Shown: in pieces, positions 1 to 64,000 of the stretch
Position numbering within the stretch: position 1 is the first letter of the stretch
Layout: each line of letters opens with the position of its first letter
Assembly (NCBI GenBank): GCA_023659935.1
Contig: JAGXOK010000001.1
Location: forward strand, 9,569-73,568
DNA: 64,000 bases
Direction: 5' to 3'
Source of the DNA: Candidatus Aenigmarchaeota archaeon LH_S6
GTDB lineage: Archaea; Aenigmatarchaeota; Aenigmatarchaeia; QMZS01
Program-made: the position numbers and the translations under genes
Notes under the pieces: model-generated
Database searches by the model: none
Told to the model about the DNA's origin: nothing
Seen by the model: only the letters and a program-made list of their open reading frames with translations

Positions 1-48
1 AGGGGTGGTTGATAGCCCCGAATGTTCATTGTATAAAAAGGTGAAAAA

Positions 49-1506
49 ATGAAAAAAATAAATATATTTGGAAAACAAATTTCAGCAATAATTTTAGGAT
101 TAACCTTAATGGCAGCTTTGGCTTCAGCAGGTCTTTTGACTTATTTCGGGATGATTACAGGAACAGCAGAGGTTAGCCAATCAGTAACTTTAGATAATAA
201 GCAATGCGGTGGATCTTTCCCAGAATGTATAGTAGAAGGAGCATGGAATGGAGCTACTACAGCAGGAAATACAATTATAGACGCACACAACTTAAGCAAT
301 AATGCAGAAGTTCCAGCAACAGTAGACTTCAACACAACTTGTGAGAATTCAATAGGGGCTGATAGTTTATCACCAAGTACAGATGAATACATAGATTGGG
401 CAACTCATTGTGATGGAATAACAACAAGATATGTAGAGTACTTTGACGATGCAGGAGCAGATTTGAATAGTTATGAAGCACCAGCAACAGCAGATTGTGA
501 TATAACAGTAGATACTTCTGGAAGTATTCAAACTGCAATAAGTGGTGCAAATTCTGGCGATACAATTTGTGTGGAAGCGGGGACTTATGATGAGACAATA
601 CTGATAAATAAAAATGTAAACCTTGCAGGGGCAGGCACTGATAATACAACTATTGACGCATCAGGTGTAGAAGTGCAGGCGGCAATAAATGCCTACTCCC
701 AGTCCTCCGTCTCTGCCGTAGCGATTACCGCGAGTGATGTCACATTTCAGGGTTTTACAGTGAAGAATGCTGGAGTAGGTGTTTCTGGTGTTGACGCTAG
801 AGGCATATTCGTAGGTGGACAGTCAGATCTCACTGGTGTCAAACTGCTGAATAACAAAGTGATAAATAGCGAAGCTAGTGGAATACAGGTCCAATACGCT
901 GAGGTCGAGGTAAAGGATAACGAGGTGACCAACAACCAGTGGGACGGCTTTGTAAGCTTTAACCTCGAGATTAGCACCATCTCGGATAATATCTTCTCCA
1001 ACAACGGACCTAGCGAGCAAGAAGGTTGGAACGATGCTGGGATAGAAGTCGGATTGGTTGACGGCGCTACTGTAGCCATTTCCAGCAATACCATAAAGAA
1101 TAATGGAGGTAGTGGCCAGTCCAATGGTGTCGGCATTTACCTCAGAGAGGGCATCACTGCCAATGAAGATGTCACCATTGAGCAGAATGTCATCAACACG
1201 AACGGAGACTATGGCATCCTATCTAAAGCCAACCCTTCCAAGATAGATATCCACTACAACAACATTGTCAATAATGGTGAATACGGTGTAAAGAATAACA
1301 TAGCGAATGACCTTGATGCCACCAATAACTGGTGGGGCACAGATGGTATAAGTGTTTCAGAAAATGTAAATGCAGATTGGATGACAAAGACAGATATGAC
1401 ATTGGCAGCAGGAGAAACAGATTACTTCGGAATAGTTAACGAATTCGATATTGCTTTGATTCCAGATAGCTATACAATAAGAACAAAAGTTATTCCAGTA
1501 CAGTAA
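49..1506 (+). CDS. secreted protein with right-handed parallel beta-helix repeats
   Basis: N-terminal hydrophobic signal/TM segment. Many G/N/T/V-rich repeats typical of the pectin-lyase/NosD-like beta-helix fold. Confidence 0.45.
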   Translation: MKKINIFGKQISAIILGLTLMAALASAGLLTYFGMITGTAEVSQSVTLDNKQCGGSFPECIVEGAWNGATTAGNTIIDAHNLSNNAEVPATVDFNTTCENSIGADSLSPSTDEYIDWATHCDGITTRYVEYFDDAGADLNSYEAPATADCDITVDTSGSIQTAISGANSGDTICVEAGTYDETILINKNVNLAGAGTDNTTIDASGVEVQAAINAYSQSSVSAVAITASDVTFQGFTVKNAGVGVSGVDARGIFVGGQSDLTGVKLLNNKVINSEASGIQVQYAEVEVKDNEVTNNQWDGFVSFNLEISTISDNIFSNNGPSEQEGWNDAGIEVGLVDGATVAISSNTIKNNGGSGQSNGVGIYLREGITANEDVTIEQNVINTNGDYGILSKANPSKIDIHYNNIVNNGEYGVKNNIANDLDATNNWWGTDGISVSENVNADWMTKTDMTLAAGETDYFGIVNEFDIALIPDSYTIRTKVIPVQ

Positions 1507-1602
1507 GTTTGGTAAACTAAATAGCTGAAAAAGATTTTTTTTTCTTTTTTTTTAATTTTTTAAATTTAAAATGCTGAAAACCCGAGAGGGGATAAATTTA
1601 AT

Positions 1603-3966
1603 ATGAGAGGAAAAACCAGGAAGTTTAGGGTAAATTTAAATTTATTTGCAGTCCTGTTTATCTCTTTTTTTCTTGTTAATATTGGTTTTGGTGCCACTTT
1701 GGATTCCTATGGGACAGTTTCCGGCACAATTACAATTTTGGATAATGTCCCGCCGGAAATTTCAAATGTTACTTATCTTGTTGCGACCCCTGGAGAGCCA
1801 AATAACAGGAGTGTAATAATTAGGTGGGAAACAGGTGAAAAGGCAGATTCTACTGTTGAATTTTTGGAAGGGGGGAGTTGGTCTGTTAAGGCAAGTAATT
1901 CTTCTTTTGTTGAAAACCACAAAATAAAAATCTCCGGGCTTTCTGAAGGAAACTACACTTTCAGAGTAAATAGTTCAGATGATGAAGGCAATAGTGCAGT
2001 TTCTGGTAATTACAGTTTCACAATTGAAAAGATGAAAGAAATTAGTGGGCATGTTGTGATTAATGAAATAAGTTTAGGGGCAAATAATTTTGAATGGGTG
2101 GAATTGTATAATCCCACAGAAGAAGATATAAATTTTAGTGAAAAAGTTCATCTTGTATATTATTCTTCAGGCAGGGATTGGAATGATTCTTATAGACCTG
2201 CAGAAAAGAAATTATCTGGAATTATTCCTGCCAAAGGTTTTTATTTGGTTAAAATTGATGGGAATGGCACAACTGGAAAACCAGATTTAGAACCAACTCC
2301 AGATTATGACTGGGATTATAAGGGAGATGCAGATACTTTATCTAATAGCGATGGCACAGTAGCAATTTTCCCTTTTGACCCAGACATAAAAAACGCTGAA
2401 GTAGCAAAAACAGGAAGAATAGATGCTGTTGCTTGGGGTGAAGTAAATCTTAAAGAAGGCTCTTCTGCACTAGTCCCACAAAAAAATAAAAGTATTGAAA
2501 GAAAACTCCATGGCTATGATACAGATAACAATTCCGCAGATTTTGTTATCAGGGAAACACCAACCCCGACAAATTCAAGCCCTCAACAAGTGCAAGAAGC
2601 AGATATTGTTTTAAACGAGTTCCTGCCAATTGCCGGGAATTATTCTGAATTTATTGAATTTTACAATAAAGGAAGTGGCTCTGCAAATATGGAAAACTGG
2701 ACAATTGAAACAAACAACCACAACATTACAATAAATGAAAGTATTCTGTTGGCTGGATTTGAAAACACAACGATTGGAGCAGAGGGTTCTGACAGTGAAT
2801 GGCTTGTTATTGATTTATCAAAAGTTGGGGGTAATTTACTTAGAGAAAATGACACAATAACTCTTTATGATAATGAAAGCAGGGAAATAGATAAAGTATC
2901 CTACACAAATGCGACAATGCAGGATAAATCTTATGCAAGAATGCCCGATGGAGAGCCAAACTGGGTTGACCCACTTCCTACTCCAGGGAAACCCAATAAA
3001 CTGGAAAATCAAATAATAGGGGAACAGATTAATGAAACAGGAGGAAATCAAACCGTAAACCAATCTATCAATAATACTGCAAATCAGACTTATAACATGA
3101 CCAATCTAACTTCAAACCAGACAGAAGGAAATGACACAAATTTAACAGAAAATATAACTTATAACGGAACAAATCAGACAAATTCAACCTGTAAAGAAAA
3201 CCAAACTGGAAATCAGACAGAAGGAGCAAATGAAACCAAGCCAAGAATAACAATAATTTCTCCTGAAAATAAAATTTATAACCTTACAGAAATAGAATTA
3301 ATTGTTGAAACTAGAGGAGAAATCCAGGAATTGTGGTATTCTTTGAATAATGAGGAAAATGTGAGCTTTGAAGCAAATACAACAATAAATACCCGAGAAG
3401 AAACAAATTATCTTGTTGTCTATACAAACACAAGTTTTGGGGTTATAAATGAAGAAGTATATTTCTCTGTTAATATTTCCGGGGAGGATTTGGGTAAGGG
3501 TGAAGAAGACTTAACTAATAACTTAACAAACCAGAGTAATCAAACACAAAACAATCAACCAGATAATGATACTATTTCTCCAGATGTAAGTAACACTTCA
3601 AATAATTCAGTTACACAAGGAAATGACTCAGATGAGATAAACAATCAATCAAATACTCCTGAGGAGATGGAAATGGTTGAGGAGGATTCTGGGGAAGAGG
3701 AGCCTTTAGATGACAAACAGGAGGAAACAGGAGAAAGTGAGCAGGTACATTCTTCAGAAGAAGAATTACAGGAAGAAACTGGTTCTGAAGAAGAAGGAAA
3801 TTCAGATGTTGAAAAAGACGATAAAATTGAGGATGAAAGGAAAACTGCGAAAGTTGAAGAAGAAGTTGAGGGTGTTGAAATGGTTAATAATGTAGATCCG
3901 GAGGAGGAAACCGAAGAATATAAAAAAGAAGTTAAGGAAGCTGTAGGTTCAGGGGGTGGAAAATGA
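1603..3966 (+). CDS. surface protein with two lamin-tail domains, N-glycosylation-sequon-rich stalk and acidic C-terminal tail
   Basis: Signal peptide. Two LTD signatures (VVINEISLGANNFEWVELYNPT and IVLNEFLPIAGNYSEFIEFYNKG). A long N-x-S/T-rich Asn/Thr region. Glu-rich C-terminus. Stop overlaps the next start (ATGA). Confidence 0.55.
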   Translation: MRGKTRKFRVNLNLFAVLFISFFLVNIGFGATLDSYGTVSGTITILDNVPPEISNVTYLVATPGEPNNRSVIIRWETGEKADSTVEFLEGGSWSVKASNSSFVENHKIKISGLSEGNYTFRVNSSDDEGNSAVSGNYSFTIEKMKEISGHVVINEISLGANNFEWVELYNPTEEDINFSEKVHLVYYSSGRDWNDSYRPAEKKLSGIIPAKGFYLVKIDGNGTTGKPDLEPTPDYDWDYKGDADTLSNSDGTVAIFPFDPDIKNAEVAKTGRIDAVAWGEVNLKEGSSALVPQKNKSIERKLHGYDTDNNSADFVIRETPTPTNSSPQQVQEADIVLNEFLPIAGNYSEFIEFYNKGSGSANMENWTIETNNHNITINESILLAGFENTTIGAEGSDSEWLVIDLSKVGGNLLRENDTITLYDNESREIDKVSYTNATMQDKSYARMPDGEPNWVDPLPTPGKPNKLENQIIGEQINETGGNQTVNQSINNTANQTYNMTNLTSNQTEGNDTNLTENITYNGTNQTNSTCKENQTGNQTEGANETKPRITIISPENKIYNLTEIELIVETRGEIQELWYSLNNEENVSFEANTTINTREETNYLVVYTNTSFGVINEEVYFSVNISGEDLGKGEEDLTNNLTNQSNQTQNNQPDNDTISPDVSNTSNNSVTQGNDSDEINNQSNTPEEMEMVEEDSGEEEPLDDKQEETGESEQVHSSEEELQEETGSEEEGNSDVEKDDKIEDERKTAKVEEEVEGVEMVNNVDPEEETEEYKKEVKEAVGSGGGK

Positions 3967-5756
3967 AGAATAAATTTTTTTTGATTGGATTAATCACAAT
4001 TTTGCTAGTTTCAAATATTAATTTTGCTTCTGAAATTTATCCTTCTATTTATGATAACATTAAAGTGGAAAAGAGCATCTCTGAGAGTCTTGTTGCAGGC
4101 TCAACAGACCAGATTAAAATCTCTTTTGAAAGTTTAGTCCCAGTAAATAACACACTAGTTGTAATGGTAAATATTAGTTCTGAAATACCAATAGAGTCAA
4201 ATGATTTTCAAATAAAAGGAAAATTAAATTCAACAATTATAAATACAGATTACTCAGAAATAAAAAATTTTTCCTGCTCTCAACTAAGCACAAAACCGGG
4301 AATATTTTACTGCCTGAATCTAACTGATATAGAAGTAAAAAATTGTTATGAACAAGGAAATATAACAATTTGTAATGTTACTGGAAATAAAACAAATCCA
4401 GTTTTACCTTTATCTGAAAATAAACTAATTTTAAATGTAACTCCAAATATAGCTCTAAAACCAGTGGATTATTCTTTTAAGGTCGGACTTTTTTCCGGGA
4501 TAAGAATTGAGAATATATTAAAAGAAAATCAAACTATAACTTTAAGGAAAAATATATCAAACTCTACAAAATTCTTAAATGAACTTTTGGAACTTAATCT
4601 AACTTCAGAAGAAAATAAAACCATATCTTTAAATTTAACTTTCTACAATCTTAGTTTGAAAAACTTAAACCTGCCCGGGATTTCAATTCCTATTTTATTT
4701 GACCTTTCTGCAAATGACACAGAGAACCTATCAAATATAGAGATAAATATTAATTACAGTAAAATTGGATTACCTTCAAATTTTAATGAATCCAGTATGG
4801 AATTATACTATTATAATAAGACCACCTACACTTGGGAGAAAATAGAAGATTATAGTGTAAATAAAACCGGAAAATATATCTGGGCAAAGTTACCTCATTT
4901 AAGTTTATATGGAGCATTTGGAGAGAAAATTATTATTCCAGATATTTATACTGCAGGTGGAGGTCACCCTGTAGAATTAAGAAAATCCTATTTAACAATA
5001 ACCCCAACAGGAGCAACAATGGAGCAAAATAAAACCAGAGATTTTGAGATAGAAGTCAGAAATATTGGGAACAGGGATATAGAAAGTTTTGAAGTGGTTG
5101 CAGAGGATTCTGAAGTAGAAAAATGGATTAATATAACTCCAAGTGAGGAAAAATTAGGGGTTGGAGAGATAAAATTCTGGACAATGACAGTTTCTGTCCC
5201 CTCTGAGGCAGAACCTGGAGTTAAAGGTTTCACAATTTATGCAAAAGGAGATAAACTCTCTTTATCTGTTAATTTTACCTTAACAATTGTAAAGAAACCA
5301 GAAGTTTTTATAAAAGAAGAAAAACCAGAAATTCCTGAAAATATAACTGGTCTGGCTCCAACCAACCTAACAGTTGTAATCAATGATGGAGTAGAAACAA
5401 CAAATTCCAGAAATGTAACTTTAACTTTCTCAGCAACAAATGCAACACAATGCAGATTGAATAATGATGGAATAAGCTGGAGTAACTGGTTCAATTATAC
5501 AAAAACAAGAGATTGGACTTTATCAGAAGCCCCGGGAACAAAAACAGTTTATTACCAGTGCAGGAATAAATTTGGTAATTCAACAATTGTTTATGACACA
5601 ATAGATTTTGTTGCTCCAAAAACAACTCTCCCAACAGGTTATGCTATTTTAACAAACCCTGCTATTTTAGGTTCAATAATTGGAGGAATTTTATTGGCAA
5701 TATTGGCTTTCTTGAGGTATAGAAGAAAACTTGGGATAAACAAGGAGTTAAAATAA
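3963..5756 (+). CDS. secreted glycoprotein-like surface protein with C-terminal transmembrane anchor
   Basis: Signal peptide and many N-x-S/T sequons. C-terminal hydrophobic helix followed by RYRRK. Translationally coupled to the upstream LTD protein gene. Confidence 0.45.
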   Translation: MKNKFFLIGLITILLVSNINFASEIYPSIYDNIKVEKSISESLVAGSTDQIKISFESLVPVNNTLVVMVNISSEIPIESNDFQIKGKLNSTIINTDYSEIKNFSCSQLSTKPGIFYCLNLTDIEVKNCYEQGNITICNVTGNKTNPVLPLSENKLILNVTPNIALKPVDYSFKVGLFSGIRIENILKENQTITLRKNISNSTKFLNELLELNLTSEENKTISLNLTFYNLSLKNLNLPGISIPILFDLSANDTENLSNIEININYSKIGLPSNFNESSMELYYYNKTTYTWEKIEDYSVNKTGKYIWAKLPHLSLYGAFGEKIIIPDIYTAGGGHPVELRKSYLTITPTGATMEQNKTRDFEIEVRNIGNRDIESFEVVAEDSEVEKWINITPSEEKLGVGEIKFWTMTVSVPSEAEPGVKGFTIYAKGDKLSLSVNFTLTIVKKPEVFIKEEKPEIPENITGLAPTNLTVVINDGVETTNSRNVTLTFSATNATQCRLNNDGISWSNWFNYTKTRDWTLSEAPGTKTVYYQCRNKFGNSTIVYDTIDFVAPKTTLPTGYAILTNPAILGSIIGGILLAILAFLRYRRKLGINKELK

Positions 5757-5760
5757 TGTG
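5724..5760 (+). repeat. direct repeat copy 1 (about 33 bp), comprising the last codons and stop of the surface-protein gene
   Basis: agaaaacttgggataaacaaggagttaaaataa recurs at 7686-7721 with one indel. Confidence 0.8.
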
Positions 5761-5927
5761 GGAAAATATTTATATTATACCCCCAAAGGAGTTGGGTAAA
5801 GAAAATAACACAAATGAAATTCTAGCAATTTTCTTATACAAGAAAAAGGATTTAAAAAAATTGAAATAAAGCAATATACCTATCCAGTTTCAAAAATTAT
5901 AAATAGTTAAGTTTACATTTATTATTT

Positions 5928-6647
5928 ATGGGAATTGCAACTAAATTAAAAGAATATGTTGAGGATGGTGAAGTCTTAACCTATGAAATTATTAAAGATT
6001 TCAATCTCACCTCTGAAACCTCCCTGAAAGTTATTCTTTCAAATATGATTAAAATGAAAATCATTTTATCTCCTAAAAAAGGAGTTTATGTGTCTAAAAA
6101 TTTTAATCCTTTTAAAATTGCCCCCATCTTAGAGCCAGGATATATTACATTAACCACAGCATTTTATCATTACAATTTCATCTCCGAATATCCTTTCAAT
6201 ATATATGTTGGGGCTAAAAAATGGGCGGAGTATAGTTTGGGCAATTATAAATTTATTTATTTCCCCACCACAAATTTCAAATTTATTGACTTGGAAAGTA
6301 AAATTGCATTACCGGAAAAAGCTATATATGATTCTTTAAAATATTATAAAATTGTCCCTTTCAAGAAAACATTAGAAGCAATCCATCATGCAAGAAAGGT
6401 AAATTGGGATAATTTCTTGGCACTACTTTCTGAAGAAAAATCTTCTTTTTTACAAAGAACAGGTTATTTATTTTCAATTCTACCAAAAAAAAATAAAAAG
6501 ATTAAAGAAGTAATAATTTTCTGCAAACAAAACATGAATAAAGAATCTAAAATTTATCTTTTTGGAAGAAGTAAAGGAACTTTTATAGAAGAATGGAATA
6601 TTATAGATAATATTAGGGAAGAGGAATTATTATCATGGTGGAAATAG
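5928..6647 (+). CDS. AbiEi-like antitoxin / transcriptional regulator (type IV TA)
   Basis: Same size class as AbiEi and has a KGVY motif. It overlaps the downstream AbiEii-like gene by 13 nt. Confidence 0.4.
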   Translation: MGIATKLKEYVEDGEVLTYEIIKDFNLTSETSLKVILSNMIKMKIILSPKKGVYVSKNFNPFKIAPILEPGYITLTTAFYHYNFISEYPFNIYVGAKKWAEYSLGNYKFIYFPTTNFKFIDLESKIALPEKAIYDSLKYYKIVPFKKTLEAIHHARKVNWDNFLALLSEEKSSFLQRTGYLFSILPKKNKKIKEVIIFCKQNMNKESKIYLFGRSKGTFIEEWNIIDNIREEELLSWWK

Positions 6648-7318
6648 TTTTTAATAAAGAAGAAATAAAAAAATATTCAGCAGAGGCTGGTTTAGGATTC
6701 AATTTTATAGTAAAGGAAGCTTTTTTATTTTCAATCCTGGATGTTTTGAGAGATTATGATATTGTGTTGAAAGGAGGCACCGCAATAAACAAAATATTCC
6801 TTAAAGATAAACAAAGATTTTCAGAGGATTTGGATTTTGATACGAATTTAGGTCTAAAAGAAATAACGCAGATATTGCAAAAAGAAAAATTGAAAATAAA
6901 GAAGAGATATTATACAAAACATGCTCATGGTTTTGAAATTGCTTACACCTATGAAAACATAAAAGATGTTATTAGACTGGATTTTTCAATGCCAATAAAA
7001 GGTAATTGTTCTATTTCTACTTTAAAATCTGAGTTTTTACCTTTATCTATAAGATTTAGAGCTTATACTTTGAAGGAACTAATAAAACAGAAAGAAACAA
7101 CTTTCTTAAATAGAAAGGAGTGGAAAGATTTATATGATCTCTTCTGGATTTCAAAATTTTACCCAGACCAATTTAAAATTTCGGACAAAAAAAAATTTAT
7201 AGAAATTTTAAGTAAAATCAAAGTTCCAAAAATTGCAAATGCCTATATACCATTAAAAAATAGAATTGAGGGGAGGATTATAATTGAAGAATTTTTAAAG
7301 ACACTAACCAAAAAATAA
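6635..7318 (+). CDS. AbiEii-family nucleotidyltransferase toxin (DUF1814)
   Basis: Motif LKGGTAINK...RFSEDLDFD is the GGT plus RxSxDxD signature of AbiEii NTases. Confidence 0.6.
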   Translation: MVEIVFNKEEIKKYSAEAGLGFNFIVKEAFLFSILDVLRDYDIVLKGGTAINKIFLKDKQRFSEDLDFDTNLGLKEITQILQKEKLKIKKRYYTKHAHGFEIAYTYENIKDVIRLDFSMPIKGNCSISTLKSEFLPLSIRFRAYTLKELIKQKETTFLNRKEWKDLYDLFWISKFYPDQFKISDKKKFIEILSKIKVPKIANAYIPLKNRIEGRIIIEEFLKTLTKK

Positions 7319-7685
7319 TAAAAATGTTTCAGCTGTGGCAATCCTGCTAATCTTATACTTAACCAAAGGCAAGAAAACTCCCGATTTAAATCGTGTAGCT
7401 CAATTGTCCTTCAATACTTTTAAAACATAATTAAATATGGACATACAGGTCCTGTATTGTCTTCTGGGTATATCTTGGAAGACGGGGTTGCTGACCCTAC
7501 AATAGTGAAATAAGGCGTCTGAAAAAAGTGACTCAGCCCTAAACTAAAGCGTGTCAGATCAAAACCTCTGCTATGGTAAGTTTTGTTAGCGACTTTAGAA
7601 CCTCGTTAGCCTTCTGTATTCAAAACAGTGTTTTGGTTAAGGAAGCTCCTGAATTTATTCAGGGAGAGGAAGTCACTGTACAAAA

Positions 7686-7721
7686 AGAAACTTGGGATAA
7701 ACAAGGAGTTAAAATAAAGTG
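7686..7721 (+). repeat. direct repeat copy 2 (flanks the AbiE islet)
   Basis: Near-identical to 5724-5760. Confidence 0.8.
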
Positions 7722-7750
7722 ATTGTTGATAATAATTAAAATACAATATT

Positions 7751-7966
7751 ATGCCTGAAGATATTTCCAATAATAATGTTATCACAGAAAATGAGCATAA
7801 GTTTATAAAAGTATATTCAGATATCCCTGTAAGTTTAAGGAGAGAAATTATCCTTGTTATAGATGATGAACCACTCACTTGGAATGCTGCTTATGTGGAA
7901 ATTAAAAACAGGACAAAATTAGGAGAAAGGATATTGGGTAAATTAATAGAGTTGGAGTTTATATAG
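7751..7966 (+). CDS. hypothetical small protein upstream of gatD
   Basis: ORF only. 4 bp from the gatD start. Confidence 0.25.
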   Translation: MPEDISNNNVITENEHKFIKVYSDIPVSLRREIILVIDDEPLTWNAAYVEIKNRTKLGERILGKLIELEFI

Positions 7967-7969
7967 ATT

Positions 7970-9253
7970 ATGGGTGGAAAATCAGTAAGAACAGGTGATT
8001 TTGTTGTTATTGAGAAAAATAATAATCAATGGAAAGGGATTATAATACAGGTTGGTAGAAATTTGATAACCTTGAAATTGAAATCAGGGTATAACATAGG
8101 AATTAGAGTTGATAATAAAACAAAAATAGAAAAGACCATAGGAGAAAAAATAGAGAAACACAAACCAGTAAAATTTGAATTAAAGTTTGATAAAACAAAA
8201 CCTTTAGTTTCTATCTTATCTGCAGGGGGGACAATTGCTTCCTCAATTGATTATAAAACAGGAGCAATCTCATCTTCTTATCCTGCAGAACAGTTGGTAA
8301 ATACTGTCCCAGAATTAGTTAATTTTGCAAACATAAAAACAGAAAAGATTTTAGAAGAAATGAGTGAAAATTTGATTCCAAAAGATTGGAAAAAAATTGC
8401 AAATTCTGTTTTTAAAGAGTTGAAAGAAAGTGAAGGAGTTATTATTACTCACGGAACTGATACTTTGAGTTATACTTCCTCAATGCTATCCTTTATGTTA
8501 AGAAATCTGAATAAACCGGTTGTGGTGACCTTTGCACAGAAAAGTTCTGATAGGGGTTCTTCAGACGCATCAATGAATTTAATTTGCTCTACAATAACAG
8601 CAACAAAAAATCTTGCAGAGGTAGTTGTTGTTGGTCATGGGACAGTAAGTGATGATTATTGTTTAATTAACAGGGGAACTAAAGTCAGAAAGATGCACTC
8701 AAGTCAGAGAAATACCTTTAGGCCAATAAATACCTATCCAATTGGAAAAGTTTATCCTAGCGAAAAAGTAGAGTTTTTAAGTAAATACAGAAAAAAGGAA
8801 GAGGTAAAAGAAGAGCCTTACTTAGATGACAAAATTGAAGAAAAGGTTGCAATAATTAAGGTTTATCCAGGAATTAATCCAGAAATAGTTGATTTTTATG
8901 TTGATAAAGGTTACAAAGGACTCATCCTGGAAGGAACAGGGTTAGGGCATGTTAATACCGGAGAGATATCAATGTTACCCCAGATAAAAAGGGCAATCGA
9001 GCAAGGAGTGATTGTAGGGATGACAACTCAAACAATCTATGGAAGAGTTAATCCTTATATTTATTCTCCTGCAAGAGTATTATCAAACTTGGGAGTGATT
9101 TATTTAGAGGATTTACTCCCGGAAACAGCTTATACAAAGTTGATGTGGGTTTTAGGCCATACTCAGAATAAAGAGGAAGTGAAAGAAATGATGCTGAAAG
9201 ATGTGGCAGGGGAATTTAATAAAAGACTGCAACCTAATCAATTTTTATATTAA
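7970..9253 (+). CDS. gatD: Glu-tRNA(Gln) amidotransferase subunit D (asparaginase-like)
   Basis: Asparaginase motifs LSAGGTIAS and ITHGTDT. The length and the N-terminal extension domain are typical of archaeal GatD. Confidence 0.7.
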   Translation: MGGKSVRTGDFVVIEKNNNQWKGIIIQVGRNLITLKLKSGYNIGIRVDNKTKIEKTIGEKIEKHKPVKFELKFDKTKPLVSILSAGGTIASSIDYKTGAISSSYPAEQLVNTVPELVNFANIKTEKILEEMSENLIPKDWKKIANSVFKELKESEGVIITHGTDTLSYTSSMLSFMLRNLNKPVVVTFAQKSSDRGSSDASMNLICSTITATKNLAEVVVVGHGTVSDDYCLINRGTKVRKMHSSQRNTFRPINTYPIGKVYPSEKVEFLSKYRKKEEVKEEPYLDDKIEEKVAIIKVYPGINPEIVDFYVDKGYKGLILEGTGLGHVNTGEISMLPQIKRAIEQGVIVGMTTQTIYGRVNPYIYSPARVLSNLGVIYLEDLLPETAYTKLMWVLGHTQNKEEVKEMMLKDVAGEFNKRLQPNQFLY

Positions 9254-9690
9254 GTGATTCCTGAATGACTTCTATTAAATTCTTTCCCAGTTACCTTTTT
9301 CTATCTGGGCTACTTTACATAAGATTCTCCAAAAAGTAACTCTGTGTAGTTAGGTATACACTTCATCGGGTGTGATTGTATGTGGTAAACTGCACCTTCT
9401 GGTTTTTTTCTTCTCTTGGAGGTACACGAATAACTGCCTTGGATATATTTTCTAAAGGAGAACCTTCTGAAGTAAAACTAACAACATTTGCTCCTTGTTC
9501 CCCCCTATCTTTGCAGCATTTAAGGGAAAATCTTCACCTGAAACTGAAAAAATAATGAGACTATCACCTTCTTCCAAAGCTATTTCTCCTCTATCTCTAA
9601 AAAAATATGTTGGTCTTTTCTTGTCTTTCTCAACACAATGAGAGAATCTGGTAGCAAACATAGAACCATACTCTCCTGAAAGTCCAGTTC

Positions 9691-9888
9691 CTACAATAAC
9701 ATTGTTCTAAAGGAATGAAAAATTGAGTTATATGCAGATATTTCTGTAATTTCATATTCTTCTATTTTGTAAGTTTTATTTGCTGTATTCAAAAATCTTT
9801 CTGCAATTTTAATGGATTTCTGGATTCTTTCATTTGCTTTATAATCTTTTCTTATCAAACCTTTTTCCAAGCACTCTTTAAAGTTCAT
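9691..9888 (-). pseudogene. HEPN-domain protein, apparently truncated or frameshifted
   Basis: The 65-aa ORF ends ...SAYNSIFHSFRTMLL, which matches the HEPN helix AYYAMFHAARALLL. The expected C-terminal Rx4-6H part is missing or out of frame. It overlaps the upstream MNT gene by 4 nt. Confidence 0.4.
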
Positions 9889-10430
9889 AATTCCACTCCT
9901 TTGATAAGAATATAATTTTTTAAAACACTATTTGAAAAAGAGTCATTTTTTTTCTTCATAGTTTCCCATTTATAATAAGGAATAACTGTGAGTTGAATTT
10001 CCTTATTGCTCTTATTTTTTATACTTATCAATTTTTTATTGTTTATATCTTTGTTTTCACCAATTACCAGAATATCAATATCACTTTTTTCATCAAAATT
10101 TCCAGAAGCATAACTTCCATATATTGCAAGAGAATCCTCGTTTTTAACAATTTCTTCTATTCCTAGTTCCTTTAAATATGTTAAATAGTAAGCCTTTTTG
10201 TATTCTCTTGAAATATAATTTTCATTGTCTAGTCTGAATAGTTTTAAATTGGCTTGTTTCTTTTCTTTTAAAATATTTTCTTTTCTGAGTAAATAACAGT
10301 AAGTTTTTGCACTGCCAACACTTATCCCTAATTCTCTTGACAATTTCCTTATATGAATCTCTCTTGATGGATTCTTTAAAAAGAATTCCAGGACCATGAA
10401 TCCAACAAATTTCCTGAATTCTGATAGCAT
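9885..10430 (-). CDS. minimal nucleotidyltransferase (MNT) with N-terminal wHTH, partner of the HEPN fragment
   Basis: GSYASG...SDIDILVI Pol-beta NTase motif. N-terminal HTH-like region. Confidence 0.6.
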   Translation of the reverse strand: MLSEFRKFVGFMVLEFFLKNPSREIHIRKLSRELGISVGSAKTYCYLLRKENILKEKKQANLKLFRLDNENYISREYKKAYYLTYLKELGIEEIVKNEDSLAIYGSYASGNFDEKSDIDILVIGENKDINNKKLISIKNKSNKEIQLTVIPYYKWETMKKKNDSFSNSVLKNYILIKGVEL

Positions 10431-10493
10431 AACATATTAAACAATTGTTTAATATAAAAAACATTTGTTATCTTAAATTATTCGTATCTGCTA

Positions 10494-10722
10494 ATGGGGT
10501 TTCAATTTTTTAAAAAACGTAAAATCAATACTTGGAGTAGAAACCAGTTAGCAGGATATATAACCTATAAATCAGAAGATAGAGGAAAACCAACTATAAA
10601 AGTAAATCCTTACAAAAACAAGCCAGAGATGTTCTAAATGTGGGTATATCAAAAAAAGTAATAGAAATCACAAGATTCCATATCAAGTTTTCAGATTTGA
10701 GAAATCTGAGCCTATAATTTAG
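10494..10722 (+). pseudogene. IS200/IS605-family TnpB (OrfB) C-terminal fragment, degraded
   Basis: Two frames read WSRNQLAGYITYKSEDRGKPTIKVNPYKNKPEMF*, which lacks the TSQ-C of the consensus, and then SKCGYIKKSNRNHKIPYQVFRF. Together they resemble the TnpB C-terminal motif W..QL..YI.YKAE..G..V..V.P.YTSQ.C..CGY...NR. No N-terminal part is present. Confidence 0.45.
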
Positions 10723-10741
10723 ATAAACTTTAAAAGATTAT

Positions 10742-10962
10742 GGACCTGTAGCTCAGTAAAACTGCAAACAGTTTCCTTTAGAAATAGGCTTGATAAGCTT
10801 TCAAATTGCAGTTTTGGGTAATTGGATAGAGCACTTGCCTCCTAAGCAAGGGGTCGTCGGTTCAAAACAGGGGCTTTTTTACTTGAGGTTTTTGGAATAA
10901 GTGACAAAAAGTCAGTCAACCAAAAACAAATAAAAGTCTCTCTGAGAATCCGACCAGGTCCG
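10742..10962 (+). tRNA. tRNA-Arg (anticodon CCT) with two non-canonical introns: D-loop (about 10758-10824) and T-loop (about 10867-10948)
   Basis: 5' ggacctg-ta-gctc-ag. After a 67-nt insert comes ttggata-gagc-a-cttgc-ctcctaa-gcaag-gggtc-gtcgg-ttcaaa. After an 82-nt insert comes t-ccgac-caggtcc-g followed by an oligo-T. The spliced product is a canonical 74-nt cloverleaf. The acceptor and T stems pair perfectly only after splicing. Confidence 0.6.
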
Positions 10963-10973
10963 CTTTTTAGAAA

Positions 10974-11882
10974 ATGAGAATAATTAAAAAAGAGAAAGAA
11001 GAAATAAAATTGATTCCAGAGAACCTAAAGGATTTGTGGTTTCTATACAACAGATTAGATAATTTGGTGATTGAGCAGAAAAGTTTGAGGACAAAATCAA
11101 TTAATAGAAGGGGGGAAATTTTAAAGGGGAAAAAAATTCCTCAGATAATTGCAATAAAACTTGAGAAAAAAAAGTGGGAAAGCGACAAAATCAGGGCAAC
11201 AGGAAAAATTGTCTCAGGTTCGGACAAAAACAAGTATCATTCTCTAAATTTGGAAATAGATAAAAAGTTAAAGGTAGAGGGAGAATTAAAAAACCTGCCA
11301 AAGGAAGAAAAATATGAAATTTTAATCTGTGTTGTTGATAAGAAGAGGGCAGATTTCAGAATTTACAAATCCGGAAAACTCAGGGAGACAAAGAAAATTC
11401 CTTCAAAAGGCAGGGAAAATAATTTTTATAAAGAAGTTGCTTCAAATTTAAAAAAAGAAAGCAGAGAGATTTTAGTTGCTGGCCCTGGAAACACAAAAGA
11501 TAAAATTTCAAAGTTGTTAGATAAAGATGTTGTATTGGATAACTTGTCTTACAGTGGTGAAAAAGGAGTTAAAGAATTGCTAAAAAGGGGGAGTATTAAA
11601 AGAATAATTGAAAAACTTAGAGACCGGCAGGAGGCAGAAATAGTTAAAAAGTTTCTCGTTGAGATAAAGAAAAATCCAGAGAAAGTGTGCTATGGATCAG
11701 CTGTTGAAACACAAATTAAAAAGTTCAAAGAAATTCTAATTTTAAGCCCTCTAATTACAAAATATGAGAGAATTTTAATTGAGGCAGAAAAAAATGGGAC
11801 AGAAATAAATATTGTTCGGAGTGAAAAAGAATATTGTGAGGAAGTCAGAAAGTTTGAAATTATTGGGATTTTATGGTGGTAG
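10974..11882 (+). CDS. pelA: Pelota/Dom34-like mRNA surveillance factor
   Basis: Central ILVAGPGNTKDKISKLL (Pelota VVLAGPGF.KE.F). C-terminal eRF1-domain-3-like VCYGSAVETQ...EIIGILWW. 302 aa. Confidence 0.6.
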   Translation: MRIIKKEKEEIKLIPENLKDLWFLYNRLDNLVIEQKSLRTKSINRRGEILKGKKIPQIIAIKLEKKKWESDKIRATGKIVSGSDKNKYHSLNLEIDKKLKVEGELKNLPKEEKYEILICVVDKKRADFRIYKSGKLRETKKIPSKGRENNFYKEVASNLKKESREILVAGPGNTKDKISKLLDKDVVLDNLSYSGEKGVKELLKRGSIKRIIEKLRDRQEAEIVKKFLVEIKKNPEKVCYGSAVETQIKKFKEILILSPLITKYERILIEAEKNGTEINIVRSEKEYCEEVRKFEIIGILWW

Positions 11883-12574
11883 GAATTATGGAAGAATACA
11901 AAAAAGAATTTATTGATTTTTTCTTAGAAAAAGAAGCTCTGAAAATAGGCAAATCTGAGTTGAAAAATGGAAGGGTTTCTCCATATCCTGTGGATATAGG
12001 AATGTTTGATGATGGAGAGAGTATTAGGAAGTTAGGATATTCTTATGCAAGTAAAATAGCAGATAGTTTTAAACCAGAAGAATATGATATCATATTTGGA
12101 CCTGCATATAAAGGAATTCCTTTATCAGTAGCAACTACTATCGCTTTAAGTAGTGATTTTGGTATAAACAAGGGCTATTCTTTTAACAGGAAAGAGCCAA
12201 AGGGTCATGGTGAGGCCCCCAAGGAAGACAGACAAAAGAACTGGATAGTTGGACATAAAATTGAAGATAGGGATAGAATTCTGATGATAGATGATGTTTT
12301 CACAACTGGGGGTACGAAATATGAGTCTGTTGATTTATTGAATAGAGTCGCGGATAATCTCCATTATGTAGGATTAATTATAGCAGTTGACAGAAAAGAA
12401 ATTGGAGAAGATGGGAAAAGTGCAATTAAGCAATTTGAGCAGAAAACAGGAATACCTGTTGAGTCAATTGTAAATATAACTGAAACAAAAAATTATTTGT
12501 CAGATAAAGGAAAAATTTCTGAAGGAGATTTAAAAATAATTGATGATTATTTAGGAAAATATGGAAGAGATTAA
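11873..12574 (+). CDS. pyrE: orotate phosphoribosyltransferase
   Basis: FGPAYKGIPLSVA and the PRPP-binding loop ILMIDDVFTTGGT. Confidence 0.7.
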   Translation: MVVGIMEEYKKEFIDFFLEKEALKIGKSELKNGRVSPYPVDIGMFDDGESIRKLGYSYASKIADSFKPEEYDIIFGPAYKGIPLSVATTIALSSDFGINKGYSFNRKEPKGHGEAPKEDRQKNWIVGHKIEDRDRILMIDDVFTTGGTKYESVDLLNRVADNLHYVGLIIAVDRKEIGEDGKSAIKQFEQKTGIPVESIVNITETKNYLSDKGKISEGDLKIIDDYLGKYGRD

Positions 12575-12753
12575 GAGAAATTTATAAAATCAAAAAAAAC
12601 CCTTAAAAATACAATAATTAGCAAATCAACAAAAATACTTATCAAAGCAGCACTTAAATCCCCACTCACTAAATCGCTGCTACAGCAATTGTTTAAAATA
12701 GGAATCAATAAAAACAAAAATCAGTATGGCTTTTTGTGGATTAAAAAATTATC

Positions 12754-13082
12754 CGCCGAGAGCAGGATTCGATTGCATAAGCCTTTCTGGTTAATTCCTC
12801 TATTGCAACCTTACAAACAGGAAATTGGTTAATAGGGGGTAGGTAAAGGTAAAAGCGGAAAAATGAAATTGGTTTTGGCTTGAATCTTTCGCTTAAATTT
12901 TTTCCCAAAAAAGGCTTTACCTGCGTTTCCTTACGGAAAACTAGTCTCAAGCCAGCCGCGTTAGGTCGCAAATAGCACCATCTGGGGTGCAGTTCTTGTT
13001 TTTTCAGAGAAAAAACAGATGTTCTATCTTTGATAGAACAACCTTTTTTAAAGGATTGCTTAGACCACTCCGCCATCTCGGC
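12754..13082 (-). tRNA. tRNA-Ser (anticodon TGA, class II) with two long non-canonical introns: D-loop (12961-13059) and T-loop (12773-12918)
   Basis: Minus strand: gccgaga-tg-gcg-gagtggtctaa[99-nt intron]cgc-g-gctgg-cttgaga-ctagt-tttccgtaaggaaa-c-gcagg-t[146-nt intron]tcgaat-cctgc-tctcggc-g. All stems pair and the spliced product is 84 nt. The six-frame ORF 12741-13076 coincides with this locus and is rejected. Confidence 0.55.
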
Positions 13083-13349
13083 ATAATAAGTTAAATAATT
13101 AATTTTTAAGAGTAATTTAATATCCCTGATATAATTGATAATAATAAGAAATAATATTGCAAAATTCTGTAAGGGATAGGGTCCAAAAAAAGAGCTTTCT
13201 TGATAAAAATAAAATAGATGAACTTTCTTTGGAGGATAAAGATTTAATCAAAGATGAGATTATCTATTAAAAAAACTCAAGCAAAAACAGAGAGATAATT
13301 TTGTTATCTGTGATTCAGATCCTGTAAATTCTTAAAAGTTATTATTAGT

Positions 13350-14543
13350 TTACTCTAATTTCTTTTTTAGATAAATTCTCTCAATTCTTTCCATTTTTTT
13401 GAATTTATCCAGTTTTTTAATTACTTCTTGGGGCAATGTTTCAAAAACTCTTGACAATTTAAAAGTATCTAATCTAGATAATTCGTTCCACAGGTTATTT
13501 TCTCTTATTATTTTTTCAACTTGTTCTCTTTTTTCATCATTCTTCCTAGGAAAAGTTGCAACATCTTTCACCCAGATTCTTGAGATACAACCAGAGCCAT
13601 TAACAGAAGTCACTCCTTCTCTTTTACTATATTTTATAAGAGCCTCTTTTACCTGCTCAATTTCAGAATCAATTTTATTAAGAAATCTTTCCCTCTCATT
13701 TTTAAGTTTTACATATTTATTCACCAAATTCACTCCTGGTTCCCCAAGGAATTTGTTTGATTCAAGAGATTCTGTTTTTACCAAGTGTTTCTGTTCTGGG
13801 CATATATCCCTAAACTCGCACCAGTTGCAAAGATTTGAAACTTTTTGCTTAAATTCTTTTTCTTTTTCTATTCTTTTTATTAATTCTATTGTGTCTGATT
13901 TTAATTTTTCAAGTTCTCTCTCTGTTTTTTCTATAGTAACCTCCTTGTCTGCGGACAGAAAATGCCAAACTAATTTTACTCTTTTTGCATCCTGATAATT
14001 TTTAAGAACTGCAATTGCATAAAGAGCAAGCTGCCTGTCCCTATGCAAATATTCTTCTCGAGGAAGTTCAAAACTTGTTTTGTAATCATGAATTTCATAT
14101 TCTCCTTTTCCTGTTGACATAAGTCTGTCAATGAATCCCTGTAATTTGTATTTTCCTTCCAGGTCAAGGGAAATAATTACTTTTTTCTCAAGACCTATTA
14201 TTTTCCCTTTATCAAATGGATAATATCTATTATAATAATCCTTAAGATATTGCTCGCCCATTTTCTTGAAGTTCTCCTTGGTATATTCTTTTTTTACAAT
14301 CAGGATTGAATCATTCCAGTTTTTATTCCACAACCTGTTGTAAAATTGTAGTATTTCTTTAAGAGAATTTTCTTTCTTAAATTTAATATCTTTGTACACT
14401 TTTTTAAGAGTCATATGAACCATATTTCCCATAAATGCCTCCACACCCTGCTGAATCTTTGGCTCTAATCTATCTATATATTTGAATTTAAATTTCAGTG
14501 GACACTGCTCAAAACAGGAGAGCCTTGAATGTGAATAAATCAT
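13350..14543 (-). CDS. PD-(D/E)XK nuclease, Cas4/AddB-like with Fe-S cysteine cluster and K/E-rich C-terminal extension
   Basis: N-terminal YSHSRLSCFEQCPLKFKFKYI. The pattern D...EIHDYKTS. QLALYAI (the QxxxY motif). C-terminal CNWCEFRDICP. Confidence 0.6.
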   Translation of the reverse strand: MIYSHSRLSCFEQCPLKFKFKYIDRLEPKIQQGVEAFMGNMVHMTLKKVYKDIKFKKENSLKEILQFYNRLWNKNWNDSILIVKKEYTKENFKKMGEQYLKDYYNRYYPFDKGKIIGLEKKVIISLDLEGKYKLQGFIDRLMSTGKGEYEIHDYKTSFELPREEYLHRDRQLALYAIAVLKNYQDAKRVKLVWHFLSADKEVTIEKTERELEKLKSDTIELIKRIEKEKEFKQKVSNLCNWCEFRDICPEQKHLVKTESLESNKFLGEPGVNLVNKYVKLKNERERFLNKIDSEIEQVKEALIKYSKREGVTSVNGSGCISRIWVKDVATFPRKNDEKREQVEKIIRENNLWNELSRLDTFKLSRVFETLPQEVIKKLDKFKKMERIERIYLKKKLE

Positions 14544-14622
14544 AATTAATACTAAAAATTTCTATTGGAGAATGAAGTGTAATTGATAATACCCTTATTT
14601 TTAAAGGTTGACAAAAGTTGAA

Positions 14623-15210
14623 CTATTTTAGAAATTTATCTTTAAATTTTGATATATTGAATTTTAATTTTCGATAAAAAAACAAAAATTCCTGGGTTTC
14701 CTTTTTTATGTAATCAAGAATTTTTTTGTATTCTCTATCCTTATACCATGCAGGAATTATTGCTCCTGAATGTTCCTTTCCTGTAAATTTATCCAGGCTA
14801 CAACCTTTAAAATTAAAACCATTCATTGCCAGACATATTGGTTTGAGATCAATTACAGGCAAATTATGATAAATAAACCAATTATTATAATTAATTCCAT
14901 AGATTTCTGCCCTATGCTTGAATATACCCAAATCAAAACAAACATTAAAACCAACAGGAATAAATTTCCATTTGTTTTCTGGGCATAGAATTTTTGAGAA
15001 TTTTTCTATAATCTCTTTTTCAGAGGACTCCCATTCCTTTAAGATTTTTAAATCTCCGACAGGCCCTCCATACTTGCCGATTTCCTGGTATTGAATTGTT
15101 ATAATCTTACTTTTTTCTGGGTCAAATGGAACCCTCTCCTTCCTTCTTAATTTTTCCACAATTTCTGGATCAGTATATCCTATCTCTATATCAAGATAAT
15201 ATTCAGACAT
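14623..15210 (-). CDS. RNase H-like (DEDD-type, YprB/COG3359-like) exonuclease
   Basis: YLDIEIGY (Exo I, DxE) and FNVCFDLGIF (Exo II). Overlaps the upstream paralog by 8 nt. Confidence 0.4.
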   Translation of the reverse strand: MSEYYLDIEIGYTDPEIVEKLRRKERVPFDPEKSKIITIQYQEIGKYGGPVGDLKILKEWESSEKEIIEKFSKILCPENKWKFIPVGFNVCFDLGIFKHRAEIYGINYNNWFIYHNLPVIDLKPICLAMNGFNFKGCSLDKFTGKEHSGAIIPAWYKDREYKKILDYIKKETQEFLFFYRKLKFNISKFKDKFLK

Positions 15211-15697
15211 ATTCTTTCAAGATAATTGAGTATAGTTTTTCAGAGGCCTGCAAATTTTTTATAACAGCTTCTTCCATTTTCTGATAGTCTTTATTTTTAT
15301 AAAAATCCAAAATTTTTTCTTCAGGAACAGCCATAATATTATACCTCTGACAATAATACTTAAAACTTTTTATTTCTTTTTTTAAAAAAATCAAAACTGC
15401 AAACAAATCCAAAATATTAGAACGGTTTAATTTTAGATAAAATTCATCAAATTTTTCCAGAGAAGAAAGTTTTAATAATAAAAGAGGAAAGTCAAATTTC
15501 AGTATATTATACCCAACAAATATTTTGTCATTTTCTTTTAAAAACCAGTCTCTAAAATTTTTAAGGAGATTTTCTTCACTACTAAATTTCCAACTCTTCC
15601 AGATTCTTATATTACTCAGGCCTCTCTTCTTGACCTGAATAGTTAATATTTTTGCGGAATAGGATATTCCCTCAGTTTGAATATTTAGAAAGAGCAT
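15203..15697 (-). CDS. RNase H-like exonuclease paralog with substituted catalytic residues (NxQ instead of DxE)
   Basis: LFLNIQTEG (Exo I degenerate) and YNILKFDFPLL (Exo II). Tandem with 14623-15210. Confidence 0.35.
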   Translation of the reverse strand: MLFLNIQTEGISYSAKILTIQVKKRGLSNIRIWKSWKFSSEENLLKNFRDWFLKENDKIFVGYNILKFDFPLLLLKLSSLEKFDEFYLKLNRSNILDLFAVLIFLKKEIKSFKYYCQRYNIMAVPEEKILDFYKNKDYQKMEEAVIKNLQASEKLYSIILKEYV

Positions 15698-15751
15698 AAA
15701 AGACTTAAATAATTTATAGATATGAAACTTAATTTATTAAAAGATATAATT

Positions 15752-16687
15752 ATGTTTGAACTTTGGACGGAGAAATACAGGCCAAAAAAACTGGATGATA
15801 TAGTTGGTCAGGAGGATACAACAAAAAGATTAAAGGCATTTATTTCAAAAGGCTCAATTCCAAACCTGCTATTCGCTGGGATACAAGGAAGTGGTAAAAC
15901 AAGTACTGCTTTAGCTTTGGTTAATGAAATTTTTGGGAATACGGAGAATTTTATTGAGTTAAATGCCTCTGATGAGAGGGGAATAGACACAGTCAGGATA
16001 AAAATAAAAGATTTTGCAAGAACAAGGCCAATTGGAGAAGGAAGTTTTAAGATTATTTTGCTTGATGAGGCTGAGGCTCTTACAAAGGATGCCCAGCAGG
16101 CTTTAAGGAGAACGATGGAAAATTATTCTGAAACCTGCAGGTTTATTCTAGATTGTAATTATTCTTCAAAACTAATTGAGCCTATCCAATCAAGGTGTGT
16201 GGTTTTTAGGTTTAAACCCCTTAAAAAAGACTATATCAAAAAATATTTGGAAAAAATAGAGAAAGGAGAGGAACTTAAAATAGAAGAAGATGCTATAGAA
16301 GCAATTTTTAAGGAGTGTGGGGGTGACTTGAGAAGAGCAACAAATATTTTACAGGCTTGTGCTTCAATGAACAAAGAAATATCAGAGAATAGTGTTCTTG
16401 AAGTTGTTGGAAAGGCTAAAGGCAGGGACATTGAAGAACTGCTAAAACTTGCAATAGCAGGCAAATTCTTAGAGTCAAGAAAGAAACTTTACAATTTGAT
16501 GATTGAACAGGGAATAAGTCCTGATGATTTACTGAAACAGATTCATTCCCGGATTTTTGAATTAGAGATAGATGATAATGAAAAACTTAGAATTATAAAA
16601 TTACTTGCAGATTACGAATTCAGGGTTGTTGAGGGCTCAAATCCTTTAATTCAGGTAGAAGCATTTCTGGCAAGTTTGAGTAAATAA
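15752..16687 (+). CDS. rfcS: replication factor C small subunit
   Basis: WTEKYRPKKLDDIVGQ. Walker A GIQGSGKTS. LLDEAEALT. The SRC motif region QSRCVVFRF. The ORF track starts 30 nt earlier at 15722. Confidence 0.8.
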   Translation: MFELWTEKYRPKKLDDIVGQEDTTKRLKAFISKGSIPNLLFAGIQGSGKTSTALALVNEIFGNTENFIELNASDERGIDTVRIKIKDFARTRPIGEGSFKIILLDEAEALTKDAQQALRRTMENYSETCRFILDCNYSSKLIEPIQSRCVVFRFKPLKKDYIKKYLEKIEKGEELKIEEDAIEAIFKECGGDLRRATNILQACASMNKEISENSVLEVVGKAKGRDIEELLKLAIAGKFLESRKKLYNLMIEQGISPDDLLKQIHSRIFELEIDDNEKLRIIKLLADYEFRVVEGSNPLIQVEAFLASLSK

Positions 16688-16800
16688 TTTTAGAATAAAT
16701 GATTTGTTGGATTTATTTTCTTAGCAATTAGTATTGTTTTGATTATTTTCAGAAAAAAGGAAAGTTAAATAACTTATTTAAATACTTTATATATATTATC

Positions 16801-19533
16801 ATGGTAAACAAACTATATGTATTTTTAGGTCTGGTAGTTTTAGTCTTTGGATTATCTTTAGCAGTTGCCCAGGAAAATATTGGTGAAGAGAGTAATATTA
16901 TACCAAATGCTACATCTAGAGAGGGCCTCCCTAGTGAAGAAGGTAATGTTACTTTGGAGGGAGCGGCATTTCCAGTTCCCCATTCTCTTAAGGACGATAT
17001 CTCCCAATATAGACGAAGCATGCCTGAGCTTCCTGTTAATGCGTTTCTTTTGGTTGCGAAAGATAATCTTTCCTTGGTCTTCACTCATGAAAAAGTGAGT
17101 AAAGGTCTTGCCACTGTTGAGGGTAAAAAACTTTCTTACAATCTACCCTGGAAAAATACTGAATTGTCAGTGATAAAAGCAGATACTGTATCGGTTAGAA
17201 AAGAGGGCGATCCAGCTACAATCAATGATATACTGTCAAACCCAGATGCATATAGGCTGGAACTTGTTAAACTAGACACCACACTAAGACAAGTCTCCAC
17301 CCTTTATGACCCTGATGATGGTTCTGGGATTGAATTTCCCATAACAACTGGCGTAGTCGTTAACTCCCCACGGAATCCTGTAGATTTCGTTGATGATATG
17401 TCCAGAAAGGTTAGAGAATTTCATGATAATCCTTCCAGAAGTGTTGCTGACAGGCTTCTTGGAGATACTCCAAGGCAACATCTATATACTTTTAATTTCC
17501 AGGAAGATTTCTGGATTGATTCTAAAGCAGAGGTCAATGGTATAGTCTTATATCCCCAAGGTACAGTTGTTGATTTGATCGAGAACCTAGAGACAAGCGA
17601 ACTCGAACTCGTTCATACAGATAAAAATGTACTGCTTTACGTTGTAAAAACTGATATGAAGGCTACACATGTTACGTCTGTAAATGAGATAACCACTCAT
17701 TCAAAGAAATACATGGGAAAAGTTGTCAAATTTACCGCCTTTGGTAAAGGTGGAACCACCAGCATCCAAGAGATGATCAAGAAATCTGGGAAATATCCTC
17801 CAGTAGATGTTCTTCTACATGGAGTTGTTGCATGGAACAGTATTAGTGTACCACCAGAGAGAAATGATATCATTTTAACTACTGGTGCCTCATCTCATCA
17901 CCAGGACAGGGTCTTTGCGCCTGTTGAGGGTAAATTTAACTACATTGGAAAAATCGTTTCGTCCAAGCAGGTCAACGAATCATTGCCAGAAGGATTAGCT
18001 CTAATTACTTATGCTAGGAATAAAACAGGTGAATTGGATTATGAAAAGTTACCAGAGTCCGCTAAAGAGATGATCAAAAGGGAGTACTCCAACCTAAATG
18101 CATCTCTAGGGGGTGCTGCTCCAATCGAAATATCTACCCCTAAAGAGACGGCTCCAACCCCCACTGCAACACCTACTGCAACTCCGACACCTACACTACA
18201 ATCTCATTATCCAGGGAAATGTACTCAATTAGAAGACTTGATAGAAAAGAAAAAACATTATGAACGTTTATATAACTTATCTGAGGAAGAACTTGAGGAG
18301 AAGGGATATAGTAAAGGAAGAGAAGGTATTAAAAAAGTACTGGAAAAACTTGAAGAAAGAATTAGAAATATTAAACCAGAGTGTGAAAATTATACAAATT
18401 ATACAGCTTATACAAATAGATGTGCTGAATTAGAAGACTTGATAGTAAAGAAAAAACATTATAAACATTTATATAGCTTATCTGAGGAAGAACTTAAAAA
18501 GACGGGATATCCTCAAGGAAGAGAAGAGGTTAAAAAAATACTAGAAAAACTTGAAGAAAGAATTAGAGAATGTGAAGAAGTTAGATCTCGGGTAATTCAG
18601 GGAAACATATCTAGAATTAATGGTACGCCAAAGTATACAAATAGATGTACTCAATTAAAAGACTTGATAGTAAAGAAAAAACATTATAAACATTTATATA
18701 ACTTATCAGATAGAGAACTTAAGAAGAGAGGAGATAAAGGAAGAGAAGAGGTTAAAGAAATACTAGAAAAACTTGAAGAAAGAATTAGAGAATGTGAAGA
18801 AATTACAGCCAGATCTGGTGGTAGAAAAGGTCAAGGTGTTAATGTTTCTCAAGAGAGATACCCTGTAGTAAAACCTAGTAATGTAAGTATAACAAAACCT
18901 ATAGTAGCAGAATCCGGAAGGGAGATAACAGATTATTACACATCTAAAATCACCACCATAATGAAAAAAGAAACAAATGTAGAACAACAGGTAAAAGAAC
19001 TAAAAGAATTGAGAAATGAAGTTGATAAATTAATAGAAGAATTGATAAAAAGTAAAGATGAAATAAATACTGAAGAAGTGGATGAGTTGGTTTCAAAAGT
19101 AAAAATAAAACCCGGTAAAATAAAAGCTGATAATGCTATTGTAAATTCTACTAATAAAACAATAATAACAAAAGTCAATAAAAAGAATCTAACAATAAAA
19201 CCAACAAAATTGCATGTTACTATCCAAGAGGGAAAATATGAAATAAAAGCTCCTGAAATAAAGGTACAAAACAAGACATTAGTAGTTGGAAACTCTACTG
19301 TTAAACTTACAGCAAGTGATATTGTAGAAAAAACCAAGGTTGAGCCAAAAGATATTGAACTGAAAGAGGAAAATGCAAAAGCAGTCTATAAGATTAAAGC
19401 AGATGAAAACAGAAAATTGTTTGGATTTATTCCAGTAAAAGTTGAGAAAGATATGACTGTAGATGCTGGGGATAGAGAAGTAAAAGTTCTTAAAGAAAAG
19501 AGGCCTTGGTGGAGTTTTTTAACATCCAAATAG
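16801..19533 (+). CDS. secreted 910-aa protein with PT-rich linker, three tandem ~70-aa Cys-containing repeats and K-rich C-terminal region
   Basis: Signal peptide. PTPTATPTATPTPT linker. Three repeats beginning C(T/A)(Q/E)L(E/K)DLI(E/V)KKKHY at about nt 18221, 18421 and 18643. Coiled-coil and Lys-rich tail. Confidence 0.5.
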   Translation: MVNKLYVFLGLVVLVFGLSLAVAQENIGEESNIIPNATSREGLPSEEGNVTLEGAAFPVPHSLKDDISQYRRSMPELPVNAFLLVAKDNLSLVFTHEKVSKGLATVEGKKLSYNLPWKNTELSVIKADTVSVRKEGDPATINDILSNPDAYRLELVKLDTTLRQVSTLYDPDDGSGIEFPITTGVVVNSPRNPVDFVDDMSRKVREFHDNPSRSVADRLLGDTPRQHLYTFNFQEDFWIDSKAEVNGIVLYPQGTVVDLIENLETSELELVHTDKNVLLYVVKTDMKATHVTSVNEITTHSKKYMGKVVKFTAFGKGGTTSIQEMIKKSGKYPPVDVLLHGVVAWNSISVPPERNDIILTTGASSHHQDRVFAPVEGKFNYIGKIVSSKQVNESLPEGLALITYARNKTGELDYEKLPESAKEMIKREYSNLNASLGGAAPIEISTPKETAPTPTATPTATPTPTLQSHYPGKCTQLEDLIEKKKHYERLYNLSEEELEEKGYSKGREGIKKVLEKLEERIRNIKPECENYTNYTAYTNRCAELEDLIVKKKHYKHLYSLSEEELKKTGYPQGREEVKKILEKLEERIRECEEVRSRVIQGNISRINGTPKYTNRCTQLKDLIVKKKHYKHLYNLSDRELKKRGDKGREEVKEILEKLEERIRECEEITARSGGRKGQGVNVSQERYPVVKPSNVSITKPIVAESGREITDYYTSKITTIMKKETNVEQQVKELKELRNEVDKLIEELIKSKDEINTEEVDELVSKVKIKPGKIKADNAIVNSTNKTIITKVNKKNLTIKPTKLHVTIQEGKYEIKAPEIKVQNKTLVVGNSTVKLTASDIVEKTKVEPKDIELKEENAKAVYKIKADENRKLFGFIPVKVEKDMTVDAGDREVKVLKEKRPWWSFLTSK

Positions 19534-19808
19534 GTCTTAGAAGTGATAAACTCTTGCCTCAAAATTCATAATCTTTCCTTTTTTAATTTTAACTTAAAAT
19601 AGCCAAGAAGTCTATTTCCAAAATCTTAGCTAATAATACAGGATTTTGGTGGTAGCTCAATTGGCATACTAAAGGTTTTTTGCTATATTATACTAAGGGA
19701 ATGAACAAATACCGCTGGACGAGTGGGAATTCACGCCTGTGGAGATTTGACCTCTACTGCTCAGTCAGCAAGTCGAGTCGTGGAAGCAGGAACTATATAC
19801 GATGATTC

Positions 19809-20126
19809 TCAATAGCATAATTTCATCGTTGGAAGCCACTTCCAAAAATCAATTTGGTGGTGGAGGATGTCACTCCCTTCTCTCCTCAGTTTTCTAATTT
19901 TCTCGGTTTTTCCTAATTTATATCCTCTAATTTCTCTATTAGTCCCAACAACTTTATAGCATTTAATCCCTCTTAAGTTCTCATTTTTTGACAAAATTCT
20001 GCCAACTTCTCTTGGATTTAAACCAAGTTTAGAGCCAATTTCTTTATAGGTGGTAATTTTTCCTTTGGGAATTTTCTGGAGTAATCTAAAAACTTGCTCA
20101 CTTTTTGGAGTTGGTTTGTATCCCAT
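19809..20126 (-). CDS. MGMT/Ogt DNA-binding-domain protein (methylated-DNA-protein-cysteine methyltransferase C-terminal domain only)
   Basis: TYKEIGSKLGLNPREVGRILSKNE...IKCYKVVG resembles the MGMT HTH and PCHRV active-site region. Confidence 0.5.
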   Translation of the reverse strand: MGYKPTPKSEQVFRLLQKIPKGKITTYKEIGSKLGLNPREVGRILSKNENLRGIKCYKVVGTNREIRGYKLGKTEKIRKLRREGSDILHHQIDFWKWLPTMKLCY

Positions 20127-20156
20127 AACTTTTGGAAATTATCTCTATCTTCAATT

Positions 20157-21557
20157 ATGGGAAGTTTAAGAGATAAATGTGGGGTGGGATTTGTAAATTC
20201 TTGTTTAGATGCTTATGGAATGCTTAGGGGTCTAGAACATAGAGGTGAGGAAAGTACAGGAATAGCAGGGATGAAAGATAAAGAAATATATGCTATGCGG
20301 TGGCTTGGAAAGGTTTACAACAAAAATTATGAGGATATTGAAGGAATAGGAGGAGAGCAATTTGCTATTCATACCAGATATGCAACTCAGGGATCGAAAA
20401 AGGAGTTATTAAAGGATGCTCATCCTATAACAATAGATGGATATGATAATTTGAACATGGAAAAACAAACTTCTTTTACAAAGGGTGCCAGTTCTGCAAT
20501 AGTTCACAATGGACAGGTAGTTGGAGATAAGATATTTCCTAATGAAATAGAAAGTGATACAGAATTACTTCTACGAACTTACAAGAAATATGGAATTCAT
20601 AAGTTAATGGAAGAAATTCCAGGTTCTTATTCAATGATAATCTTAGATGAAGGTAATGTGATAGGATGCAGAGACAGATATGGGATTAAACCTTTATGGT
20701 ATGGAGAAAAAGATGGTTTGCCAGTCCTTTGCTCAGAAGACTTTCCAATAAAGAAAATAGGTGGTAAACCGATAAGAGAAGTAGATCCTGGGGAAATGGT
20801 TTATATAGAAGATGATGATGTGAACTTTGAGAGAGTGGTTGAACCAGAAGAAAATTTTTGTTTTTTTGAGAAAAACTACCTGTCTAACCCAAACTCTACT
20901 TTTAAAGGAAGAAAAAATTGGGCAAACTCTACTTTTAAAGAAAGAAAAAATTGGGATACAAGAAAATCTTTAGGAGAGAAACTAGCAGAAGAATTTGAAA
21001 TAGAAGCAGACATTGTAATGGACGTCCCAAATACAGGAAAACCCTATGCCATTGGTTACTCTGAAAAAAGTGGGATTCCCTATTTACCTGAGCTAAAAAA
21101 GAAAAAAGTTGAGAGGTCATTTATACAATCAACAAAGGAAGAAAGAAGAAAATCGATAAGAGAGAATTTGTATCTTGAGAGACCTGAAGTTTTACGTAAA
21201 AAAGGAGTGGTTTTTGTTGATGATTCTATAATAAGAGGGAATGTGTTAGAAAGAGTTGCTAAAATATCTGAAGAAGCTGGAATTGAAAAAATATATTATC
21301 TTTCAGGAACTCCTCCAGTAGGCAGAGATGAAAATTGTTTTTGTTGTTATGGTGTTGACATGCCTAAATATGATGAGTTTATAATGAGGAGATATAGAAA
21401 TGAAAGAGAAATAGAAAAATATTTATCCGAAAACTATGGAATTCCGTTCGAATTGGATTATATTTCTCAAAAAGGATTATTTGATGTATTAGGAGACCCG
21501 GATAACTATTGTAAACGATGTATTACAGGAGAGAAACCCATTAAATCAAGAAAATAA
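20157..21557 (+). CDS. purF: amidophosphoribosyltransferase (class-II glutamine amidotransferase plus PRTase)
   Basis: Short propeptide then CGVGF (Cys nucleophile). HTRYAT. PRPP loop VVFVDDSIIRGNV. The ORF track start at 20094 is probably too early. Contains an in-frame 33-bp tandem duplication at 20892-20957. Confidence 0.7.
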   Translation: MGSLRDKCGVGFVNSCLDAYGMLRGLEHRGEESTGIAGMKDKEIYAMRWLGKVYNKNYEDIEGIGGEQFAIHTRYATQGSKKELLKDAHPITIDGYDNLNMEKQTSFTKGASSAIVHNGQVVGDKIFPNEIESDTELLLRTYKKYGIHKLMEEIPGSYSMIILDEGNVIGCRDRYGIKPLWYGEKDGLPVLCSEDFPIKKIGGKPIREVDPGEMVYIEDDDVNFERVVEPEENFCFFEKNYLSNPNSTFKGRKNWANSTFKERKNWDTRKSLGEKLAEEFEIEADIVMDVPNTGKPYAIGYSEKSGIPYLPELKKKKVERSFIQSTKEERRKSIRENLYLERPEVLRKKGVVFVDDSIIRGNVLERVAKISEEAGIEKIYYLSGTPPVGRDENCFCCYGVDMPKYDEFIMRRYRNEREIEKYLSENYGIPFELDYISQKGLFDVLGDPDNYCKRCITGEKPIKSRK

Positions 21558-21563
21558 AGTCCT

Positions 21564-22370
21564 TTAGTCTCTACATTTTTCCAAAATTTTCTTCATCCTT
21601 AAACTATCTTGCTCAATAACAGGACTTTCAGAGATAATCCTTATATCTCTTTTATTAGTTCCAAAGCCTCTACTAAGTAACTCCTTCGCTAATTCCCTAA
21701 AAATTGGTTGGTTGGAGGAAATTACTAAATGTCTTTTTTCTCCTTTTTCAGTAAATTCAATCCCTGAGAAGTGAGTATGCAATTCTTTAAATTTTCTGAC
21801 TTTGTCCAGAATTTCAGAATAATTTATTTTTCCTCCCTGTCTCGCAAAGATATGTGCAAAATCTATTATTGGAACACAACCTTTAACTTCCCTGCAAATT
21901 TTTAGAATCTCGTCTAGAGTTCCGAATTGTGATTTTTTCCCTGTTGTTTCCAAGCCAAGAAAGACATTCCACTTATTTTTATCTATCTCTTCCCTTAGTT
22001 CCTTACAACCTTTTTTTACAAATTTATAAGCTTGCTCTTTTGGAAGTCTTCTGTAATATCCAGGATGAAAAACAATATATTTTGCTCCTAAATAATAGCC
22101 AATCTCACAGGAATCTAAGATTCTTTTCTTACTAACCTCAATTTTCTCTGGGTTGCAGAGGTTTATAAAATAAGAGGCATGGATAGATAGTTTAACTTTT
22201 AAATCCTTTGCAATTTTTCCAACTTCAATTGCCTTTTCTTTTTTCAGATAAACATTCCTTACAAATTCCATTTCAAGGGCATTCAACCCAAGTTTCTTTA
22301 CATCTTTAATTCCCTGAATTGTATCCCCTTCTGTAATTGTTGGTATTCCTGCTGGACCAAGGTAAATCAT
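21564..22370 (-). CDS. nfo: apurinic/apyrimidinic endonuclease, Endonuclease IV family (TIM barrel)
   Basis: IHASYFINL (HAPYLINL), GLETTG (GLEN) and IDFAHIF (DTCH) motif equivalents. Confidence 0.65.
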   Translation of the reverse strand: MIYLGPAGIPTITEGDTIQGIKDVKKLGLNALEMEFVRNVYLKKEKAIEVGKIAKDLKVKLSIHASYFINLCNPEKIEVSKKRILDSCEIGYYLGAKYIVFHPGYYRRLPKEQAYKFVKKGCKELREEIDKNKWNVFLGLETTGKKSQFGTLDEILKICREVKGCVPIIDFAHIFARQGGKINYSEILDKVRKFKELHTHFSGIEFTEKGEKRHLVISSNQPIFRELAKELLSRGFGTNKRDIRIISESPVIEQDSLRMKKILEKCRD

Positions 22371-22371
22371 T

Positions 22372-22620
22372 TTACTCAGAAGGAATTTTTATACCAAGAG
22401 GCTTTTCAGTATCCCATTCTACTGTGCGAGGTTCATATACATTTAATAATTTCAACTCTTTATCCCCTTTAATATATTCCTTAATTTTTTCTATATCTCT
22501 GTATTCCATATTTTTCATATAGGCATAGTCGTATGTCCTTGTAGAGCTTCCGGGTCTAGCTATGACTTCTTTTAACCATTTTTTAAACCCATCCTCTCTA
22601 CCTGTAAAGTCTATTCTCAT
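22372..22620 (-). CDS. hypothetical protein, co-oriented with nfo
   Basis: ORF only. Confidence 0.3.
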   Translation of the reverse strand: MRIDFTGREDGFKKWLKEVIARPGSSTRTYDYAYMKNMEYRDIEKIKEYIKGDKELKLLNVYEPRTVEWDTEKPLGIKIPSE

Positions 22621-22713
22621 ATTTAAATTTAATTTTAAAATTAATATTACTAATTGTTACTTCGACAATTAACGATTCTTTATTTTTTACTTCTTCTTAC
22701 AATTACATAACTT

Positions 22714-22974
22714 ATGATAGAATATAAAAAAGTAGATAAGTTTGACTGCTTATATAATGGTGAAAATCTAGAGATTGATTGTATAGTGAGTAAATTTGGA
22801 CAAACAATCTATTTAGGATCAGGATTTACAAGAGCAAGAGTTCTAAATCCAGAGACTCTTAATGAGTTAAGAAATAAGCAGAAAATTATGGCTTATGGCT
22901 CTGAGAAAATTACATTTAAAAAAGACTATGAATTTGGTATATTTGAATTTTTAGTGGATTATTATAAGATCTAA
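22714..22974 (+). CDS. hypothetical protein
   Basis: ORF only. Confidence 0.25.
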   Translation: MIEYKKVDKFDCLYNGENLEIDCIVSKFGQTIYLGSGFTRARVLNPETLNELRNKQKIMAYGSEKITFKKDYEFGIFEFLVDYYKI

Positions 22975-23002
22975 TATTCTTTACTATGTAAAATTTAGTT
23001 CC

Positions 23003-23497
23003 TTAAACTTTGTTACCTAATTTTATAGGTTCCATAAAAACACTTCCATTTAAATGAAGTAAAGGAGTAAATTTTTCTTCTCTAATCCATTCTTTTAGAA
23101 CTTTTCCAACAATTAAAAAATGATCTCCATATTCCTTTATTTCAGCAATTTTACATTCAAAAGAGATTGGACACTTAATTACTGGTGGAGAAACAAGTTT
23201 TGATTTTTCTGTAATCAAATTTGCTTTTTTAAATTTGTCTAATTCTCTACCAGAATAAGTTCCGCAGATTATTGCCTCTTCTTTCATTTCTTTACCTAAT
23301 AAATTTAGAGTTAGTTCTTTTCTCTCTTTCAAATTCTTAAAAGTATATCTTTTTGGAGAAACTGAGAAGGCTATATACTTCGGCTCAAAACTAACAGGCA
23401 TTAAAAAACTTGCTGTCATAACATTCGCTTTACCCTCCTTACTTAGAGTTACAATTAAACCAACCATTCTTGGAAATATTTGTTCTGAGATTCTCAT
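23003..23497 (-). CDS. flavin reductase-like FMN-binding split-barrel protein
   Basis: MTASF..PVSFEP..IAFSV, NLLG, AIICGTYSGRELDKF and FECKI all match the flavin reductase domain pattern. Confidence 0.55.
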   Translation of the reverse strand: MRISEQIFPRMVGLIVTLSKEGKANVMTASFLMPVSFEPKYIAFSVSPKRYTFKNLKERKELTLNLLGKEMKEEAIICGTYSGRELDKFKKANLITEKSKLVSPPVIKCPISFECKIAEIKEYGDHFLIVGKVLKEWIREEKFTPLLHLNGSVFMEPIKLGNKV

Positions 23498-23539
23498 AAA
23501 TTACATTTAATATGATATATAAAGGAATAGTAGGAGGGA

Positions 23540-23828
23540 GTTTCAATCCTTATTTCATTCGTTTTCTTTGAAAACGATGCACCGTTTTTCTTTGAAAAAC
23601 GAGTGTCTTGGACCTATCTCTAAAACGCAACCCTTTTCAAGGTAATTGTTGAAAAAGGTCTGCACCCTAAAAACTAAAATAACAGAATTATCACCCTGTT
23701 TTGGCTTGAGCCTTTTTAATTTATAATACCCATAAAAGGCTCATTTAATCCTTATTTCATTCGTTTTCTTCGAAAACGATGCACCGTTTTTCTTTGAAAA
23801 ACGAGTGTCATGGACCTATTTCTAAAAC
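23540..23828 (-). CRISPR. satellite repeat-X-repeat unit: two 85-87-nt expanded CRISPR repeats (each with a 52-nt twin-palindrome insertion) flanking a 117-nt X element
   Basis: 23540-23626 and 23744-23828 are the normal 37-nt repeat, with cattcgttttctttgaaaacgatgcaccgtttttctttgaaaaacgagtgtc inserted between cttattt and ctggacc. 23627-23743 is 95 percent identical to 25894-26009. Confidence 0.55.
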
Positions 23829-23881
23829 TTGAAAGACTTAAATATCTATTATATCATTAATAATAAATGGTGTGATGTAAT

Positions 23882-24406
23882 ATGTTTCTCAAAAAATACC
23901 TAATTCGAAAGATAGTAGAATACGATTTACTTCCTTGCTCTATTAGATGGAAAAAATCCGTTAGTGGTATTGGAAGAATGTATGCAGATATTATGAAAAT
24001 GATGAAAGAAAATTACAGTTCTGAGGGGGTTAAAAGATTAAGTAAAGTTATGTATAACATTGGTTTTACTCAAGCATCTGAGATATTAGAATTATTAGGA
24101 TTGGAAAGGAACTTGGAAGGTTGCGCATATGCCTTATTAGCTATGCATAGGATTTTCGGAATTAAAAGCAAGATCGTTAAAAAAGAAAGTAATAAAATTA
24201 TAATCCATGTAACAGACTGCTGTTGGGGTAGAAAGAAGAGGGGTTGGACTCCCCAAACATGTGCTTCAATTGGTCAATATGAAACGGGTTTAGTAAAGGG
24301 AATACTGCCTGATGCTACCCCTATATATCCTAAAAGGCATACTCTTGGACATGATGTATGCGAACTTGTTCTCACTCTAAAAGAGGAAGGTGATAAGGAT
24401 GAATGA
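23882..24406 (+). CDS. hypothetical Cys-containing protein (possibly V4R-like ligand-binding domain)
   Basis: ORF with C..C motifs. The family assignment is weak. Confidence 0.25.
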   Translation: MFLKKYLIRKIVEYDLLPCSIRWKKSVSGIGRMYADIMKMMKENYSSEGVKRLSKVMYNIGFTQASEILELLGLERNLEGCAYALLAMHRIFGIKSKIVKKESNKIIIHVTDCCWGRKKRGWTPQTCASIGQYETGLVKGILPDATPIYPKRHTLGHDVCELVLTLKEEGDKDE

Positions 24407-24926
24407 AATGGTAATACTTGTAGACGAAAACGATAGGCAAATTGGAGTGGAAGATAAAATAAACGCTCATCAAGGAGAAGGAAAATTGCATAGGGCATTG
24501 TCAATATTTATATTCAACCCCAAAGGAAAATTGCTAATTCAAAGAAGAGCTAAAACAAAATATCATTGTGGTGGTCTATGGACTAATACTTGTTGTTCTC
24601 ATCCAAGACCAGAAGAATCTTTAGAGCAAGCAGCTCATAGAAGATTAAAAGAAGAAATGGGCTTCGATTGTGATTTTAAAGAAGTGTTTTCGTTTATATA
24701 TAAAGCGAATTTTGATAATGGTCTCACAGAATGGGAATTTGATCATGTTCTTATTGGAGAGTTTGACGGAGAGATAAAAGCAAACCCAAAAGAGGTTGCT
24801 GATTGGAAATGGGTCGGTCTTAATGAATTAAAAGAAGACATTAAAGAAAATCCGAATGAATACACACAGTGGTTTAAAATTGCTATTGACAGAACTCTTT
24901 CTTATTATACCCAGTATAAGGAGTGA
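24390..24926 (+). CDS. idi: isopentenyl-diphosphate delta-isomerase type 1 (Nudix fold)
   Basis: GKLHRALSIFIFN, LLIQRRA..K, GGLWTNTCCSHP and the Nudix-like EE..GF. Confidence 0.7.
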   Translation: MIRMNEMVILVDENDRQIGVEDKINAHQGEGKLHRALSIFIFNPKGKLLIQRRAKTKYHCGGLWTNTCCSHPRPEESLEQAAHRRLKEEMGFDCDFKEVFSFIYKANFDNGLTEWEFDHVLIGEFDGEIKANPKEVADWKWVGLNELKEDIKENPNEYTQWFKIAIDRTLSYYTQYKE

Positions 24927-24948
24927 TATAGAATGGTTGATGTGTTAA

Positions 24949-25145
24949 TTTTTACGCGAGCCCATAGCTGCAGAGTATGTTGCTGGATATTTAAAATTAA
25001 AAGGATTATCTGTTGATGTAATACAGCATACAACAGAAGATGATAATGTTATATTGAATTTAATTAGGAAAGAAAAACTAAAAATACTGGGCATATCTAT
25101 TCATAGTACCCATATTTTTCCTTCAGCTGTATCTCCAGGTTGGTA
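24949..25145 (+). pseudogene. N-terminal fragment of a B12-binding-domain/radical-SAM-type gene, frameshifted and truncated
   Basis: Frame B reads EPIAAEYVAGYLKLKGLSVDVIQHTTEDDNVILNLIRKEKLKILGISIHSTHIFPSAV, which looks like a B12-binding N-terminal domain. The ATG (MVDVLIFTRAH) is in another frame. The gene ends at the CRISPR trailer. Confidence 0.35.
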
Positions 25146-25265
25146 AGGTACACTAACTTCAAATAAATTATGTAATCCCAGAAATAAAAGAGAAATTGTA
25201 ACTAAAATAACAAATCCTAAAATTACCTTATTCTCTACAATAAATTTTCTCAATTCCATAATTCA

Positions 25266-26117
25266 GTATTTTAATCCTTATTTTACTGGATCTATTTCTA
25301 AAACTGCCATATCTCCTACTACATCATCAGAACTCTCCGTTGCGTTTCAATCCTTATTTTCATGGACCTATCTCTAAAACAGAAAATTTAGAAAATCTGG
25401 CTGAAGAGTATGGTATGTTTCAATCCTTATTTTCATGGACCTATCTCTAAAACTTTCTTTTAGGTCTATGTTTCCCCCCATTCCAGCATGTTTCAATCCT
25501 TATTTTACTGGACCTATCTCTAAAACATTAGATACAAGGGAGAGAAAGCTTGAAGAATCTAAAGTTTCAATCCTTATTTTACTGGACCTATCTCTAAAAC
25601 AGGAATGCGCTCCAGAATCTATCATTACTTTTCCTTGTTTCAATCCTTATTTTACTGGACCTATTTCTAAAACACAAAGGACTTAGAGGGAACATAAAAT
25701 ACAAAACCCTGTTTCAATCCTTATTTTCGTGGATCTATTTCTAAAACTAACTCTGGAGGACGGGTTCAACGCAACTTCTGATGGTTTCAATCCTTATTTT
25801 ACTGGATCTATCTCTAAAACGAGACAGGGAAAAACCAACAACCAACACCATATCACGTTTCAATCCTTATTTTACTGGATCTATCTCTAAAACGCAACCC
25901 TTTTCAAGGTAATTGTTGAAAAAGGTCTGCACCTCAAAAACTAAAATAACAGAGTTATCACCCTGTTTTGGCTTTAGCCTTTTTAATTTACAATACCCAT
26001 AAAAGGCTCATTCAATCCTTATTTTACTGGACCTATCTCTAAAACTGTATTTTCAAGAAGGAAAAACCTTATCTCTTCTCGTTTCAATCCTTATTTTACT
26101 GGACCTATCTCTAAAAC
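25266..26117 (-). CRISPR. CRISPR array of 11 repeats; 37-nt repeat GTTTCAATCCTTATTTTACTGGACCTATCTCTAAAAC on the + strand; 35-39-nt spacers
   Basis: Repeats at 25266 (degenerate), 25344, 25417, 25490, 25564, 25637, 25711, 25784, 25857, 26010 (5'-truncated) and 26081. The reverse complement starts GTTTTAGAG and ends ATTGAAAC (a typical 8-nt 5' handle), so it is probably transcribed from the minus strand. That places the leader at 26118-26677 beside cas6 and makes the degenerate 25266 repeat the terminal one. Confidence 0.85.
25894..26009. repeat. 116-nt X element inside the CRISPR array between repeats 9 and 10 (second copy at 23627-23743)
   Basis: Too long to be a spacer. It holds two hairpins (ccttttcaa..ttgaaaagg and agccttttta..taaaaggct). 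The adjacent repeat is 5'-truncated. Confidence 0.7.
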
Positions 26118-26550
26118 AGCACCGAAATCCTTTGATTTTGGCTGTTCTTGGCGATTTTAATTCACCAATTTCGTCATATATATTATTTATCATTTTCTTT
26201 ATAAAGGAGTGCTATTGTACACATATTCGCCTGTAACAACAATCAACACACCTCATATTATAACTTGTTTTTTTTTAGGATAGAAACCCTTTTGGATTAT
26301 ATTTAGGATTTCATTTATCATCCCGATTGCCCCAATCATAAATTATAATCACTTATTTTTATAACTTCTCTAAAATCTCAAGTAATTCCTTATCTTCTTT
26401 CATCATTTTTTCTATCTGTTTATCTGCAATTTCCTTGGAAACTTTTAGTTCTTTTATACCTTTATCTGTTAATACATGTCTTATATAATACTTCCCTTCA
26501 ACTTTTTTCAATTCTCTCATAAATATAATTTGTAAGTTTATTTAAATCAA

Positions 26551-26664
26551 TTTGGGTGTTGGCCTTTTGATAGATTTAACCAATAAAGGCTGACTCTTTT
26601 TTTATTGACCAATTTTGTAGTTTGGGTGTTGGCCTTTTGATAGATTTAACCAATAAAGGCTGAC
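26551..26664. repeat. tandem duplicated 44-bp hairpin unit (period 70 bp) in the CRISPR leader / cas6 3' region, carrying a TTAACCAA loop motif
   Basis: TTTGGGTGTTGGCCTTTTGATAGATTTAACCAATAAAGGCTGAC occurs at 26551-26594 and 26621-26664. Confidence 0.8.
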
Positions 26665-26677
26665 AAGGGTTGCATAT

Positions 26678-27328
26678 TTAAACTGATTTAACTGTTCCAA
26701 AACCCTGTGAAACTCCTTTACCCAATCCAATAAATTCAGGTAATTTAAAATTGATTTTAAAATCACCAGTAAAACCAATCATAGGTACTTCTTTATATAC
26801 AACCGAGACAGGTTTAACTTTTGTCTTGACTTTTAATTCAGACAAAACAACATATTCAAATGCTTTTGCAACAGAAAGAATATTTCCAATCAGGACCTTG
26901 TGCAATAGCAATGTCTGTTCTTTTTTATTTAAACTATTATACTCTTTATAATTCTTCTCATTCAAAGCTATCCATGGTATGACAAACCTATATTTTCTCT
27001 CTTTTTCACTAAAACAAAAGTTCTGATATTTTTCTATTGTCTTTTTTTCTACAATTTTGTAACTGCTTGTTCCCAATTTAAGGTTGTCAAACTCATTCGA
27101 AATATTTTTTAAAGCAGTTGCACCCTCATTAATACCTAAAATAACTGGAGTGCCTTCTATTACTTTGTATTGTACTAGTGGATAAGTATATAGATAATTT
27201 TTCTCCAGATGATGATGTAAGATTGGTTCATCTCTAAATTTATTCCCAACAAAACCGCGGAGAAATGTTCCGGATTCTTTAACAGGTTTATTTGTTTTCA
27301 GAATTAAAGTATAAATTAAAAGTTCCAT
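26678..27328 (-). CDS. cas6: CRISPR-associated endoribonuclease Cas6
   Basis: Adjacent to the array on the inferred leader side. C-terminal glycine-rich loop GLGKGVSQGFGTV. RRM-like size of 216 aa. Confidence 0.65.
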   Translation of the reverse strand: MELLIYTLILKTNKPVKESGTFLRGFVGNKFRDEPILHHHLEKNYLYTYPLVQYKVIEGTPVILGINEGATALKNISNEFDNLKLGTSSYKIVEKKTIEKYQNFCFSEKERKYRFVIPWIALNEKNYKEYNSLNKKEQTLLLHKVLIGNILSVAKAFEYVVLSELKVKTKVKPVSVVYKEVPMIGFTGDFKINFKLPEFIGLGKGVSQGFGTVKSV

Positions 27329-27348
27329 AAAAATAAGGAATAATAAAA

Positions 27349-27738
27349 TTACCTTTTACTCCTCTGCTTGTGTCTTCTTGGACCTTTCTTGCTTCTGCTT
27401 GGTTTGTGGGGTTCTGTTCTCCTGACATCTGGAACCAGTAGATTTCTGTCATAACCTATAAATTTCTTTTTTAGTTCTTTTCCTTTAAGAGAAGCTAAAC
27501 CAATTGCTATTGCTTGTCCAACTGCTTCTGCCTGCCCTATAATCCCTCCTCCTTTCACGTTAGCCTTTATTGTGAAGTTTTCATCTTCTGCAATTAATAG
27601 GGGTTCAAGAATTTTTAATTGGATAACTTTTGGAAAATTTTCAATATCTTTATGATTAATTATTATTTTTTTATCTCCTTTTTCTAGCCTTACTCTAGCA
27701 ACCGCCCTCTTCCTCTTTCCAGTAAATAGTTTACTCAT
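27349..27738 (-). CDS. rps9: ribosomal protein uS9
   Basis: GGGIIGQAEAVGQAIAIGL... and the C-terminal PHKPSRSKKGPRRHKQRSKR. Confidence 0.8.
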   Translation of the reverse strand: MSKLFTGKRKRAVARVRLEKGDKKIIINHKDIENFPKVIQLKILEPLLIAEDENFTIKANVKGGGIIGQAEAVGQAIAIGLASLKGKELKKKFIGYDRNLLVPDVRRTEPHKPSRSKKGPRRHKQRSKR

Positions 27739-28150
27739 TATCTTTATTCCCCAAAAATTTACTTAATTCACTAACAAAAATAGACCACCTTTTTACTTTA
27801 TCAACTTGTTTGCCAATTTTCTTGAATTCAGAATTTTTATATTTATCAGGTACTCCAACAAAAACTTTTATCCTTTTAAAGGTTTTTTTTCCCTCTTTTG
27901 TTTTATAAGGGAGCATCCCTCTGATTGCTCTCATGACAATCTGGTCAGGTTTTGATGGAAAAAAAGGCCCATGCTGGGGATTTCCTCTCCTTCTTCTCTC
28001 TAAATATTTTTTAAATATGTCCTCTTTTTTACCAGAAATTACAGCCTGCTCAGAATTTATAATTATAATCTCTTCTTCCCTCTTTGCTTTTTTTGCAACT
28101 TCTGTTGCTAGCCTTCCAAGAATACAGTTTTTGGCATTTATAACTTCCAT
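27731..28150 (-). CDS. rpl13: ribosomal protein uL13
   Basis: ILGRLATEVAKKA...IRGMLPYKTKEGK...IKVFVG. Overlaps rps9 by 8 nt. Confidence 0.8.
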   Translation of the reverse strand: MEVINAKNCILGRLATEVAKKAKREEEIIIINSEQAVISGKKEDIFKKYLERRRRGNPQHGPFFPSKPDQIVMRAIRGMLPYKTKEGKKTFKRIKVFVGVPDKYKNSEFKKIGKQVDKVKRWSIFVSELSKFLGNKDNE

Positions 28151-28395
28151 CTTTAAATATCATTAAAAATCTTTATATGAAGACAGAAATAATTGTTGTC
28201 TTAAATTCAAAAAAACAGGAGATTCTAAGAGGTAATTAAGAATTAAAGTAAAATCAAAACCGGAAAATAATAAAGTTAATTAGAGGTTGAGAAATTACTC
28301 TCAAAACATCTTGGCAAAAAAGTCAGAATAATCAGAGGATTTAAAAGCAAGAGAAAGGTTGTTGAAGTACATTAACCTTAAATAATTAATATATT

Positions 28396-28695
28396 ATGGT
28401 AATCGATGTTGGAGAATCTTCAGATTTTGATGAAAGCAAAGAAGAAAAGCCTACAAAGGAAATTCCTGCATTTATGGAGGAATTAGTTGATTTAGTAAGA
28501 AAGAAATTTGAAGCACAGAATGAGCAGATAGAGAGATTAAAGGCAGAGGTTGGGATGATTAAAGAAAATGAAATTGAAACTTTTAGTAAGAAAGTAGTAG
28601 AACTAGAAAATAAAATAAAGTCTTTAGAAAATAAACTAGAGAAACAAAAACCAAATATTAATGACAAGATTCTTGATGGTCTGAAAAGAGTTTGA
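28396..28695 (+). CDS. hypothetical coiled-coil protein
   Basis: Heptad-like E/K-rich sequence. Confidence 0.3.
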   Translation: MVIDVGESSDFDESKEEKPTKEIPAFMEELVDLVRKKFEAQNEQIERLKAEVGMIKENEIETFSKKVVELENKIKSLENKLEKQKPNINDKILDGLKRV

Positions 28696-28968
28696 TTTTT
28701 TTTTGGGTTTATTTTTTCATAAAATCTACTGTAATTAGAAAATATCTGTTCCTGCAAAAATCTAATCAGGGAACTGGAAAATTATAAATATAGAGTCTCA
28801 AAGGGTTCTATTCAGGAATTACCTGTTAAATCAGAGAACGATGCTGTTGACAGTTTACGCTATAGGCTTTTTTCTTATAATCTCTCAAATCAGCAATCTT
28901 CAGAATTATGTGATGATGTTGTTAGTTGAAATTGGTAAGAATAACTTTTATAAATAATTTTATATATT

Positions 28969-29790
28969 ATGACCGTTTGTATATCTGCAATTTGTTGTGA
29001 TAACAAGCATGAAGATCCAAAAATTATAGTATCTTCGGATAGAATGATTACAACGGAATTGGGAGCCCCTGTCGAATATGAAGGAACAAGTACAAAAATT
29101 AGTGAACTGACCTCTAGCTGCGTTGTATTGTCGGCTGGAGTCACAACTTGGATAGAAGACCTTGTATACCGAACTAAACAAGCTATTAAAAATGAAAATA
29201 CTCTGGTTATTCGGGGAATTGCAAAAAAATGTGCTAATGCCTATATCGAGCTTATTCAAGATAATATTAAAAGACTTATTCTTAGTACTTATAATATGAG
29301 TTTTGAAGAGTTTAAAGATCAACAAAAATATAATTCTAGTTTTTTAGCAGAAGTAAACAAAAGTATTTCATTAACCAGACAAACTATAGGAGATAATTTA
29401 GCTTCATTAATTGCAGGCATTGATAAAAATGGTGCTGATATTTTTGGGATTAACAATGGCAATTTTTATCCATTTACCTCATTAGGTTACCAAGCATTAG
29501 GAAGTGGTCAAGCGTCAGCAGAATCAGTTTTTGTTCATAGGGGATATGATACTAAATGGGATCTTAAAAAAGCTATAATAACATTAATAGAAGCGAAAAA
29601 ACAAGCAGAAGAAGCTCAAGGAGTGGGAAAAAATACAGATATTGTTATTATATCAAGGGATGGAATAAAATACCTAGAAGAAGGAACAATTGAAGAACTT
29701 GAAAAAATCCACAGGGAATTAATGAATAAAATATCAGATACTAGAGATGAAGTAATTAAAGATAAATTAAATAAGTTAGATATATTATGA
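28969..29790 (+). CDS. proteasome beta-type (Ntn-hydrolase) homolog, propeptide-less with C-terminal coiled-coil extension
   Basis: Starts MTVCISAI (Thr2, as in HslV/Anbu). The following positions line up with those of the T. acidophilum proteasome beta subunit: SSDRMIT (the D17 region), GTSTKISEL (K33), VLSAGVTTWIEDLV, ALGSGQASAESVFV (the GSGS loop) and GKNTDIVIISRDG. Confidence 0.55.
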   Translation: MTVCISAICCDNKHEDPKIIVSSDRMITTELGAPVEYEGTSTKISELTSSCVVLSAGVTTWIEDLVYRTKQAIKNENTLVIRGIAKKCANAYIELIQDNIKRLILSTYNMSFEEFKDQQKYNSSFLAEVNKSISLTRQTIGDNLASLIAGIDKNGADIFGINNGNFYPFTSLGYQALGSGQASAESVFVHRGYDTKWDLKKAIITLIEAKKQAEEAQGVGKNTDIVIISRDGIKYLEEGTIEELEKIHRELMNKISDTRDEVIKDKLNKLDIL

Positions 29791-29796
29791 GAATGA

Positions 29797-29937
29797 AAAG
29801 AAGAGAAAAACTTGGTTTAAGGCACATATCCGAATTTGAGTTAATGGGTATTAGGTTTGAAGAACTCGGAGAAGAACTTGTAAAGAGGAGAGAACTGGAG
29901 AGAAAACTGGAAGAATTAAAAAAGTAATTTTTTAATT
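29797..29937 (+). CDS. small 46-aa charged protein translationally coupled (ATGA) to the proteasome-like gene
   Basis: MRMKRREKLGLRHISEFELMGIRFEELGEELVKRRELERKLEELKK. Below the ORF-track size cut-off. Confidence 0.2.
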
Positions 29938-30085
29938 AAAACTCTTTTTAGGCACCAAAGTCTTCTAACTTAGTTTTCATATTTTTGGAATAAATTCTTT
30001 CTTCCCTCTATTTAAGTTTTTTTCCATATGCCTCACTGTCTAAATTTGTTTTGCCTTTCTTAAATAGACCAGTGAGGCTTTAGTC

Positions 30086-30221
30086 AGCCACGGGAGGGAC
30101 TTGAACCCCCAACCTGCGGTTTACAAAACCGCTGCTCCACCAGTTACCCCAACCTTTTATTTTCCTATCGACGCTTTTTGATGGACTTAACCAATAAAAG
30201 GGTTGATTGAGCCACCGTGGC
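30086..30221 (-). tRNA. tRNA-Thr (anticodon TGT) with a ~63-nt D-loop intron (about 30144-30206)
   Basis: Minus strand: gccacgg-tg-gctc-aa[intron]ctggtg-gagc-a-gcggt-tttgtaa-accgc-aggtt-ggggg-ttcaagt-ccctc-ccgtggc-t. The acceptor stem pairs perfectly and the discriminator is U, as is common for Thr. The intron contains the TTAACCAATAAAAGG motif on the opposite strand. Confidence 0.6.
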
Positions 30222-30264
30222 ATAACTCTTTTTTGATAAAATTAAATTATTTATAATTATATTT

Positions 30265-30720
30265 ATGGCAAGGATATATGCAAGAAGGAAGGGGAAAAGT
30301 GGCTCAAAAAAAGTTGTCAGATATAAGGTCCCTGAGTGGCAGAGTTTAAAAGAAAATGAGATTATCGAAACAATAATAGAACTGAAAAAAGAAGAGAAAA
30401 GCAGAGCAGAGATTGGTCTGACTTTGAGAGATTCCTATGGAGTCCCATCTATAAGACTGGCAACCAATAAAAAACTCCAGAAAATTCTGGAAGAACAGGG
30501 CTTCAAAGAAGAATACCCCGAAGATTTGATGAACCTTATCAAAAAAGCTATAGACTTAAGGAAACACCTGAACAGGAATAAAAAAGATTTACACAATAAA
30601 AGAAGTTTACATCTAACAGAATCAAAAATTAGGAGACTTGGAAAATATTATATTAGAAAGAAAAAATTACCTAAAAAGTGGAAATATAAACCAGCAGAGG
30701 CTGAACTTCTTGTTAGGTAA
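30265..30720 (+). CDS. rps15: ribosomal protein uS15 (archaeal S15P/S13e)
   Basis: N-terminal MARIYARRKGKSGSKK and a 151-aa length typical of archaeal uS15. Confidence 0.7.
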   Translation: MARIYARRKGKSGSKKVVRYKVPEWQSLKENEIIETIIELKKEEKSRAEIGLTLRDSYGVPSIRLATNKKLQKILEEQGFKEEYPEDLMNLIKKAIDLRKHLNRNKKDLHNKRSLHLTESKIRRLGKYYIRKKKLPKKWKYKPAEAELLVR

Positions 30721-30728
30721 TTAACTGA

Positions 30729-32201
30729 TCACCAACTATTTAAAGTTTCTCTGACCAAAAAATTCTTCATTTTCTTTTCTTTGTGATAAGCAGTCCAGTA
30801 ATAAGCTTCATCCCTTGTTCCTTTTGTAATTAAAATATAAATTTTACCTTTAATTAATCTTGCAACTCTCCCCCTTCTTTGAATGCTTCTGATTTCAGAT
30901 GGAACTGGCTCATAAAATACTGCTGTTCCAACCCCTTTTATATCAAGACCTTCTTCCCCTATTGAAGTGCAAATAAGACAATTGTAAAATCCCTCCTCAA
31001 AATCCCTTATAATTCTAACCTGTTCTTTCTGGCTCAACCCGGATTTTTGGCCAATCAAGATCCCAACTTTTGCACCTTCCACTTCTTTTAATTTCTTTAC
31101 AATTTCATCAACACTCACCCTATATTGTGTAAATATAATCACCTTTTTGTCCAATTCCTTAGAAACAATTTTCATCAGTTTTTCTAATTTTGGGTGTCCT
31201 CCAAGTCCTGAGACTTTTTTATTAAAAATTTTAAATTCTGAATCAAAAAATAGTTTTTGTGAGGCTTTAGTTTTTTCTTTCTCAAGTTTTTTCAGATATT
31301 CTCTCAATTGTTTCGCTCCCTGCATCTCAAGTAGTTCTAAACAATAATCCAATTTAATTAGTTCAGCAACTTTAGAGACTGCAAAAAACAACTCTTTTCT
31401 TTTTGATTGTTTTGCTTTTTTTGAATAAAAATTCTGAAAATCAAGCAACATTTTCTTTGAGACCCTCTTTGTCGGCAAAGCTCCAATTTTAAATAAATAT
31501 TCAACTTTTTTATTAAAAATTCTTTCAAGCAATTTCTTGGCAGTTTTGTAGTCCTCAGGCAATTCTGTTTCTATTCTTTCTACTTCCTTTTCCTTTACAT
31601 ACTTTTTTACTTCTTTATCTTTTTCTACTCTTGATTCAACCTGCTCAATAAACAGATTGCTTTTTATCTCTCCAATTTTTTTTGCTTTTCCTCCTGGAGA
31701 AGCAGTCAAACCCAAAATTAAAGGATTCTTAGACTCTTTAATATATTTCTGTGCAATACTAGTATAAGCATAATTTCCAATAGAATGGTGTGCCTCATCA
31801 ACAATCAACAAAATAAAATCTTTTAAATCTATTATCCTATTTTTAATATCATTCTCTATTGTCTGAGGGGTTGCAAACACAACTCTTGCCCTCTTATATT
31901 CTTTTTCTCTTTTTTCTGGTTTCACCACACCCGTAAAAACTTTCAAATCTGCAAGTTCAGACATATTTTCAAAAGTTTTTTTATGTTGCTCTATTAAAGG
32001 TTTTGTTGGGGATAAAAATAAAATCTTTCCATCCAATTTGTTTAATCTTTCAGCAGTAACGAGCAAAGCAATTGGGGTTTTACCCAGACCTGTTGGCAAA
32101 ACAACCAGAGTATTCTTCTCTAAACAATTCTTTGTAATCTCAGTCTGGTAATCTCTGATTTCCAATTTATTCTTTTTGATTAATGGATGTGAGACAAACA
32201 T
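30729..32201 (-). CDS. Hef/FANCM-family DEAH-box helicase (helicase domains only)
   Basis: VVLPTGLGKT Walker A and IVDEAHHSIG (DEAH). Helicase C motifs are present and there is no nuclease domain. Confidence 0.6.
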   Translation of the reverse strand: MFVSHPLIKKNKLEIRDYQTEITKNCLEKNTLVVLPTGLGKTPIALLVTAERLNKLDGKILFLSPTKPLIEQHKKTFENMSELADLKVFTGVVKPEKREKEYKRARVVFATPQTIENDIKNRIIDLKDFILLIVDEAHHSIGNYAYTSIAQKYIKESKNPLILGLTASPGGKAKKIGEIKSNLFIEQVESRVEKDKEVKKYVKEKEVERIETELPEDYKTAKKLLERIFNKKVEYLFKIGALPTKRVSKKMLLDFQNFYSKKAKQSKRKELFFAVSKVAELIKLDYCLELLEMQGAKQLREYLKKLEKEKTKASQKLFFDSEFKIFNKKVSGLGGHPKLEKLMKIVSKELDKKVIIFTQYRVSVDEIVKKLKEVEGAKVGILIGQKSGLSQKEQVRIIRDFEEGFYNCLICTSIGEEGLDIKGVGTAVFYEPVPSEIRSIQRRGRVARLIKGKIYILITKGTRDEAYYWTAYHKEKKMKNFLVRETLNSW

Positions 32202-32203
32202 TA

Positions 32204-33142
32204 TTATAATTGATAAGAACTAATTGTTTCTTTCACAGCTTCTCTGACAGCCTGTTTTGATGAACTTCTTGGCTTAAAACCTAATTTTTCTAATTTAGAA
32301 ATATCTAAAAGCATTTCCTTAACATCACCTTTCCATCCTTTTCCATTATCAACTCCACCTGTGAATTTAAATTTCGGTTTTTTCTGAAGTAATCCTGAGG
32401 AAATCATCTCTTCAACAACAATTTCTGCAATTTCTTTCACATTTGTCTTGTCTCTACTTCCAAGGTTGAATATATTAATCAAATCTTTTGCTTTATCTCT
32501 TGCCATAAGCATTCCATTTATACAATCACTAACAGAGAGATAACTTTTTGTCTGTTTTCCATCACCTAAAATTTTTAATTCTTCTTTATTTTTTGAGAGT
32601 TTTCTAACAAAGTCATAAATCACACCATGGGTAGAGTTTTTTCCAATTATATTTGCAAGTCTGAAAAGGAAGCCCTGAATTTTATAGAGGGAGCAGTAGT
32701 TTGAAATCAGGGATTCACAAGCGAGCTTTGTACCTCCATAAAAAGAGATTGGTTTTGTTTCGCAGTTTTCTGGTGTGTTTAATTTAGATTCTCCATAAAC
32801 AGTGGAACTTGAAGTAAATAAAATTCTCTTGACTTTATTTTTTCTACAAGCTTCAAGAACATTTTTTGTTATTTCCAGATCCCTAAAAAAAGTTTCTATT
32901 GAAGAATCCTTTACAGAAGGGTCTGCTGCCAAATGCCAAACTTCTTCAACCCCAGAAAAATAATCATTTACATTATTTAATAAATCAACTTTGTAGAATT
33001 TTATTTTATCAAGAAAAGGTTCTATGAATTCCTTCCTGCCTCCAGATAAATTGTCAATTACAATTAGTTCATTTTTCTCAGCTAATTTTTCAATTAAGTT
33101 TGAGCCAATAAAACCTGCACCTCCTGTTATTAGGATTTTCAT
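32204..33142 (-). CDS. NAD-dependent epimerase/dehydratase (UDP-sugar 4-epimerase-like)
   Basis: MKILITGGAGFIGSNL Rossmann start. 312 aa. Confidence 0.7.
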   Translation of the reverse strand: MKILITGGAGFIGSNLIEKLAEKNELIVIDNLSGGRKEFIEPFLDKIKFYKVDLLNNVNDYFSGVEEVWHLAADPSVKDSSIETFFRDLEITKNVLEACRKNKVKRILFTSSSTVYGESKLNTPENCETKPISFYGGTKLACESLISNYCSLYKIQGFLFRLANIIGKNSTHGVIYDFVRKLSKNKEELKILGDGKQTKSYLSVSDCINGMLMARDKAKDLINIFNLGSRDKTNVKEIAEIVVEEMISSGLLQKKPKFKFTGGVDNGKGWKGDVKEMLLDISKLEKLGFKPRSSSKQAVREAVKETISSYQL

Positions 33143-33165
33143 AAAATATCTTCTAAAATATAGTT

Positions 33166-34695
33166 ATGAGAAAAATAATTTTAGTTATAATGGATGGTTG
33201 GGGAATTGCTCCTCCTAGTACAGGAAATTATATTTCTCAGGCAAAAACACCAAATTTTGATTATCTCTTAAAAAATTTTCCTTCTACTCAAAATAAAGCT
33301 TCTGGAGAATCTGTTGGTCTTCCTAAGGGTACTCAGGGGAATTCTGAAGTCGGGCATCTTCATATAGGGGCTGGAAGAGTTGTATTACAGATGTATAAAA
33401 AGATTAATAGAGAAATTAGAAACAAAGATTTTTTTAAAAACAAAGTTTTGATAAAGGCAGTAGATTTTGCAAAGAAAAATTATTCAAGTTTACATTTGAT
33501 TGGTCTTTGCTCTGATGAAGGAGTACACGCGCACATAGATCATTTGATTGCTTTAATTCAAATTGCAAAGAGAAGAGAGGTGAAAAAAGTTTTTATTCAT
33601 TTTATTGCAGACGGGAGAGATGTTCATGAAAAATCTGCGAAGAAATACATAAAAATTATAGAGAGGGAAACAAGAAAACTAAAATTAGGGAAGATAGCAA
33701 CCGTTGTTGGAAGATATTATAGTATGGATAGGGACAAAAACTGGAACAGAACAAAAAAGGCTTATAGATTGCTGACCTTGGGAGAAGGTTTTAAGGCAAA
33801 AAGCGGAATAGAAGCAGTAGAGAAAGCTTACAAAAGAGGAGACAAAACAGATTATTATATAAAACCAACTATTATTGTTGATAAAAATAAAAAACCAGTT
33901 TCTTTGATAAAAGACAAGGATTCTGTGATATTTTTTAATTTCAGAACAGACAGACCAAGACAATTAACTAAAGCCTTTATCTCTAAAAAATTTGATAAGT
34001 TTGAAAGAGAAAATCACCCTAAGATTTTATTTACAACAATGACAGAATATAGTAAAACTTTCAACTGTCCCTTTGCTTTTGAGGAAGAAGTTGTAAAAAA
34101 TAATCTTGGCCAGATTTTGGCAAAACACAACTTAAAACAGCTTAGGTTTGCTGAAACAGAAAAATATGCTCATGTAACTTATTTCTTTAATTCACAGGTT
34201 GAGAAACTAAATAAAGGAGAAAAAAGAATTTTAATTCCTTCTCCAAAAGTTCCCTCTTATGATAAAAAACCAGAGATGTCTGCTTATAAAATAACAGAGG
34301 AGTTAGTAAAACAAATTAAAAAGAAAAAATATGAGTTTATTTTAGTCAATTTTGCTAATTGTGATTTGGTTGGTCATTCTGCAGTAAAAAAAGCAATTAT
34401 AAAAGCAGTTGAAATAGTTGATGATAATACAGGAAAAGTTGTAAAAGTAGGATTGGAAAATGATTATACTCTTATTTTAACTGCAGACCATGGAAGTGCA
34501 GAAGACAAACTATATCCAGATGGAAAACCAAAACCCTCACACTCAACAAACCCTGTAAATTTTATAGTTGTCTCAAATGATTTGAAAAAAATAAAGCTTG
34601 GTAGAGGAGGACAGAAAGATGTTGCACCAACTATTTTAGATTTGATAGGGATAAAAAAGCCAAAGGAGATGACAGGAAAAACGTTAATTTTATAA
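33166..34695 (+). CDS. gpmI: 2,3-bisphosphoglycerate-independent phosphoglycerate mutase
   Basis: IMDGWGIAP. Ser/His metal-site motifs (ADHG, CDLVGH). 509 aa. Confidence 0.8.
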   Translation: MRKIILVIMDGWGIAPPSTGNYISQAKTPNFDYLLKNFPSTQNKASGESVGLPKGTQGNSEVGHLHIGAGRVVLQMYKKINREIRNKDFFKNKVLIKAVDFAKKNYSSLHLIGLCSDEGVHAHIDHLIALIQIAKRREVKKVFIHFIADGRDVHEKSAKKYIKIIERETRKLKLGKIATVVGRYYSMDRDKNWNRTKKAYRLLTLGEGFKAKSGIEAVEKAYKRGDKTDYYIKPTIIVDKNKKPVSLIKDKDSVIFFNFRTDRPRQLTKAFISKKFDKFERENHPKILFTTMTEYSKTFNCPFAFEEEVVKNNLGQILAKHNLKQLRFAETEKYAHVTYFFNSQVEKLNKGEKRILIPSPKVPSYDKKPEMSAYKITEELVKQIKKKKYEFILVNFANCDLVGHSAVKKAIIKAVEIVDDNTGKVVKVGLENDYTLILTADHGSAEDKLYPDGKPKPSHSTNPVNFIVVSNDLKKIKLGRGGQKDVAPTILDLIGIKKPKEMTGKTLIL

Positions 34696-34751
34696 ATTTA
34701 GAAATATTCCAAATAGATCTATTATTTTTTAAATAATTTGTTAATCAATTT

Positions 34752-35033
34752 ATGGAAGAAATAAATCTTGAAGTGGCAATTACAAAAGTAAAGAATTTTT
34801 TTGCAGAATTAAAAGGTGTTGATTTAAAGGTTGAAGGAAATATAAAATTGATAGATTTACTTGATTTTGATGTTTTGAAAACTGAAGAAACTAAAGAAGA
34901 ATTCATTATCAATTGTGAAGTTAAAGAAAATTTGTTTTCTCCCAAAAAATTGGAATATAAAATTGAAGTAGACAAGAAAACTGGAGAAATTAAAAATGTT
35001 GAGAAAAATCCGGTTCACACTGATATTGAATGA
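34752..35033 (+). CDS. hypothetical small protein, overlaps downstream PIN gene start (ATGA)
   Basis: ORF and coupling only. Possibly an antitoxin. Confidence 0.25.
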   Translation: MEEINLEVAITKVKNFFAELKGVDLKVEGNIKLIDLLDFDVLKTEETKEEFIINCEVKENLFSPKKLEYKIEVDKKTGEIKNVEKNPVHTDIE

Positions 35034-35488
35034 AAAATGAGATTGTTCTGGATACAAAACCAGCCTTGATGGTACTAGCTGAAATTTTTAGAGTAAGTTC
35101 CAATTCAGATAGGATTACAAAAAAGTATGGTGAAGGAAAGTGTAGATTACTTTGGGAATTTTTAAAAAACAAAGAAATTTCAACAATTCCTCAAGTTTTT
35201 TCAGAAGTTTATTCCTTTGTCAAAAATATAGATGAGAATTTAACAAAAATTTTTTTGAGAAACCTAAAACAAACTTTTAAAGAAGGAATAAGAGAGATTT
35301 ACATTGGGAAAGATGAAATAATTGTAGATAAAAAATTTGAGGATCTTGGGTTTACTGATATTGGATTAGTAGAAGCATCAAAAAATAAGTGCTTGTTAAC
35401 ATCTGATGAGAATCTCTATTTATATGCTAGAAATAGAGGAATTAATGCAAAACACTCAGATGAAATCTTTTTCAAACCTGGAAAATAA
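35030..35488 (+). CDS. PIN-domain protein (VapC-like nuclease fold)
   Basis: N-terminal IVLDT and the LLTSDENLY...ARNRGI acidic-residue pattern of PIN domains. Confidence 0.45.
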   Translation: MKNEIVLDTKPALMVLAEIFRVSSNSDRITKKYGEGKCRLLWEFLKNKEISTIPQVFSEVYSFVKNIDENLTKIFLRNLKQTFKEGIREIYIGKDEIIVDKKFEDLGFTDIGLVEASKNKCLLTSDENLYLYARNRGINAKHSDEIFFKPGK

Positions 35489-35489
35489 A

Positions 35490-36101
35490 TTATTTATTTT
35501 TATTATTTTTTTCTTCAAGAATTTTTTTAATAGATTCCTCATCTTCAAGACGTTTTGTGGTTTCCTCATCACCTTCAACAGCATCTTTATATAATTCAAG
35601 TCTTAACTTATAAGGGATATCTTGGATAATAGGTGGGTTCCTACGCAACCATCTTTCAAAACTCTCTTTACTTTCAAATGCATCTTTCCATTTATTAGGA
35701 TCAGAATTATATTCCTGCTCGTAACAACTTCTTTCATATTCCTTCAGTTCTTTTCTGGTAGGGTCTCTATCACCAATTTTATTTTGAACTTCTTTGGCAA
35801 CTTTTACAGAATGCCTTGCTGAGTATCCTTTAAATTTTTCTCTATTTTTTTCCATTTTAATATAATTTTTTTGTTTCTCTTCTAGTTCTTGTAAACCTAC
35901 TTGCAAATCTTCAGTAGAAACACCAACCCTTTTTCCTAACTCTATCGCTTTTTCCCCATATTTTTTTGCATTCTTATAATGTAATCTTCCAACATAGTAT
36001 CTATCTCCTTTTATATATCTCTCAAACTCTTGTTTAAACTCTTCAAATTTATCTTGAAATGACCATTTATTCCACCCATACTTAATCTTAAGTGTCACCA
36101 T
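35490..36101 (-). CDS. hypothetical charged protein
   Basis: ORF only. Confidence 0.3.
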   Translation of the reverse strand: MVTLKIKYGWNKWSFQDKFEEFKQEFERYIKGDRYYVGRLHYKNAKKYGEKAIELGKRVGVSTEDLQVGLQELEEKQKNYIKMEKNREKFKGYSARHSVKVAKEVQNKIGDRDPTRKELKEYERSCYEQEYNSDPNKWKDAFESKESFERWLRRNPPIIQDIPYKLRLELYKDAVEGDEETTKRLEDEESIKKILEEKNNKNK

Positions 36102-36165
36102 AATAAAACAATATTAATATATTAATATACAATTGATGTGAATCCTCCAAAATTGTTAGTTTAGT

Positions 36166-37188
36166 TTATTTAATCTGTTCTCTCCATTCTTTTACAAACC
36201 CACTTAAAATATATCTTGTATTTCTAAGTTCTTCAAGATTTTTAGCTCCAACCAAAAACATCACTATTTTTAATTCCTTTTCTAATTCATCAATATATTT
36301 TAAAACTCCCATCTCACCTTCTTTCTCATAAATTTTTAAAAAAGGGAGAGCAATCCCGCAGATTTTTGCTCCAAGAGTTAAAGATTTTGCAATGTCTACT
36401 CCATTTCTTATTCCCCCGCTTGAAATCAAATCAATTCCAAGATTTTTTAATTCTAATAGGGAGCATGGGGTTGGAATTCCAAAATTTAAGAGATTATCTG
36501 AAATTTTTCCACCCCTTAATTTTTCAACTTTTATCCAGTTTGTTCCCCCTGTTCCTGAAACATCTATTCCTCTAACTCCACAATCTTTTACTATTTCACC
36601 AACCTCTCTGCTGATTCCCAGGCCAACCTCTTTTACAACAACAGGATATTTTATCCTCTCAACAACTTTTTTTAAATTTTTAGCAGAATTTTTAAAATCT
36701 AAATTACCCCCTATTTGTGTAACTTCCTGAGCAGGATTTAAATGAACAAACAAAGCATCTGCCCCAAATTTATCTAGTGCTTCTTCTATTTCTTTAATTT
36801 TCATTTCTTTTAAATTAACTATTCCAATATTTCCAAAAATTAAAGTAGAAGGAGCAACATCCCTCACAAAGTAAGTTTCATCCAATTTTTTATTTTCAAT
36901 TATCGCCCTCTGTGAACCCAAAGCAAAACCTATTTTTTTCTTTTCAGCAATTTTAGCAAGAGTCTTATTTATTTCCCTGGCTTCTTCTGTTCCTCCGGTT
37001 AGAGAAGAGATTATTAGCGGTAAATTAAGTTTTTTCCCCAAAAAATTAGTTTTGGTATCTATTTTCCTAAAATCAATATCTGGCAGAGCATTATAAACCA
37101 AGTTAATATCATTAAAATAGTTTTTTCCTTCAACTTCTTTATTTAAACAAATCTCCAGATGCTCCTTTTTTCTTTTTGATATTTTCAT
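36166..37188 (-). CDS. fni: isopentenyl-diphosphate delta-isomerase type 2 (FMN-dependent)
   Basis: KKEHLEI, SSLTGGT, GADALFVHLNPAQE and SSGGIRNGVDIAKSL (TIM-barrel FMN protein). Confidence 0.75.
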   Translation of the reverse strand: MKISKRKKEHLEICLNKEVEGKNYFNDINLVYNALPDIDFRKIDTKTNFLGKKLNLPLIISSLTGGTEEAREINKTLAKIAEKKKIGFALGSQRAIIENKKLDETYFVRDVAPSTLIFGNIGIVNLKEMKIKEIEEALDKFGADALFVHLNPAQEVTQIGGNLDFKNSAKNLKKVVERIKYPVVVKEVGLGISREVGEIVKDCGVRGIDVSGTGGTNWIKVEKLRGGKISDNLLNFGIPTPCSLLELKNLGIDLISSGGIRNGVDIAKSLTLGAKICGIALPFLKIYEKEGEMGVLKYIDELEKELKIVMFLVGAKNLEELRNTRYILSGFVKEWREQIK

Positions 37189-37600
37189 AATATGTTATGA
37201 AGAAAGGTTTAACAATGGGTGTACTATTTTGGGTACTTATATTTTTTATAGTACTTATTGTTTTTGTCTCTCTTGCCCTGTGGAGTAAAGGTTTTGGTTT
37301 AAATATTTTAAGTGCTTTATTAGGCTCAGTACCTTAGTATGGGGAATATAGGTTTGATAATATTATATGTTGTTTTGGGTTTAGTGTTTATTCTCCTTGT
37401 ATTTTCTGTTGGTTCAGCCCTCTCTTTAATATGAAAAGAGTTTTTTTTTGCTTGAGCCTTTTTAGTAAACTTAACCAACAAAAGGCTTATATGAAAGGAA
37501 TAACTATCGATATGATTGCGAGTATTATAATTTTATTTATGGTTTTTATAATCCTTACTGTAATTTTTATAGCAATGGGTAATGCAATACCATCCCCAAC

Positions 37601-39343
37601 ATGAGAGGAGTTGTGATTACTAAGATACAGGGAGTTATTTTCGTATTAATTTTTTTAGTGGTTATATTTTTAATTATTACCTATCTTTTCTCAGGACAAG
37701 AAAAAGAAGGCTTTATGAATTTACCAAGAGGAGTCGGGATTTCTTTGGAATCAGCAGATACAAAGATTTTTGTTTTACCTCCAGTTGTCTGGTTTGGAAA
37801 AACTCTTGGTTTGAATGTAAATTCTGTAAATTTTGATGAGGTGTTTGATGAGGATAATAGTAAATCAACAGATTTTATTTTCCCTACCAATAATGTTTAT
37901 ATAAAAAAGCCTACAACTGGAGGGGCCTTGACAGCTTTGGAATTAATATTTTTTTCTAACCCGACTGTTATAGTATTATCTGATGTGTTAGGCTTTTCAG
38001 GAAATATAGATTTTAAATTCAAAACCACTAAACCAATTTCTCCTGTAATTGCATTTTATCCTTTAGTTACTGATAATTTTGATTCTCTAGTTTCTAATGC
38101 ACCCGCAAAATCTGATTCAATAAATGGACAAGATATCTACTATCTAAATTCTAAAAAACCCTTCGGCTCTGTAAATTTTACTTTAACAATTGATCCAAAA
38201 GAACTTTACAAACATTATAGCCTAAAAAATGAAAAATTTGATAAAGCCAAAGCAGATGAAAATATAAAATTATCTGTTAGTTATTTTACTGATAAGAGCT
38301 CAGAAAAATATTATAATTCCAAAACAGTTGAACTTGGGATAGGTAAAACAAAACTAGGGAATTTGGATGGAAAGGATTATGAAATTACATTAACAAGTTG
38401 CTGTGATCCTCCTGAATTAAAAGTTGAATATGGTGGGGGAACAGAAACAGGAATCCTTATTAAAAATGAAATCGTAACAATAGCTGGATTAGATATCTAT
38501 ACAAAAAAAGCGGAACATAGGGATACAGAAGTTCAAGTAGGTGCAGCAAGAACTATAAAGGATTTAATAGATAGTGGAGAGTGTAAAGAAGATTCTGATA
38601 AATATAATTGCTCTTTTAGTTTTAATACTAGTGAGAAATGTTGTCCAGATTATGTATATATAAAACCAATTTTCAGAGTAAACTTAAGTAAAGGAAAGTT
38701 ACAGAGGTGGAAAGAAGAGGAAATAGATCCAATATATTTCCAGATTGTTTATTACTTAGATGTCCTTGAAGATAAAGATTTTATTTTTGAGAATTTTAAA
38801 GATATTCAAAATTTATATAAGGAAGAAGATGAAGATAAAGTAAGTCCTGTTAAAGATATTTTAATTTATCCTTGTAGGGCAATAGCAAGATTAGATAAAG
38901 GTCAAATTTCCCTATTACCGTCAAGAGTTAAAAGTTTTGATAAAAAAATAATTGACTGGAGTGAATGTGAGTCTGCAACCAGTAATTTTATTCAACTAAA
39001 ATATAAGAATTTGTATCAGAACTCTACTTGGTTTTGTAAAAATTCTGGAGGAGATTACCTTCTTTACAATCCTTATGCTTTCTGCAGACTTAATGGAGAA
39101 GGGTTGCCAGAAATCCCAACTCCTACATATTTACAGGGAATAATTCCAAGCGGGAATCTTTCTGTTAAATGGGGACCTTGGATAATACCAGATGTAACTT
39201 ATAAGGAATATCATGAAGCTGCTTTAATCTGGGCCTTTCATATGATTGATACTGTCACAGAGACTTTAAAAAATGGCGGTAATATAAACTTCCCAGAGGA
39301 TGATACTATTGGTATAATAAATGTTACCTATAATTTTAATTAA
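37601..39343 (+). CDS. secreted/membrane-anchored Cys-containing hypothetical protein
   Basis: N-terminal TM helix. No recognisable domain. Confidence 0.4.
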   Translation: MRGVVITKIQGVIFVLIFLVVIFLIITYLFSGQEKEGFMNLPRGVGISLESADTKIFVLPPVVWFGKTLGLNVNSVNFDEVFDEDNSKSTDFIFPTNNVYIKKPTTGGALTALELIFFSNPTVIVLSDVLGFSGNIDFKFKTTKPISPVIAFYPLVTDNFDSLVSNAPAKSDSINGQDIYYLNSKKPFGSVNFTLTIDPKELYKHYSLKNEKFDKAKADENIKLSVSYFTDKSSEKYYNSKTVELGIGKTKLGNLDGKDYEITLTSCCDPPELKVEYGGGTETGILIKNEIVTIAGLDIYTKKAEHRDTEVQVGAARTIKDLIDSGECKEDSDKYNCSFSFNTSEKCCPDYVYIKPIFRVNLSKGKLQRWKEEEIDPIYFQIVYYLDVLEDKDFIFENFKDIQNLYKEEDEDKVSPVKDILIYPCRAIARLDKGQISLLPSRVKSFDKKIIDWSECESATSNFIQLKYKNLYQNSTWFCKNSGGDYLLYNPYAFCRLNGEGLPEIPTPTYLQGIIPSGNLSVKWGPWIIPDVTYKEYHEAALIWAFHMIDTVTETLKNGGNINFPEDDTIGIINVTYNFN

Positions 39344-39380
39344 ATCTGAATTTAATATTTTATTGATAATTAAATAATAG

Positions 39381-39447
39381 AGGATGTGAAATTAACCAAA
39401 TTAATAGAGGGAAGAAAGTAAATTGATAAGGAGTATTAATAAACATT
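39381..39447 (+). repeat. ~67-nt conserved element, copy A (copy B at 47648-47710)
   Basis: A is attaaccaaattaatagagggaag..agtaaattgataagg..ttaataaaca. B is attaaccaaattaataggtggaag..agtaatttgataagg..ttaataaaca. Confidence 0.75.
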
Positions 39448-39523
39448 TATACAGATTTCTCGCCTTGACAGTCGTTCTTAATTACTCACTATGTTCGCTT
39501 GATGGAATACCCAAAAGTTATTG

Positions 39524-41344
39524 TTATTTCTCTGAAGAGTTCCATTCCTCAATATCCTTCCAGGGCTCTCTGCTCACCTTAAAGTTCTCTCCACTGAGAA
39601 CCTGCCTATAATTTCTCCAGAGGAATCTTTCATCCAGATAGACCACCACAGCCTTGTCCTTTTCTGACCTTATTGCTCTTCCACTTGCCTGGATTGCTTT
39701 TTGTACTGCTGGATAGATATATCCATATTCCATTCCTTTTCCATAATTTTTGTTATAACAATCTATCCTACTTTTTGTTTCTAAATCTGGCATGGCAAGG
39801 GCAACTCCTGCAATTATTATACACTTGAGAGAATTATTTGGAAAATCAATTCCTTGGTCAAATGAGCCAGATTGTACCCCTAATAATAATCCTTTTTCAG
39901 AACCTATAAATTGTTTGAGTAAATTGGTTTTCCGCTCTTTTGTTAGTTCTTGTACTTCCTTAAAAATGTTTAACCTACTATCTAAAAAATTACTCACTTG
40001 ATTCAGAAAATAATAGGATGGAAAGAAAATTGCTGTGTTTCCATTAACAGCATTGAATATTCTGCTTATGATGTCCGCATAATTCTTGTATTGTGCTTCT
40101 CCTCTCCTTGAAAACTTTGTTGTTGCAATTGGCGCAACCAGATTTAGCCTGTTTTCTTTTGGGAAAATTGATTTAAAGGAAATTGTCTCATAATTTTTAA
40201 CTCCTAACAGATTAGCATACATTTCCAAGGGTTGCAGGGTTGCTGACATTAAAATTGTTGAATAACTATTATTAATTATATCTGAAGTTATTGCTGCTGG
40301 CAGTAAAGCATTTAACTTTAATTCAATCTGCTTCCCATATTTTGTATCTTTTTTTCTTATTATTCTTGTAAAGTTCTCATCGCTGTTTATCCAGTTTTCA
40401 ATAAATTTTGATAAACCTGAGCAGTAACTTTTCTCCTTTCCCTCTCCCCTAACCAAATCTGAAACTTCCTGTAATTCATCCAAAAATTCAGGGCTAAGAG
40501 AATTCAGAATTGATACTATCTCTTCCTTACTGACATAAGCTTCATTATTATGCTCTAATCTATCCTTTGCAAGTTCCTCTATTCTAATCCTAAGATTATC
40601 AATATCTTGACTAACATCCCTCTGCATTCCGCTGGCCTCCTTAATAGCAGTGTTTAAAACAAAAGTTGTCAGTTTTGAGGAAATCAAATCTGTTGCCCTG
40701 CCTGGAAGCTGGTGTGCCTCATCAACAATAACTATGGAGTCTTCAAGGTTTTTATTTATTTTTGCAAGGAAAGTTCCTGAAACAAAAGGATTAAAAAGAT
40801 GAAAATAATCCGCAACAACTACAACACTTCTCTTTGCAGACTGGCAAACAATTTCATAGGGACAAAAATCCTTGCATTTCTTCTTTAGTTCTTCTGAATT
40901 TAGAATTTCCTTAGAGACCTCATTAATTTTGGTTTTTGCTTCTTCTGTGAGTTCTCCTTTTTTGAAAACTTTATTATAAAATTCACATTTCTCTTCTTTT
41001 TTTAGATAATTGCAGAGTTCCTGAAAATCTGATGAACCCAAATCATCATAAAAATAATTACAAAACCACCTTTTTCCTATTATATTAACAGTTTTTATTT
41101 CTCCGATTTTCTTTAGAGTTTCAAGGGCAATCAGATGCTGGGAGTGTCTCGGCGTCAGAAAGAATACTGTTAATCCAAGTTCAGATGCTAACTTTACAGC
41201 TGGATAAAGAACTCCGGCAGTTTTTCCAATTCCAGATGGTGCGTGTATCAATAGATTTTTTCTATTTTTAATGCAATCTTCAACTCTCTGAACCAACTCA
41301 TCCTGATTTTCCCTTTTTTTCTGAAATGGAAATTTCAATGACAT
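39524..41344 (-). CDS. xpd: XPD/Rad3-family 5'-3' DNA helicase with Fe-S domain
   Basis: LIHAPSGIGKT. A four-Cys cluster (CNYF...C...C...C). VIVDEAHQLP. The C-terminal helicase motifs. Confidence 0.75.
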   Translation of the reverse strand: MSLKFPFQKKRENQDELVQRVEDCIKNRKNLLIHAPSGIGKTAGVLYPAVKLASELGLTVFFLTPRHSQHLIALETLKKIGEIKTVNIIGKRWFCNYFYDDLGSSDFQELCNYLKKEEKCEFYNKVFKKGELTEEAKTKINEVSKEILNSEELKKKCKDFCPYEIVCQSAKRSVVVVADYFHLFNPFVSGTFLAKINKNLEDSIVIVDEAHQLPGRATDLISSKLTTFVLNTAIKEASGMQRDVSQDIDNLRIRIEELAKDRLEHNNEAYVSKEEIVSILNSLSPEFLDELQEVSDLVRGEGKEKSYCSGLSKFIENWINSDENFTRIIRKKDTKYGKQIELKLNALLPAAITSDIINNSYSTILMSATLQPLEMYANLLGVKNYETISFKSIFPKENRLNLVAPIATTKFSRRGEAQYKNYADIISRIFNAVNGNTAIFFPSYYFLNQVSNFLDSRLNIFKEVQELTKERKTNLLKQFIGSEKGLLLGVQSGSFDQGIDFPNNSLKCIIIAGVALAMPDLETKSRIDCYNKNYGKGMEYGYIYPAVQKAIQASGRAIRSEKDKAVVVYLDERFLWRNYRQVLSGENFKVSREPWKDIEEWNSSEK

Positions 41345-41506
41345 AATTGTTTAGATTGATATTTAGTTTTATTTCTTCTCTTCATTCAATAATTACTAAA
41401 ACTTTTAAATCTATATACTACAAACTATATATTCTATCACCGAAACCTTTATATAATTTAAATACATATATTTAAATGCTCTTTTTTAACTAAAAAGTGG
41501 TGTAAC

Positions 41507-42460
41507 ATGTTTAAAAGAAAGAAAGAATTTGGTTTGAAATGTCCCGAATGTGGGTCAACAGAAATATTAGTGGATAATGAAAAAGGAGAGAAGACATGCT
41601 CAAAATGCGGATTAATACTGAATGAAAGCATGATTGATACACAACAGGACTGGAGGGCTTTTGATACTGAGGAATTGGAGAAGACTGCAAGAACAGGAGC
41701 TCCATTGACAAAGATGAGACATGATAAAGGAATTGGGACAGAAATCGGAAAAAGCAAGGCAGAATTGTTTAAAGTTTCTGCTGGAAAAAGAGGACAATAC
41801 TTCAGAATAAAGAACTGGCAGAAGAGACTTGTAAGTGGTAAGGACAGAAATTACGGTTATGCTTTGTCTGAATTGGAAAGAATTGCCTCTGCTTTGAGCC
41901 TGCCAAAGAATTTGCAGGAAGAAATAGGGTCAATGTATGAAAAAGCTTTGGAAGAAGGTTTAGTAAAAGGCAGGAGTATTGAAGCTATTATAGGTTCCCT
42001 CGTTTATGCTTTATCAAGAGAATATGGTAGTCCAAGGCTGATGTCAGAAATCTGTGATGTTTCAGGAGTTGACAAAAGAGATTTAGGAAGAACTTATAGG
42101 TATGTTGCAAGAAAACTAAATCTAAGAGTTATTCCTGCAAAAGCAGTTAATTATGTCCCAAGATGTGCAACAATCCTTAAATTGGGTGATAAAACTCAAA
42201 TTAAAGCAAAGCAATACCTGAAAAATATAAAAAGTGAAGAAGACATTTCAGGAAAGGGTCCTATAGGGCTTGCTGCAGCAACTTTATATATTGCAGCAAT
42301 AATGAATGGAGAAATTGTATCACAAAGAAAAATTGCAGAAGCAATTGGAGTAACAGAAGTTACAATTAGAAATAGGTGTAAGGACATTGCAAAAAGTTTG
42401 GGTATAGAGGAAAAAGTTGAGCAGAAGATTAAAGAATTAGAAAATTTGCAGAAAGAATAA
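41507..42460 (+). CDS. tfb: transcription initiation factor TFB (TFIIB homolog)
   Basis: N-terminal Zn ribbon CPECGS...CSKCG, B-reader and two cyclin repeats. 317 aa. Confidence 0.85.
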   Translation: MFKRKKEFGLKCPECGSTEILVDNEKGEKTCSKCGLILNESMIDTQQDWRAFDTEELEKTARTGAPLTKMRHDKGIGTEIGKSKAELFKVSAGKRGQYFRIKNWQKRLVSGKDRNYGYALSELERIASALSLPKNLQEEIGSMYEKALEEGLVKGRSIEAIIGSLVYALSREYGSPRLMSEICDVSGVDKRDLGRTYRYVARKLNLRVIPAKAVNYVPRCATILKLGDKTQIKAKQYLKNIKSEEDISGKGPIGLAAATLYIAAIMNGEIVSQRKIAEAIGVTEVTIRNRCKDIAKSLGIEEKVEQKIKELENLQKE

Positions 42461-42570
42461 TGTCAGCCTTTAGAAAAGGCCGACACTCCAAACAAGGAAA
42501 TTTTGTTTTTTTCTAGTTTATACTAAGTTATTAATTTAAAATTTCAAAAATAAAAAGAAGATTAAGGAGG

Positions 42571-43143
42571 TTATCCTCCTGGTGGTTGTCCTCCTGCTGG
42601 TTTTCCTCCTTCTGCTTGTTCCTTGCCTGCGCCCATTACAAACCACATCATTACTCCAATTACTGCCAAGATTATTATTAATGCAACTAAATCCTGTCCT
42701 GCAAATCCTGAATACCATCCAACACCTCCTGTTAATCCACCTAAGATTGCCCAAGCAGCGAAGATTATTATTACCAGTAACAAACCCTTTTTACCTTCTT
42801 TTATACTACTCACATAACCTGGTACTGCCAGTTCTATAACCAAAGCAATTCCTAAAACTGCAACCAAAAACATCATTGTCATTCCTGAAGCAGATATAAA
42901 GAATTGACCAACTGAAGAACCCCAGGGAGTAAATGATACTAGGAAAAATCCTAAAGCCAAGGCGATTAGTCCTGAAGCTCCTCTTGCTGTTGTCTCACTA
43001 GATTCACCAAACAACTTTGACTTCATTAATAGTCCGAAGATTATTGCGAATGTCAGAACCCATGGAAAAATCACTTCATACAACAGCGTACAAAGTTGTC
43101 CACTAATCCCAAGTACAGTACAAGCTGTGTAACTAACTACCAT
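42571..43143 (-). CDS. integral membrane protein with Gly/Pro-rich C-terminus
   Basis: Several hydrophobic helices and ...GGKPAGGQPPGG. The antisense ORFs in the region are rejected. Confidence 0.4.
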   Translation of the reverse strand: MVVSYTACTVLGISGQLCTLLYEVIFPWVLTFAIIFGLLMKSKLFGESSETTARGASGLIALALGFFLVSFTPWGSSVGQFFISASGMTMMFLVAVLGIALVIELAVPGYVSSIKEGKKGLLLVIIIFAAWAILGGLTGGVGWYSGFAGQDLVALIIILAVIGVMMWFVMGAGKEQAEGGKPAGGQPPGG

Positions 43144-43173
43144 AATATTATTTTAAAGTATTTATAAGTTATT

Positions 43174-44616
43174 ATGAAAGATAAATTAAAGAAAATTTCT
43201 GATGTAGAATATTTGGTTTCAAAAGAAGTAAGGGAAAAAATGAGGGTAAATGCAAAGATACTTGTTACCAATAAAATTATTGAAGCTGCTGAGGATGAGG
43301 CAATAAAACAACTCACAAATGTTGCCTGTCTGCCTGGGGTTGTGGAGCCTGTCTACGGCATGCCTGATATTCACTGGGGTTATGGTCTGCCTATGGGAGC
43401 TATAGGGGCTTTTAACTCTGAGGAAGGTGTAATTTCAAGTGGGTGCACTGGTTTTGATATTAACTGCGGAATCAGGATGATTAAAACAAATTTAACCTAT
43501 AAAGAAATTAAACCAAAATTAAAGCAATTAATTAATGTTTTGTTTCATAATGTTCCAACAGGGGTTGGCTCAAAGGGGAAATTGAGATTGTCAAGAGATG
43601 AATTAGATGAAGTTCTTGTTAAAGGAGCAAGATGGGCTATGGAAAATAATTATGCAACAAAAGAAGATTTGCAACATATGGAGGAATACGGTAATATGTC
43701 TGGTGCAAGTGTAGATAAAATTTCTGATTTGGCAAAAAAGAGGGGTCTTCCACAATTAGGAACTTTGGGTGCAGGGAATCATTTTCTGGAAATTCAGAAA
43801 GTTGACCAGATTTTTGATTCTGAAACTGCAAAAATTTTTGGTGTTACTGACAAGGATCAGATTATTGTAATGTTACATTGTGGTTCTCGTGGTTTGGGTC
43901 ATCAGATTGCCACAGATTATTTGAAAATTCATGAAAAGGCTGCAAAAAAATATAATATCTGGCTTCCAGACAAGCAACTTGTTTGTGCTCCTGCAAATTC
44001 TAAGGAAGGACAGGATTATTTTGAAGCAATGAAAGGAGGGGTAAATTATGCTTTTACAAACAGAACTGTGATGACAGATTGGATTAGAGAGAGTTTTGAA
44101 AAAGTTTTTGGAAAAACTAGAGAGGAAATGGATATGAAACTAATTTATGATGTGTGCCACAATATTTGTAAACTGGAAGAACATGAAGTTGAAGGTGAGA
44201 AAAGAAAATTATATGTTCATAGGAAAGGAGCAACAAGAAGTCTTCCTGCCGGACATGAGTTATTACCAGAAACTTACAAAAAAGTGGGGCAGCCTGTTTT
44301 AATTGCGGGTTCAATGGGAACTGCAAGTTATATTTTAGTTGGAGGTGAAAAAGCAAAGAAAACTTTTTACTCGAGTTGCCATGGAGCAGGAAGAGTAATG
44401 AGCAGGAGCAAAGCAATAAGAGATTTCAGGGGGAATACAATTAGAGAAGAATTAGCTAAAAGAGGAATTACTGCAAAGTCCACAAGCCCAAAAATTCTGG
44501 CTGAAGAATCACCAAATGCTTATAAGGATATTGACGAAGTTGCAAAAGCAGTTGACATTGCGGGAATCTCAAAGAAAGTTGTTCGGGTTGTTCCTGTTGG
44601 GGTTGTTAAGGGATAA
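43174..44616 (+). CDS. rtcB: RNA-splicing ligase RtcB
   Basis: HWGYGLPMG, NCGIRM, GAGNHF and SCHGAG motifs. 480 aa. Confidence 0.85.
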   Translation: MKDKLKKISDVEYLVSKEVREKMRVNAKILVTNKIIEAAEDEAIKQLTNVACLPGVVEPVYGMPDIHWGYGLPMGAIGAFNSEEGVISSGCTGFDINCGIRMIKTNLTYKEIKPKLKQLINVLFHNVPTGVGSKGKLRLSRDELDEVLVKGARWAMENNYATKEDLQHMEEYGNMSGASVDKISDLAKKRGLPQLGTLGAGNHFLEIQKVDQIFDSETAKIFGVTDKDQIIVMLHCGSRGLGHQIATDYLKIHEKAAKKYNIWLPDKQLVCAPANSKEGQDYFEAMKGGVNYAFTNRTVMTDWIRESFEKVFGKTREEMDMKLIYDVCHNICKLEEHEVEGEKRKLYVHRKGATRSLPAGHELLPETYKKVGQPVLIAGSMGTASYILVGGEKAKKTFYSSCHGAGRVMSRSKAIRDFRGNTIREELAKRGITAKSTSPKILAEESPNAYKDIDEVAKAVDIAGISKKVVRVVPVGVVKG

Positions 44617-44617
44617 A

Positions 44618-44994
44618 ATGCAAAGTCTAAAACATTATAAATCTATAAAAGGACTAATTTTTTATAATAATAAGTTTCTTATTTTAGAAAAGGAAAATTT
44701 ATTCCTAGGGGAAGAAAAAAAGAGAAAGAAGAAACTGATGAAGGAACTTTGAAAAGAGAGGTAAAAGAAGAAGTTGGACTTAAAATTGAAATTCAAAGAG
44801 TATTAAATGAGTGGTCTTTAGATTTGCCAGAGAAAGGAATTCATTTGGATGGAAAAACATATCTATGCAAATCTAACTCAGATAAAATTATTTTAAGTGA
44901 GGAACATATAAAATACAAGTGGATTGAAAAAGAAGAGTTAAAAGACCTTGATTGTCCTGACTGGAAGATGCAATTTCTAAATTATAAATCCTAA
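44618..44994 (+). pseudogene. Nudix hydrolase interrupted by a -1 frameshift near 44690
   Basis: The first frame gives MQSLKHYKSIKGLIFYNNKFLILEKEN. A frame shifted by -1 then gives GKFIPRGRKKEKEETDEGTLKREVKEEVGL (a Nudix box) through to the stop at 44994. The shift lies in a run gaaaaggaaaattt. Confidence 0.5.
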
Positions 44995-45062
44995 AACATA
45001 AATAAGTGAAAACTGCGACTGCCAATAAAGACAGGTATACATTATTAAAGTTAGAAATATGC

Positions 45063-45755
45063 TCACTTCTTTCTCTTTCCAGTTCTTTTTGGAGCAATAG
45101 AACCTATTTTCTGTCCTGGAGGTGCATTGGCTGAAACTGAAGTGGAGCTTCCTGGTTTTGTTTTACCTCCATAAGGGTGGTCAACAGGATTCATCTTGCT
45201 TCCTGAAGTTCTAGGATAAAGTTTTCCTTTTGATTTCATAAACTTCCATTTAGTTCCTGCCTTTAGAAAAGGTTTTGTATTTCTGGCAAATCCTGCAGGT
45301 TTTCCAACAATTGCCCTACAATTCCCGCTTAGTTTCTTCATCTTTTTTGAAGGAAATATCAGAAAAGAGTATCCTTTTTCATGTGATTTTACAATTGCAA
45401 AAGAGCCTGAAGATTTACAAAATTTTCCACCATCTCTATAAACAGACTCAATAAAATAAACAGAATGCCCCACCGGAGTTCTGGCGAGAGGAAGAATATT
45501 TCCTGTAGAAACTCCTGCATCAGGAGAAATATCTATAATTTGGTCTGTTGCCAAACCAACAGGTGCAGCAATAAAACTTATTATTCCATCCTTAAATCTT
45601 ATTTTTGCAATAGGGGCATTTCTGGCAGATATATGTTTTATATCAACGACTTTTGCTTTTCCTTCTCTTTTAGGTAATTTCAACTCTAATTTACCTTTTG
45701 CTCTATAAGTTGAACTTCCTTTACCCCTTCTCCTAGCAATAATTCTTTTTCCCAT
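45063..45755 (-). CDS. rpl2: ribosomal protein uL2
   Basis: NPVDHPYGG...KPGSS and overall uL2 similarity. 230 aa. Confidence 0.85.
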   Translation of the reverse strand: MGKRIIARRRGKGSSTYRAKGKLELKLPKREGKAKVVDIKHISARNAPIAKIRFKDGIISFIAAPVGLATDQIIDISPDAGVSTGNILPLARTPVGHSVYFIESVYRDGGKFCKSSGSFAIVKSHEKGYSFLIFPSKKMKKLSGNCRAIVGKPAGFARNTKPFLKAGTKWKFMKSKGKLYPRTSGSKMNPVDHPYGGKTKPGSSTSVSANAPPGQKIGSIAPKRTGKRKK

Positions 45756-45878
45756 AAACCTTCTCTTTTATAAATAATTTAAATGCACGTCTTCGGATGG
45801 CACCCATTTGCTTCGCAAATCAGGAAGGCTCGGCTTAAGCGAAAATTATGAAATTAGTAAGAGTTACAAACACAACAA

Positions 45879-46295
45879 TTATGGACAAGTAAGACTATTG
45901 TAATAACTACATTCACCGCCACATGTTCCAGAAGTATTTATACAACAGCAAGGAGAAGTAGAAGTAAATGGAGTTTCTGTGCAATTTCCCTCTCCACATC
46001 TTATTAGATTTATTGGATTTATGTCCCTTACACATCTTCTTTTTGCGGTTATAGCTCCTTTATAATTTGCTAAAAGTCCGGGATATTTATCTACATTTTC
46101 AGAAAAATCCTTGTAACTATATCCATGTCCCTGCCAATCCATACATTCACTGTCCAACTGTGCTTCAGAAGTTACTCCTTTTGCAGTAGGAGTGAATGTC
46201 CCAGAAAAGAATAAAAGTATAGTTATAAGTACCAGAGCACAGATAACAATTACAATAATTGTTTCAATAGACAGAGATACTCCTTTTAGTTTCAT
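45879..46295 (-). CDS. type IV pilin-like protein (class III signal peptide), Cys-rich C-terminal domain
   Basis: MKLKGVSLSIETIIVIVICALVL fits the archaeal prepilin motif KG|xSxIE plus a hydrophobic stretch. The ORF track starts 17 codons earlier at 46346. Confidence 0.45.
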   Translation of the reverse strand: MKLKGVSLSIETIIVIVICALVLITILLFFSGTFTPTAKGVTSEAQLDSECMDWQGHGYSYKDFSENVDKYPGLLANYKGAITAKRRCVRDINPINLIRCGEGNCTETPFTSTSPCCCINTSGTCGGECSYYNSLTCP

Positions 46296-46299
46296 AATA

Positions 46300-46608
46300 T
46301 TATTTAATTTCTTTAAGTTTACCAAACATTTTCTTATAAACTTCAAATTTTTTTAAAGTTAGCAAATGTAATTCAAATTCGTAAGGTAATTTTAATTCTT
46401 TCCTTATTTCTGCGATTATTTCGGCTCTTCTCAAACCTTTTTCTGGAATAGAGGACGAGCAAATTAAAATATCTATATCACTGCAGGCACTGTACTTTTT
46501 TTTAATTACACTACCAAATCCATAGACATGAGTATCACCTAAAATTTTTGTACTTAGTTTTTTTATTTCTTTTGCATAAGTCTCCCAATTTTTGAAAACT
46601 TCATTCAT
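46300..46608 (-). CDS. minimal nucleotidyltransferase (MNT antitoxin-like)
   Basis: GFGSVIKKKYSACSDIDILI matches the GS..x..DxD motif. Confidence 0.6.
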   Translation of the reverse strand: MNEVFKNWETYAKEIKKLSTKILGDTHVYGFGSVIKKKYSACSDIDILICSSSIPEKGLRRAEIIAEIRKELKLPYEFELHLLTLKKFEVYKKMFGKLKEIK

Positions 46609-46979
46609 TCTACTAACCGTATAATTTTCTGAACTACTTCTACAAGTTTTTTTATCTCCGCTATTTCAAACTCTCTGGCAAAATACCTTGATGTTATATA
46701 TGCATCTTCTAATAATGCTAATCCTAAACTTTCATCCTCCAATAATTTTTTTGCTCTTTTATCCAATTCTGCTACCTGTGATAATAGAATCCTCAAAGAA
46801 TGTGTTTTTGGATAATATCCTTTTTTCTCTAACAAAAAAGATTTTAAAAAAAGTTGTGCCGCCTGCTCCAAATTAAAAGCTGCTAAATCAAAAATTTTTT
46901 TATTTGCTAAACTTTCAGCATTTTCAAAAAAATTTCTCGCCTTCTTTTTTAACAAGTTTGTTTCTTCTTTTGAACCCAT
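46605..46979 (-). CDS. HEPN-domain protein, partner of MNT (4-nt overlap)
   Basis: LEQAAQLFLKSFLL...KTHSL...YITSRYFAREF shows the HEPN helical pattern. Confidence 0.55.
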   Translation of the reverse strand: MGSKEETNLLKKKARNFFENAESLANKKIFDLAAFNLEQAAQLFLKSFLLEKKGYYPKTHSLRILLSQVAELDKRAKKLLEDESLGLALLEDAYITSRYFAREFEIAEIKKLVEVVQKIIRLVE

Positions 46980-47007
46980 AACTAAATATTTAAATACTAC
47001 TTAATAA

Positions 47008-47545
47008 ATGAAAGGAATCAGTTTGACTATAAATTCTGTAATTGTAATTACTCTTGCAATACTGGTTCTTGTTTTCTTAGGGTACATGTTCATCACAGGA
47101 ACAAATCCTTTTGTTTCAGTAGGATATGAAAGTGCTCTAAATAATGGTTGTAAAACTTATCTACAAAGTAATCAGTCAGTAGAAAGTATTATGGTTGGGG
47201 ATATAACTAAGGATGGAAACCCGGATAATTTACTTACTGCCTGCAGGTCGTATTACTCAAATGAAAGTATGGAAGCAGAGGGATGTGAGCAGAAATGTAG
47301 AGACAGATTTCCTTTTGGTTCTACTAGTTAAATCTAGTGGTGAGAGCCTTCCTTCATCTTTTGTTGGAATAGGTAAATGCTGTGATAAAGGAAGTGAAGG
47401 TAATACAGAATGCTCAACAGGATTATGGTGTAGAAAAAAAGATTATATTTATAGCAGATGTAGAAAAAGTTGTGCCAAAGGAATTTGTGTAAAACAAAGT
47501 GGAGTATCTTCTTGCCATCCTAAGGAAGAGTGTAATTATAACTGA
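47008..47545 (+). pseudogene. type IV pilin-like protein, apparently split by a frameshift near 47300
   Basis: MKGISLTINSVIVITLAILVLVF is a class III signal peptide. The Cys-rich C-terminal part (GKCCDKGSEGNTEC...CHPKEECNYN) continues in another frame and resembles the C-terminus of 45879-46295. Confidence 0.35.
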
Positions 47546-47647
47546 TTATCAGGTTATTGTAACTCTAACAACAAATGTGAATAAATTCTTTTCTCATAGT
47601 GCTACTCTGATATTTAATAAGGATTTTATAATTTAATAAAAATACTG

Positions 47648-47710
47648 GGTGTAGGGAATTAACCAAATTAATAGGTGGAAGTTAGTAATTTGATAAGGTT
47701 GTTAATAAAC
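47648..47710 (+). repeat. ~63-nt conserved element, copy B
   Basis: See the 39381-39447 entry. Confidence 0.75.
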
Positions 47711-48002
47711 AAAGAGATAGTTCCACCACAGAAAGGCAGAGGTAGAAGCATAAGGTGAAACTACAAAAACCAAATCGGTGGTTCCACATTGTGGAGGCTA
47801 TGGAAATCTAGCGAGAATAAGAGTATTGATTTATCAGAGACTTAAGGAGTTCAATAACTGTCAGATAAACAAATACTTAAAAGCCAATCAGAAAGTAAGA
47901 AGGAACCTTGGATTAACAGAAGTCTCCGAATTCTTTTATTTAGTAAGAAGAAACAACCAAACCGGAATAAATAAAATCTCTTTTTTATCAATTTCTTCTT
48001 TC

Positions 48003-48725
48003 TTAAACAAATCTTTTGTAACAACAATACCTTTTTTTTAACTTAAATTTATCACAGAACTTTAAAAGACTTCTCAAATCATTTTTAGTAATTTGCGACT
48101 TATACTTAACTTCTATTGGAATTAATTTATTTTGTTTCTTAAGGATTATATCTACTTCATCTTTTTGTTGGGTTCTCCAAAAGGAAATTTTTTCAAGATT
48201 ATTTACCATAAGGGACTCCACCAGATGTCCTGAAACTTCTGTGTTTATAACTTCAAAAGGATAATCCAACAAACCCAAAACAATAGAAGGATGAGCAATA
48301 AAGTGTTTCTTGTTTGCTCTCACCTGCTTGGCAACACTCGCAGTGAAATTGTAAACAATTCTTATCAAATATGATTTTTCTAATAAGTTAATATAAAAGG
48401 ATACAAGATTTCTGTTAATTTTTAAAATTCTTGAGATATTTATTATTTCAAATAATTGTGCATTACTATTTACCAAAATTCTAAATAATTCATAGATTAC
48501 TTTTTCGTTAGAATCTGTAATTCTTGCTATATCACTAATTGCTTTTTCAACCACAGATTCTTTTATATATTTATTGATAAATTCCTTATCTTTTATTTCA
48601 AGCAATTCTGGAAAACCTCCTTTTACCAAGTAATCCTCAAATAATTTCTTATACTTTTCTTTCTTTGTTATAAATTTTAATTCATATTCTCTAAATAAAT
48701 TTTTTGCAGATATATCCTCTTTCAA
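48003..48725 (-). pseudogene. 5'-truncated COG1373-type ATPase (AAA_14/DUF4143 family), C-terminal half only
   Basis: It starts inside the family at the conserved GGFPE motif. The Walker A N-terminal half is absent and only 92 bp separate it from gatC. Confidence 0.45.
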
Positions 48726-48817
48726 ACCAAAATATCTTACAAATTCTCTAAAAGTAAAAATTGGAAGATAAAAGGTAAGTATTCTCCCAGCAAGTGTTTC
48801 CTTATATTTTTTTAACT

Positions 48818-49093
48818 CTAAACTTTTGGCCCCTTAAAAAAGTTTTTCTCCCTGTGTTCTGTATTTGAAAATGTATCCTCAACAGAAAATCCTCTCTTCA
48901 CTTTATCCTTTCTTACTACATTTTTCAATTCAACAGGCTGAAAGCATGGTCTTTCTTTAACTTCAATTTTGTCGATTTTATCAAATTGTTTCTTAACCTC
49001 CTGTAAATCTTTTTTAAATTTTTTAATTTCTTCCTCAGTTAATTTTAACCTCGCCAGTTTAGCAATTTCCCTAACTTCAATTTCCTCACTCAT
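48818..49093 (-). CDS. gatC: aspartyl/glutamyl-tRNA amidotransferase subunit C
   Basis: EVREIAKLARLKLTEEE...DL..V...FDKID and a 91-aa length fit the GatC pattern. Confidence 0.55.
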   Translation of the reverse strand: MSEEIEVREIAKLARLKLTEEEIKKFKKDLQEVKKQFDKIDKIEVKERPCFQPVELKNVVRKDKVKRGFSVEDTFSNTEHREKNFFKGPKV

Positions 49094-49116
49094 AAATTTA
49101 GTAGTAAAAGAATATT

Positions 49117-52100
49117 ATGACTGAAGAATATTTTAAAAATCTAAAATTACAAATTGATAAGTTATACTATATTGCTGGGAAAGCTAAGGAGAGTGGGAAA
49201 GATTATGAACTTTTTGTAGAGAGTAAAAGGGCTGCTGACAAAGATAATAGGTGTATTGATATTTTAGCAATAGTTTATCCTCAGTTAGATAAACACAGAG
49301 AAGAGATAATTTCCAGAATATTGGAACTAGAAAAAAAATATAGCATTGGTGGGGATGAGGTTGCTTTGGAGATATCAAAGGAAATAGCCACAGAAAAATT
49401 TTGCAAGTTTGAATCCAAGGAAGAGGCAATTTTAGCTGGTTTGAGATTAGGATGTGCTTATAATACACAGGGAGTTGTTGGAGCCCCAATAGAAGGAATA
49501 ACAGGAGTAAAAATAGACCCAAAAGAGAATTTTCTTTATGTTTATTACGCTGGACCTATCAGGACAGCAGGAGGAACAGCCCAGGTATTTACCTTATTTA
49601 TTGCGGATTATTTGAGAAAAACCCTTGGATTAGAAAGGTATAAGCCAATAAAGGCAGAAATAGAAAGGTATTATACTGAGGTTACGGATTATTTAACTTA
49701 TGTAACAAAAAAGCAGTACAAGCCAAATGAAGAAGAAATTAGTTTTCTTGTTAGAGGAGTACCAATTTGTATCACTGGAGAACCAACAGAGAAAAGAGAG
49801 GTATCAAAGTACAAAGACTTAAAGAGAGCTGAAACAGCAAGAATAAGGGGTGGAATGTGTTTGATTTATTTAGATGGTCTATCCCTAAAAGCAAACAAAC
49901 TACTTAAAAAACTAAAAAGCTATGGAGCTCGGTTTGGTCTAACAGAGACTTGGAACTGGCTTGAAGATTTTATAAAACTGAAGGAGAGTAAAGCAGAGAA
50001 TACAGAAGGCTCTAAAGAATACAAATTCCTTGAAGAGGTTCCCGCAGGCAGGCCAGTATATTCCATGCCAACAATGAAAGGAGGTTTCAGACTGAGGTAT
50101 GGAAGAACTAGAAATACAGGTTCAGGATGCTTTGGTTTCCACCCTGCAACTTTAGAAATACTCGACTCTTTTCCTGCAATAGGCTCACAGATGAAAATTG
50201 AACTTCCAGGAAAAAGTTGTACTGTTGCAGTTTGTGATTACATAGAAGGACCTATTGTTAAACTAAAAAGTAGGAATGTTATTAAAATAGATACAATAAC
50301 AAAGGCAAGAGAAATTAAACAGGAAATTGATAAAATTCTTTTTATTGGAGATATTCTAATTTCTTTTGGAGACTTCTATGAAAACAGTGAAAAATTAATT
50401 AAGAGCCCTTATGTGGAAGAAGAGTGGAAACTTGATTTGGAAGAAAAAATAGAAGAAACTTCAAAATTAATTGGTGAGGAAAGAGTAAAAGAATTAGTAA
50501 AAAACCCAAAAGACATAAATTCCGAGGAAGCAATAAAACTCTCTCAGATTTTGCCTTTACACCCAAAATATCTTTATTTCTATGATAACTTCTCTTCAGA
50601 AGAATTGGCAAGTTTAATAGAATATCTGAATTCTGGAGAGAAAAAAGATAATCAACTAATCCTAAGAAATAGGGAGGAAAAGAAACTACTTGAAAAAGCA
50701 GTTATTCAACACTTTGTTTCACCAGACAAGTTATATATTATTATTGAAGATTTTTTACCTATTCTAAAAACTTTTGAGGGAGTTGATTTGATAGAACTTA
50801 GGAAAAGTGATTTAAGTGGTTTTGCTCTTGTAAATAAATTCTCAAAACTTGAGATTAAAGACAAAGTTACAAGATATATAGGAGCAAGAATGGGAAGACC
50901 GGAGAAAGCACAAGAGAGAAAGATGAAGGGTTCCCCACAGATATTATTTCCTGTGGGTCAGGAGGGTGGTAAGATGAGAAATATGGTTGAAGTTTCCCAG
51001 ATTACAGCAGAAACAAGTGATTTTACCTGTCCTGAGCATAGGAGTTCAATATTTCCTTACTGTCTTAGATGCGGAAAACATCTGAAAAACCCAAAAATTG
51101 TTAAGAAAAAAATAAATGTTACAGGTTTGTTAAATGAGGCTTACAAAAACTTGAATGAGCACAGATTACCTCTAATAAAAGGGGTTAGAGGAACCAGTTC
51201 AAAACACAAGGTCCCAGAGCCAATAGAAAAAGGTATTTTAAGAGCAAAACACAATTTATATGTTTTTAGGGATGGAACAATTAGATATGATATCGTTAAT
51301 GCTCCTTTAACACATTTTAAACCAAAAGAAATTCAGACATCTGTTGAAAAATTAAGGAAATTGGGATATAAAAAAGATATTTATAGGAAGGAATTGGTAA
51401 GTGAAGAGCAAGTATTAGAACTTTTTCCGCAGGATTTTGTAATTTCCAACTATGGTGAAAAGAGTGCAGCTGATTATTTTTTATCTATTACAAAATTTGT
51501 TGATGAAGAACTTAAAAATTTTTATAAAACTAGACCTTTTTACAATGTAAAAAAGAAAGAGGATTTGATAGGACACTTGTTTCTGAATATTGCCCCTCAC
51601 ATAATTTCTCCTGTTGTCTGCAGATTAATTGGATTTACAGCAAACAGGTGTCATTATGCACATCCTTATCTATTTGCTGCAACTAGGAGGGATTGCGATG
51701 GAGAAGAAAATGGTATAATTTTGATGCTTGACTGTCTTCTGAATTTTTCAAAAGAATATTTACCAGCCAAGAAGGGGAGTATATCTGATGCTCCTCTGAC
51801 AATAACAACAATATTAGATTTGGGAGAAGTAGATGATGAAGTTTATGATTTAGATATTGCTTTTAGATACCCAAAAGAATTCTATGAAAAAACAGAAAAA
51901 CAGGTTTATCCATCAGATGTTAAGATAGAGAGGGTTGCTGACAGACTTAATTTAGAAAATAAATATTCTGGTCTTGGATATACAACAGAAACAACAGATT
52001 TCAATACAGGGGTTCATTTGACAAGATATAAGGATGTTACAGATATGGTTGAAAAAGTTATGATCCAATTAAAACTAGCAGAAAAATTGAAATGTGTTGA

Positions 52101-52434
52101 TGAAAAACTTGTCGCTTACAAAATTCTATCAACTCATTTTTTGAAAGACTTAAAAGGAAATTCCAGAACATTCTTTAGACAAACATTTAGATGTATTAAC
52201 TGCAATACAATCTATAGGAGACCTCCCCTATCTGGCAAATGTCTAAAATGTAGTGGTAATCTTGTTTTAACTGTTTCAGAAGGTACAATCTCAAAATATC
52301 TGGAAGCAAGCAAAAAAATTGCAGAGCAATATAATATTCCAGACTATACAAAAGAACAACTAAAACTTTTGGAGAATCAACTGGAAAATGTTTTTGGAAA
52401 GAAGCCAAGGCAGTTTTCTCTGGGTGCTTTTTAA
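49117..52434 (+). CDS. polC: DNA polymerase II (PolD) large subunit DP2, no intein
   Basis: 1105 aa with overall PolD-DP2 similarity. Conserved cysteine clusters near the C-terminus (CINCNT...C..C). A small-subunit gene is not adjacent. Confidence 0.85.
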   Translation: MTEEYFKNLKLQIDKLYYIAGKAKESGKDYELFVESKRAADKDNRCIDILAIVYPQLDKHREEIISRILELEKKYSIGGDEVALEISKEIATEKFCKFESKEEAILAGLRLGCAYNTQGVVGAPIEGITGVKIDPKENFLYVYYAGPIRTAGGTAQVFTLFIADYLRKTLGLERYKPIKAEIERYYTEVTDYLTYVTKKQYKPNEEEISFLVRGVPICITGEPTEKREVSKYKDLKRAETARIRGGMCLIYLDGLSLKANKLLKKLKSYGARFGLTETWNWLEDFIKLKESKAENTEGSKEYKFLEEVPAGRPVYSMPTMKGGFRLRYGRTRNTGSGCFGFHPATLEILDSFPAIGSQMKIELPGKSCTVAVCDYIEGPIVKLKSRNVIKIDTITKAREIKQEIDKILFIGDILISFGDFYENSEKLIKSPYVEEEWKLDLEEKIEETSKLIGEERVKELVKNPKDINSEEAIKLSQILPLHPKYLYFYDNFSSEELASLIEYLNSGEKKDNQLILRNREEKKLLEKAVIQHFVSPDKLYIIIEDFLPILKTFEGVDLIELRKSDLSGFALVNKFSKLEIKDKVTRYIGARMGRPEKAQERKMKGSPQILFPVGQEGGKMRNMVEVSQITAETSDFTCPEHRSSIFPYCLRCGKHLKNPKIVKKKINVTGLLNEAYKNLNEHRLPLIKGVRGTSSKHKVPEPIEKGILRAKHNLYVFRDGTIRYDIVNAPLTHFKPKEIQTSVEKLRKLGYKKDIYRKELVSEEQVLELFPQDFVISNYGEKSAADYFLSITKFVDEELKNFYKTRPFYNVKKKEDLIGHLFLNIAPHIISPVVCRLIGFTANRCHYAHPYLFAATRRDCDGEENGIILMLDCLLNFSKEYLPAKKGSISDAPLTITTILDLGEVDDEVYDLDIAFRYPKEFYEKTEKQVYPSDVKIERVADRLNLENKYSGLGYTTETTDFNTGVHLTRYKDVTDMVEKVMIQLKLAEKLKCVDEKLVAYKILSTHFLKDLKGNSRTFFRQTFRCINCNTIYRRPPLSGKCLKCSGNLVLTVSEGTISKYLEASKKIAEQYNIPDYTKEQLKLLENQLENVFGKKPRQFSLGAF

Positions 52435-52674
52435 TTGCTCTACGGATTAATGAAATAAAACTATTTATTGTTTTCGGTTGTGGAATATATATATTGAATA
52501 CTCAAAATCTTTAAATATTTTATCTATATATAAAAAAAATGAGATACGACGAAGATGAGGAATCTGAAGACGGGGAGGATGAATAAATCTAATTTATAAA
52601 TAGAGAAATATAGTGAAGACCCAAAGATTTTTATTTTTTATTTCGTTGTTTTTTTAAAAGATTTAAAGATATTT

Positions 52675-53037
52675 ATGGTATTTTGGCACTTGAGAAGTAG
52701 GAAAAAGAAAACCGGAGGCATAGCAAAAAAAAATAGGAAAAAAAAGAAGTTTGAGAGGGGAGGTTATTTTATTTCAACAAAAATAGGGAAAAATAAAGTA
52801 AAGGTAAATAGAGTTAGAGGTGGAAATACTAAATTAAAGTTGCTAACTACAGAATTTGTTAATGTTGGAGGGAAAAAATACAAAATTCTCCAGGTTTTGG
52901 AAAACAAGGCAAATTTTTGGTTTGCGCGGGAGAAAACAATCACAAAAGGAGCAATTATTGAGATTGAGAAAGGAAAAGTCAGAGTTACATCAAGACCAGG
53001 ACAGGATGGTTTGGTTAATGGAGTTTTTGTTGAGTAA
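52675..53037 (+). CDS. rps8e: ribosomal protein eS8
   Basis: N-terminal W.LRSRKKKTGG and a basic composition. 120 aa. Confidence 0.65.
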   Translation: MVFWHLRSRKKKTGGIAKKNRKKKKFERGGYFISTKIGKNKVKVNRVRGGNTKLKLLTTEFVNVGGKKYKILQVLENKANFWFAREKTITKGAIIEIEKGKVRVTSRPGQDGLVNGVFVE

Positions 53038-53127
53038 AAGAGTAATATTAAAGAAATTGCAGATATTAGTAAAGAAACTTTCTATATCAATTTCATACAT
53101 CGCATTATATAATATTTTTATATATTT

Positions 53128-54198
53128 ATGAACAAACGAGTTTTATCTTTCCTAGAAAAGAAGTGCCAACAACTTGTCAAAAAATATCCCCTAATTAAGG
53201 CAATTTTTGTTTATGGTTCATCTGTTAGAAAGAAGAAGATAACCAATGATGTTGACTGCGCTATAATTGTTGATGATACCTCTGAGCAGTTTAAGGAATC
53301 AATTCTTGATTATCTGGAGGGGGATATGGGGATTATTTCAAAAGAAGGAGACGAGAAATATAAGGTGGATATGCACTTTCAGTCCCCAAAACCTTTATCT
53401 ATGTGGTGGGATTCACTTAGAAGTGGAGAACCATGGGTAATAACATCTTTAAAAGACGCTTATGTTATCTATGATCCTTCTGATTATATAACTCCATTAA
53501 AATCTTTAATTAATCAGGGAAGAATGACTGGAACTAAAGAGAAGGCTCAGGCTTTGATTGAGAGGGCTCCTTATAGATACAAAGAAGCACAGAGAATGAT
53601 GCTTGATGAAGTAACAGAAGAATTATTATCTGCAATGGTTGAGACAGCACAAGCAGTTTTAATGTTTTTTGGGATTGCACCCCCAGCAGCAAGAGATATT
53701 CCAAAAGAATTAAGAAAAAATTTTGTTAGCCGGGGTCTGTTAAAGGAAAAAGTCGCAGACTGCATTGAGGATTTCTATGAAACAACAAACAAAATAAACC
53801 ACAGAGAAATTACAAAATTAAGCGGAAAAGAGATAAAAAAACTTTTGAACAGAGCAATTCTTTTTATTGACAAGATGGACGATTTGTTTTCCATACTTGA
53901 AGTTGCAAAAAAGAAAGACATTATTGAGAAATCCTATGAGAAAGCAATTAAAGTTTGCAAAAAGGCTCTGAAACTGAAATCGCCCAAATTAGATACAGAA
54001 ACCATGAAAAAATTCAAAAAAGAATTTGTTAATACAGGGATGATTTCAACAGATTATTTAAATCTGCTAAAAAAACTCGAAAAAATGAAAAATCTTGCAG
54101 AAAAAGGAAAACTTGGGAATATCCCAGAAAGAGACATTTATTCCTCAATTATTTACACAAAAAGTTTAGAGGAGATTTTAATGAAAAGGAAGAAATAG
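53128..54198 (+). CDS. Pol-beta-superfamily nucleotidyltransferase with extended helical C-terminal domain
   Basis: FVYGSSVRKK...NDVDCAIIVDD. A paralog is at 55556-56341. Confidence 0.45.
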   Translation: MNKRVLSFLEKKCQQLVKKYPLIKAIFVYGSSVRKKKITNDVDCAIIVDDTSEQFKESILDYLEGDMGIISKEGDEKYKVDMHFQSPKPLSMWWDSLRSGEPWVITSLKDAYVIYDPSDYITPLKSLINQGRMTGTKEKAQALIERAPYRYKEAQRMMLDEVTEELLSAMVETAQAVLMFFGIAPPAARDIPKELRKNFVSRGLLKEKVADCIEDFYETTNKINHREITKLSGKEIKKLLNRAILFIDKMDDLFSILEVAKKKDIIEKSYEKAIKVCKKALKLKSPKLDTETMKKFKKEFVNTGMISTDYLNLLKKLEKMKNLAEKGKLGNIPERDIYSSIIYTKSLEEILMKRKK

Positions 54199-54240
54199 GT
54201 ATTTAAATAGTTTAAATATATATTATGGCAAAAGAACTTG
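54163..54240 (+). repeat. ~78-bp segmental duplication copy 1 (copy 2 at 55130-55207)
   Basis: ttagaggagattttaatgaaaaggaagaaata.gtatttaaatagtttaaatatatattatggca.aagaactt, with a few mismatches. Confidence 0.8.
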
Positions 54241-54578
54241 GAAAAAAACAGGTCTATACTACTGGGGTTGAGCAGGTTCCAAAAACTACGGACTACAGAA
54301 ACGAAAGACTGGTATACAAAGTATATGAAAGTGCAAATAATCTGCTAAGTCGTAGAGGAGGTCCTAAGGGAGAAATAGAAGTTTTTGGGTATAAGAAGTC
54401 TGAAGAATATACCACAGAAGATGGTAAAACTGCTTTCAAAGTTGAACCCATCACTGATGAAAAAGAAAAGGTACGGTTAAGTAGGCGTTTAATACATACC
54501 GTTGCAGATAAGGTAGTAGCATATGGATCAGGAGATAGATGGTACCAGGGTAAGAAAACCAAAGATAACTATACCTAA
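54225..54578 (+). CDS. hypothetical protein
   Basis: ORF. Its start lies inside the duplicated segment. Confidence 0.3.
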   Translation: MAKELGKKQVYTTGVEQVPKTTDYRNERLVYKVYESANNLLSRRGGPKGEIEVFGYKKSEEYTTEDGKTAFKVEPITDEKEKVRLSRRLIHTVADKVVAYGSGDRWYQGKKTKDNYT

Positions 54579-54622
54579 TACTAATTTTTTTTAATTTTTA
54601 ATATATTAAAACAAAATAAATT

Positions 54623-54886
54623 ATGGAGAAACAAATAGAAAAGTCTCTTCACAGAGAATTAAAAGGAATAAACCCAAAAATTTTTGCAGAGTCAAGAATA
54701 ATTGAAGAATCTGTTTTTCATCTTCTAAGAGTCAGAGAAGAATTAGATGATTTTATAGATACTTTAGAAATGTTATCTGATGAAAATTTTAGGAAAAATT
54801 TGGAGGAAGGGTTAAAACAATATAAAAATAAAGAAACCATTCCAACAACCCTAAATAATTTAAGAAAACAATTAAAAGATGAGTAA
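54623..54886 (+). CDS. putative antitoxin of the RelE/ParE module
   Basis: 87-aa acidic protein that overlaps the start of the RelE-like gene by 8 nt. Confidence 0.4.
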   Translation: MEKQIEKSLHRELKGINPKIFAESRIIEESVFHLLRVREELDDFIDTLEMLSDENFRKNLEEGLKQYKNKETIPTTLNNLRKQLKDE

Positions 54887-55134
54887 TTATCAATTAGAAT
54901 ATACAAAACTATTCATAAAGAAGCTAAAAAAGTTTGAATCTAGGATTAGAGACAGAATTTTACAGGCTATTGAAAACATCCTGGATAATCCTTACAATGG
55001 TTCTCAACTAGTTTTTTCCAAAGAAAAACTGTGGAAGTGGAGAATAGGGAATTATTTATAAAATAGATGAGAAAGAACCTAGAGTTGTATTAATCGTTGT
55101 GAACCACAGAAAACGGGTTTATAAAAGATTTTAG
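54879..55134 (+). pseudogene. RelE/ParE-family toxin with a frameshift near 55056
   Basis: One frame reads YQLEYTKLFIKKLKKFESRIRDRILQAIENILDNPYNGSQL...LWKWRIGNYL*. A frame shifted by +1 continues KIDEKEPRVVLIVVNHRKRVYKRF*. Joined, they make a typical ~85-aa RelE. Confidence 0.5.
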
Positions 55135-55207
55135 AGGAGATTTTAATGAAAAGGAAGAAATAAGTATTTAAATAGTTTAAATATATATTATGGCAGAAGA
55201 ACTTAGA
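55130..55207 (+). repeat. ~78-bp segmental duplication copy 2
   Basis: See the 54163-54240 entry. It includes an identical MKRKK*-promoter-MA.EL segment. Confidence 0.8.
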
Positions 55208-55525
55208 AAAAAAAGAGAAAACGTAGCAGAATATCTAACTAAGATGGTAGATTACACAAAGCAAGGTGAGGTAGATAAAGCAGATAGCAACTATCAAAAT
55301 GCAATGTCTCATTTAGACTATAATTCAAAAAAGAAGTTACACAAACTTGAGGATAGTGTAGGCTATAAAAGCGATACGGCTCCTGTAGCTAAAGGAGCTA
55401 GTGAAGTTATAAAATCGTATGCAAACTATATCAACAGAGAAATAAAAGAATTGAAAAAAGAGCAGAAAGAAGCAGAGGCAGCAGAAAAAAAATTCGCGAA
55501 AGTTAGAAAAAAATTAGAAAAATAA
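55190..55525 (+). CDS. hypothetical coiled-coil protein
   Basis: ORF. Its first 8 codons are duplicated from the 54225 gene. Confidence 0.3.
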   Translation: MAEELRKKRENVAEYLTKMVDYTKQGEVDKADSNYQNAMSHLDYNSKKKLHKLEDSVGYKSDTAPVAKGASEVIKSYANYINREIKELKKEQKEAEAAEKKFAKVRKKLEK

Positions 55526-55555
55526 TTTTTTCTTTTTTAATATATAAACACTATT

Positions 55556-56341
55556 ATGTCCCCAAATACTGCAAAAATTGAAGAAAAACAAATTAATGCA
55601 GTAAAGGATTTTTGCTCGAAGATTCTAAAAGAATATAGGAGAGTTATAAAAGCAATCTGGTTGCTGAAACAGGAAACCGAGAGGTCCAAGGATTTGCTGA
55701 CAATTGTTTTACTTGATGACACAAAAAAAGTTGATGGAATTACAAAAAAGAAAATTGAAACAAAAGTTTTAGAAGAGGAAAGGAAGATCAAAAAGAAATA
55801 TGGAATTTCTCTTTATTCGAGTTTTTATTTGCTTTCTGATTATTGGGAGTTGATAAAACATGGTTCCCCAACAGTTTTCTGTGAAATCAGGGAAGGAATC
55901 CCAGTTTATGATCCAAGCGGGTTTTTTGTTCCTTTGAAAAAATTGTTGCTGCAGGGTAAAATTCCAGGAACAAAGGAAGCAATGAGAGATTTAATTGAAA
56001 AGGCTCCTGTAAGGATAAAGAGAGTTGAGACCCTGTTTAAAATTAAAATTCTAGAGCATTTGTTTAATGCTGTTGTTGAGGCGGGTCAGTCTCCTCTAAT
56101 CTTGGTTGGAGTTGCCCCTCCAACACCAAAAAAACTCGCAGAAAACCTGAAAATCCACTTTATAAGGAAAAAACAACTCGAGCCTGAATATCCAAAATAC
56201 TGCGAGCAGATTGTCAAATACTGGAAAGAGTACGAGCATAGTGAAATAAAAGTTGACTGGGAAGACATCGATGAAATTGCTGAAAAAACCGCAAAATTTG
56301 TTTCAAGAATGGAAAAATTAATGGAAATTGTTGAAAAATAG
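55556..56341 (+). CDS. nucleotidyltransferase-family paralog with degenerate catalytic motif
   Basis: Shares the central domain with the 53128 gene (...YDPS..PLK.L...G...GTKE...LIE.AP.R.K...). Its NTase motif is LLTIVLLDD and lacks the GS. Confidence 0.4.
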   Translation: MSPNTAKIEEKQINAVKDFCSKILKEYRRVIKAIWLLKQETERSKDLLTIVLLDDTKKVDGITKKKIETKVLEEERKIKKKYGISLYSSFYLLSDYWELIKHGSPTVFCEIREGIPVYDPSGFFVPLKKLLLQGKIPGTKEAMRDLIEKAPVRIKRVETLFKIKILEHLFNAVVEAGQSPLILVGVAPPTPKKLAENLKIHFIRKKQLEPEYPKYCEQIVKYWKEYEHSEIKVDWEDIDEIAEKTAKFVSRMEKLMEIVEK

Positions 56342-56481
56342 AATATTATTTCAATTAACAGATTATGAATATCAAAAATTTAGGAAAGGAAATAATTAAA
56401 AAACTGAAGGGTATAAACTATTTTGATAAACTTATCTTTGTTTATGTTTTTCTTCTAGTTTAGATTTATAATCTATATTAA

Positions 56482-58770
<2,289 letters not shown>

Positions 58771-59003
58771 AATTAAAACTTTTTATCTTTTAAATACTTT
58801 TTCTTTTAATCCAGACAGATTAATTTATTACTAAAAGGTTTTTTTTTCCCAATCTTGTAATACCCTACGGAACAAGAAGATTACAGTCACATAGGGATTT
58901 CATTTTTCTTATACTATCTTCCACCTATAACACTGATCTCCATGCAAACTTTTCTACTTCTTCTACAGTACTAAAAGTCTTGTACACAATTAGGTATATT
59001 AAT

Positions 59004-59417
59004 TTATTTTACTAATCCAAAAAAACTTTTTCCAAAGCAGTCACTAATTTCTATTTTTACACCTTTTACTCTTTCCAGTTTAGTTTCAAATACTATTGTC
59101 TTTTTTTCGGATTTTTTAAGTGGAGTTGTTATTTCCTTTACTTTTTCTTCTAAATCACTACTGGCGAAAACATAAACATTATACCTATCTATAGTTGGCC
59201 CTGTATTTTGTATTCTAAAGCTACCCTCTTTTGATGAAGAATCATAACTTACATTAAGAAATTCTACATTTATATCTTCACACAATTCTATATCTGTTAA
59301 CTGACCCTGTGTATAGCCCATAGCCCAAGTTCCGACAACTGCAGCAATTGCAGTACTAAACGCTATTAAAAGGACACTTGCAACTATCGGAGAAATTCCT
59401 TTTAATTTGTATTTCAT
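59004..59417 (-). CDS. type IV pilin-like protein (class III signal peptide)
   Basis: MKYKLKGISPIVASVLLIAFSTAIAAVV. Confidence 0.45.
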   Translation of the reverse strand: MKYKLKGISPIVASVLLIAFSTAIAAVVGTWAMGYTQGQLTDIELCEDINVEFLNVSYDSSSKEGSFRIQNTGPTIDRYNVYVFASSDLEEKVKEITTPLKKSEKKTIVFETKLERVKGVKIEISDCFGKSFFGLVK

Positions 59418-59455
59418 ATATATATTTATTCAAATAAATATAGTATAAATTGGTA

Positions 59456-60775
59456 TTATTCAGCTAAAATCCCCCTACCAGCCAAAATACCTGTTGCCGC
59501 AGCATTTATAATATCTCTTGATAAACCACACCCATCTCCTGCTGCATATAAATTCTTAACTGAAGTTTGCATATTTTTATCAATATTCAGCTTTATTGCA
59601 TAAAATTTTACTTCTGGGGCATAAAGCAGGGTTGAATCAGATGCAACTCCCGGAATAATTTTATCCAGGACTTCAAGACCATCTAAAATATCTTTTACAA
59701 TTCTATGAGGCATGGCCATTGAAATATCTCCTGGAGTTACCTCTTCCAGACTATTATTCACAGGATTTCGCTTTATTTTATCCCAGGTTGACCTCCTTCC
59801 TCTCCTCAAATCACCGAACCTCTGTATTAGTGGTTTTCCTCCTCCAATCGTGGTTGCAAGTTTTGCAATTGACCTTCCATATTTTGTTGTGTTCTCAAGT
59901 GGCTCTGTTAGATTAACCCTAACCAAAAATGCAAAGTCTGTATTCTCTGATTTTGTTTTTCTAAGAGAATGCCCATTTACAGTCACAAAACTATCCTGCT
60001 CTTCCTTAACAACAAACCCTCTCTCATTAGTACAAAATGTCCTGACAAAATCATCATAAGTTTTTGTGTAAATATGAAATTTCGGGTCTCTGTTTATTTC
60101 TGTTATAGAATTTGTAAGTATTGCGGGAACTTCTATTCTCACTCCAACATCAATCTTCCCATAAGAAAATTCAATTTTGTGTTTTTCAACCAAATTATTT
60201 ATAAACTCTGCACCAACTCTCCCGGGAGCCAACAAAATTTTTTCTGCTCTTACTTCTTCCCCATTTTTTAGAATCACTCCGTTACAGCAGTTATTTTCAA
60301 TAATCAAACCAGAGACCTCGGAATTCAACAAAAATTCTACACCCCTTTTTTCAAGGTTTGATTTAAAATTTTTTATAACTTCCGGAGAATTATCAGAGCC
60401 AATATGTTTCTGCCTTATTTCAACAAATTTTGCTCCATAAGATAAAGTTACTCTCTTTAGTCTTTCTATCTTTGTAGGATCATAATATTGTAAATCTTTT
60501 GGAGTACCATATTTAATAAAAATTTTATCAACTTGGTTAACTAAATTCCATGATCCTATTCTGTTTGTAAAATCCATAAGATTTCCACCTATTTCCGGAT
60601 TTAAATTTAAGGTTCCGTCAGAGAAAGTCCCTGAGCCTCCAACACCACACAATATATTTGTTCTTTTATCCACATCCTTGCCTTTATCAACAATTATTAC
60701 ATCTTTTTTACCTGCCAATTCATTTGCTGCAAATAGACCAGCCTGTCCTGCTCCTATTATTAAAACATCTTTCAT
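59456..60775 (-). CDS. FAD-dependent dehydrogenase (COG2509-like)
   Basis: VLIIGAGQAGLFAA Rossmann start. GGSGTFSDGTLNL motif. Confidence 0.55.
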   Translation of the reverse strand: MKDVLIIGAGQAGLFAANELAGKKDVIIVDKGKDVDKRTNILCGVGGSGTFSDGTLNLNPEIGGNLMDFTNRIGSWNLVNQVDKIFIKYGTPKDLQYYDPTKIERLKRVTLSYGAKFVEIRQKHIGSDNSPEVIKNFKSNLEKRGVEFLLNSEVSGLIIENNCCNGVILKNGEEVRAEKILLAPGRVGAEFINNLVEKHKIEFSYGKIDVGVRIEVPAILTNSITEINRDPKFHIYTKTYDDFVRTFCTNERGFVVKEEQDSFVTVNGHSLRKTKSENTDFAFLVRVNLTEPLENTTKYGRSIAKLATTIGGGKPLIQRFGDLRRGRRSTWDKIKRNPVNNSLEEVTPGDISMAMPHRIVKDILDGLEVLDKIIPGVASDSTLLYAPEVKFYAIKLNIDKNMQTSVKNLYAAGDGCGLSRDIINAAATGILAGRGILAE

Positions 60776-60930
60776 AATATTCTTTTAACTTAAAAACTTT
60801 CTTTCTTACTCTTGAAAACCTATTTTTGTTTGTGGTTTTCTGTAATTTTCTCTGAGTTTGGTTTTTGTCTAATTAAGATTCCCTAAGATACTTTAATTAG
60901 AAAACATTTAAAATTAAAACAAAAAATCTT

Positions 60931-62421
60931 ATGGAATTTGGCACAGTTGTATGCAAAGATGAAACACCCAATACAACTATATTTTATTTTGTTGCAACAA
61001 AGGAGAGTAAAGTGAAGAGGGGTTTATTTGTTCAGACAAAGACGAGGGAAGGGTTGCTTGTTGGAAGAATTGAGGAGATAACAAAGACAAACAGGTACTT
61101 TATGCAGCCTGAGACAATTTCAAATTATGAGACAAACATTAACCTACACTTTCCAACAGACAAATGGGAGTTTCTTTTGTGCAAAGTATACTGTCTCGGA
61201 ATTTTGGATGAAAGAGTAAGAAAAGCCAATTATCCTGTGTCCCCTGGAGAAGCAGTCAAACTTGCAGAGAATAAAAATTTAGAAAAATTGTTTAAATTTG
61301 ATGAGCAGGGATTAAAAATTGGTAATGTGAGTGGTCATGCTCTAGAAGTAAAACTGAATTTAAACAGACTATTTCAGAAACACATTGCTATTCTTTCTTT
61401 GTCTGGGGCAGGGAAAAGTTATGCAACTGCTGTTTTGGTTGAAGAACTGTTAAACAGGACTGATGAGCAGGGTAAAGTTGGTGTTATTATAATTGACCCT
61501 CACGGAGAATATTCAAGTTTTGCTTATGATGAAAATTTTTCACAAAAGGCAAATCTGATTAAAGGCAGGGATATCAGAATTGGAATTCCACACCTTTCCA
61601 GTTATTATTATAGACTTTTTCTTCCGAACTTGAGTTTTGCACAAGAAAGAGATCTGATAAAAATTATTGAAGAACTGAAAAAAACCGAGGATGTTTTTGG
61701 AATCAAAGAGATAATCCAAAAAATTGAGGAGAGTGAGAGGATAAAACAGGCGACAAAAGATGTTTTAATCCAGAATTTTTATTTTCTTAATTCTTTAAGA
61801 CTATTTGGTTACTATGATATCCCTTCTGTAAATACTATAATTCTCCCTGGACAGGCTTCTATTCTGGACATTTCTGAAATAACAAATGATAAGAAAAAGA
61901 AGATGGTTGCTGCCTATTTTCTAAGAGAACTTTTTAACAAAAGAGCAAAAAGAAAAACTCCTCCCTTTATTGCTTTTATTGAAGAGGCACACAATTTCGC
62001 TCCTGAAGGAAGTAGCAAGGAAAATTTCTCAAAAAATATTATAAAAAAGATTGCAAGAGAGGGGAGAAAATTCAATGCTTTACTTTGTTTAATTTCCCAG
62101 AGACCTGTTCATTTATGCACAACAAGTCTATCCCAGTGTAACACTTTTATGTTTTTGAAGATAACAAACCCTTATGATTTGAAACACATTTCAGAGAGTA
62201 GTGAGGGGATAACTAGTGAACTCCAGAGACAGATTACCTCCTTAGATGTTGGCGAGGCTGTTTTAGTTGGCGAGGCAAGCTCGTTTCCTTTGTTTATAAA
62301 AATCAGAGAGAAAAAAGTTATTGATGCAGAAACAAATAAGAGTCTTGAAGATGAGTGTATCGAATATTTGGAGAAAAAGGAAAATAGGAAGAAAGACGCA
62401 AGGGATTTGATGGGCAGATAA
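60931..62421 (+). CDS. herA: HerA-like ATPase (DUF87; FtsK/HerA superfamily)
   Basis: N-terminal barrel-like region. Walker A ILSLSGAGKSYA. Walker B VIIIDPHGEY. 496 aa. Confidence 0.55.
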   Translation: MEFGTVVCKDETPNTTIFYFVATKESKVKRGLFVQTKTREGLLVGRIEEITKTNRYFMQPETISNYETNINLHFPTDKWEFLLCKVYCLGILDERVRKANYPVSPGEAVKLAENKNLEKLFKFDEQGLKIGNVSGHALEVKLNLNRLFQKHIAILSLSGAGKSYATAVLVEELLNRTDEQGKVGVIIIDPHGEYSSFAYDENFSQKANLIKGRDIRIGIPHLSSYYYRLFLPNLSFAQERDLIKIIEELKKTEDVFGIKEIIQKIEESERIKQATKDVLIQNFYFLNSLRLFGYYDIPSVNTIILPGQASILDISEITNDKKKKMVAAYFLRELFNKRAKRKTPPFIAFIEEAHNFAPEGSSKENFSKNIIKKIAREGRKFNALLCLISQRPVHLCTTSLSQCNTFMFLKITNPYDLKHISESSEGITSELQRQITSLDVGEAVLVGEASSFPLFIKIREKKVIDAETNKSLEDECIEYLEKKENRKKDARDLMGR

Positions 62422-62453
62422 ATAGAAGTTTTCATAAAATATCTATTTAAATA

Positions 62454-63422
62454 ATGGGAGTTAACTTATCTTCAATAATACAGTCACAAAAGGTAGATTT
62501 CAATTTTTTGGTTGGGAAGAGTTTGGCAGTTGATAGTTATAATATAATTTATCAGTTTCTTTCAAGTATTAGGCAAGCTGATGGGACTCCTTTGAAAGAT
62601 GGAAAGGACAGAGTAACCTCACATTTATCCGGACTTTTTTACAGGACAATAAATCTAACTTGTAAGGGGATTGATCTGATTTTTGTTTTTGATGGGGAGC
62701 CACCTGATTTTAAAGAACAGGAAATTGAGAGGAGGAAAAAAATAAGAGAGGAGGCGAAAGAGAAATGGGAGATTGCATTGAGTGAAAGGAAAATAAAAGA
62801 AGCACAAAAATATGCGAGAATGAGCTCTACCCTCTCAGATGAGATGATTGAAGAAAGTAAACTTCTGCTAAGTTATCTTGGTTTTCCTGTTGTTCAGGCT
62901 AAAAGTGAGGGAGAAGCCCAGTGTGCAAAAATCTGCAGGGACGGAAAAGCATTTGCAACAGCAAGTCAGGATTTTGATTCCTTACTTTTTGGCTCACCAA
63001 GGATTTTAAGAAATCTCTCGATAAGCAGGGCAGAGTCCTTAGAACTAATAGAATTGGAAAAAATAGGTTTGACTAAAGAAAAGCTAATTTTGATAGGATT
63101 ATTAATTGGGACAGATTACAATCCTGGAATAAAAGGGATTGGGCCAAAAAAAGCTGTAGAATTGGTCAAAAAAACAACTTCTCTAAAGGAAATAGAAACG
63201 GAGGTAAAATGGGATTTTGGAATCTCTTTGGAAACCTTATATAATTTCTTTCTAAACCCTCCAATTTTTGAAAAATATGAGATTAAATCCAGAAAACCAG
63301 AACCAGAGAAAATAAAAAAAATACTGTGTGAAGAGCACAATTTTTCAGAGGAAAGAGTGCAGAAATTCATTGATAGATTAGGGGAAAAAGGAGGGAAACA
63401 GAGTAGTTTGGGTAGTTTTTAG
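62454..63422 (+). CDS. fen: flap endonuclease 1
   Basis: MGVNLSSII... N-domain, I-domain, acidic catalytic residues and the H3TH region. 322 aa. Confidence 0.85.
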   Translation: MGVNLSSIIQSQKVDFNFLVGKSLAVDSYNIIYQFLSSIRQADGTPLKDGKDRVTSHLSGLFYRTINLTCKGIDLIFVFDGEPPDFKEQEIERRKKIREEAKEKWEIALSERKIKEAQKYARMSSTLSDEMIEESKLLLSYLGFPVVQAKSEGEAQCAKICRDGKAFATASQDFDSLLFGSPRILRNLSISRAESLELIELEKIGLTKEKLILIGLLIGTDYNPGIKGIGPKKAVELVKKTTSLKEIETEVKWDFGISLETLYNFFLNPPIFEKYEIKSRKPEPEKIKKILCEEHNFSEERVQKFIDRLGEKGGKQSSLGSF

Positions 63423-63679
63423 TATTTACCTTATATTAACCTTCTGAATAATTTACTGGTCTAATTTTACTAGTTGTAACTTGGATTATAAACTCTCACA
63501 ATAAAAAATGTGAGTTAATATCAAAATATATATTATTTGTAATATATATAGTATTATATTTAATATAATAATTATAATAATTAGTATATACTTTAAACTA
63601 TATATATAGTAGCAACGATTGAAAAATCGCTATAAACTATTCAGTCAGGTTTTATATATATTTATATATATAAATAATT

Positions 63680-64000
63680 ATGGAAAAAGAAAAGGAGAGG
63701 TTTAGTGCATTATCTCTATTTTTAAGAGAGAAGCCTGCAAAGTTGTTGTTGGCATTAGGTACAACTGGAAAGAAAGCAAAATATGTGAGTACACTCTCAA
63801 AGGAGATAAACTGCACATATTCCCATAGTGTAAGACTTTTGGACGAATTCAAGAAATTTGGATTGGTTAAATTTATGAAAGTCAGCAGGGTAAAATATAT
63901 AGAATTAACAGAGGAAGGTAAGGATTTAATGTTGCAGTTGGAAGGGATTATCAGAAAATTGTCAAAACTCAACCCAACAGAGCTTAAAAACAAGGAAAAA
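63680..64000 (+). CDS. winged-HTH transcriptional regulator, 3'-partial at the window edge
   Basis: MEKEKERFSALSLFLREKPAKLLLALGTTGKKAKYVSTLSKEINCTYSHSVRLLDEFKKFGLV... has a wHTH-like pattern. The ORF runs off the end of the window. Confidence 0.35.
   Translation, partial: MEKEKERFSALSLFLREKPAKLLLALGTTGKKAKYVSTLSKEINCTYSHSVRLLDEFKKFGLVKFMKVSRVKYIELTEEGKDLMLQLEGIIRKLSKLNPTELKNKEK

What the first reader, a model, noticed from the sequence alone, without database searches (positions are those of the whole stretch)
30086..30221. tRNA-Thr(UGU) with a D-loop intron that carries the TTAACCAATAAAAGG motif
The acceptor gccacgg/ccgtggc, the anticodon arm gcggt-tttgtaa-accgc and the T-arm ggggg-ttcaagt-ccctc are intact. 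The D-stem halves gctc/gagc are 63 nt apart. The intron's opposite strand carries acttaaccaataaaaggg, the same motif found in the tRNA-Ser intron and in intergenic hairpins. The gene sits 44 bp upstream of, and antisense to, rps15.
Basis: seen in the sequence. Interest (0 to 1): 0.65.

Follow-up and report, generated by a model that had tools for sequence, protein, structure and literature searches.

The report
Threonine tRNA with mobile-element intron
A threonine tRNA gene of an uncultured Aenigmarchaeota archaeon is interrupted in its D-loop by a 63-base intron that the cell's tRNA-splicing enzymes should cut out, and that intron is a copy of a small hairpin repeat that has also inserted elsewhere in the genome, which hints at how such odd tRNA introns are gained.

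Summary
Window 30221..30086 (minus strand) is a tRNA-Thr(UGU) gene split between tRNA positions 15 and 16 by a 63-nt intron (30206..30144). Removing it gives a perfect 73-nt cloverleaf. An intronless orthologue beside rps15 in a relative has exactly the predicted exon junction.

The junctions can form the archaeal bulge-helix-bulge (BHB) splice motif: 3-nt bulge, 4-bp helix, 3-nt bulge. This motif is kept in five distinct orthologous sequences, including one with an unrelated 124-nt intron at the same site. The RtcB splicing ligase is encoded in the window. EndA is not.

The motif claim also holds. The intron body matches hairpins at 26561-26591, 26631-26661 and 37454-37488 far beyond chance. 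The 37.4-kb copy is a 60-bp insertion flanked by an 8-bp direct repeat, and three relatives have the empty site.

Each carries two non-canonical introns, and the gene finders missed both.

Verdict: a new member of the known class of non-canonical BHB tRNA introns, in a DPANN lineage where I found no report of them. The twist is that the intron bodies look like copies of a small mobile hairpin element. Splicing and mobility are inferred, not shown.

The parts
30086..30221 (-). Complete tRNA-Thr(UGU) gene, 136 nt, with no encoded CCA
   Evidence: Read. The Rfam tRNA hit covers only 30153..30086. The spliced form is called tRNA-Thr(tgt) by ARAGORN.
30207..30221 (-). Exon 1, tRNA positions 1-15 (GCCACGGUGGCUCAA): 5' acceptor strand, U8, G9, 5' D stem GCUC, A14, A15
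   Evidence: Identical in L001, L003, L005, L203, L209 and L211.
30144..30206 (-). 63-nt intron between tRNA positions 15 and 16. It is 36.5% GC, against 61.6% for the exons.
   Evidence: Boundaries come from the BHB geometry and from the intronless orthologue L210.
30086..30143 (-). Exon 2, tRNA positions 16-73. It holds the rest of the D loop (CUGGUG), the 3' D stem GAGC, the anticodon arm (anticodon UGU at 30125..30123), the variable loop, the T arm, the 3' acceptor strand and U73.
30209..30212 (-). BHB central helix, 5' strand: G10 C11 U12 C13, which is also the 5' strand of the D stem
   Evidence: Pairs with GGGU at 30149..30146. The pairing is kept as GAGC or GAGU in relatives.
30146..30149 (-). 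BHB central helix, 3' strand (GGGU), inside the intron
30206..30208 (-). 5' bulge A14 A15 | U, with the predicted 5' cleavage after A15
   Evidence: The cleavage position follows the known geometry of BHB substrates, which is established knowledge and not tested here.
30143..30145 (-). 3' bulge A A | C16, with the predicted 3' cleavage before C16
30150..30205 (-). Intron-internal (inner) helix and its enclosed sequence. CAACC (30205..30201) pairs with GGUUG (30154..30150). After one bulged C, UUUUAUU (30199..30193) pairs with AAUAAAA (30161..30155).
   Evidence: All five helix-proximal pairs are kept in the five distinct sequences, two of them through changes on both sides.
30173..30202 (+). 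Hairpin-repeat module inside the intron (GCTTTTTGATGGACTTAACCAATAAAAGGG): a CUUUU/AAAAG stem with a 17-nt loop.
30222..30264 (.). 43-bp divergent spacer between the tRNA and rps15 (7% GC). The upstream box TTAAATTTTATC, about 17-30 nt before the tRNA 5' end, is conserved in relatives and is a likely archaeal TATA/BRE element.
   Evidence: Read. The promoter role is an inference.
26561..26591 (+). Hairpin repeat, copy A. It sits in a tandem 70-bp repeat between cas6b and a 53-aa ORF.
   Evidence: The segment is absent in strain GCA_023658975.1 (L214, L215).
26631..26661 (+). Hairpin repeat, copy B
37435..37494 (+). 60-bp insertion made of a T-rich tract plus the hairpin repeat. It is flanked by the 8-bp direct repeat ATATGAAA (37429-37436 and 37489-37496). 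Relatives have an empty site.
   Evidence: Alignment A3. Empty sites are seen in L218-L220, L221 and L223. Similarity to the intron.
12754..13082 (-). tRNA-Ser(UGA) with two non-canonical introns: 13060..12962 (99 nt, D loop) and 12918..12773 (146 nt, between positions 54 and 55). The second carries TTAACCAA-type modules, and its terminal helix AAGCCUUU/AAAGGCUU is the hairpin-repeat stem.
10742..10962 (+). tRNA-Arg(CCU) with two non-canonical introns: 10757..10821 (65 nt, at 15/16) and 10867..10948 (82 nt, T loop). The first belongs to the same intron family as the tRNA-Thr intron of relative L209.
43174..44616 (+). RtcB tRNA-splicing ligase gene, the ligation half of the proposed splicing pathway
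   Evidence: Pfam PF01139, E 1.8e-171.

Best explanation
This is a functional tRNA-Thr(UGU) gene of a Candidatus Aenigmarchaeota (DPANN) archaeon. A 63-nt protein-spliced BHB intron interrupts it between positions 15 and 16 of the D loop.

Proposed pathway:
1. The gene is transcribed from a conserved A/T-rich box upstream.
2. In the precursor, the 5' strand of the D stem (G10-C13) pairs with GGGU near the intron's 3' end instead of with its mature partner.
3. This gives a 4-bp helix flanked by two 3-nt bulges (AA|U and AA|C), backed by an intron-internal helix.
4. The splicing endonuclease EndA cuts in both bulges.
5. RtcB, encoded at 43174..44616, joins the exons, and the D stem re-forms.

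What is shown: the exons, the cloverleaf, the BHB-compatible pairing and its conservation, the intronless orthologue, and the RtcB gene. What is inferred: transcription, cleavage and ligation.

The TTAACCAATAAAAGG motif is not part of the splice signal. It is the loop and 3' arm of a roughly 35-nt hairpin repeat that, with a T-rich tract, makes up about 50 of the 63 intron bases. The same repeat occurs as a recent 60-bp insertion with an 8-bp target duplication at 37435-37494, in strain-variable DNA next to cas6b, and in the tRNA-Ser T-loop intron. The intron body is therefore most likely a copy of a small mobile hairpin element. The tRNA tolerates it because it is spliced out. This second part is less certain, about 0.55.
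For: tRNA identity:
- The spliced sequence is a perfect ARAGORN tRNA-Thr(tgt).
- It folds as a cloverleaf at minimum free energy (-33.7 kcal/mol, z -2.67).
- U8, A14, G18G19, U33, U54U55C56 and an A15:U48 pair are present (read).
- Exons are 61.6% GC in a 32% GC genome.

Orthologues beside rps15:
- L001, L002 and L003 have the same intron.
- L005 and L203-L208 have a related 56- or 53-nt intron.
- L209 and L211 have an unrelated intron at the same site (124 nt in L209; L211 is cut by the contig end).
- L210 has no intron. It reads GGCUCAA-CUGGCAGAGC and scores 68.5 bits in Rfam.

BHB motif:
- A fold of the D-arm region gives a 4-bp helix, an AAU bulge and an inner helix.
- An automated check finds 4 of 4 central pairs and 3-nt bulges.
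- Across 5 distinct sequences, 11 pairs are 100% paired. Two pairs changed on both sides and three on one side. Slid controls pair at 20-56%.
- In L005 and L203 the minimum-free-energy fold itself contains the BHB.
- The four other introns in the window also have 3-4-3 motifs.
- RtcB is present.

Known background: non-canonical BHB introns and DPANN endonucleases with broad specificity are established (PMC4090602, PMC3239211, PMC5829648).

Mobile-repeat part:
- All copies form a hairpin with an 8-10-bp stem and a 17-nt loop.
- The insertion with a direct repeat has empty sites in three relatives.
- The cas6b-proximal copies are absent in a sister strain.
- Introns share modules across tRNAs and genomes. 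The Arg D-loop intron against the L209 Thr intron scores 41 against a shuffle maximum of 25. The L211 Thr intron against the Ser T-loop intron matches at 19 of 20 bases.
- The motif region is shortened or lost in the L005 and L203 introns and absent in L209, yet the BHB is kept.
Against: - No RNA data, so splicing is not shown.
- In the window's own sequence the BHB conformer is 4.9 kcal/mol above the predicted minimum-free-energy fold (-41.8 against -46.7). Its central helix has two G·U pairs.
- The outer helix is only two G·U pairs. The motif is therefore relaxed and needs an endonuclease with broad specificity.
- No EndA gene is in the 64-kb window.
- Position 21 of the spliced tRNA is G rather than the usual A.

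For the mobile-element part:
- No clear target duplication flanks the tRNA copy.
- No transposase or integrase is in the window.
- Only three independent non-tRNA loci are available.
- The direction of transfer (element into intron, or intron-derived copies elsewhere) is unknown.
- The intron is older than the split from the L005 and L203 lineage. The close match to same-genome copies therefore needs gene conversion or re-insertion to explain it.
Confidence: 0.85

Rival explanations
1. The hairpin motif is a functional RNA or protein-binding element rather than a mobile-element relic. It would be a structured signal that happens to be used in an intron, near the CRISPR array and in an operon spacer, in the way the tRNA-Trp intron hosts a C/D box guide RNA.
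For: The stem length and the 17-nt loop are constant in all copies. The loop core TTAACCAA recurs in several introns, including L211. Two tandem copies lie just upstream of a small 53-aa ORF that could be a regulator.
Against: - The motif is antisense to the tRNA-Thr but sense in the 3' end of the tRNA-Ser intron and in the 37.4-kb operon. No single RNA strand is therefore used.
- Distances to start codons are inconsistent.
- There are no C (RUGAUGA) or D (CUGA) boxes in the intron (read), and no Rfam family matches it.
- The loop is deleted in the orthologous L005 and L203 introns.
- The 37.4-kb copy is a derived insertion with a duplicated target.
Confidence: 0.2
2. The gene is a tRNA pseudogene, killed by an insertion in the D loop and not spliced.
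For: Gene finders reject it. The BHB conformer is not the predicted minimum-free-energy fold in this strain. G21 is unusual.
Against: - Exons are intact and almost invariant across relatives whose rps15 is only 81-94% identical, while the intron and flanks diverge.
- BHB pairing is maintained through substitutions and with a wholly different intron.
- The upstream box is conserved.
- All three tRNA genes in the window are interrupted in the same manner. Under the pseudogene reading all three would be dead.
- RtcB is present.
Confidence: 0.05
3. An intronless tRNA-Thr lies at 30153..30086 (the Rfam hit, and ARAGORN's 73-nt call in L001 and L003), and the upstream GCCACGGUGGCUCAA is coincidental.
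For: Rfam gives 32 bits, above the 29-bit gathering score. ARAGORN calls tRNA-Thr at the equivalent place in L001 and L003.
Against: - The acceptor stem has four non-standard pairs in the Rfam alignment.
- ARAGORN does not call it in the window.
- It does not fold as a cloverleaf (-18.3 kcal/mol, z +0.99).
- It leaves a perfect 7-bp acceptor partner and D-stem half 63 nt upstream unexplained.
- The intronless orthologue L210 uses exactly that upstream half and scores 68.5 bits.
Confidence: 0.02
4. The motif sharing is chance similarity between A/T-rich, low-complexity sequences.
For: The genome is 32% GC. The 8-mer TTAACCAA alone is only about twofold enriched (14 hits against 7 expected). One viral-database hit was plainly a chance match.
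Against: Dinucleotide-preserving shuffles never reach the observed scores: 0 of 300 against the whole window and 0 of 2000 pairwise. The similarity covers about 50 nt, with matching hairpin geometry.
Confidence: 0.03

Closest known systems
Non-canonical BHB introns of archaeal tRNA genes (Thermoproteales, Nanoarchaeota, Thaumarchaeota, ARMAN-2/Micrarchaeota)
   Same: A short intron lies outside position 37/38. It is bounded by a 3-4-3 bulge-helix-bulge, with several introns per gene and many genes affected. EndA plus RtcB are presumed to remove it (PMC4090602, PMC3239211, PMC8450103).
   Different: The host is an Aenigmarchaeota lineage, for which I found no report in the searchable library. 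The site 15/16 is not among the positions listed in the review I read (PMC4090602); I could not check the primary catalogues. The outer helix is nearly absent, and in this strain the central helix uses two G·U pairs.
[quoted passage not shown] 2010, as summarised in PMC4090602 and PMC4033280)
   Same: Closely similar intron sequences occur in tRNAs of different identity. Here the tRNA-Arg(CCU) 15/16 intron of the window matches the tRNA-Thr(UGU) 15/16 intron of L209. Orthologous genes differ in whether they have an intron and in which intron they have.
   Different: Here the shared modules also occur outside tRNA genes, once as an insertion with a target-site duplication. That points to a DNA-level mobile element. 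The reviews state that the mechanism in Thermoproteales is unknown.
MITEs and REP-type palindromic repeats of prokaryotes
   Same: Small size, a hairpin or terminal inverted repeat, dispersed and tandem copies in intergenic DNA, strain-level presence/absence, and one copy with an 8-bp direct repeat at a site that is empty in relatives.
   Different: At about 35-60 bp it is smaller than typical archaeal MITEs (from my own knowledge). No partner transposase was found. Copies sit inside tRNA genes, where they are presumably removed at the RNA level.
Introners: transposon-derived spliceosomal introns of eukaryotes (PMC11282704)
   Same: The concept is the same: a mobile element whose insertion is harmless because the host splicing machinery removes it, so that it seeds new introns.
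   Different: The splicing system is entirely different (protein endonuclease and BHB rather than the spliceosome). The targets are tRNAs, not mRNAs. The link here is inferred from a few loci.
tRNA-Trp intron carrying a C/D box guide RNA in Euryarchaeota
   Same: An archaeal tRNA intron with conserved internal sequence beyond the splice motif.
   Different: There are no C or D boxes and no consistent strand. The internal motif is lost in orthologues.

Membership tests
tRNA-Thr(UGU) | The joined exons form a canonical cloverleaf (7/4/5/5-bp stems, 7-nt anticodon and T loops) with anticodon UGU | tested here: met
   ARAGORN calls the spliced sequence tRNA-Thr(tgt), 73 nt. The minimum-free-energy fold is a cloverleaf.
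tRNA-Thr(UGU) | Universally conserved tRNA nucleotides (U8, A14, G18G19, A21, U33, U54U55C56) | tested here: met
   All are present except G at position 21 in this strain. Relatives have A21.
tRNA-Thr(UGU) | An orthologous uninterrupted gene exists at the same locus in a relative | tested here: met
   L210:1225..1153 lies beside rps15 and scores 68.5 bits on Rfam tRNA. Its junction sequence is the one predicted.
[quoted passage not shown] | Two 3-nt bulges on opposite strands, separated by a 4-bp helix, with the exon-intron junctions inside the bulges | tested here: met
   GCUC:GGGU with bulges AA|U and AA|C.
[quoted passage not shown] | Flanking helices on both sides (strict hBHBh') | tested here: inconclusive
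   The inner helix has 5 + 7 bp. The outer helix is only G9·U and U8·G. This fits the relaxed class that needs a broad-specificity EndA (PMC3239211).
[quoted passage not shown] | The motif is conserved, with compensating changes, among homologues | tested here: met
   Across 5 distinct sequences, 11 pairs are 100% paired, 2 pairs changed on both sides, and slid controls pair at 20-56%. The sample is small.
[quoted passage not shown] | The BHB conformer is thermodynamically favoured in the precursor | tested here: not met
   In the window it is -41.8 against a minimum of -46.7 kcal/mol. In L005 and L203 the minimum-free-energy fold does contain the BHB. This is not a strict requirement of the family, because the enzyme and tertiary contacts can select conformers.
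[quoted passage not shown] | The splicing machinery (EndA endonuclease and RtcB ligase) is encoded by the organism | tested here: inconclusive
   RtcB was found at 43174..44616. No EndA is among the 59 ORFs of the window.
[quoted passage not shown] | The spliced mature RNA or the excised (circular) intron is observed | not testable with these tools
   No transcript data.
Transposed ('translocatable') tRNA introns, Thermoproteales type | Near-identical intron sequence in tRNAs of different identity | tested here: inconclusive
   This is met for the neighbouring intron family: the Arg 15/16 intron of the window against the Thr 15/16 intron of L209 scores 41, with 0 of 500 shuffles reaching it. 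For the 63-nt Thr intron itself the direct match to the Ser T-loop intron is not significant (72 of 500). The link runs through the shared hairpin repeat.
MITE/REP-like mobile repeat | Multiple dispersed copies with a hairpin or terminal inverted repeat | tested here: met
   Four strong and two weak copies in 64 kb. Each has an 8-10-bp stem and a 17-nt loop.
MITE/REP-like mobile repeat | Filled and empty sites, with a target-site duplication | tested here: met
   37435-37494 is flanked by the direct repeat ATATGAAA. Empty sites are seen in L218-L220, L221 and L223. At the tRNA copy no clear duplication is seen.
MITE/REP-like mobile repeat | A cognate transposase or autonomous partner element | tested here: inconclusive
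   None was found in the window by Pfam. The rest of the genome was not searched.
C/D box sRNA-bearing intron | C (RUGAUGA) and D (CUGA) boxes in the intron | tested here: not met
   Neither box is present on the tRNA strand (read). No Rfam snoRNA or sRNA hit.
Group I self-splicing intron in a tRNA gene | A ribozyme core of 200 nt or more with P3-P8 helices | tested here: not met
   The intron is 63 nt. No Rfam intron family matches it.

The most novel reading that the evidence does not exclude
This Aenigmarchaeota lineage may carry an archaeal counterpart of 'introners'. A 35-60-bp hairpin element would insert into DNA and leave a short target duplication. When it lands in a tRNA gene, its terminal stem becomes the inner helix of a bulge-helix-bulge, so EndA and RtcB remove it from the transcript and the insertion survives as a new non-canonical intron. 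That would be a concrete DNA-level mechanism for the unexplained gain and 'transposition' of archaeal tRNA introns. It would also explain why all three tRNA genes in this window are interrupted, by five introns in total, none at the canonical site.
Probability: 0.3. Interest if true: 0.8.

Novelty: new variant of a known kind. Interest (0 to 1): 0.6.

Why it matters
1. How archaeal tRNA genes gain non-canonical introns is an open question. The reviews say transposition happens but the mechanism is unknown (PMC4090602). Here the intron body, an insertion with a target duplication in an ordinary operon, and strain-variable DNA share one hairpin repeat. Orthologous tRNA-Thr genes in close relatives carry no intron, this intron, or a different intron at the same site. 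The question therefore becomes testable by a genome-wide census in a handful of available MAGs.

2. All three tRNA genes in this 64-kb window were missed or mis-called by ARAGORN and Rfam. tRNA counts, and the completeness or codon-usage inferences drawn from them, are likely to be too low for this DPANN lineage.

3. The relaxed BHB predicts that the lineage's EndA has broad substrate specificity.

Tried and rejected
- Metagenome scan with the anticodon-arm pattern. The pattern is shared with bacterial tRNA-Thr, so 79 of 80 loci were irrelevant.
- Viral-contig scan for the hairpin loop. It gave one hit in a giant-virus MAG with no hairpin context, which I take as chance.
- Synteny beyond close relatives. 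L004 and L006-L010 have no tRNA beside rps15.
- A promoter role for the motif. Distances to downstream start codons are inconsistent (about 64, 26 and 6 nt). Rejected.
- C/D box or K-turn readings of the hairpin. The boxes and the required terminal stem are missing. Rejected.
- Integration att site. No second copy of the tRNA 3' end is in the window, and no integrase was found.
- A target-site duplication at the tRNA intron. The pairs GCUCAAU/GAGCAAU in L005 and L203 and TCAAC/TAAC in the window are suggestive, but they are confounded by the symmetry of the BHB itself. Left open.
- ARAGORN with intron mode and relaxed thresholds gave only spurious calls inside ORFs.
- PHROGs and NCBIfam on the 53-aa ORF and the 273-aa ORF were uninformative.
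- Exact-match look-up of the fni protein: not on record.
- The primary paper on intron transposition is not held in the library.
Full report
WHAT IS AT THE COORDINATES

Read on the minus strand, 30221..30086 is:
GCCACGG-UG-GCUC-AA | UCAACCCUUUUAUUGGUUAAGUCCAUCAAAAAGCGUCGAUAGGAAAAUAAAAGGUUGGGGUAA | CUGGUG-GAGC-A-GCGGU-UUUGUAA-ACCGC-AGGUU-GGGGG-UUCAAGU-CCCUC-CCGUGGC-U.

Two details need correcting:
- The D-stem halves are 71 nt apart. The figure 63 nt is the intron length.
- The spacer to the divergent rps15 start (30265) is 43 nt.

ARAGORN finds no tRNA anywhere in the window. Rfam matches only 30153..30086, at 32 bits, by forcing a bad acceptor stem with four non-standard pairs.

IS IT A tRNA WITH AN INTRON?

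Deleting 30206..30144 gives a 73-nt sequence. ARAGORN draws it as a flawless tRNA-Thr(tgt). It folds as a cloverleaf at minimum free energy (-33.7 kcal/mol, z -2.67). The intronless alternative does not (-18.3 kcal/mol, z +0.99). Exons are 61.6% GC and the intron 36.5%, in a 32% GC genome.

The strongest evidence is comparative. rps15 homologues place the window in Candidatus Aenigmarchaeota. In the close relatives, the orthologous tRNA-Thr lies divergent from rps15, in five states:
- L001, L002 and L003: the same 63-nt intron, with 1-5 substitutions.
- L005 and L203-L208: a related 56- or 53-nt intron, plus a second 28-nt intron at 53/54 with a textbook BHB.
- L209: an unrelated 124-nt intron at the same 15/16 site.
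- L211: an intron with the same 5' start as L209's, cut off by the end of the contig.
- L210: no intron. It reads GCCAUGGUGGCUCAA-CUGGCAGAGC..., scores 68.5 bits in Rfam, and shows exactly the exon junction predicted for the window.

A rough rps15 neighbour-joining tree puts all intron-bearing loci in one clade, sister to the intronless one.

HOW IT WOULD BE SPLICED

A fold of the D-arm region pairs G10CUC13 with GGGU at the intron's 3' end. It leaves A14 A15 U as a 3-nt bulge and continues into an intron-internal helix: CAACC:GGUUG, then UUUUAUU:AAUAAAA after one bulged C. On the other strand AAC follows the 4-bp helix. This is the 3-4-3 bulge-helix-bulge geometry. Placing the cuts after the second base of each bulge follows established knowledge of the motif; I did not test it here.

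- On five distinct sequences all 11 pairs are standard in every sequence. Two pairs changed on both sides and three on one side. Slid controls pair at only 20-56%.
- L209's unrelated intron solves the same structure with different bases.
- In L005 and L203 the BHB is part of the minimum-free-energy fold.
- In the window's own sequence it is 4.9 kcal/mol above a competing fold that keeps the mature D stem.
- The outer helix is only two G·U pairs.

The motif is therefore of the relaxed kind, which in other archaea needs a broad-specificity endonuclease (PMC3239211, PMC5829648). RtcB, the tRNA-splicing ligase, is encoded at 43174..44616 (E 1.8e-171). No EndA gene is in the window. Transcription, cleavage and ligation are inferred.

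THE MOTIF

TTAACCAATAAAAGG lies at 30187-30201 on the + strand, antisense to the tRNA. It is part of a hairpin, GCUUUUU-(17-nt loop)-AAAAGGG.

Copies with the same stem and 17-nt loop:
- 26561-26591 and 26631-26661, in a tandem 70-bp repeat between cas6b and a 53-aa ORF.
- 37454-37488.
- Two weaker relatives, at 23709-23741 and 25976-26008, inside a duplicated element of about 120 bp next to CRISPR repeats.

The similarity is not chance:
- The intron scores 37 and 36 against these loci. The whole window gave a mean of 27.9 and a maximum of 35 with 300 shuffled queries.
- In pairwise tests, 0 of 2000 dinucleotide shuffles reached the observed scores.
- The alignment with the 37.4-kb copy covers about 50 of the 63 intron bases, spanning the T-rich tract plus the hairpin.

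The motif is not needed for splicing. Its loop is shortened in the L005 and L203 introns and absent from the L209 intron, and the BHB is kept in all of them.

THE REPEAT BEHAVES LIKE MOBILE DNA

Three relatives carry the orthologous operon (fni, then small membrane ORFs, then a large ORF). These are L218-L220, L221 and L223, with fni 76-69% identical. In all of them the stop of ORF2 overlaps the start of ORF3 (..ATGA..). The window has 60 extra bases there (37435-37494), flanked by a perfect 8-bp direct repeat ATATGAAA that duplicates the start of ORF3. This is a derived insertion with a target-site-duplication signature.

A 98%-identical strain (L216) diverges from the window at the same junction. 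The cas6b-proximal segment holding the two tandem copies is replaced by other sequence in strain GCA_023658975.1 (L214, L215) but is present in L213. No transposase or integrase was found in the window.

THE tRNA-Ser CLAIM, AND MORE

A scan for GC-rich islands and direct reading revealed two further interrupted tRNA genes.
- tRNA-Ser(UGA), 13082..12754, minus strand. Its introns are 13060..12962 (99 nt, D loop) and 12918..12773 (146 nt, between positions 54 and 55).
- tRNA-Arg(CCU), 10742..10962, plus strand. Its introns are 10757..10821 (65 nt, at 15/16) and 10867..10948 (82 nt, T loop).

Spliced in silico, both give clean cloverleaves. All four introns have 3-4-3 motifs with 3 or 4 of 4 central pairs.

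Modules shared between introns:
- The Ser T-loop intron ends in TTAACCAGAAAGGCUUAU and begins with AAGCCUUUU. These are two partial, inverted copies of the hairpin repeat whose arms form the intron's terminal helix.
- The Ser T-loop intron also holds TTAACCAATTTCC-TGTTTG. This matches the interior of the L211 tRNA-Thr intron in reverse orientation at 19 of 20 bases (0 of 500 shuffles).
- The Arg 15/16 intron matches both ends of the L209 tRNA-Thr intron (score 41 against a shuffle maximum of 25). One intron family thus sits at the same site in different tRNAs in different genomes.

The window therefore has three tRNA genes and five introns, none at 37/38.

COMPARISON WITH WHAT IS KNOWN

Non-canonical and multiple BHB introns are well described in Thermoproteales, Nanoarchaeota, Thaumarchaeota and ARMAN-2. 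So is 'intron transposition' between tRNAs in Thermoproteales, by an unknown mechanism presumed to act at the DNA level (PMC4090602, PMC4033280, PMC4390854, PMC3239211, PMC8450103). DPANN endonucleases with extra loops are associated with more tRNA gene disruption (PMC5829648).

I found no report for Aenigmarchaeota, and none linking archaeal tRNA introns to MITE-like repeats. The library is incomplete and the primary transposition paper is not held. The tRNA itself is thus a new member of a known kind. The new variant is the link between its intron and a small mobile hairpin.

LIMITS

- There are no RNA data.
- Only 64 kb of this genome, plus short loci of relatives, could be read.
- The covariation sample is five sequences.
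- The tRNA copy shows no unambiguous target duplication.
- The window's intron is more similar to same-genome repeats (scores 36-37) than to the orthologous L005 intron (28). That fits gene conversion or re-insertion but does not prove it.
- The direction of transfer is unknown. In tRNA-sense orientation the 37.4-kb copy ends in A9 followed by the duplicated target. That would also fit an RNA-mediated route; I could not test this.

Noticed in passing
window 10742-10962 (+): tRNA-Arg(CCU) with two non-canonical introns (65 nt at 15/16; 82 nt in the T loop). ARAGORN and Rfam both miss it. Its D-loop intron belongs to the same family as the tRNA-Thr intron of relative L209.
   Followed up: yes
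window 12754-13082 (-): tRNA-Ser(UGA) with two non-canonical introns (99 nt in the D loop; 146 nt at 54/55). A spurious 111-aa ORF (12741-13076) overlaps it.
   Followed up: yes
L005:2356-2200 (-), and L203-L208 upstream of rps15: The orthologous tRNA-Thr genes carry a second, 28-nt intron at 53/54 with a strict BHB (UGAG:CUCA, bulges GG|A and AA|U, inner helix GAAUUU/AAAUUC). The window lacks it.
   Followed up: partly
window 28729-30081: A 1353-bp strain-specific segment starts 4 nt beyond the 3' end of the tRNA-Thr. It holds a 273-aa proteasome-like ORF, a small ORF, and a long inverted repeat at 30030-30080. In L001 and L003 it is replaced by an unrelated 307 bp. No integrase or att repeat was found.
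   Followed up: partly
window 23560-23830: CRISPR repeats here appear to be interrupted by an insert of about 48 nt (tcgttttcttcgaaaacgatgcaccgtttttctttgaaaaacgagtgtc, two small hairpins). The insert lies between aatccttatttcat and tggacctatttctaaaac.
   Followed up: no
window 23620-23745 and 25894-26012: Two near-identical elements of about 120 bp sit between CRISPR repeats. They look like leaders and end in a hairpin (AGCCTTTTTAATTTAYAATACCCATAAAAGGCT) related to the intron's hairpin repeat.
   Followed up: partly
window 26318-26669; L214, L215: The segment downstream of cas6b, with two hairpin copies and a 53-aa ORF, is missing in strain GCA_023658975.1. There an intact 71-aa Cys-rich ORF lies in its place. 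In the window that ORF is disrupted.
   Followed up: partly
window 39388-39445 and 47655-47710: A different intergenic repeat of about 55 nt that also contains TTAACCAA (GAAATTAACCAAATTAATAGRGGGAAG..AGTAAWTTGATAAGG..TTAATAAACA). Its function is unknown.
   Followed up: no
window 43174-44616 (+): RtcB tRNA-splicing ligase gene (Pfam E 1.8e-171). No EndA gene is in the window.
   Followed up: yes
window 13350-15697 (-): Next to the tRNA-Ser lie a PD-(D/E)XK nuclease/DUF2800 protein and two short ORFs with fragments of a family B DNA polymerase exonuclease domain. This may be a remnant of an integrated element.
   Followed up: no
L216:1-50 (reverse complement): A strain with a 98%-identical fni gene diverges from the window at exactly the junction where the 60-bp hairpin insertion sits (after ctctttaat). 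It runs into unrelated sequence and the contig ends 50 nt later. This may be a second event at the same site.
   Followed up: no
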